Origin: Akkermansia muciniphila ATCC BAA-835
Lineage (GTDB): Bacteria > Verrucomicrobiota > Verrucomicrobiia > Verrucomicrobiales > Akkermansiaceae
Length of the DNA stretch: 32,000 nucleotides
Assembly: GCF_000020225.1 (NCBI RefSeq)
Contig: NC_010655.1
Span: forward strand, 330,001-362,000
Direction: 5' to 3'
Below, piece after piece: positions 1 through 32,000 of the stretch; the stretch's first letter is position 1; every line of letters starts with the position of its first letter. The translations under genes and the position numbers were made by a program. Under the pieces are notes generated by a model that did not search any database, was not told the DNA's origin, and saw nothing but the letters and a program-made list of their open reading frames with translations.

Positions 1-59
1 TTCATATTATCTGTTGAAGAAATGTGTTAGCAGAAAAAACAGTCCGCTTCAAGCAAGTT

Positions 60-87
60 CAGCCGCTTTGCGAAGCAAAAGCGGCTG
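60..87 (-). terminator. Candidate RNA hairpin downstream of rpmF (possible terminator)
   Basis: Near-perfect inverted repeat cagccgctttgc / gcaaaagcggctg with one bulged A and a 3-nt loop. It lies about 65 nt past the rpmF stop. On the minus strand a T6 run follows only about 20 nt later, so this is not a textbook terminator. Confidence 0.3.
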
Positions 88-153
88 GAAAGTCTATATG
101 ATAGCGCCGCAATACGGCGATAATTTTCAAGGCAAATGCGGCGCCCGCGGAAC

Positions 154-345
154 TTACGCTTCCGCTTTCACCACAATTTCCTTGCCGGAACGGGTCGTGT
201 ACGTACCGCAATTGGGGCAAGCGGTATGGCCGGGGGTGCTGCTGCCGCAATTCTGGCACTTGCGGAGCTTCGGCGCGCGCCATGCCTGAGCGGCAAGGCG
301 GGTACGCTGCTTCATCTTGGACGTTCTGCGCTTAGGTGCTGCCAT
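154..345 (-). CDS. rpmF: 50S ribosomal protein L32 (bL32)
   Basis: 63 aa with N-terminus [14 protein letters not shown] and a CxxC...CxxC zinc ribbon (CQNCG...CPNCG). ATG start at 345. It sits directly downstream of a YceD/DUF177 gene, which is the conserved pairing. Confidence 0.95.
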
Positions 346-368
346 AATTTTAGTTGGTAAAAAGGTGA

Positions 369-860
369 TTAATGATGATCTCCCAGTTCATTGAGGGCGT
401 CCCACACGCCGCTATTCCTGATCGGGGCAGAACTGTTTACACCCGTTCCCCCCTCTTTGTCCACTCCAAAATACGGAGTTTTCGCCATACAGTCGTTTTC
501 CATGCCTCCGTCAGCACACTTCGGGTATGCCGGAAAATCCAGAACTATTTCTTCCCTCAAGGAATCTGAAACATCCACAACATTCTGTGAATCAATCTGG
601 AAAGAAGCCGCGAAATCACAAACTTCCACCACGTAGTCAAAGTAGCCCAGGCAACGCACACAGCGGAATTTAAAGGGGGCGGAAATATTGCCTCTTACAA
701 ACAATTCATTTTCAAATCTCTGCACATGCAGATCAAAAGCAAGAGGACCAATGGAAGTAACCTCTTCATCATCAATGCCGAAAATTTCAGAATCCAGTTC
801 GCCGCTGTATTTTTTCCCTGCCTCCGGCAAGTTCTCCAGTTCTACCAGCAATCTTTTCAT
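369..860 (-). CDS. yceD: YceD/DUF177 family protein (large-subunit rRNA accumulation protein)
   Basis: 163 aa with the DUF177-like core '[16 protein letters not shown]' and an acidic composition. Positioned immediately upstream of rpmF. Confidence 0.8.
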
Positions 861-971
861 GAGTATATCTTACAGGCATACTTAATGCCTGACAAGCAGG
901 CAGGGCGGCACCATTCATGGAAAATGACACATCCGTCCCTCTTTCAGGCAAATGCCCGAATTCGCTCCGGC

Positions 972-1316
972 CTAACCGGGAGGCCATTCCAGCTTGCGGC
1001 CTGCCAACAGATGCATGTGCAAATGGGGGACAGCTTCCCCGGCGTCATGCCCATTGTTGATGACCAGGCGAAAGCCACCTTCATCCAGATGAAGAGTCCG
1101 GGCAATCCGCCCGACTGCCAGCATCATGTGTCCCAGAAGGGCGGCATCTTCCTTCCCGGCCTCGGAAAGGCGGGGAATGGGCTTGCGCGGAACAAGCAGC
1201 AAATGTTCCGGTGCTTGTGGACTAATGTCCCGGAAGCAAACACACAGGTCATCCTGATATACGATGTCCGCGGGGATTTCCCCTGAACAGATTTTTTCAA
1301 ATAACGTAGCGGCCAT
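972..1316 (-). CDS. HIT-family (histidine triad) nucleotide-binding protein
   Basis: 114 aa with histidine triad 'HLHMHLL' near the C-terminus. The N-terminal 'IPADIVYQDD..CFRDI.PQAP.H.L..P' is typical of HinT-like proteins. Confidence 0.9.
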   Translation of the reverse strand: MAATLFEKICSGEIPADIVYQDDLCVCFRDISPQAPEHLLLVPRKPIPRLSEAGKEDAALLGHMMLAVGRIARTLHLDEGGFRLVINNGHDAGEAVPHLHMHLLAGRKLEWPPG

Positions 1317-1371
1317 AAAATCAAAAAGGAATCTGCAATGACTTTAACATGTTTTGCAAACCGTGGGCAAG

Positions 1372-2418
1372 TTATTCCCTGACGGCTGAAGCGCGTCGCA
1401 GGCGATCCATAATAGCGCGGCCCAGGCCGGATTCCGGAACGGATTCCGCCACAATGACGTCAATAGCTTCATTTTCATCCATCTGTCTCATCAGGGCAAA
1501 CAGGCGCACGGCAGCTTCTGCCAGCCGCCCGCTGCCGGGACTCATGGCTACCACTTCCGCCCAGTCCCCTTCCCGGGCAAGAGCGGACGTTCCTTCATAG
1601 GAAAGCAGGCCGTACTTCACCCCCTCCACCGGGGCAAAATTTTCCCCCGGTTCCAGCAACAGCATAGGTTTGCGCGGGGCGTAATGGCTGGTGAGCTGCC
1701 CCGGCGCATCCGCCGGAGATTCTTCCGAAACAGGACGGCAGGAAGGCTTGCGGCGCACCACCTTGACCAGGTTGCGAAATTGTTCCCGGGTCACCGGCCC
1801 CTCACGCAGCAATTCCAGAGAGGGCTTGCCCTTCTCGTCAAGCACAGGGCGCACAATCGTGCTTTCCAGCCCCTCGGAACAGGCTCCGGCATCCAGAATC
1901 ATTTCAATACTGCCCCCCAATTCCTTCTGTACGGCAGAGGCGGAAGTAGGGCTGATATGGCCGAAGCGGTTGGCGCTGGGCGCAGCTATAGGACGCCCCA
2001 GCGCTTTCGCCACCCCCCGCATGGCAGGATGAGCGCTTACGCGAACGGCCACCGTAGGAAGGCCGCTGGTTACAATATCCGGAATGATATCCGCCTTTGG
2101 CAACACCAAGGTCAGCGGCCCCGGCCAGAATCTGGAGGCAAGCGTATGCACCAGATCTTTCAGCCCCTCCGGAACGGCGGTATATTTTTCCACCTCACTC
2201 CCATGATGCACATGAATAATCAGCGGATCAAAAGAAGGCCTTCCCTTGGCTTCAAAAATCCTTGCTACCGCTTCCGGGTTCAAGGCATCCGCCCCCAGGC
2301 CGTATACAGTCTCCGTGGGAATCCCTACCAGCGCGCCCGCACCCAGAGCTTCCGCCGCACGGGCATACAGTTTGCGGTTGTCTGACAGGGGATCTACCTC
2401 GAACAATTCGGTTTGCAT
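1372..2418 (-). CDS. tsaC: L-threonylcarbamoyladenylate synthase, Sua5/TsaC type (YrdC domain plus Sua5 C-terminal domain)
   Basis: Motifs 'PTETVYGLGADA', 'KGRPSFDPLIIHV' and 'APSANRFGHISPTSA', with a roughly 120-aa C-terminal extension. The ORF-track start at 2490 is a TTG. The first ATG, at 2418 (MQTELFEV...), gives a normal N-terminus. Confidence 0.9.
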   Translation of the reverse strand: MQTELFEVDPLSDNRKLYARAAEALGAGALVGIPTETVYGLGADALNPEAVARIFEAKGRPSFDPLIIHVHHGSEVEKYTAVPEGLKDLVHTLASRFWPGPLTLVLPKADIIPDIVTSGLPTVAVRVSAHPAMRGVAKALGRPIAAPSANRFGHISPTSASAVQKELGGSIEMILDAGACSEGLESTIVRPVLDEKGKPSLELLREGPVTREQFRNLVKVVRRKPSCRPVSEESPADAPGQLTSHYAPRKPMLLLEPGENFAPVEGVKYGLLSYEGTSALAREGDWAEVVAMSPGSGRLAEAAVRLFALMRQMDENEAIDVIVAESVPESGLGRAIMDRLRRASAVRE

Positions 2419-2655
2419 GGCTTTATCCTTGCCTGAAGAAGCTCCTGCGTCAAGCAAGACCTCCTTCCCCTGAAAGGAGAAAACAGACAAATGAATAAGA
2501 GCACGTCCTGCGGCCTCATACTTCCCCTCTCTTTTTCCAACTGCCTTTACTTCACTCCACCCTTACGGACTTCCCCGAGTGAAAGCTGGCGCAGGAAAAG
2601 GCCATTCCGCTAAAAAGTTGTTTTCTCACGCTACCGGATTGAGTACAATCAAGCC

Positions 2656-3210
2656 ATGAATAGGGCCGCATCAACATCCTTGCCAAACATCATCCTGATC
2701 GGGCTGATGGGATGCGGCAAAACTACCATCGGAAAGGAACTGCACCGGGAAACGAACCTTGGTTTTACGGATACGGACCAGTTAATCGAACGCCAGACGG
2801 GAATGCACATTCCGCAGATTTTCAAAATTCATGGGGAATCACATTTTCGAGACCTGGAAACCGGAATCCTGCAACAGCTTCAGACGGCCGCCGCACAAAG
2901 CCGCATTATTTCCACAGGAGGAGGCATCATTATCAGACCGGAAAACCGGCTGCTACTGAAAAAACTGGGCTTCGTCGTCTGGCTCCATACAGACGTAAAC
3001 ATCCTGTACCAGCGTATTTCCAGATGCACCAACCGCCCCCTGCTCCAACAACCCAATCCCAAGGCCGTGCTGGAACATCTCATGAATGAACGGCATGATT
3101 TTTACCAGGAAACGGCGCACTTGACCATTGATACGGCCAATCTCCACATCCATGAAATCGCATTCGGCATTCTGGAATCCGCCAGAGTATTCCGGTCCCG
3201 ACGGCAATAA
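2656..3210 (+). CDS. aroK: Shikimate kinase
   Basis: 184 aa with Walker A 'GLMGCGKTTIGKEL', 'DTDQLIE' and 'ISTGGGII'. The size is typical for AroK. Confidence 0.92.
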   Translation: MNRAASTSLPNIILIGLMGCGKTTIGKELHRETNLGFTDTDQLIERQTGMHIPQIFKIHGESHFRDLETGILQQLQTAAAQSRIISTGGGIIIRPENRLLLKKLGFVVWLHTDVNILYQRISRCTNRPLLQQPNPKAVLEHLMNERHDFYQETAHLTIDTANLHIHEIAFGILESARVFRSRRQ

Positions 3211-3374
3211 TGCCGACCCGTTTTTCCGTGAGCGGGAAATTTTCTCTTTCTGATTCATCCTAACGCAAGCGCTTCCGGGGAAGCCCTTTTTCCCGCTCCA
3301 CGCACAAGAAACAACAAAAGGCGATCCCCATTAAAGGAACGCCTTCAGGAAAATAATAATGCACCGGAAAAGGC

Positions 3375-3617
3375 TTAAGCCTTACGGGCCTTACGGATCA
3401 TTGAATTCACCGTTTCAGAGGGCTGTGCTCCGTTGGCAAGCCATTTGTCAACCTTTTCCAGATTGATGGTATAGTTGACGCCTTCCTTCATGGGGTCATA
3501 GGAGCCCACTTGCTCAATGTAACGGCCGTCACGACGCGCGCGGCTGTCGACAACGACGATTTTGTAGTAAGGACGGTCCTTGGAACCCTGACGGTTGAGT
3601 CTGATTGCTACTGCCAT
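3375..3617 (-). CDS. rpsP: 30S ribosomal protein S16 (bS16)
   Basis: 80 aa beginning '[42 protein letters not shown]', the canonical S16 N-terminus. Confidence 0.95.
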
Positions 3618-3782
3618 ATCAATTATAAATAAAAGGTGTTAATGGAAAACTTGCGCGCCTTGCCACTCACATGCGTGCGCGTTCGGCTTTCCACAGCGGG
3701 TGCAGATGTATGCGATATAATGGAGTCATTGTCAATACCAGAGTTATTTTTACAGGAAAAAAGCCTCTCCTCCATTTCTGCA

Positions 3783-4409
3783 TCAGGAAAAATTTTCCAC
3801 CGCCATGCGGCCAAAAGAATACAGCATGCTGAATCCGAACCCCGCCAGCACAAGGGACAATATTCCATCCAGTATTCCGGCATACCGTCCGTAAAAGGAA
3901 CGAATGGGCTGCCACCGGAAAACAAGAGCCCACAAAATCCAGCCCGCCGTTCCCGTCGCCACGATTAAAAAACAGATAAAAAGAGCATCGGAAGGATCAT
4001 GATTTTTTTCCAACAGCGGAGCGGAAAGAGCCACAAAGAAAAACGTGGCCTTGGGATTCATCAGGTTAGTCACCAGAGCATCACGGTAAATACAGGAAGC
4101 CGGGGAAATATCCCCGCACCCGGCAAGGAAAGCATTCCTCCCCCTCGGCCATATTTTCTATGCCAAATACAGCATCCAGCAGGAAGCGACGCAAAACAGC
4201 CCCACCCCCAGGAAACTGTGAAAAACGGATGCTCCTACTGTACAAGCCAGTGCAGCATGGGCAACTATTCCGGTACCAATGCCCAAAGCAGCCATCACTC
4301 CCGCGCCAAAGCCGTAAGCCAGCGTGCTCCGGGTAACAAAAGCCTGGTCGGGCCCCGGAGATGCCTGGGAAAGAAGCAGAATACCTGCGAACATAAGTTC
4401 TTCCTTCAT
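3783..4409 (-). pseudogene. LysE/RhtB-family amino-acid exporter interrupted by a single in-frame TAG
   Basis: The N-terminal ORF (4158..4409; 'LLLSQASPGPDQAFV') and the C-terminal ORF (3783..4073; 'TNLMNPKATFFFVALSAPLL') are in the same reading frame. My manual translation of 4074..4157 is open. The only interruption is TAG at 4158..4160 (plus strand cta). The combined length of about 208 codons matches LysE-family proteins. Confidence 0.75.
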
Positions 4410-4424
4410 GAAACAAAAAAACCC

Positions 4425-5327
4425 TTATGCCCTGGGATGCGCCTGTCTGTAAACTTCCGCCATTCTGGCACGCGTCACATGCGTGTAAATCTGGGTAGTG
4501 GATAAGGAAGCATGGCCCAGCAGTTCCTGGACGGAACGGAGATCCGCCCCTGCCTCCAGAATGTGCGTGGCGAATGTATGCCTGATCTTATGGGGAGAAA
4601 TGGTAAAAGGAATGGAAGACAGCTTCACATATTTGTTCAGCATCATCTGCACGGAGCGAGCGCTTAACCGGGTTCCTATACGGGAGACAAACAAGGGGGA
4701 ATTCTTCGGCAGACAGGCCATGGAAACATAAGTTTCCAGAGCAGCCAGAGCAGGAGTTCCCACAGGCAGGATGCGCTCCTTGCGCCCCTTCCCCATTACC
4801 TTCACGCCCCGGAAACGGTGGTCCACACTGCCGACATCCAGCCCTACTAATTCACTCAGGCGCATCCCGCAGGAATAAAAAAGTTCCAATATGGCGGCAT
4901 CACGGTAGGGAAGCCATGCGGGAGCATTGGCGGGAACGGCCGTCTTGTAGGGAAGCTCCAACAATTCCAACATCTGGTTGAGTGTCAGGAAAACGGGAAG
5001 CGTTTTTTTCCTTCTGGGAAGGGAAACGCCCGTCATCGGATTCGTCTCCAGCCCGTGCCTCCGCATCATGAAACGGTAAAAACTGCGCAAGGCGGCAAAC
5101 CTCAGCCGGATGGAAGACGTGGCGGCTTCATCCTTCAGCTCCTGGAAAAGCCAGTCCCTCATCTGGTCCGGCGTACAATTCTCCCACCCTGGGAATGAAT
5201 CAGCCGCCCAGGCCCTGAACTGGCGCAAGGCGCGGGCGTACACCTCCACCGTATGAGGAGAAGCCTGCTTTTCCACCTCCAGATATTGAAGAAAGTCCTG
5301 TTCCGGTTCCAGAGGAATCCTCATCAT
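4425..5327 (-). CDS. xerC: Tyrosine site-specific recombinase XerC/XerD family
   Basis: SAM-like N-terminal domain 'FLQYLEVEKQASPHTVEVYARAL'. Catalytic signature 'GMRLSEL', 'HKIRHTFATH' and 'LLGHASLSTTQIYTHV'. The ORF extends to an ATG at 5372 but would then overlap the upstream gene. The MMRIPLEP start at 5327/5324 gives the usual spacing before the FLxYL motif. Confidence 0.88.
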   Translation of the reverse strand: MMRIPLEPEQDFLQYLEVEKQASPHTVEVYARALRQFRAWAADSFPGWENCTPDQMRDWLFQELKDEAATSSIRLRFAALRSFYRFMMRRHGLETNPMTGVSLPRRKKTLPVFLTLNQMLELLELPYKTAVPANAPAWLPYRDAAILELFYSCGMRLSELVGLDVGSVDHRFRGVKVMGKGRKERILPVGTPALAALETYVSMACLPKNSPLFVSRIGTRLSARSVQMMLNKYVKLSSIPFTISPHKIRHTFATHILEAGADLRSVQELLGHASLSTTQIYTHVTRARMAEVYRQAHPRA

Positions 5328-5337
5328 GAAGAATAAA

Positions 5338-6204
5338 TTACTCCGTACCTTTATCCTTGTCATCCCCGGCATCCACCGGCGACTCCTTCAGCAGCACTTC
5401 ACTAATATTGGCCCGGATGAACAAATCAATATCGTCCGGTTCTTCCATGGCATACAAAGGGCTGTCTTTATGGCTGTCCGCCAGAGCCTGCTCTCTCTCC
5501 ACCGGGCTGAGCACACCGTCCTGGTCCAAATCGTAAAGCTCCATCATTTCCTTCATTTTGGCCTGGTACAGAGCCGCGGCATCTTTCATGACAACGGCAT
5601 GTTCCTCCGGATCAATGCGGCCGTTCCCGTTGGCATCATAATTCTGCAGCAACATGTTACGAGTCAGCAGAAACAATCCGGGAGCAACCATGAAGCGCTT
5701 CCGTCCCACCGTGCGAATTTCCACCATGGGCATTTCCACCCCCTCTGCCGGAGGGGGGAGCGGAGGAATTTCCTTCCTCTCGGCGGGAGGGTAAAACGGA
5801 ATTCCGTCTCTCTTGTCCGGCCCGGCATCCGGCCTGCGCACCCCGCGCCGCTTCTCTACATGTTCCCGGAAAGCCCTGCACTCTTCCGGGGAAAGCCTTC
5901 CGTCCCCATCCTTATCAAACTTCCTCAGGAAGGCTTTTCTGGCCTCCCTCCGCGCAGAGCGGGCATCCTCCACCAACCGGGCCTTGTCCTGTTCGGACAA
6001 AATTCCCGTACTCGTGCTGTCATAGCGGTCCAAAACCATTTGGCGGATGAGCAAAGTCACCTGAAGGCATTCCAGTCCGGGCCTGGGGACAGTTTCCATT
6101 TTCCCGCGGTCACCGGAAGCCACGGATTGCCCTGCCGCAAACGGGAACAGACCGAACGCCAGCGCTGCGGAACATGACAAGATAAACATGTGGAGCAATC
6201 TCAT
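5338..6204 (-). CDS. Secreted EF-hand calcium-binding domain protein
   Basis: Signal-peptide-like N-terminus 'MRLLHMFILSCSAALAFGLFPFAAG'. Three canonical 12-residue EF loops: 'DKDGDGRLSPEE', 'DANGNGRIDPEE' and 'DLDQDGVLSPVE'. The ORF-track start at 6210 is GTG and the ATG is at 6204. Confidence 0.75.
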   Translation of the reverse strand: MRLLHMFILSCSAALAFGLFPFAAGQSVASGDRGKMETVPRPGLECLQVTLLIRQMVLDRYDSTSTGILSEQDKARLVEDARSARREARKAFLRKFDKDGDGRLSPEECRAFREHVEKRRGVRRPDAGPDKRDGIPFYPPAERKEIPPLPPPAEGVEMPMVEIRTVGRKRFMVAPGLFLLTRNMLLQNYDANGNGRIDPEEHAVVMKDAAALYQAKMKEMMELYDLDQDGVLSPVEREQALADSHKDSPLYAMEEPDDIDLFIRANISEVLLKESPVDAGDDKDKGTE

Positions 6205-6241
6205 AACCACTTTTACTAACCCCGCCGGAAAAAGACGGTTT

Positions 6242-6286
6242 CAAAAATAAACATCCGCCCCTGCCGGCGGGCGACACGGGCGGATG
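6242..6286 (-). terminator. Rho-independent terminator after yajC
   Basis: Minus strand reads CATCCGCCC-(17 nt)-GGGCGGATG followed by TTTATTTTTG. It lies about 28 nt downstream of the yajC stop. Confidence 0.55.
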
Positions 6287-6313
6287 CAGGAAACGTACGG
6301 AAAGCGGAAAAAC

Positions 6314-6646
6314 TTACTTCTCCACTTGAACGATCGCGTTCTTTTCCAATTCAATCACCACGCCTTCCGCAATCTTGAGAGAAACGGTGCGCTCATTCAC
6401 CTTCTCCACAAAACCGTGCAGCCCTGCGTTTGTAATCACCTTGTCCCCGCGCTGCAGGGCTGCGATGCGCGCCTGCTGCTCCTTCTGCGCCTTCCTCTGG
6501 GGACGGATCAGCATCACCCAGAACAGGACGATGATAATCACAAACATGAACATGGGGCTGGCGAGAATCTGCTGAAACATATTTGCGGGTTCCTGCCCGG
6601 CGGCGCCCGCCGCATCCTGAGCCTGTGCTAACATAAAGATATTCAT
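6314..6646 (-). CDS. yajC: Preprotein translocase subunit YajC
   Basis: 110 aa with a single TM 'MFMFVIIIVLFWVMLIRPQRK' followed by 'GDKVITNAGLHGFV..V......V.L'. Its ATG overlaps the tgt stop (ATGA at 6643..6646). tgt-yajC is a conserved pairing. Confidence 0.92.
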   Translation of the reverse strand: MNIFMLAQAQDAAGAAGQEPANMFQQILASPMFMFVIIIVLFWVMLIRPQRKAQKEQQARIAALQRGDKVITNAGLHGFVEKVNERTVSLKIAEGVVIELEKNAIVQVEK

Positions 6647-7776
6647 AAAATGTCGTTTGCTTTATACCGCGCGATAAACGAATCCTTGAAGGGACCGAAC
6701 GTGCCGGCGGCTATGGCCTCGCGCGCCTGGGCCATCAGCCGGAGATAGAATTCCAGATTCTGAAAAGAAAGCAATCTTAAAGCGAGTATTTCACCGGCTT
6801 TAAACAAATGCCGCACGTAAGCGCGGGAAAATTGCGTGACATGCGGATGTCCCTCCGGGTCAATTGGGCGGGAATCCGTCGCCCAGCGCTGATTCTTGAT
6901 ATGCATGGGGCCGTCCGGAGTCAGCGCCACGCCGTGGCGAGCCAGGCGGGTAGGCATTACGCAGTCAAACATATCCACGCCGCGGGCAACCATTTCCAGC
7001 AATTGGGGGGGGGTGCCCAGCCCCATGGCGTACCGGGGCTTCTCCTCCGGCAGCCAGGGAGCGGAATGATCAATGGCGCGGAGCATTTCATCCTCCGGCT
7101 CTCCCACGGAAACGCCGCCGATGGCGTACCCGTCAAAATCCATGGCGGCCAGTTCTTCCGCGCACTTCTTTCTTAAATCCGCATACACGGAACCCTGCAC
7201 AATACCGAAATGGTGCTGACGCCCTTCCCCGGAACGGGGGCGATGTTCCTGCACCCACGCCTTGCAGCGGCGGGCCCAACGAAGCGTGTACCCCAGGGAG
7301 GCTTCCGCGTACTTCCTGTCGCAGGGATAAGGGGGGCACTCGTCAAATAGCATGGCGATATCACTGCCCAGGTCCGCCTGGATCTCCATGGACCGCTCCG
7401 GGCTCAGCATCATGTACGCCCCGTCCAAATGGTTCTGGAAACGCACCCCTTCTTCCGTAATTTTACGGAGCTTGGCAAGAGACCAGACCTGGAACCCGCC
7501 GGAATCCGTCAAAATAGGGCGGTTCCAGGAGGAAAATTTGTGTAATCCGCCCATTTGCCTAATTAAAGCGGAACCGGGGCGCAGGGACAAATGATAGGTA
7601 TTTCCCAGAATAATCTCAGCTCCCAGCATCTCCAAATCCTGCGGATGCATGGTTTTCACGGAACCCTGCGTTCCCACCGGCATGAAAATGGGGGTGGGAA
7701 CCCGTCCATGCGGCAACTCAAGCGACCCCAGGCGCGCAGCCGTGGAGGAATCTTTCTGATGAAGTATAAAAGGCAT
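6643..7776 (-). CDS. tgt: tRNA-guanine transglycosylase (queuine tRNA-ribosyltransferase), atypical: no zinc ligands
   Basis: 'FMPVGTQGSVK', 'LTDSGGFQV', 'LFDECPPYP', 'GGVSVGEP' and 'FSRAYVRHL'. A start at ATG 7776 (MPFILHQ...) leaves 30 aa before FMPVGT, matching my recollection of the E. coli Tgt N-terminus, and avoids a 61-nt overlap with trmB. The alternative ATG is at 7842. Confidence 0.93.
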   Translation of the reverse strand: MPFILHQKDSSTAARLGSLELPHGRVPTPIFMPVGTQGSVKTMHPQDLEMLGAEIILGNTYHLSLRPGSALIRQMGGLHKFSSWNRPILTDSGGFQVWSLAKLRKITEEGVRFQNHLDGAYMMLSPERSMEIQADLGSDIAMLFDECPPYPCDRKYAEASLGYTLRWARRCKAWVQEHRPRSGEGRQHHFGIVQGSVYADLRKKCAEELAAMDFDGYAIGGVSVGEPEDEMLRAIDHSAPWLPEEKPRYAMGLGTPPQLLEMVARGVDMFDCVMPTRLARHGVALTPDGPMHIKNQRWATDSRPIDPEGHPHVTQFSRAYVRHLFKAGEILALRLLSFQNLEFYLRLMAQAREAIAAGTFGPFKDSFIARYKANDIL

Positions 7777-7781
7777 CGGAA

Positions 7782-8378
7782 TCAGACTTTCTGCAATTTG
7801 ATAAAGCGGGCGCGGTAAATCGGCTTTCTCATGGCCTCCCATTGAAGCTGGAAATCCGTACGGGGATAAAAAAATTCGTCCTCATCCCAACTGGCACGGC
7901 TAAACAGACCGCTGCGCGCCACATGGTCCAGCACCCACAGAAAATATCCTTCATGATCCGTCTTGAACAGGAACTCCCCGCCATCGGACAGGGAACGGTG
8001 AAGCACGGGAAGAAAATCCTCCTGCACCAGCCGGTTCTTATGATGCCTCTCCTTGGGCCAAGGATCCGGACATAAATAATGCAGCCGGGAAATGCAGCCG
8101 GGCTGCATCATCCATTCCAGAAAGTAACGGCTTTCCACGCGAAACACCTTCACGTTATCCAACCCGCGGACGGCCGCCCGGGAACAAACCCCCCGTACGC
8201 GGCCCAAAAGCCGTTCTATTCCCAGAAAACGGCGCTCCGGATAATGGGCCGCCATCTGAAGCAGGAATCCTCCATCCCCACACCCCAAATCAACCTCAAA
8301 CGGACCATCCGCGCCAAAAATATCAGAAGGCGCCAGCACCTTGAAAAAATCGTCTGGAATAAAGGCCGGATTTATCAT
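7782..8378 (-). CDS. trmB: tRNA (guanine46-N7)-methyltransferase
   Basis: SAM motif 'VDLGCGDGGFLL' and 'CPDPWPKERHHKNRL'. The ORF-track start at 8519 is TTG. The first ATG, at 8378 (MINPAF...), avoids overlap with the upstream gene. Confidence 0.88.
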   Translation of the reverse strand: MINPAFIPDDFFKVLAPSDIFGADGPFEVDLGCGDGGFLLQMAAHYPERRFLGIERLLGRVRGVCSRAAVRGLDNVKVFRVESRYFLEWMMQPGCISRLHYLCPDPWPKERHHKNRLVQEDFLPVLHRSLSDGGEFLFKTDHEGYFLWVLDHVARSGLFSRASWDEDEFFYPRTDFQLQWEAMRKPIYRARFIKLQKV

Positions 8379-8506
8379 GGGAATCAACGTGCGGATAAGA
8401 TGCGTTACAAAACGGACTCTGTCAAACGAGAAGACCCTCTCCCCGCAAGCATGGCGGGAAGAGGCCCGGAAAAACGGAAAAAATAAGCCAGAACGGCCCG
8501 GAACCG

Positions 8507-9229
8507 TCAGCTCCGGCAATAAAGGCGATTATAAATTTTACGGTCAAAACGGTAATAGCGCGCGGCGCGGTGGGGAACCCCCTCCTCCTTCTCATCCAGC
8601 GGCACAATGTAGGGGCGGGAAGCGATCTTTTTGTGGAAATTACGCACATCCATGGGCTTGCCGTGAATCTCCTCATTCAGCCGCCGGAGCTGAAGAGCCG
8701 TAAACTTGGCAGGCAGCATGTCATAAATCAGCGCAGGCTCCTTCTTCACGGAAGAACGCACTCTCTCCAGCGCCAGGTCAATAATATCCCGGTGATCAAA
8801 CGCCAGTTCCGGCAAATCATCTACAGGAACCCAGCGGGTCTTGTGGCTTTCCATCAGTTTGCGCAGCTTGGTGGAAATCCTGAGCATGGCCATGTAGGCC
8901 ACCGTCACCAGGCGTCCTATCTTCTGGCCGGAAACAGCCTCCACCCATGCCCTGTCCTCCGGATTCTTGATGCGCGATGGCGCACCGAAGGTATGGAACT
9001 GTTCCAAATGGGGGGAAGACATGCCGGTCATGTCAAACAAAACGCGGCGGGCAGCAGCATCCAGTTCTTCCTCCTCATAAATCAAATCGCCGGGCAATTT
9101 GGAAATGGTGCCGGTATGGCCGGGTTCAAATTGCGTCTTCTCAACCAGAAGAACTTTCAAACCTTCTTCATCGAACCCGATCAACACACAATCCACTGAG
9201 AGATGCGGATAAAATGCCTGCCTGCTCAT
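8507..9229 (-). CDS. NrtR/AraR-like transcriptional regulator (degenerate Nudix domain plus C-terminal winged-helix)
   Basis: Nudix-fold N-terminal half with a degenerate Nudix box 'GDLIYEEEELDAAARRVLFDMTGM'. The C-terminal 'LPAKFTALQLRRLNEEIHGKPMDVRNFHKKI' resembles the NrtR wHTH domain. The start at 9271 is TTG and the ATG is at 9229 (MSRQAFY). Confidence 0.7.
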   Translation of the reverse strand: MSRQAFYPHLSVDCVLIGFDEEGLKVLLVEKTQFEPGHTGTISKLPGDLIYEEEELDAAARRVLFDMTGMSSPHLEQFHTFGAPSRIKNPEDRAWVEAVSGQKIGRLVTVAYMAMLRISTKLRKLMESHKTRWVPVDDLPELAFDHRDIIDLALERVRSSVKKEPALIYDMLPAKFTALQLRRLNEEIHGKPMDVRNFHKKIASRPYIVPLDEKEEGVPHRAARYYRFDRKIYNRLYCRS

Positions 9230-9408
9230 TATGTTATCTATTATTGTAGTAAGTTCCCAGAATCGCACCAACGCTACGCAAGCGAACCAGCCAAGTCAAC
9301 CAAAATCAAAATAGAAACGGCAATGAAAAGCCGGCCCGCTTGGCCCCGGGAAACATCACGCCACTTCCGGAAGACTGCTTTTCACGGGCGGAAAAACGCG
9401 CCCGCGTC

Positions 9409-9439
9409 TTGCATTTCATCATCTCCCCGTCCATATAAT
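9409..9439 (+). promoter_or_regulatory. Candidate sigma70-type promoter for rlpA
   Basis: TTGCAT (9409..9414), a 19-nt spacer, then TATAAT (9434..9439). The -10 element ends 6 nt before the ATG at 9446. Confidence 0.35.
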
Positions 9440-9445
9440 AAAATC

Positions 9446-9964
9446 ATGCAGACAGGTATCCTCAGGGGAATGTCCGTGCTGGCCGGGCTGCTATGGCTGG
9501 CATCCTGCTCGTCCTCTCCCAAAAGCCGGGATTATCCGGGCTACATGACCCGCCCCTATACCATCCGGGGGCACCGCTACCATCCCATGAACGTGGAACA
9601 GGCGCTGGCGTATGAACAAACGGGAATTGCCTCCCATTACAATGAATGCGCCCTTTGGGGGCTCGTCAGCGGAAAAACGGCGATCGGAGAAAACGTGCGC
9701 CCCTGGCACCTGCACGCAGCGCATCCCACCCTTCCCCTCCCGTGCGAAGTGCTCGTTCAATCCCTTCGAACAGGCAAAACCGTAAAAGTCCGCGTAAACG
9801 ACCGGGGCCCCTTCATCAAAAACAGAATCATAGATCTTAGTGAAGAAGCCGCAGAACGGCTGGACATGAAGCACCATGGGCTGGACAAAGTCAGAATCAC
9901 CGTCCTTTCCGTAGGAGACGGGAAATGGAAAAAAGAAGCGCCCCCTTGCGCCACTCCGGCCTGA
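9446..9964 (+). CDS. rlpA: RlpA-family septal lytic transglycosylase-like lipoprotein (DPBB domain)
   Basis: Lipoprotein signal 'MQTGILRGMSVLAGLLWLASCSS' and DPBB core 'GIASHYN...AAHPTLPLPCEVLVQSLRTGKTVKVRVNDRGPFIKNRIIDLSEEAA'. The longer ORF from 9203 has no support. Confidence 0.85.
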   Translation: MQTGILRGMSVLAGLLWLASCSSSPKSRDYPGYMTRPYTIRGHRYHPMNVEQALAYEQTGIASHYNECALWGLVSGKTAIGENVRPWHLHAAHPTLPLPCEVLVQSLRTGKTVKVRVNDRGPFIKNRIIDLSEEAAERLDMKHHGLDKVRITVLSVGDGKWKKEAPPCATPA

Positions 9965-9968
9965 TTCC

Positions 9969-10874
9969 CTACTTCAACACATTCCGTGTGGTCTTAAAAT
10001 GCATCTTGGCCACCTTGGGCAGCATTTCTTCCCCATGCAGGGCCACCAGCTGGCGCGCAGCTTTCACCACTTGGCCGGAAGCTCCCAGCGGCAACTTCAT
10101 GCCGGCGCCCTCTCCCGCCGCATCCATCCAGTTCACAAAACGTTCGCGCGCCAGAATAGATGCCGCAGCCACAGCAATATCACTCTCCGCCCGGACACGC
10201 TGTTCCAGCCGGACACACACCTTTTTGGCGGCAAGCGCCCTCTTCAGAACAAACGGATTGGCGAACTGGTCGCTCAATGCCATGGGACAATCCGGCACCT
10301 TGGCCGCCAGCCCCTCAATCACCGTAGCATGCCCCCAGGCGAGAAAACGGTTCAAATTCCCGAACTCCGGATAAAGCTGGTTATACCGTTCCGGGCCAAT
10401 GCTTACCAGATGAAACCGGATGCCCGGCACCCTGCGGATCCCCTCCGCCAGGCAACGGATTCTGGATGAAGACCCTACCAGCTTGCTGTCACAAACGCCC
10501 AGCTTGCGCAATGCGGCGCCGATGCCCCCGTCCACATAAACGCCGGCCACCACCAGCGGGCCGAAGTAATCTCCCTTTCCGCTCTCGTCAATCCCGAAGT
10601 GGGGAACAAAACCGCATCCTTTTTCCATCTCTTCCGGCTGGGCCAAAACTCCGGTCACCTGCGGTTCCAGCGTAAACTCTATAAAATCATCCGTTCCCTT
10701 TCCCTGCAGAAGAAGCTTGTTCTTCTTCTCGTAAACCGTCGCCAGCAGGGAAGGCCCGGCAAATGAAAAACGCGCATAGGGAATCTCTCTTCTTTCAAAC
10801 CCCTTTTCCTCAAGAATGGACTCAAGCCTTCCGGCCTGGGCGTCAGTCAGCATGGTTGTAAACGTGGTTCGCAT
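9969..10874 (-). CDS. rnhC: Ribonuclease HIII
   Basis: An N-terminal TBP-like domain of about 85 aa, then an RNase HII/HIII catalytic core: 'HFGIDESGKGDYFGPLVVAG', 'CDSK', 'LSDQFA' and 'ESDIAVAAASILARE'. The ORF-track start at 10943 is TTG and the ATG is at 10874 (MRTTF). Confidence 0.85.
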   Translation of the reverse strand: MRTTFTTMLTDAQAGRLESILEEKGFERREIPYARFSFAGPSLLATVYEKKNKLLLQGKGTDDFIEFTLEPQVTGVLAQPEEMEKGCGFVPHFGIDESGKGDYFGPLVVAGVYVDGGIGAALRKLGVCDSKLVGSSSRIRCLAEGIRRVPGIRFHLVSIGPERYNQLYPEFGNLNRFLAWGHATVIEGLAAKVPDCPMALSDQFANPFVLKRALAAKKVCVRLEQRVRAESDIAVAAASILARERFVNWMDAAGEGAGMKLPLGASGQVVKAARQLVALHGEEMLPKVAKMHFKTTRNVLK

Positions 10875-11008
10875 ATATCCTTCCCGGAGCCGGAACACTC
10901 CGGGGCAAGCAATGGAAGCATCCCAACCATTCCGGTCAAGCAAAATTCCCGCATCACGCGGTTGAGGACGTAAAAATCAAGCATGCCACGGATTATGTGA
11001 TTTTTTAG

Positions 11009-11037
11009 GAGACAAATCATGCACGCTGAACTATAAA
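11009..11037 (+). promoter_or_regulatory. Candidate promoter for the HU/IHF gene
   Basis: GAGACA (11009..11014), a 17-nt spacer, then TATAAA (11032..11037). It lies 31 nt upstream of the ATG at 11069. Confidence 0.35.
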
Positions 11038-11068
11038 ACTCATACATTCATATCATTCTGCACTCCAT

Positions 11069-11374
11069 ATGGCTAAAACATTAACAAAACGAGACCTCGT
11101 TAACAAAATCAGCGCCGAAACCAACTTCACTCAGATTGAAGTGTTCGACATCGTACAGCGTGCCGTGGACATTATCTCCAGCACCCTTGCTGAAGGCGAC
11201 CGTGTGGTGATTCGCAATTTCGGAACCTTCCAGGTGAAGGAAGTGAAGCCCAAAGTAGGCCGCAACCCCAAAAATCCCGACCAGGATGTGCCGATTCCGG
11301 CCCGCTCCGTTGTCAAATTCAAGGTTGGCAAGGAATTGAAGGATCAGGTCGCCAAGCTGACCGCCTCCAAGTAA
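11069..11374 (+). CDS. HU/IHF-family DNA-binding protein
   Basis: 101 aa containing 'RNFGTFQVKEVKPKVGRNPKNPDQDVPIPARSVVKFKVGKELK', the signature beta-arm of the HU/IHF family. Confidence 0.92.
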   Translation: MAKTLTKRDLVNKISAETNFTQIEVFDIVQRAVDIISSTLAEGDRVVIRNFGTFQVKEVKPKVGRNPKNPDQDVPIPARSVVKFKVGKELKDQVAKLTASK

Positions 11375-11403
11375 TCCCCACAGGGATCAGACAGATTACT
11401 CCG

Positions 11404-11436
11404 GGCGCCTCCATCAAACAATGGAGGCGCCTTTTT
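11404..11436 (+). terminator. Rho-independent terminator after the HU/IHF gene
   Basis: Perfect 11-bp stem GGCGCCTCCAT / ATGGAGGCGCC with a 6-nt loop, followed by TTTTT. Confidence 0.85.
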
Positions 11437-11480
11437 GTTTGCAATTTGCGCGGCATTCGGGAATATAAGGGAACGTGAGC

Positions 11481-12113
11481 ATGTTCCGGATACAGCACCT
11501 TCTTCTGATCACCGTAGCAGCACTTTGCTCCTGTGCTACAGAACGCACGGTAGCTACAAACTTTCAGCCCCGGCAACGCCCTGATTCGGAAAAAACGGAC
11601 GCAGAGCTGATGGATGCCCTGGAAGCGAAATTCGCCGGCGGCTTCGGCCAGCAGACGGACAAGGAAGGAAACACCAGGATGGTGTCCCAAAAACGGAGTT
11701 CCTTTGAAGGGCTCCGGTACAGCGGCAACACGTCTCAAATCGAAAAAAAGGCTTTTGAAACCGCATCCTTTGAAAAAAAGAAATTTGACGGTGCCTCCAC
11801 CCGGTTTGAAACGAAGAAATGGGACGGCATCAAATCCTTCACGGATGATAAACTGGAAACACCGGACTTCATCGCCCGCGCCAGGGGAGTAAATACCCAC
11901 TCCTGGCAGGATGCCTCCAAACAATACGCCACGCAGCAATCCGACTTTCATGGACGCTCCTGGAAAGATGCGGACAAGCGCCTCGGCCACACTGTCAACC
12001 GGGACATTGAAGCCAAGAGACAAAGCTTTGGACAGCCAACTATCATGAGTGCGCGGCAGGCCCAGGCGCATACTATTCAGGAAACGCGGGAAATGATGGG
12101 ACGCACGGACTGA
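11481..12113 (+). CDS. Hypothetical lipoprotein with short internal K/F/W-rich repeats
   Basis: Lipobox-like signal 'MFRIQHLLLITVAALCSCA'. The sequence is hydrophilic, with reiterated 'KKAFE/KKKFDG/KKWDG' and 'SWQDASK/SWKDADK' units. I recognise no family. The antisense 275-aa ORF is compositionally junk. Confidence 0.6.
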   Translation: MFRIQHLLLITVAALCSCATERTVATNFQPRQRPDSEKTDAELMDALEAKFAGGFGQQTDKEGNTRMVSQKRSSFEGLRYSGNTSQIEKKAFETASFEKKKFDGASTRFETKKWDGIKSFTDDKLETPDFIARARGVNTHSWQDASKQYATQQSDFHGRSWKDADKRLGHTVNRDIEAKRQSFGQPTIMSARQAQAHTIQETREMMGRTD

Positions 12114-12155
12114 TGCGCCGATGTTTCGGACGTGATCCCATGCCACATTTCAGAT

Positions 12156-12185
12156 TCGACATTGTTTTCAGCCGCCATCTATAAT
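12156..12185 (+). promoter_or_regulatory. Candidate sigma70-type promoter
   Basis: TCGACA (12156..12161), an 18-nt spacer, then TATAAT (12180..12185). It is the best promoter-like match I found in the window. It lies upstream of the small ORF at 12193 and the lipoprotein gene at 12470. Confidence 0.5.
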
Positions 12186-12192
12186 TCTGCCC

Positions 12193-12456
12193 GTGAGTGC
12201 CAAAGACGTTCCTCCTTCCATCACCCTGCCTACCAGCGACTACTATACCATTGTCAAAATGAGCAATCATGCCGTCGTGGGAGTATTCCGCCAGCATGTC
12301 TTTGCGCGCCGCAGCACGCGCCGTTATGCGCCCCCCATCCCTGAAGAACACGACTCCTATTGCGTTAAAAGAACTCCGGAGCGTGTCATGGTCCAAATCT
12401 TTCATGACGGCAACGAAGTTTACCGTTGCATTTTTGTGCCGCCTGCCGATTATTGA
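12193..12456 (+). CDS. Hypothetical small protein (uncertain)
   Basis: 87-codon ORF with a GTG start. The first ATG, at 12259, gives 65 aa. It is on the same strand as the flanking lipoprotein genes and downstream of the candidate promoter. A codon-aligned antisense ORF (12073..12702) is also open, so coding status is unresolved. Confidence 0.3.
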   Translation: MSAKDVPPSITLPTSDYYTIVKMSNHAVVGVFRQHVFARRSTRRYAPPIPEEHDSYCVKRTPERVMVQIFHDGNEVYRCIFVPPADY

Positions 12457-12469
12457 CGGCAGGACAACC

Positions 12470-12913
12470 ATGAAAGCTCCTTTTTTCAGTCCGGCCTTCT
12501 GCCTCATTACAAGCCTGATTACAGCCTGCTCTTCTCCCTCCGGCCCCAATGCGTGGACGCCGGTCACTTCCGGTCCTCCGCGTGCGCCCATCCCCCAGAA
12601 CGAAGTTCTGGTCATTGACGAATACCCCATGGGGGAATACACCAACGTGGGGCATTTTAACGGGCCGGAAGGGCGCATTGTCCATGTCTCTATGGAAGAC
12701 AAGGAACTAATCGACTACTTCACCAAGGAAGCTGCGGCCATGGGGGGCAATACCGTCGTCATCAGGGAACCGCGCATCCGCTACCGTTCCGGCGAAGGCA
12801 AGAGCAGCCGGGTGGACGTCATCTATGTTCGGGAAGAAATGGGAACACACGGTGCGGAAGACCTGGGCATGGACTCGCTCCCCATTGATGAAGAATCTCT
12901 GCGGATTTATTAG
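12470..12913 (+). CDS. Hypothetical lipoprotein
   Basis: Lipobox 'MKAPFFSPAFCLITSLITACSS' with AGGA 6 nt upstream of the ATG. 147 aa, no recognisable family. Confidence 0.65.
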   Translation: MKAPFFSPAFCLITSLITACSSPSGPNAWTPVTSGPPRAPIPQNEVLVIDEYPMGEYTNVGHFNGPEGRIVHVSMEDKELIDYFTKEAAAMGGNTVVIREPRIRYRSGEGKSSRVDVIYVREEMGTHGAEDLGMDSLPIDEESLRIY

Positions 12914-12958
12914 AGCCGCCGGAAACGTCCCAGGTGCCATTTCCTGCCCGGAGTTTTT

Positions 12959-13198
12959 TCAGCTCTTTTTATTGGCCGCACCGCAATGTGGGCACTCCGC
13001 ACGGGAATTCCCCTTCTCCATATAAAACCGGAATCCGCATATCCGGCACTGGAACTTGCGCCTCCGATCCAGGAAAGATCGTATCCATCCCACAGCCAGG
13101 CAAACAGACACCACAGCGCAAAAACCGCCGGCGCCCAGTAAAAACAGGCGCATCAAAAAATCTTGGAGGGTCATATTCACGGCTCTTCCTCCTTCCAT
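12959..13198 (-). CDS. Small membrane-anchored zinc-ribbon protein
   Basis: One TM segment 'FLMRLFLLGAGGFCAVVSVCLAVGWI', then 'CRICGFRFYMEKGNSRAECPHCG' (CxxC-x13-CxxC). ATG options are 13198, which overlaps the upstream gene by 22 nt, or 13174, which lies 2 nt after the upstream TGA. Confidence 0.55.
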   Translation of the reverse strand: MEGGRAVNMTLQDFLMRLFLLGAGGFCAVVSVCLAVGWIRSFLDRRRKFQCRICGFRFYMEKGNSRAECPHCGAANKKS

Positions 13199-13941
13199 TC
13201 GATGGACATGGTGCCGCTCCGCGGCTCCCGGGACGGAACCCAGCGCAAAGACCGGGCGAACCTCATTGCGGACTCATCCGCTCCATTACTTCCGGAAGAC
13301 TCCAGTAACAAAACTTGAGAAGGAACGCCCCATACATCCACCACCACAAAAAAATCACTCCTCAGCCCCGTGTGATCTTCACTTCTGGAAAAACCGGACA
13401 GGGAGCCGGCTGTAACAATCCGTCCATCCAGCCCCGGGGAACAAAAAGACAAATAGGGAATGCATGTTCCGGAAATCTCCAAGGAAGGATTCATCATGGC
13501 GCGTATATGAAAATCCGGATGCTGCCACATACGCCAGACCTGATCCGCCACAGTGGGCACGGACACGGGGGGGAGAGGGGCCAGAGGCGTATCTGCGGAA
13601 CGCGGAGAAGGCAAAGTCACACCCATTTCCCCGGTCGGGCCGGCCGTCACCGGATCAGCCCAAACGGGGCCTCTCACAGGCAGAGGAGTATTGCGCAGCA
13701 CATACTGATGCAGGCGCGGATTATCTGCAGGCAGCAGCACCACGGCACCCGGCTGATCTCCCCTGCTGCGGATTTCCGGCACCTCCACATGGACAAAAAG
13801 GCCGGCGGCAAAAGCGCAAACGCCAAAAAAAAGCATCCACAGAAAAATACGCCAGCGCAACAGGCCGGTTTCCCTCCAGTCAAACGTCAATCCCAAATGA
13901 AGGTCGAAAATTTTATCCCGGCTCTTTTTATTCAGCTTCAT
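13177..13941 (-). CDS. TonB-like energy-transducer family protein
   Basis: N-terminal TM 'IFLWMLFFGVCAFAAGLFV', a Pro-rich linker 'PLAPLPPVSVPTV', and a C-terminal 'FFVVVDVWGVPSQVLLLESSGSNGADESAMRFARSLRWVP' resembling the TonB C-terminal domain. It follows exbB-exbD. The ORF-track start at 13983 is TTG and the ATG is at 13941. Confidence 0.6.
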   Translation of the reverse strand: MKLNKKSRDKIFDLHLGLTFDWRETGLLRWRIFLWMLFFGVCAFAAGLFVHVEVPEIRSRGDQPGAVVLLPADNPRLHQYVLRNTPLPVRGPVWADPVTAGPTGEMGVTLPSPRSADTPLAPLPPVSVPTVADQVWRMWQHPDFHIRAMMNPSLEISGTCIPYLSFCSPGLDGRIVTAGSLSGFSRSEDHTGLRSDFFVVVDVWGVPSQVLLLESSGSNGADESAMRFARSLRWVPSREPRSGTMSIEWKEEEP

Positions 13942-13960
13942 GAGGTAACAAGGGAAAAAA

Positions 13961-14392
13961 TCAATCCGCGGGCTCGGCGGCAATATAACACGTCATCCCC
14001 TTGGCAAGCACCATATCCACCAGCTGCTGTTCCAGGGCCCGTGAAACGGAATCATCCAAACGCAGGGCAATCCCCATACGGCTCCCATTCTCCCCATGCT
14101 CCCGGGAAATCCGGTCCAATTCTGAGGAAACGCCGGGCAGCCCGCCTTCAATCAGGCGGTTTCCGATATAAAAAGCGGGCTGGTCGCCAGCCGTAACTGA
14201 AATAAACTCAACATCCCCCACAATATTCATCAGAAAATGGGAAGAAGGAGCCTTTACCTCATACCCGTACGCCATTCCCACACGGGAAGTCATGATCGTC
14301 AGCACGCAGACAAGAACAACCAAATCCAGCAGGACGACCACCTGAATGAAAAACGCCCCGGCGGGCAATGTTGAACGGGTCTTGATCTGCAT
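13961..14392 (-). CDS. exbD: Biopolymer transport protein ExbD/TolR family
   Basis: Single N-terminal TM 'FFIQVVVLLDLVVLVCVLTIM' and a periplasmic domain of ExbD size. GGAGGA lies 7 nt upstream of the ATG at 14392. The ORF-track start at 14416 is GTG. Confidence 0.75.
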   Translation of the reverse strand: MQIKTRSTLPAGAFFIQVVVLLDLVVLVCVLTIMTSRVGMAYGYEVKAPSSHFLMNIVGDVEFISVTAGDQPAFYIGNRLIEGGLPGVSSELDRISREHGENGSRMGIALRLDDSVSRALEQQLVDMVLAKGMTCYIAAEPAD

Positions 14393-14416
14393 GCCTTTCC
14401 TCCTTCCCTGTTGCAC

Positions 14417-15067
14417 TCACACGCCCCGGCCGTTCATGCTCTCTCCGGCCTCGCGCCTCTGCCGGGCATCACACACCAGGCAAACGGCCTCCGTGCCGGC
14501 CCGTTCCAGGGAATGTACAATCTGGCGGGAGCGGGAGGCCAGGTAGGAATAAAACAAATAAGCGGGAATAGCAATGCTCAGCCCCAGGGCGGAACTAAGC
14601 AGGGCCTGGTAAACGGCATCCGACATGGCAAGAGAGGGAGCCTTCCCTTCCAGAACCCCCGGCTGGGAATAAAATCCCACCAGCCCCTGGATCGTCCCCA
14701 GCACGCCGACTAGCGGGCTCACCGTAGCCACTACCAGCAATCCGCGGATATTCTTTTCAATCTGAAACACTTCCATCTGAACGGAATCCTCTGCCACAGT
14801 CCGTAGTTCTTCACGCCTCAATCCGGCATGCGCCAGCACGGAAGAAACCACGCGGGCCGCAGGTCCCGGTAAAATGGAAGCCTCATGCCGGGCTTCATCC
14901 GTCTTTCCGGCATTTACCAGCTTGGAAATACCTCTTAAAAAATCTCCAGTATTAATTTGAATCCTGTGAAAATACAAAATCCGCTCCGCGACAACCGCCA
15001 GCGCATAAACGGCCAGAACGCTCAAAACCCAGAACAACGGACCTATCTTGATGATCAATTCATTCAT
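14417..15067 (-). CDS. exbB: MotA/TolQ/ExbB proton-channel family protein
   Basis: 216 aa with three TM segments. Conserved C-terminal core 'VATVSPLVGVLGTIQGLV' ... 'ALLSSALGLSIAIPAYLFYSYL'. Confidence 0.85.
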   Translation of the reverse strand: MNELIIKIGPLFWVLSVLAVYALAVVAERILYFHRIQINTGDFLRGISKLVNAGKTDEARHEASILPGPAARVVSSVLAHAGLRREELRTVAEDSVQMEVFQIEKNIRGLLVVATVSPLVGVLGTIQGLVGFYSQPGVLEGKAPSLAMSDAVYQALLSSALGLSIAIPAYLFYSYLASRSRQIVHSLERAGTEAVCLVCDARQRREAGESMNGRGV

Positions 15068-15122
15068 AACCCTCTTTCTCGCGTTAGATCATGCACACTT
15101 CCCATGTAAATTCAACTCAAAC

Positions 15123-15848
15123 CTATGTGGCCCGGCAGCCGAGCTTCTGCAGCAGCCGCGTTCCCGCCCATAATAAGACGGAACCAAGCCACAGCAAGGA
15201 ACCGAAACTCAGGAGCCATACCGCATCAAACAGGCACATGCCGGAAAGCAGCACCGTCACAGCCCTTTGAACCCGGGGCCTGCCCGCCTCACGCCGTGCT
15301 ACGGCGGAAATCACGCAGGTAAACAAAAACAGGCCGAAAGCATACCACAGCAAGGCCGGAGGAGGAACGGACTCTCCACCCGAACGGGCAAATGCCAGGC
15401 CGGCGGCCAGCACCCACACCCCGCGGCACAACCCCATCAAAACAATGGAGCCGCTCCACAGTTTATGGAACACATTATACAGGGAAATCACAATCAGCAG
15501 CAAAGCCCCCACGGCAAATTCCCCGCCCAGCGCCATGTTCAGCACCAGGCCGGACAACCCGGCCGCCAAAGACAACAGCCTCAGTACGGAAACGCTCACC
15601 GCGCCGCACGGCACGGGGCGGTCCGGATAACGGGCGGCATCCCACCTGGCGTCCACACGGTCATTCTCCCACATGCCATACAAATAAAAGCACAGCCCCA
15701 TCAGCACTACGCCCCCATACAGGGCGGGAGGCGGCAGCTCCGCCCCACGGACGGAAGCCCACGCCGCCGCCGCGTTGGTAAACAGCGTGGGAATATTGGC
15801 CGGACGGGAGGAACGGAGCACTCCTCTCAATAAACGGCAATCATGCAT
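15123..15848 (-). CDS. UbiA-superfamily prenyltransferase-like membrane protein (second Asp-rich motif not evident)
   Basis: 'LRSSRPANIP' N-terminus. First Asp-rich motif 'NDRVDARWD' followed by 'DRPVPCGAVS' and 'YNVFHK'. Polytopic. The ORF runs to an ATG at 16097, but that would overlap the divergent chaperone gene. I placed the start at ATG 15848 (MHDCRLL), and it remains uncertain. Confidence 0.6.
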   Translation of the reverse strand: MHDCRLLRGVLRSSRPANIPTLFTNAAAAWASVRGAELPPPALYGGVVLMGLCFYLYGMWENDRVDARWDAARYPDRPVPCGAVSVSVLRLLSLAAGLSGLVLNMALGGEFAVGALLLIVISLYNVFHKLWSGSIVLMGLCRGVWVLAAGLAFARSGGESVPPPALLWYAFGLFLFTCVISAVARREAGRPRVQRAVTVLLSGMCLFDAVWLLSFGSLLWLGSVLLWAGTRLLQKLGCRAT

Positions 15849-16026
15849 CGCCGCATACTGTACAGGGAAAAACGGCGATGACCAAGCACATCCACAGTCA
15901 GCAAAAGTGCAGGAACCGGCATCCCGCCCATGCCGGGCAGCATCCATACATACCCAGAAATAGATTGTCTTTGCAGGGCTGTCCCCTATCATGCCGGAGG
16001 CATTAAAAATACTCTTCTCTCCCCCC

Positions 16027-17145
16027 ATGAATATCAGGACCCACATCCAGGCGCTTCTCATCTGTACCATGCCCCTGTCCGCACAGGGGCAAAGCATCGT
16101 GGATTCACGGGCCTCCCTTCCACGAGCCGTCCAGCTTCACGGGGATGAAGGCAGGGAAACGGTGCGGCCAGACGAATCCAAGCGCATCTCTCCGAAAGAA
16201 GCGCCGGCATCCCGTGTTCAGCCCCAGCGGATCGTCAACCGGATTGCCGCCACAGTCAACGGCCGTCCCATCACGGCCAATGAGGTCAGCGTGCGTCTCA
16301 TGCCCATCGGAGCACAGCTCGCGGCCCAGTATCCCAAACAGGGGCCCGAATTCTACAAGCAACTGGCCCTGGCGAAAAAAAACATCATTGAAGACCTGGT
16401 GGAGCGAGAACTGCTCCGCAATGAATTTGAAGGCATGGGCGGCGTCATTAGGGACTCTCTCATTGACCAGGAAGTCAACCGCACCATCCTGACCACCTTT
16501 AACGGAGATCGTTCCGCCTTCCTGAAAAACCTGAGCCTCTCCGGCATGACCATCCGCGCTTTCCGGGAAATGACGAAAAAACAGCTTCAGGTTCAAATCA
16601 TGCGGGCTTCCAAATACGACCAGGAAATACCGCCTACTCCGGAGGAAATACAGCAGGAATACGAATCTACCAAAGAACAATACCGGGACCTGACCAAAGA
16701 CAAAATCAAATTCAAGAAAATCTTCATTCCCATGCTGGGGGATGACTCCGCCTCCACGCCGGAAGTACAGCTGAACCTGGCGGAACTCATCGCCAAGGAA
16801 ATCAAATCCAAAAACGCCACCTTTGAGGAAATGGCCAAACGCTACTCCAAGGATCTATATGCGGAAAAAGGCGGTGACTGGCCCGTTACGGAACGCTCCA
16901 CGCTCTCCCCGGAATCCGCCGCCATCATCTTTGGCGCACAGCCCGGCGAAATCATCGGACCGTTGGTGGACTCCACCGGCTTCACCATCGTATTGGTGGA
17001 GAAAAAGGAACTGGCGCCGCCGCCCCCCCTCTCCGCCATCAAGGAGCAGATTGACATCATGGCGCGCAACAAGCGCAGCAATGAACGTTATAAAAAATGG
17101 GTGGAACGCCTCCGGAAAAAAGCCATCGTCAAAATATACATCTGA
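16027..17145 (+). CDS. SurA/PpiD-like periplasmic chaperone with a parvulin-type domain
   Basis: Signal peptide 'MNIRTHIQALLICTMPLSAQG'. SurA-N-like 'IVNRIAATVNGRPITANEV'. Parvulin-like region '...KKIFIP...EEMAKRYSKD..AEKGGDW...GEIIGPLVDSTGFTIVLV'. Both parvulin catalytic His positions appear substituted (K and T). Confidence 0.8.
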   Translation: MNIRTHIQALLICTMPLSAQGQSIVDSRASLPRAVQLHGDEGRETVRPDESKRISPKEAPASRVQPQRIVNRIAATVNGRPITANEVSVRLMPIGAQLAAQYPKQGPEFYKQLALAKKNIIEDLVERELLRNEFEGMGGVIRDSLIDQEVNRTILTTFNGDRSAFLKNLSLSGMTIRAFREMTKKQLQVQIMRASKYDQEIPPTPEEIQQEYESTKEQYRDLTKDKIKFKKIFIPMLGDDSASTPEVQLNLAELIAKEIKSKNATFEEMAKRYSKDLYAEKGGDWPVTERSTLSPESAAIIFGAQPGEIIGPLVDSTGFTIVLVEKKELAPPPPLSAIKEQIDIMARNKRSNERYKKWVERLRKKAIVKIYI

Positions 17146-17164
17146 TTCTTCTCCTTTCCCCATT

Positions 17165-17210
17165 GCCGGACCGGCCCATTCAACAAGGCCGGTCCGGCGT
17201 TCTCTCTTTC
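17165..17210 (+). terminator. Rho-independent terminator after the chaperone gene
   Basis: Perfect 12-bp stem GCCGGACCGGCC / GGCCGGTCCGGC with a 10-nt loop, then the T-rich tail gttctctctttcatttc. Confidence 0.7.
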
Positions 17211-17441
17211 ATTTCCCCTGTTTTTCTTTCCGCCAACCGTTCCGTCCGCTCTCCTTCTCCTGCCGGGGGCATCTTCCTCTCGCCCATATCTCTGGAAGAC
17301 GCCTTCATACATAACTGGACGGCGGCCGCAAGTCATCCCGCCTGACGCGTGGAACCCTGCTGACGTAATCCGGGCAGAAACCGTATCCTGCTGAATAAAA
17401 ATCTTGCAAGATGGCAGATTTCCAGTCGTAATATCACAGAT

Positions 17442-20402
17442 ATGTTCACCAATATTACACGCACGACCCTCTGCATTACTGCGTTCAGCATCGCCAGCCT
17501 CATGGCGGCGCCTCTGAATGCAACCAAAACGGAGAGCCTGGATTGGAACTGGAAATTCGCCCGTTTCGGGAAAATGCCGGATGGCAGTACGCAACCGGAA
17601 CCGGGAAAAGCCATGGGATTCGCCACTGCCACCAGTGAAGAATCCGGCAATCCGGCGGACAATGCCGTGGACGGGGACAAGTCCACCCGCTGGTGTGCCG
17701 CCAGTGGCAAAAGCGGAGAAAAAATCACCGTGGACATGGGACGCCCCGTAGATGTAAAAACCGTTAACATCCTGTGGGAAAAACAAAGCAACCATCTTTT
17801 CAAGCTGGAAGGCTCCGGTGACGGAAAACGCTGGGCAACTATTGAAGACAAAACTTCCGGGCAAAACGACTCCAAGGAAGACACGGTAGAAAACAAAACC
17901 GGCAAACCGCGATACTTCCGCATCACCGTCACGGGCAACAACCAGAGCAACTGGGCCAGCATCCGTGAAATCACCTTTAAAAACGACAAGGGGGAAATTA
18001 TCCGCCCTCAGGCCGCCGCCGGAACCAGTAAGGCGGACAATCCCTCCAGCCCCTCTTTCAACGACAAAAACTGGCGTTCCTTGAACCTGCCGCACGACTG
18101 GGGCGTGGAAGGACCCTTCCGGATGGAAATTGAAAACAGAACCGGAAAACTCCCCTGGGTCGGCATTGGCTGGTACCGCAAAACGCTGGAAATCCCGGCG
18201 GACGCCAAGGGCAACCAATTCTATCTGGACTTTGACGGCGTTATGTCCCGCCCCAAAATTTATGTGAACGGACACCTGGCCGGCGAATGGAAATACGGTT
18301 ACAGCTCCTTCCGCGTGGACATCACGCCCTTCCTGAAATTCGGGCAGCAAAATACCATTGCCGTCAGAGTGGACAATCCCCCCAGCACCTCCCGATGGTA
18401 TCCGGGCGGCGGCATCTACCGCCATGTGTGGCTCACGGAATCCAACCCTGTGCACATCGAACACTGGGGCGTTTTCGTCAAAACTCCGGAAATCACCAAA
18501 TCCGCCGCCAAGGTAGAAGTGGACACCACGGTGAAAAACACCACGGACAAAGCCGTCATCCCCACTGTTACTGAAGAAATCCTGGACGGAGGTAAAATCG
18601 TAGCCTCCACAACCACCAAAGGGGAAGAAATTCCCGCCGGGGAAAAGGGCAAAATCACCAGTACGCTGACGCTCAAAAACCCCACTCTGTGGACGCTAAA
18701 CGCTCCCCATCTGTATAAGATGAAAACCACGGTCAGGATGGGAGACAAAGTCATAGACCAAAAATTCACCAACTTCGGCGTAAGAACCGTTGAATGGAAA
18801 CCCACGGGATTCTACCTTAACGGGGAGCGCGTGCAGCTCAAGGGCGTTTGCCAGCACCATGACCTGGGACCGCTCGGCTCCGCCGCCCACACGCGAGGCT
18901 ATGAACGCCAGATTGAAATCCTGAAGGAATTCGGCGTCAACTCCATCCGCACGTCCCACAACCCGCCTGCGCCGGAAGTGCTGGACCTGTGCGATAAAAT
19001 GGGCATCCTGGTCATTGACGAACTTTTCGACGTATGGCAATGCTCCAAAGAAGGCGTCAACAACGAATCCTTTAACGAATGGCATGAACGGGACGTGGTT
19101 AACCTCTGCCACCGGGACCGAAACCACCCCTGTGTCATTGCATGGAGTTCGGGAAATGAAGTTCCGGAACAGGGAATGAAAAATCTGCACCATATCTCCC
19201 AAACCCTGACGGATCTTTTCCACCGGGAAGACCCCACGCGTAAAGTGACTTCCGGCTGCAACAACGCCAATGCCGCACGCAACGGCTTTGGGGACACCCT
19301 GGATGTTTACGGCTATAACTACAAGCCCTGGGCCTACAAGGACTTCGCCAAGGACCGCCCCCACCAGCCGTTCTATGGTGCGGAAACCGCCTCCTGTGTC
19401 AGCTCCCGCGGAGAATACTTCTTCCCCGTGGACTGGAACAAAGGCAAGGGATTCTACCTCTACCAGGTCAGTTCCTATGACCTGTACGCCCCCGGCTGGG
19501 CCAACCGTCCGGATGTGGAATTCGCCGCTCAGGAAGACAATCCCAACAGCGCGGGAGAATATGTATGGACGGGCTTTGACTACATTGGGGAACCCACCCC
19601 GTACAATCTGGACGCCACCAACGCCCTGAACGTGCCGGAAGGGCCGGAACGCGAAAAGCTGATGGCGGAACTCAAAAAACTGGGAGACCGCGCCCCCTCC
19701 CGCAGCTCCTACTTCGGCATCGTGGACCTGTGCGGCTTCAAAAAGGACCGCTTCTACATCTACCAGGCCCACTGGAGGCCGGATCTCAAGATGGCGCACA
19801 TCCTGCCGCACTGGAACTGGCCGGAACGCAAGGGGCAGGTAACGCCCGTGCATGTCTACACCAGCGGGGATGAAGCGGAACTCTTCCTGAATGGGAAATC
19901 CCAGGGCGTCCGCAAAAAGGGCACCGGGGAAAAGGACCGCTACCGCCTCGTGTGGGAAGACGTTAAATACACGCCCGGCACCCTCAAAGTAGTCGCCAAA
20001 AAGGACGGTAAAATCTGGGCTACGGACACGGTAACCACTACCGGAAAACCTGCGGCGCTCACCCTCAAGCCGGACCGCAATGAAATCAAGGGAGACGGCT
20101 ATGACCTGTCTTATGTCACCGTAGCCGTCCGCGACGCCCAGGGCCGTATGGTGCCCCGAAGCAAAAACCAGCTCACCTTCAAGGTAAGCGGCCCCGCGGA
20201 CATCGCCGGCATCTGCAACGGTGATCCCACGGACTTCACCACCATGGCGAATCCGGAAAACAAGAAAATCATGAAAATCAAGGCCTTCAATGGTCTTGCC
20301 CAGGTCATTCTGCGCTCCCGCAAGGGAGAATCCGGAAAAGTGACGCTCCAAGTCATCTCCAACGGACTCAAGCCGGCTCAGACAACTGTGACGGTCAAAT
20401 AA
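17442..20402 (+). CDS. Glycoside hydrolase family 2 (beta-galactosidase-like) with an F5/8 type C (discoidin/CBM32-like) module
   Basis: 986 aa with signal peptide 'MFTNITRTTLCITAFSIASLMAAPLNA'. Discoidin signature 'ADNAVDGDKSTRWCA...ITVDMG....V..V.I.WE' at about 17613..17984. GH2 motifs 'WRSLNLPHDWGVEG', 'GGIYRHVWL' and 'HPCVIAWSSGNE' (acid/base region). C-terminal Ig-like domains. Confidence 0.88.
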   Translation: MFTNITRTTLCITAFSIASLMAAPLNATKTESLDWNWKFARFGKMPDGSTQPEPGKAMGFATATSEESGNPADNAVDGDKSTRWCAASGKSGEKITVDMGRPVDVKTVNILWEKQSNHLFKLEGSGDGKRWATIEDKTSGQNDSKEDTVENKTGKPRYFRITVTGNNQSNWASIREITFKNDKGEIIRPQAAAGTSKADNPSSPSFNDKNWRSLNLPHDWGVEGPFRMEIENRTGKLPWVGIGWYRKTLEIPADAKGNQFYLDFDGVMSRPKIYVNGHLAGEWKYGYSSFRVDITPFLKFGQQNTIAVRVDNPPSTSRWYPGGGIYRHVWLTESNPVHIEHWGVFVKTPEITKSAAKVEVDTTVKNTTDKAVIPTVTEEILDGGKIVASTTTKGEEIPAGEKGKITSTLTLKNPTLWTLNAPHLYKMKTTVRMGDKVIDQKFTNFGVRTVEWKPTGFYLNGERVQLKGVCQHHDLGPLGSAAHTRGYERQIEILKEFGVNSIRTSHNPPAPEVLDLCDKMGILVIDELFDVWQCSKEGVNNESFNEWHERDVVNLCHRDRNHPCVIAWSSGNEVPEQGMKNLHHISQTLTDLFHREDPTRKVTSGCNNANAARNGFGDTLDVYGYNYKPWAYKDFAKDRPHQPFYGAETASCVSSRGEYFFPVDWNKGKGFYLYQVSSYDLYAPGWANRPDVEFAAQEDNPNSAGEYVWTGFDYIGEPTPYNLDATNALNVPEGPEREKLMAELKKLGDRAPSRSSYFGIVDLCGFKKDRFYIYQAHWRPDLKMAHILPHWNWPERKGQVTPVHVYTSGDEAELFLNGKSQGVRKKGTGEKDRYRLVWEDVKYTPGTLKVVAKKDGKIWATDTVTTTGKPAALTLKPDRNEIKGDGYDLSYVTVAVRDAQGRMVPRSKNQLTFKVSGPADIAGICNGDPTDFTTMANPENKKIMKIKAFNGLAQVILRSRKGESGKVTLQVISNGLKPAQTTVTVK

Positions 20403-20426
20403 AAAAACAGGAAAAACTCCGTTCCA

Positions 20427-20461
20427 GCCGCCGGGCTCCATCAGGAACCCGGCGGCTTTTT
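20427..20461 (+). terminator. Rho-independent terminator after the GH2 gene
   Basis: GCCGCCGGG / CCCGGCGGC 9-bp stem with a 12-nt loop, followed by TTTTT. Confidence 0.8.
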
Positions 20462-20555
20462 CATCACATTATTCCGGGGAAAAAGAGCCATCTTTCCACC
20501 CTCTCCCGGACAGGTAGGGATTGAAAGAAAAAAACTTTATGCTACCCTTTTGCCC

Positions 20556-23228
<2,673 letters not shown>

Positions 23229-23246
23229 CCATCTATCATTCCGGGA

Positions 23247-24089
23247 ATGAATAATATTCAAAAGTACTTTGCCGGCCGCGAGCAATTCATTGAATTGCTT
23301 GAAGCGGTGGGCATACGTACTCTTGAACAATTCGCTTCCGCGGACCCCTCCACCGTTTTGCCTGAACTTCACCAGGCAAAACGGATGCTGAAACTGCAGA
23401 CGGAAATTCCTTCCGCTCCCGTTTTCAGGGAATGGGTGAATCAGGCTCTTTCCTCTCCTACTGCGCCGGAACCGGAGCTTCTTCCCATCCATGAGGGCGA
23501 CGGCCTCCCCCTTGCCACTCCCGTTGACCCTCCGATTACTGATTCTTTAGAAAACAGAAGGGAACGTGGGCGTTCCCATACGGACGGACCTCCAAAACAT
23601 CTCTCCGCTAAGGCCAGGCTGCAGGAAGAACACAGCTACCAGCCCGCAAAACATGTTCACACCCACAAGGAGCCGAAAACCTACCTTCGCAAAAAAGGCA
23701 TCAAGCACATGACCTCCTTCCGGACATGGATGGGAGCCGTTATCGTCCTGCTCCTGTTCATCTGCATCCTCTTCTCCATTTCGGTCACCACCCTTGTGCT
23801 TCTCAATGGAGAACGAGGCTGGCCGTTAATCAGCCTCTGCTTCGGCCCCTGGATTCTGGCGCTGGTTCTCTATCTTTCCCTGGCGCTTCCCCGGAAATGC
23901 AGCGTGTGCAGGGCCCATGTCTTTTCCTTTAAAAAATACACCCGCAATAAGGCGGCCCACCACATTCCCCTGTTCGGCTACGTATTCGCCACGGCACTGC
24001 ATATATTCCTCTTCCGCTGGTTCCGTTGCCCGGCCTGCGGTTCCTCCCAGCAACTGGGAAAACCCCGTACCGAACCGCACAGGCATTAA
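23247..24089 (+). CDS. Hypothetical membrane protein with a Cys-pair (split zinc-ribbon-like) C-terminus
   Basis: 280 aa. Soluble N-terminal helical region 'FIELLEAVGIRTLEQFASADP' (HhH-like), a basic low-complexity linker, and TM segments. 'CSVC' and 'CPAC' pairs are separated by a hydrophobic hairpin. Starts 18 nt after valS. Confidence 0.6.
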   Translation: MNNIQKYFAGREQFIELLEAVGIRTLEQFASADPSTVLPELHQAKRMLKLQTEIPSAPVFREWVNQALSSPTAPEPELLPIHEGDGLPLATPVDPPITDSLENRRERGRSHTDGPPKHLSAKARLQEEHSYQPAKHVHTHKEPKTYLRKKGIKHMTSFRTWMGAVIVLLLFICILFSISVTTLVLLNGERGWPLISLCFGPWILALVLYLSLALPRKCSVCRAHVFSFKKYTRNKAAHHIPLFGYVFATALHIFLFRWFRCPACGSSQQLGKPRTEPHRH

Positions 24090-24650
24090 CGAAGCTTAAT
24101 TCCTGCGCCAGGCTTCACGGTATCCCGGCCTCCTGCCTCCTTTCTTCCCCTTACCTGGCATTCGGAAGGCGGTTCCTCCATCTGTCCGTCCCTTCCATTA
24201 TCTGCCCCTATTCCCTGCACTTCAACCCCACGCTCTGACGGGACAGGAAGCCCCTGCCCGCTTCCGTATCTCATGGAACGGCTCCCGGCAACGAATCCCC
24301 CCTTCCCGGTAACTTATTCTATAAAGAGCCACCATTAGGAACCGCCTCAAAACCGGATCGGAAAAATCCGGCAAGAAGGCCGTTTCTCCGTCTCTTCCGG
24401 ATAAATACGTTTCCTCCTTCCTCCGGATATCCCAGCAACTCAAACATGCGTTCAACGTCATGGAAAAGCATATCCCTGAAAACGGCAGTCCAGGAAAACA
24501 AGCGGACATTTCAACAACCGGAATTCCCCCTTCATTAACCTATTCCGGATTTGCCGGCCTCGTGCGCCAGGCAAGGGCTGCGCTCCGGCAACCTTCTCCC
24601 TATATGGGAAGCACACCGTAATGAAAACTTATCAGAAAAACGGGGACAAT

Positions 24651-24684
24651 AAAAAACGCCATCCTCCTTTTCGGAGGATGGCGT
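24651..24684 (-). terminator. Strong rho-independent terminator immediately after rplN
   Basis: Perfect 12-bp stem (plus strand acgccatcctcc 24656..24667 and ggaggatggcgt 24673..24684) with a 5-nt loop. On the minus strand it is followed by a T-run. It starts 22 nt after the rplN TAA. Confidence 0.85.
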
Positions 24685-24706
24685 CCAAAATCCTGAGGCG
24701 TCTCGG

Positions 24707-25072
24707 TTAGAGCACTTCCGGAGCAAGGGAAACAATCTTCATGAACTTCTTTTCACGGAGTTCACGAGCGACCGGCCCGAAAATACGGGTGCCGCGCGGG
24801 TTGTTGTCCTTGTCGATGATGACGACGGCATTGCCGTCAAAACGAAGCACGGAACCGTCATCACGGCGAATCGGGGCGGCAGTGCGCACTACCACGGCCT
24901 TCACCACGGTTCCTTTCTTCACGGAAGCGGTGGGAATGGATTCGCGGATATGGCAGGTAATAATATCGCCAATGTGAGCCTGACGGGTGCGCTTGCCGAT
25001 AACGCCAATCATCTTGGCGGAGCGGGCGCCGGTATTGTCGGCTACCTGGACTAGGGATTCCATCTGGATCAT
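24707..25072 (-). CDS. rplN: 50S ribosomal protein L14 (uL14)
   Basis: 121 aa: '[16 protein letters not shown]...GDIITC.I.......[13 protein letters not shown]'. Confidence 0.97.
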
Positions 25073-25109
25073 GGTATCAAATCTCCTTTACTTAATGGTT
25101 GATTCCTGA

Positions 25110-25382
25110 TTAATGGGTAAGCACTTCCACCAGTTCCCAGCACTTCAGCTTGGAAAGCGGGCGGGTTTCAACGATACGTACCTTATCGCCTACCTTGGCC
25201 GTGGAATTTTCGTCATGGGCATAGAACTTCTTGCTCTTCTTGACGATCTTCTTGAACTTGGGGTGCGGAACGCGGGCAACGTATTCCACAACGATGGTCT
25301 TGTCCATCTTGGTGGAAGTCACCACGCCGACGCGCGTCTTGCGAAGGCCGGGCTTCTTGGTTGTTTCGGTTTGTTCGGACAT
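25110..25382 (-). CDS. rpsQ: 30S ribosomal protein S17 (uS17)
   Basis: 90 aa: '[19 protein letters not shown]......[20 protein letters not shown]...[16 protein letters not shown]'. Confidence 0.96.
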
Positions 25383-25430
25383 TGGATTCTAAAAGTGTTA
25401 GAATATTCTGTAATTACCGGAAATCCTCAA

Positions 25431-25634
25431 TTAAACCTCCCCGGTTTCACCCTTAATGGTAAGGGCGCGGGCAAGGTCCTTGCGGACGGTGCGAATTCTC
25501 TGGTTGTTTTCCAGCTGGCCGGTGGCCTGCTGGAGGCGGAGATTGAAAAGTTCTTCACGAAGGCTGCGCACCAGAGCGGAAAGCTCCTTGGCGGACATAG
25601 CACGAAGTTCTTTGGCGGAGTTCTTATCGGACAT
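25431..25634 (-). CDS. rpmC: 50S ribosomal protein L29 (uL29)
   Basis: 67 aa: 'ELRAMSAKEL...LREELFNLRLQQATGQLENNQRIRTVRKDLAR'. Confidence 0.95.
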   Translation of the reverse strand: MSDKNSAKELRAMSAKELSALVRSLREELFNLRLQQATGQLENNQRIRTVRKDLARALTIKGETGEV

Positions 25635-25648
25635 GGTGATGAGTAGCT

Positions 25649-26071
25649 TTAGTGTTGAACGCCTTGACGATAGACGAAGCGGGTGGATACGCCCAGCTTG
25701 TTGGAAGCCAGTCGAAGGGCTTCACGCGCCTGGGATTCGGTCACGCCGCCTACTTCAAACAGAATGTTGCCGGGGCGGACAACGGCTACCCAGCCTTCCA
25801 CGGCGCCCTTACCCTTACCCATACGAGTATCCGGGGGACGGGACGTAAAGGATTTCTGCGGGAAAATGCGGATGAACACCTTACCTTTACGTTTCAGGTA
25901 ACGGTTGATCGCAATACGGCAGGCTTCAATCTGGTTGTTGGTGATCCAACCGCGGTCGAGCACCTGAAGGCCGAAGTCACCAAAAGCAACATAGGTACCG
26001 CTGGTGGCATTGCCGGAACGGCTGCCGCGGTGCATCTTGCGGTGCTTCACTCTCTTGGGCATTAAAGGCAT
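25649..26071 (-). CDS. rplP: 50S ribosomal protein L16 (uL16)
   Basis: 140 aa: '[13 protein letters not shown]...G..V.FGDFGLQ' and 'IRIFP....T..P...RMGKGKG'. Confidence 0.97.
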
Positions 26072-26123
26072 ATCTTATTCCTCCTTGTGTTAAGTGTGAT
26101 GAACAAATGTGGTAGCGGCTTTC

Positions 26124-26813
26124 TTAGGCGCGCGGACGACGGGGTCCGCGAGGGCCGGACGGACGGGAATTCTGCTGGGAGACGACTTCATCGCGCTTGT
26201 TGACCCAGCACTTCACACCGATGATGCCGTACAGGGTACGGGCTTCGGCAAAGCCGTAGTCAATCGGAGTGCGGAGCGTCTGCAACGGCACCTTGCCTTC
26301 GCGGTACCATTCGGCACGGGCAATGTCAGCCCCGCCAAGACGGCCGGCGCAGCGGATGCGGATGCCGTCGGCCCCGCGTTCCATGGCAACCTGCACGGCG
26401 CGCTTCATGGCGCGGCGGAAGGAAACGCGGCGTTCCAGTTGAACAGCCACGTTCTCTGCAATAAGCTGGGCGTCCGTTTCAGGGGAACGGATTTCCACAA
26501 TGTCAATGTTGACCTGGGTGGAAGCGCCGCACAGGCCCTGGAGGTACTGGCGGATCTTTTCAATTTCCTCACCCTTGCGGCCAATGACAAGCCCCGGACG
26601 GGCAGTGTGGACGGTGATGCGGACACTGTTCCAGGCGCGTTCAATCACGATGCTGGAAACGGCGGCGGACATCAACTGTTCCTTGATGTACTTGCGCATC
26701 ACCAAGTCTTCATGCAGCTTGGTGGCGTAATCCTGGCCCGTGGCGTACCACTTGGAGCGCCAGTCCTTGTTGACGGCGAGGCGGAACCCGATTGGATTTA
26801 CTTTCTGACCCAT
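26124..26813 (-). CDS. rpsC: 30S ribosomal protein S3 (uS3)
   Basis: 229 aa: '[24 protein letters not shown]', a KH domain, and '[23 protein letters not shown]'. Confidence 0.97.
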
Positions 26814-26852
26814 GATATTAGTTCAGCTATATGTGTGTTAGATTGGTATGGC

Positions 26853-27191
26853 CTAGCCTTCTTGATCGGCCAGGATAACGGTGATATGGGATGTACGCTT
26901 GCGGATCATGTTGGCGGATCCGCGGGCGCGGGGCATCGTGCGGCGCATCGTGGGCCCTTCATCGACCATGACGGACTTGACCACCAGCGTATCAACGGAC
27001 AGTTCCGCATTATTCTCGGCGTTGGCCAACGCGGACTTGAGCGTCTTATTCAGCAGGTAGGCACCTTTCTTGGGGGTGTAGGACAGGATGTCGGTCGCCT
27101 GGGAGACGGACAAGCCTTGGATTTCTTGAGCAACATCGCGCATCTTCTTGGCGGAGATGCGGGCGTATTTGTAAACAGCTTTCACTTCCAT
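26853..27191 (-). CDS. rplV: 50S ribosomal protein L22 (uL22)
   Basis: 112 aa: 'ARISAKKMRDVAQEIQG.SV..A..IL.YTPKK.A....K.L.SA.ANAE'. GAGGA lies upstream of the ATG. Confidence 0.96.
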   Translation of the reverse strand: MEVKAVYKYARISAKKMRDVAQEIQGLSVSQATDILSYTPKKGAYLLNKTLKSALANAENNAELSVDTLVVKSVMVDEGPTMRRTMPRARGSANMIRKRTSHITVILADQEG

Positions 27192-27229
27192 GGGTTTTTC
27201 CTCGTAGTGCAGGTTATTATGAAGATGAT

Positions 27230-27940
27230 TTAGTCGTTGGTTTTTACTGAGGCAGAATCTCCGACGCGCACCGGATCGGCTGGCGTCTCAAGTTTCTGAA
27301 CAAGCGCGCCACATACTTCCTTGCGGACGTCCGTGACTACGGCTTCTCCGATGGTTTGAGCTCCCCGGGTTAACCGAACCGGCATCCCGACTTGCATTCC
27401 TGCCGTTCTGCCGGTATTCAGCACCACCACTCCGGATTCGGAATCAATGCTGAGCACCTTGGCTTCCGCCAGGGTTCCCGCGCCATCTCGCACGGGCTGT
27501 TGCCTGTATCCCAGAACGGATTCCAGCAGGCGCAGAGAACTCTCCACAGCCGTCCTGGCATTCGCATCTTCGGATATGGCTTGTTTCATGTAGGCAAGGA
27601 TGGCTCCGGAGAGCTTGACGGATGCCTGCTCCAGCCGCTGGACGCGGTCATTAAAAGCTTCGATGTCCGCCATCGCCTGAATCAGGCGTTCCTCGCTGTT
27701 ACCTAGCGCAGCGCCCCCCAAAGCTTCCAGCCTGGAACGGATGTCCACCAGCTGTGCGGCCGCCTTGTCGGCGTCGCTGCGGGCCTGGACATAGGATGCC
27801 TTGAGGGCCGCATTCTGCTTTTCGAGGCGCTCGATTCTGCGCGTCAGTGCCGCCGTATCCTCTTCCGCTCCCTGCAACGCCCCGCCCAGCCCTACCAGGG
27901 TGGTAAGAGAGTATGCAAGGATGGAAGAAGAATTCGACAT
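27230..27940 (-). CDS. Hypothetical coiled-coil protein with an N-terminal hydrophobic segment and a C-terminal beta-rich domain, embedded between rpsS and rplV
   Basis: 236-aa ORF with an ATG start, on the same strand as the operon. It starts 20 nt after the rpsS stop and ends 38 nt before the rplV start. N-terminus 'ILAYSLTTLVGLGGALQGA'. About 120 aa are rich in A/L/E/R/Q ('RRIERLEKQNAALKASY', 'RVQRLEQASVKL'). C-terminal 'AKVLSIDSESGVVVLNTGRTAGMQVGMPVRLTRGAQTIGEAVVTDV'. It resembles no ribosomal protein. Confidence 0.75.
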   Translation of the reverse strand: MSNSSSILAYSLTTLVGLGGALQGAEEDTAALTRRIERLEKQNAALKASYVQARSDADKAAAQLVDIRSRLEALGGAALGNSEERLIQAMADIEAFNDRVQRLEQASVKLSGAILAYMKQAISEDANARTAVESSLRLLESVLGYRQQPVRDGAGTLAEAKVLSIDSESGVVVLNTGRTAGMQVGMPVRLTRGAQTIGEAVVTDVRKEVCGALVQKLETPADPVRVGDSASVKTND

Positions 27941-27960
27941 GTTGATTGTTAACTTACTGA

Positions 27961-28230
27961 TTACTTCTTACCGATACCGCCGTGCTGTTTGAAGACACGA
28001 GTCGGGGCAAATTCACCAAGCTTGTGGCCTACCATGTTTTCCGTGACGTACACGGTGGCAAAGTTCTTGCCGGCGTGCACCAGGAAAGTCAGGCCGACGA
28101 AGTCAGGCGTAATCATGGATGCGCGGCTCCAGGTCTTGATCGGCTTGCGGTCGCCGGATTCAAGCTGAGCGTCGATCTTGGCGAGAAGCTTTTGGCTGAC
28201 AAAAGGGCCTTTTTTGAGAGAACGTCCCAT
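27961..28230 (-). CDS. rpsS: 30S ribosomal protein S19 (uS19)
   Basis: 89 aa: '[11 protein letters not shown]...L..K........K..IKTWSR.S.I.P.FVG.T..VH.GK.F..V.V...[13 protein letters not shown]'. Confidence 0.97.
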
Positions 28231-28265
28231 GTTATATAATCCTAGTTAAAGTTATAATATATTGA

Positions 28266-29102
28266 TTACTTGGCATTGCGGCGCTGTACGATGACGGAGT
28301 CGCTGGGCTTGCGGAGACGGCGGGTCTTCTGGCCCTTGACGTGGCCCCACGGAGATTTGAGGTGCTGGCGACCGCCACCGGACTTGGACTTGCCTTCACC
28401 GCCACCGTTCGGGTGGTCGACGGGGTTCATCGTCATACCGCGCACGGTAGGACGAACGCCCATCCAGCGGGTACGGCCGGCCTTGCCGGACATTTCGTTC
28501 ATGTGCTGGGTATTGCCTACCTGGCCGATCGTGCAGTAGCAATCTTCATTGAAACGGCGGATTTCACCGGAAGGCATCTTGATCAGCGCGTAACCCGCTT
28601 CACGGTTGGAAACGATGGCCTGCTGGCCGGCAGCGCGGGCTACCTTGCCGCCGGAACCCGGACGAATTTCAATGTTGTGAACGGAAGTACCCAGAGGAAC
28701 GTTTTTCAAGGGCATGGCATTGCCTACCTTGGGAGCAACCTTCTGGCCGCTTTCCACCTTCATGCCCACCTGCAGCCCCGTGGGGGCCAGAATGTAGGAT
28801 TTTTCACCATCCTTGTACTCAATCAGAGCAATGCGGCAGGTACGGTTGGGATCGTATTCGATAGTAAGGACAGTAGCGGGCACGTCAAACTTGTTGCGTT
28901 TGAAGTCCACCAGGCGATATTTGCGCTTATGGCCACCGCCAATGTGGCGGGTGGTGATGCGGCCATTGTTATTGCGGCCGCCGGATTTCTTGAGGGGTCT
29001 GCAGAGACTCTTTTCCGGGGTAGAGGTGGTGATTTCGTCAAAGGACGGCCACACCTTGTAACGGTTAGAGGGAGTAACTGGCTTGAATGACTTGAGGGAC
29101 AT
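28266..29102 (-). CDS. rplB: 50S ribosomal protein L2 (uL2)
   Basis: 278 aa: 'GRNN.GRIT.RH.GGGHKR.YR..DFKR' and '[15 protein letters not shown]'. Confidence 0.97.
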
Positions 29103-29128
29103 GATAGCTTTCCTTCCTAATAGGGGCT

Positions 29129-29413
29129 TTAAACGAGGTCAAGGGTTTCACCGTTGGCAAGCTTGACGTAAGCTTTTTTCCAATGAGCGGTGCGACCTGC
29201 ATCAGAGCGGCGCTGGCGCTTGAGCTTGCCGTCATAGTTGGCGGTACGCACGGATGCGACCTTCTTGCCGAAAGCAACTTCGACAGCCTTTTTGATTTCG
29301 ATTTTGTTGGCGTCACGATCAACTTCGAAGACCAGCTCGCCGGTAGTTTCCTGGAGCATGGTGGCCTTTTCGCTGATGCGCACCTTCTTGATGACTTGGT
29401 AAATGTCTTTCAT
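29129..29413 (-). CDS. rplW: 50S ribosomal protein L23 (uL23)
   Basis: 94 aa: '[14 protein letters not shown]......[24 protein letters not shown]'. Confidence 0.95.
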
Positions 29414-29419
29414 GGCTTC

Positions 29420-30028
29420 TTAAGCAGTACGGCTGGCGAGGGTTTCTAAAGCGTTGTCAACGAGGATCACTGCATCAGCATTCATGAGCTGTTCAATGTT
29501 CACTTCCGCAGCGGTCATCAGGAGAACTTCCTGAACGTTGCGGGCGGCACGGTAGGTGGTTTCGTCAAAGGAAGCTGCCACAATGAGCACCTTCTTGGCA
29601 TCCGTCAGGTCTTTGACGGCTTTGATGAAAGATTTGGTCTTGCCGTCAGCCACGGAAAATTCGGAAACGGTGCTGACCTTGGAAGCGGCAATCAGGTCAC
29701 CCAGTACGCGGCGCAGAGCCAGGCGTCGGGTGCTCTTGTTCACCTTCTTGCTGTAGTCGCAGGGGCGGGGACCGAAGACCACGCCGCCGCCCACAAAGAT
29801 GGGAGCGCGCTTATCGCCGTGACGGGCATTACCGGTGCCCTTCTGGCGGAATATCTTTTTGTTATTGCCGCTGACTTCTGCGCGGGTCTTGGAATTGGCG
29901 GAACCGGTGCGGCGGTTCGCCTGGTAAGCCACGATCAGGTCATGCACAGCCTGGGAGCCCTTGTCACTGCCTACAACCTGGATGTTGGCGGCGGCGGCGG
30001 CTTCTAATGTAAAGGTATTTGCGGACAT
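29420..30028 (-). CDS. rplD: 50S ribosomal protein L4 (uL4)
   Basis: 202 aa: 'RQKGTGNARHGDKRAPIFVGGGVVFGPRP.DYS.K.NKK'. Confidence 0.96.
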   Translation of the reverse strand: MSANTFTLEAAAAANIQVVGSDKGSQAVHDLIVAYQANRRTGSANSKTRAEVSGNNKKIFRQKGTGNARHGDKRAPIFVGGGVVFGPRPCDYSKKVNKSTRRLALRRVLGDLIAASKVSTVSEFSVADGKTKSFIKAVKDLTDAKKVLIVAASFDETTYRAARNVQEVLLMTAAEVNIEQLMNADAVILVDNALETLASRTA

Positions 30029-30069
30029 AGATAGGTTTTCCTATAATCAATGTGAGGTTAACTAAAGCC

Positions 30070-30705
30070 TTACTTCTTCTTGGCGGGGCGAATCACGAGG
30101 TAGGAACCGCGCGCGCCGGGCACAGCCCCGGAGATAAGGATGACATTATCTTCCGGACGAACGGCGACAACCTTCAGGTTCTGCACCGTGCGCTTGGCAT
30201 TGCCCATCTGTCCGGGCATCTTCTGGTTCTTCCAGACGCGGCCGGGGGTGGAACAACCGCCTACGCCGCCGGTACGGCGGTGCATCATGGAACCGTGGGC
30301 GGCGGGAGAGCCGTGGAAGTTGTGGCGGCGCATCGCCCCCTGGAACCCTTTGCCTTTGGAAGTGCCGATCACATCCACCCACTGTCCGGCGGAAAAGAGA
30401 TCCACACCGGGATCTTTTGCGCCTTCAGCAGGCAATTCGGATGCTTCTACGCGGAATTCCTTGAGGAGTTTGGTAGGCTGGATGCCCAGTTTCTTGAAGT
30501 GGCCGGCCTGAGGCTTGGCCACGCGGCTTTCCTTCTGCGCATCAAAAGCAACCTGGATAGCATTGTAGCCATCCTTGTCTTCTGTTTTAATCTGAGCGAA
30601 GGTGTTACCCTTGACGTCAATGACGGTCACGGGAACCATAGCGCCGGATTCCTGGTCAAACAGACGGGTCATACCGACCTTTTTTCCGATAAGTCCTAGA
30701 GCCAT
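30070..30705 (-). CDS. rplC: 50S ribosomal protein L3 (uL3)
   Basis: 211 aa: 'GLIGKKVGMT..F......VPVTVI' and 'GTSKGKGFQGAMRRHNF.G..A.HGS..HR..GS.G'. Confidence 0.97.
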   Translation of the reverse strand: MALGLIGKKVGMTRLFDQESGAMVPVTVIDVKGNTFAQIKTEDKDGYNAIQVAFDAQKESRVAKPQAGHFKKLGIQPTKLLKEFRVEASELPAEGAKDPGVDLFSAGQWVDVIGTSKGKGFQGAMRRHNFHGSPAAHGSMMHRRTGGVGGCSTPGRVWKNQKMPGQMGNAKRTVQNLKVVAVRPEDNVILISGAVPGARGSYLVIRPAKKK

Positions 30706-30750
30706 TGTAGTGTGTCTTTCTGTTTTTTAATTACTTATCCGGGTGCCAAA

Positions 30751-31059
30751 CTAGATGCGGATCGTGATGTCCACCCCGGCCGGAAGATTAAGCTTCTTGA
30801 GCTCATCAATCGTGCGCGCAGTCGGGTCGACGATGTCGAGCAGACGCTTGTGGGTGCGGATTTCAAACTGTTCAGCCGATTTTTTGTTGACGTGAACGGA
30901 ACGGTTCACAGAAAACTTTTCAATACGGGTCGGCAACGGAATCGGGCCGTGAACTTTGGCTCCGGTGCGCTTGGCGGTTTCAACGATCTCCTGGGAGGAG
31001 CGGTCGATGGCGCGGTAGTCGAATGCGCGGAGTCGAATGCGGATTTTTGGACTTTGCAT
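30751..31059 (-). CDS. rpsJ: 30S ribosomal protein S10 (uS10)
   Basis: 102 aa: '[10 protein letters not shown]....D.S...[10 protein letters not shown]...GPIPLPT' and '[12 protein letters not shown]...L..L.LPAGVD'. Confidence 0.97.
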
Positions 31060-31096
31060 GGACGTGCGGTCTATTGGTTATACTTCAAAGGTTTGT

Positions 31097-32000
31097 TTAT
31101 TTAGCCTTCTCGCTGACAATCTGGTCAACGAGGTTCTGGGGCACCTGTTCAAAGTGGGAGGGTTCCATGGAATAGGAAGCACGGCCACTGGAAAGGGTTC
31201 GGATGGCGGTGGAATAACCGAACATTTCGGACAAGGGGACCATAGCTTTCAAAATGCAGGCGTTGGCCTTGTTTTCCATGTTGCTGATCTGGCCGCGGCG
31301 GCGGTTCAGGTCGCCCATGATGTCGCCCTGGTAATCGGTCGGCGTGGAAGCTTCAACGGACATGATGGGTTCCAGCATGATCGGCTTGGCTTTTTTGAAA
31401 GCATCCTTCATGGCGAAGATGGCAGCCATTTTGAAAGCATTTTCATTGGAGTCCACTTCGTGGTAGGAACCGTCCACCACTTCAACGTGCACGTCCACCA
31501 CCGGATAACCGGCGACGACGCCCGTGGTCATGGCTTCATTAAGGCCGGCATAAACGGCGTTCATGTATTCCTTGGGAATGGCGCCGCCTACGATCTTGTT
31601 TTCAATGGTAAGCCCCTTGCCGCGTTCGTTCGGCTTCACATCGATGACCACATGGCCGTACTGGCCGCGGCCACCGGACTGCTTGACCAGTTTGCCGTCG
31701 CCATGGGCAGGGGCAGTAATGGTTTCGCGGTAGGCAATCTGGGGCTTGCCGATATCGGCTTCCACCTTGAATTCACGCATCAGGCGGTCAATAATGATTT
31801 CCAGGTGAAGTTCACCCATGCCGGAAATCAGGGTCTGACCGGTTTCTTCATCAGTCTTCACCCGGAAAGTCGGGTCTTCTTCAGACAGACGGCCCAAGGC
31901 ATTGGACATTTTTTCCTGGTCAGCCTTGGTCTTGGGCTCTACCGCCATGGAAATAACGGTTTCCGGGAAGGTGGGGGGTTCCAGGCAGATATCATTGTCC
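31097..32000 (-). CDS. fusA: Elongation factor G, C-terminal part (5' end lies beyond the window)
   Basis: '[62 protein letters not shown]', domains III to V. The reading frame is open to the window edge. Confidence 0.95.

Follow-up and report, generated by a model that had tools for sequence, protein, structure and literature searches.

A conserved gene for a predicted periplasmic coiled-coil/barrel protein between rpsS and rplV in the S10 operon of Akkermansia muciniphila and other Verrucomicrobiota

The string of genes from rpsJ to rpsQ belongs to the most invariant gene orders in bacteria. Ribosomal protein (r-protein) operons are known to carry passenger genes, e.g., secY, adk, map, infA, and rpoA in the spc and alpha operons or secE-nusG ahead of rplK, which are co-transcribed with the r-protein genes and conserved in place. 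The products of two of them, SecY (encoded within the spc operon) and SecE (encoded next to nusG-rplK), belong to the envelope/export side of the cell. Nearly universal, these passengers occupy operon ends or belong to the spc/alpha clusters. The gene considered here, Amuc_0299 of Akkermansia muciniphila, shares with them the strand, the tight spacing, the co-transcription, and the conserved place, and with secY and secE a product predicted to act on the envelope side; it differs from all of them by its location in the interior of the S10 operon, between the genes for S19 and L22, by its confinement to a single phylum, and by coding for an uncharacterised family. A non-ribosomal gene for an exported protein fixed inside the S10 operon across a whole major lineage is a rare arrangement. 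It appears to be undescribed, since no description of an S19-gene-L22 insertion was found in the searchable literature and no mention of Amuc_0299 in the paper texts searched.

In the window, i.e., the whole stretch of 32,000 nt that was analysed, the S10 operon spans positions 24707..31059 of the minus strand, from rpsJ as its first gene (30751-31059, minus) to rplN as its last (24707-25072, minus), as judged from the ORF listing and genome comparison. The genes lie on one strand in the order rpsJ-rplC-rplD-rplW-rplB-rpsS-Amuc_0299-rplV-rpsC-rplP-rpmC-rpsQ-rplN, which is canonical except for the insert. Amuc_0299 itself (27230..27940, minus) is an ORF of 711 nt with an ATG start, encoding 236 aa plus stop; its upstream neighbour is rpsS (S19, Amuc_0300; 27961..28230, minus) and its downstream neighbour is rplV (L22, Amuc_0298; 26853..27191, minus). 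The junction with rpsS (27941..27960, minus) comprises 20 nt, is A-rich, and is devoid of a Shine–Dalgarno (SD) motif and of structure; the junction with rplV (27192..27229, minus) comprises 38 nt, harbors the GAGGA of rplV, and contains no terminator. An earlier note on this DNA had reported a same-strand ORF of this length between rpsS and rplV, as well as a base composition like that of the neighbours, and both statements are correct: the gaps are exactly 20 and 38 nt, and the GC (0.595) and GC3 (0.650) of the ORF fall inside the range of the neighbouring genes. The product is identical to ACD04141.1 / B2UMT5 of A. muciniphila, annotated as “hypothetical”; the locus tag Amuc_0299 was deduced.

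The annotation as no more than “hypothetical” and the absence of a match to curated families could be taken as signs of a spurious ORF or of a recent mobile insertion. This reading is already refuted, and its remaining probability is negligible. The gene evolves under purifying selection (dN/dS = 0.148), although 5–7 times faster than its r-protein neighbours (0.02–0.05). Clustered at 50% identity, its homologues fall into 781 clusters when matches with E <= 1e-3 are counted, and into 356 when the limit is set at E <= 1e-10; they reach down to 25% identity with the invariant residues kept, and range in size from 236 to 305 aa. The native base composition and the same placement of the gene across orders speak against a recent arrival as well, and no mobile-element genes or repeats were seen near Amuc_0299 in the 32,000-nt window, which is also free of tRNA genes. 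Hence, Amuc_0299 is a real, conserved gene and not a chance ORF.

The placement of the gene was the same wherever it could be inspected. The S19-gene-L22 order is present in the genomes of all ten Akkermansia species compared and in all ten distant contexts (27–41% identity; Chthoniobacter, Verrucomicrobiales, and others). Among 80 metagenome loci, S19 was found upstream in 67 of the 67 testable cases, L22 downstream in 65 of 65, and both flanks together in 52 of 52. The S10 operon is the context of the family gene in all 100 loci examined. In Verrucomicrobium spinosum (V. spinosum), one additional locus tag, VSP_RS22560, falls between rplV and rpsS; it shows up as a numbering gap in a table which is confined to genes with E. 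coli orthologs and assigns it no essentiality call. The divergence sampled is considerable, with an L2 identity of only 67–69%. Overall, the S19/L22 placement is ancient and invariant across every Verrucomicrobiota lineage sampled, in line with the opinion of the earlier note that the insertion is not recent. Carriers known by name belong to Akkermansia, Akkermansiaceae, Verrucomicrobiales, Verrucomicrobiae, Chthoniobacter, and Chthoniobacteraceae; judging from the homology searches that yielded these carriers, the family seems restricted to Verrucomicrobiota. The earlier note would have seen an argument against its observation in a widespread annotated family commonly occupying this site. A widespread family is indeed always here, but it is unannotated and confined to one phylum; the finding gains by this rather than becoming trivial.

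Co-transcription of Amuc_0299 with the flanking r-protein genes is supported by published RNA-seq counts together with the signal-free junctions. Sequence scans revealed neither promoter-like nor terminator-like sites in either junction, as the earlier note had supposed when it saw no hairpin or terminator on either side; the negative outcome is meaningful because the same scan, with the operon end as a positive control, detects a strong intrinsic terminator directly after rplN (24654..24686, minus). The RNA folding of the junctions is no better than that of shuffled sequence (z = +0.99 and +0.02), and an Rfam search of positions 24000-32000 returned nothing relevant. In Supplementary Table 1 of PMC11480725, taken here as transcript counts because RNA genes are included, the DESeq2 baseMean per nt of Amuc_0299 is 4.1, compared with 2.2–5.4 for Amuc_0296-0302, and its log2FC is 2.07, compared with 0.79–2.59 for the same genes (2.05 for rplV and 2.59 for rpsS). 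The co-transcription anticipated by the earlier note is thus matched by both the level and the regulation of the mRNA (PMC11480725). Location on the same strand, junctions of 20 and 38 nt, negative scans, and neighbour-like mRNA behavior jointly characterize Amuc_0299 as a co-transcribed passenger gene.

The translation signals deserve a separate comment. The GAGGA upstream of rplV and the absence of an SD motif from the 20-nt leader of Amuc_0299 are both confirmed, but the “deliberately different translation” which the earlier note derived from them is not: most genes of the operon likewise lack the motif (in the window, rpsJ, rplC, rplW, rpsS, rpsC, rpmC, and rpsQ), and in the distant loci it occurs at only 0–5 of 8–17 r-protein genes, so the inference fails. 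A difference is seen instead in codon usage, the codon adaptation of Amuc_0299 being 0.41 vs. 0.61–0.78 in the window and that of the family gene lying under the r-protein minimum in six of eight distant loci. Such poorer adaptation suggests that Amuc_0299 probably yields less protein per mRNA than the r-protein genes.

Taken together with the architecture described below, these data lead to the reading to which we give somewhat better than even chances, namely that Amuc_0299 is a housekeeping gene, co-transcribed with the S10 operon, for an oligomeric periplasmic envelope scaffold whose supply is tied to the growth rate. The family gene would have entered the slot between rpsS and rplV early in the ancestry of Verrucomicrobiota and kept this place. 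Lacking a promoter and a terminator of its own, it would form part of the S10 polycistronic mRNA, and its mRNA, as the RNA-seq counts show, rises and falls with that of the r-proteins; through the shared S10 transcript, the supply of an envelope component would follow the growth rate.

The fixed position could also reflect the rigidity of the S10 operon alone, rather than a need for co-expression. According to this possible, although less probable, explanation, the gene has an (envelope) function of its own and landed once in a position without functional meaning, which it cannot leave because rearrangements inside the essential, tightly packed operon are deleterious. The rigid order of the whole operon in all loci agrees with such an accident of history, as do the above-mentioned 5–7-fold faster evolution and the weaker codon adaptation, both expected of a passenger; in fact, it is compatible with every observation made. 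At the same time, over the divergence sampled one would expect the gene to have been duplicated now and then and the copy in the operon to have been lost, whereas none of the 52–67 testable loci deviates, and the cluster of Akkermansia is itself broken after rplN, so the region is not immune to rearrangement.

The location of the gene amid the S10 operon and its mRNA level equal to that of the r-protein genes (PMC11480725) might also be regarded as indications of a lineage-specific ribosomal protein or a cytoplasmic ribosome-associated factor, the latter being an alternative raised by the earlier note. This is very improbable. The predicted product is acidic, with a pI of 5.3 (family median 5.46) vs. 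9.8–11.4 for the r-protein neighbours; it displays a conserved signal-peptide-like N-terminal segment and matches no r-protein or RNA-binding family in Pfam, NCBIfam, or PDB sequences, and its gene combines poor codon adaptation with fast evolution. The ribosome-associated factor is disfavored by the predicted signal for export and by the acidity of the product, which is, judging by these predicted properties, not ribosomal, in agreement with the impression given in the earlier note.

The N-terminus points to the envelope. A Sec signal peptide is predicted for residues 1-25 (27866..27940, minus), consisting of the hydrophobic run ILAYSLTTLVGLGGAL followed by ...LQGA|EE; these residues are disordered in the structure model and constitute the least constrained segment of the protein (omega 0.36). 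Across 388 family members, in which signal-peptide features were scored with our own heuristic, the median length of the uncharged run is 17 aa, K/R precedes the run in 69%, a small-x-small motif (a permissive one) is present in 98%, and a lipobox-like Cys in 9%, while a second hydrophobic segment was seen in none. In most members, the run ends in sites of the ASA|Q, AQG|A, or AFA|Q type. Consequently, the uncharged hydrophobic N-terminus and the envelope type ascribed to the protein in the earlier note both hold, and the product probably carries a Sec-type signal peptide, is likely exported to the periplasm, and would be cleaved near residue 25. The protein of A. muciniphila is less typical, in that no positive charge precedes its hydrophobic run and its LQGA site is non-canonical, so an uncleaved membrane anchor is possible in this species. 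As for proteomic records, Amuc_0299 is absent from one A. muciniphila secretome list that includes S19 and has no entry in partial outer-membrane, HMO, and co-culture proteome supplements.

The putative mature protein of ~210 aa is acidic and was modelled as a heptad-periodic helical hairpin, a third helix, and a six-strand barrel. The AF2 model places three helices at residues 28-75, 80-119, and 126-143 (residues 28-143; 27512..27859, minus) in a coiled-coil or helical-hairpin region. Here, the heptad (3.5-residue) periodicity is significant in helices 1 and 2 (p = 0.019 and 0.021), and the ~120 heptad-like residues perceived earlier have their counterpart in ~115 helical residues; the conserved elements are ERLEKQN, RLEALG, and R129/E133/R137. 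The beta-rich C-terminal domain of ~75 aa recognized in the earlier note is modelled as a six-strand beta-barrel at residues 160-232 (27245..27463, minus; domain model pLDDT 90.3, pTM 0.79) with the family-invariant residues G177, G185, R206, G211, and D228. Profile searches and structure prediction, both suggested at that stage, thus gave a modelled coiled coil and barrel, and no family above threshold. When queried with the Amuc_0299 protein alone, Pfam, NCBIfam, and the PDB sequences yielded nothing but coiled-coil noise, including weak matches to DivIC, ZapB, and GpsB; no match reached a family HMM threshold, and the weak profile matches were to FlgT_C, MreC, TsaP, and a membrane-fusion protein. 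The label UPF0335 / DUF2312 given to Amuc_0299 in IMG was rejected, as it is not among the Pfam matches at E <= 10.

The modelled barrel resembles those of FlgT_C, the F1-ATPase crown, and MreC (TM 0.6–0.7), although the fold is generic and the Foldseek E-values range from 7e-4 to 1e-2. The likeness to MreC and membrane-fusion-like proteins noticed earlier persists, with FlgT_C as the closest match. The C-terminal domain of FlgT (PF16538) possesses the same six-strand barrel, with TM 0.68–0.71 normalised to the query (0.71 for 3w1e; 0.68 with E = 7e-4 for 8z5n_0). Nine of 35 relatives match FlgT_C weakly (best E = 7.5e-5), and one relative has a precomputed match; all remain under the 27-bit gathering threshold (e.g., 16.9 bits for P0281), and the Amuc_0299 protein itself yields no match to this HMM at E <= 10. 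FlgT is periplasmic, as the Amuc_0299 product is predicted to be. However, the N and M domains of FlgT are missing, with a coiled coil in their place, and FlgT is a protein of the Vibrio flagellar H-ring, whereas the context of Amuc_0299 is the S10 operon and not a flagellar cluster. Akkermansia is non-motile.

The best geometric superpositions were obtained with the alpha/beta crown of F1/V1-ATPases (rmsd 2.6–3.0 Å over 76–83 residues; Foldseek TM 0.60–0.68 for the F1 alpha/beta N-terminal barrels), in which the barrel forms a ring via lateral contacts. At 10–18% identity, no sequence relationship is evident and the resemblance is one of fold only; in addition, Amuc_0299 has no nucleotide-binding domain, and its compartment and context are different. 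In TsaP of type IV pili (3jc8), a secretin-associated, periplasmic, and ring-forming protein whose C-terminal domains are described as FlgT-like, the barrel motif N.G...GV..G...I.R is matched weakly, the value of E = 0.027 being not significant; the LysM domain of TsaP is not present in Amuc_0299, and the architecture and genomic context differ.

The similarity to MreC (PF04085; 2j5u, 7eft) extends over the N-terminal hydrophobic segment, the coiled coil, and a related barrel. On this basis, Amuc_0299 might represent a membrane-anchored morphogenesis or division factor, i.e., a bitopic organiser of peptidoglycan synthases, similar to MreC, DivIC, or FtsB, retaining an uncleaved signal anchor. 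In addition to the architecture of anchor, coiled coil, and barrel, the sub-threshold Pfam MreC matches in three of 35 relatives, the Foldseek matches to 2j5u and 7eft, the weak coiled-coil matches to DivIC, ZapB, and GpsB, and the lack of a canonical n-region and AxA site in the Akkermansia protein are consistent with such a role. This assignment is nevertheless unlikely: MreC has an anchor, whereas the N-terminus of Amuc_0299, with its short hydrophobic run and the classical ends seen in most members, looks more like a cleavable signal peptide; MreC contains two tandem barrels and the Amuc_0299 model one; all family scores are sub-threshold. MreC belongs to the mreBCD context, and Amuc_0299 to the S10 operon; in V. 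spinosum, a canonical essential mreC adjoins mreB, separate from the family gene. An MreC ortholog in the strict sense was rejected given this separate mreC, the single barrel, and the score against NCBIfam MreC (NF010518), 10.4 bits vs. the cutoff of 385.

A periplasmic holdase, analogous to Skp or prefoldin, would represent a further option: in such a “jellyfish”, the barrel would form the body and the hairpins the tentacles that hold exported proteins in the unfolded state; expression in step with the ribosomes would adjust the amount of chaperone to that of the protein made. The combination of a small barrel with long helical hairpins in a protein predicted to be exported, the rings formed by barrels of the same fold in the F1-ATPase crown and FlgT, and the precedent of export-pathway genes in r-protein operons are compatible with it. 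Still, neither the sequence nor the fold matches Skp/OmpH or prefoldin (for Skp/OmpH, PF03938, there is no Pfam match and none in the top Foldseek lists), and the domain order is unlike that of Skp, where N- and C-terminal strands build the barrel body and the helical hairpin is inserted. The holdase is, therefore, a rather improbable candidate.

The oligomeric scaffold is preferred because barrels of this fold mediate rings or lateral contacts in FlgT, TsaP, MreC, and the F1 crown. Following export by the predicted Sec signal peptide, the barrels may self-associate or dock on an envelope partner, with the coiled coils projecting outward; the oligomerisation and any partner are purely conjectural, drawn by analogy with these systems. 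A bolder and doubtful version is that Verrucomicrobiota possess an unrecognised, probably essential periplasmic coiled-coil/barrel scaffold or chaperone, tied to the ribosome via the S10 slot since the early history of the phylum. If true, it would represent a phylum-defining synapomorphy and a new type of coupling between envelope growth and translational capacity. In any case, Amuc_0299 offers a concrete case for studying how the making of the bacterial envelope is adjusted to that of ribosomes, and it is a candidate for an uncharacterised, probably abundant envelope protein in the medically important A. muciniphila, where proteins of the surface and periplasm, e.g., Amuc_1100, attract attention for their effects on the host. 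Both this species and V. spinosum have become genetically tractable.

A lineage-restricted hypothetical protein has been proposed as a phylogenetic marker before, namely the PVC signature protein CT421.2, which has 53 to about 80 aa and is common to all PVC phyla (PMC3444138). Identity of the two was rejected: the proteins of the Amuc_0299 family have 236–305 aa and another architecture, and were found only in Verrucomicrobiota. The S19-gene-L22 arrangement can be scored with ease and could serve to recognize Verrucomicrobiota in metagenomes. It has already revealed one mis-binned contig, a “Pyrinomonadaceae” carrier of the family gene that proved on checking to be a binning artefact.

Several orders of Verrucomicrobiota carry a conserved extra gene inside the S10 operon. 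In the window, the minus strand carries a partial fusA followed by the operon in its canonical order, i.e., rpsJ (30751-31059), rplC, rplD, rplW, rplB (28266-29102), rpsS (27961-28230), the inserted ORF, rplV (26853-27191), rpsC (26124-26813), rplP, rpmC, rpsQ and rplN (24707-25072). The insert (27230-27940, minus strand) comprises 236 codons with an ATG start. The gaps seen by the earlier note, 20 nt from the rpsS stop to the ORF and 38 nt from the ORF end to the rplV ATG, are borne out by the sequence and the ORF listing, and the base composition (GC 0.595, GC3 0.650) does lie inside the range of the neighbouring genes.

The same S19-insert-L22 order was found in 10/10 Akkermansia genomes. 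When 1.84 billion cluster representatives were searched exhaustively with a profile, 781 homolog clusters matched at E <= 1e-3 (356 of them at E <= 1e-10, 86 at E <= 1e-30), the majority being full-length proteins of 236-305 aa. Every distant member placed on a contig is flanked by Ribosomal_S19 and Ribosomal_L22; these loci include a 7.8-Mb “Verrucomicrobiota bacterium” genome (L011), a Chthoniobacter sp. contig (L015), a 2.25-Mb contig (L016) and the loci L012, L014, L017, L018, L019, L020 and L101. Their inserted proteins are 27-41% identical to that of the window, the corresponding values being 67-76% for L2, 71-83% for S19 and 56-66% for L22. A metagenome scan yielded 299 relatives, and flanks were scored for the best 80 of them plus L019 and L020 (82 loci): S19 lay directly upstream in 67/67 loci with enough upstream DNA, L22 directly downstream in 65/65, and both in 52/52, with no exception to this placement among the scored loci. 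Hence, the insertion is ancient and its position invariant. The source names of the members are Akkermansia spp., Akkermansiaceae, Verrucomicrobiales, Verrucomicrobiae, Chthoniobacteraceae, Chthoniobacter and “Verrucomicrobiota bacterium”, along with one “Pyrinomonadaceae” label (L101; GCA_035264925.1, contig DATFPI010000970.1, 2.2 kb, L2-S19-insert-L22). A carrier in the Acidobacteriota was rejected: S19, L2 and L22 of this contig share 82-92% identity with Verrucomicrobiota loci, which almost certainly makes it a Verrucomicrobiota contig placed in the wrong bin.

The product is identical to ACD04141.1/UniProt B2UMT5 of A. muciniphila ATCC BAA-835. The tags of rpsS (Amuc_0300/B2UMT6) and rpmC (Amuc_0295/B2UMT1) come from a proteomics supplement, and an RNA-seq supplement places “Amuc_0299 hypothetical protein” between L22 and S19 (PMC11480725); the paper texts of the searched literature make no mention of Amuc_0299. 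The IMG name “uncharacterized protein (UPF0335 family)”, backed by no Pfam match or HMM support, is probably a coiled-coil artefact. Pairwise Nei-Gojobori comparison of ten Akkermansia species-level genomes gave a dN/dS of 0.148 for the ORF vs. 0.028 for rpsS, 0.026 for rplV, 0.019 for rplB and 0.049 for rpsC. Thus, the ORF codes for a protein, is under purifying selection and changes several times as fast as the genes around it. A spurious reading frame can be excluded. The constraint is tighter in the coiled coil (0.11) and the barrel (0.16) than in the N-terminal 26 codons (0.36) and the linker (0.37).

No transcription signal sets the insert apart, and its mRNA follows that of the ribosomal-protein genes; the earlier note had expected co-transcription from the lack of a hairpin or terminator on either side. 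No promoter-like or terminator-like site was found in a scan of the rpsS-ORF and ORF-rplV junctions, the RNA fold of both was no better than that of shuffled sequence (z = +0.99 and +0.02), and an Rfam search gave no match. The scan is not blind in A. muciniphila, since it recovered a strong intrinsic terminator with a 14-bp stem and a T-run (24686-24654, minus strand), 21 nt after rplN. In the DESeq2 supplement of Geerlings et al. 2024 (PMC11480725; one contrast), Amuc_0299 has a baseMean of 2944, a log2 fold change of 2.07 and 4.1 reads per nt; the respective values are 948, 0.79 and 2.2 for rplP (Amuc_0296), 2491, 1.76 and 3.6 for rpsC (Amuc_0297), 1032, 2.05 and 3.0 for rplV (Amuc_0298), 991, 2.59 and 3.7 for rpsS, 4557, 2.09 and 5.4 for rplB (Amuc_0301), and 827, 2.56 and 2.9 for rplW (Amuc_0302). 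Supplementary Table 1 of the same paper, read as transcript counts and not as a proteome because it includes RNA genes, gives soy/mucus counts of 10,823/3,342 for Amuc_0299, 4,903/1,161 for rpsS and 17,043/11,137 for rplB. Taken together, the Amuc_0299 mRNA is as abundant as, and co-regulated with, the surrounding ribosomal genes. In that table rpsC stands far off its operon neighbours (185,820 in mucus vs. 12,704 in soy), which may come from mis-mapping or from a stable RNA fragment; the rplV count is also high (21,837). A search for evidence of the Amuc_0299 protein itself turned up none, and it is not in one secretome list where S19 is present.

The missing Shine-Dalgarno (SD) sequence is real, but the “deliberately different translation” read from it does not hold, as most genes of the operon likewise lack one. 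Among the ribosomal genes of the window, SD-like motifs precede only rplD, rplB, rplV, rplP and rplN, and are absent before rpsJ, rplC, rplW, rpsS, rpsC, rpmC and rpsQ; in eight distant loci they occur in 0-5 of 8-17 ribosomal genes and never before the inserted gene. This rarity suggests that initiation is largely SD-independent in these Verrucomicrobiota. At the same time, codon adaptation to ribosomal-gene usage is lower for the ORF (0.41 vs. 0.61-0.78 for ribosomal-protein genes and 0.58 for valS in the window) and in 6/8 distant loci is lower than any leave-one-out value for the ribosomal genes, so its protein output per mRNA may be somewhat lower than theirs.

The hydrophobic N-terminus, the helical stretch and the beta-rich C-terminal domain noted from the sequence were all recovered. 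In a heuristic survey (not a trained predictor) of 388 full-length members, an uncharged hydrophobic run (median 17 residues) starts near residue 8, is preceded by K/R in 69% of members (the Akkermansia n-region is uncharged) and typically ends in ASA|Q, AQG|A or AFA|Q; only 9% have a lipobox-like Cys, and no second hydrophobic segment was found. This pattern resembles a type I Sec signal peptide. The full-length AlphaFold model (pLDDT 74.7, pTM 0.36) shows disorder at 1-25, helices at 28-75, 80-119 and 126-143, and a six-strand beta domain at 160-232, which is modelled confidently in isolation (residues 148-236; pLDDT 90.3, pTM 0.79). Alignment-averaged hydrophobicity repeats every 3.5 residues in helices 1 and 2, significantly in both (p = 0.019 and 0.021, respectively). 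G177, G185, R206, G211 and D228 are invariant in the family, and G75, R129, E133, V173, N175, R192 and G227 nearly so. There is reasonable support for an exported product built from a coiled-coil hairpin and a barrel. A ribosome-associated factor, also considered in the earlier note, is unlikely given this N-terminus and a pI of 5.3 (family median 5.46) vs. 9.8-11.4 for all twelve neighbouring ribosomal proteins.

The likeness to MreC or membrane-fusion-like barrels was upheld at the level of fold. Foldseek matched the domain model to FlgT (8z5n_0, E = 7e-4, TM 0.68; 3w1e, TM 0.71) and to the N-terminal “crown” barrels of F1/V1-ATPase alpha/beta subunits (TM 0.60-0.68, rmsd 2.6-3.0 A over 76-83 residues), and the full-length model to MreC (2j5u, 7eft; E = 4e-3 to 9e-3). 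The domain profile weakly matched the membrane-fusion-protein beta-hybrid motif (E = 0.006) and TsaP (E = 0.027). Sub-threshold matches to FlgT_C were found in 9/35 distant members (best E = 7.5e-5) and to the MreC barrel in 3/35, and one member has a precomputed PF16538 match; no member reached a curated family threshold, and the window protein matched neither FlgT_C nor MreC. Hence, the barrel can be assigned to a known class of folds that is typical of ring or scaffold proteins in the periplasm, while the protein family itself is new. An MreC ortholog was rejected, as Verrucomicrobium spinosum has an essential mreC adjoining mreB elsewhere in its genome, and so was the PVC “signature protein” CT421.2, of 53-80 aa vs. 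236 aa.

Placement and family rest on good evidence; the function is offered as a proposal. By analogy, the barrels may self-oligomerise or dock on an envelope partner, making the product a periplasmic scaffold or, alternatively, a holdase. Should the signal peptide stay uncleaved, a membrane-anchored MreC/DivIC-like role is possible. For the proposed scaffold or holdase, a place in the S10 operon would make supply follow growth rate. The chief competing reading bears on what the position means and not on what the gene is: the insert may have been frozen there by accident in a rigid operon. Against this, the gene is neither lost nor moved in any sampled locus, even though a break after rplN did occur in the Akkermansia cluster.

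Ribosomal-protein operons are well known to carry passenger genes (secY, adk, map, infA, rpoA). The insertion between rpsS and rplV and the Amuc_0299 family are apparently undescribed, neither being found in the searched Verrucomicrobia S10-operon literature or the PVC signature-marker paper. In V. spinosum, a cultured, genetically tractable species, where locus tags step by five, one extra tag without an E. coli ortholog (VSP_RS22560) lies between rplV (VSP_RS22555) and rpsS (VSP_RS22565) (PMC12283558, Data file 8). This is consistent with the same insert, yet only suggestive because rplX, rpmC and fusA are likewise absent from the ortholog table.

The split is seen in the Akkermansia cluster stopping at the post-rplN terminator, with rplE distant (Amuc_0926), whereas rplX-rplE-rpsH-rplF-rplR-rpsE directly continue the cluster in L011, L012 and L014; the S10/spc supercluster is thus divided in the Akkermansia lineage. 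Between valS (20550-23228) and the operon terminator lies a convergent 280-aa ORF (23247-24089, plus strand), which is hydrophobic in its central region and has a CxxC...CxxC motif at its C-terminus. The L22 encoded downstream of the insert differs greatly in length (112 aa in the window; 117, 126, 135, 150, 165-179 and, in L019, 228 aa across L011-L020 and L101), which implies lineage-specific L22 extensions in Verrucomicrobiota.
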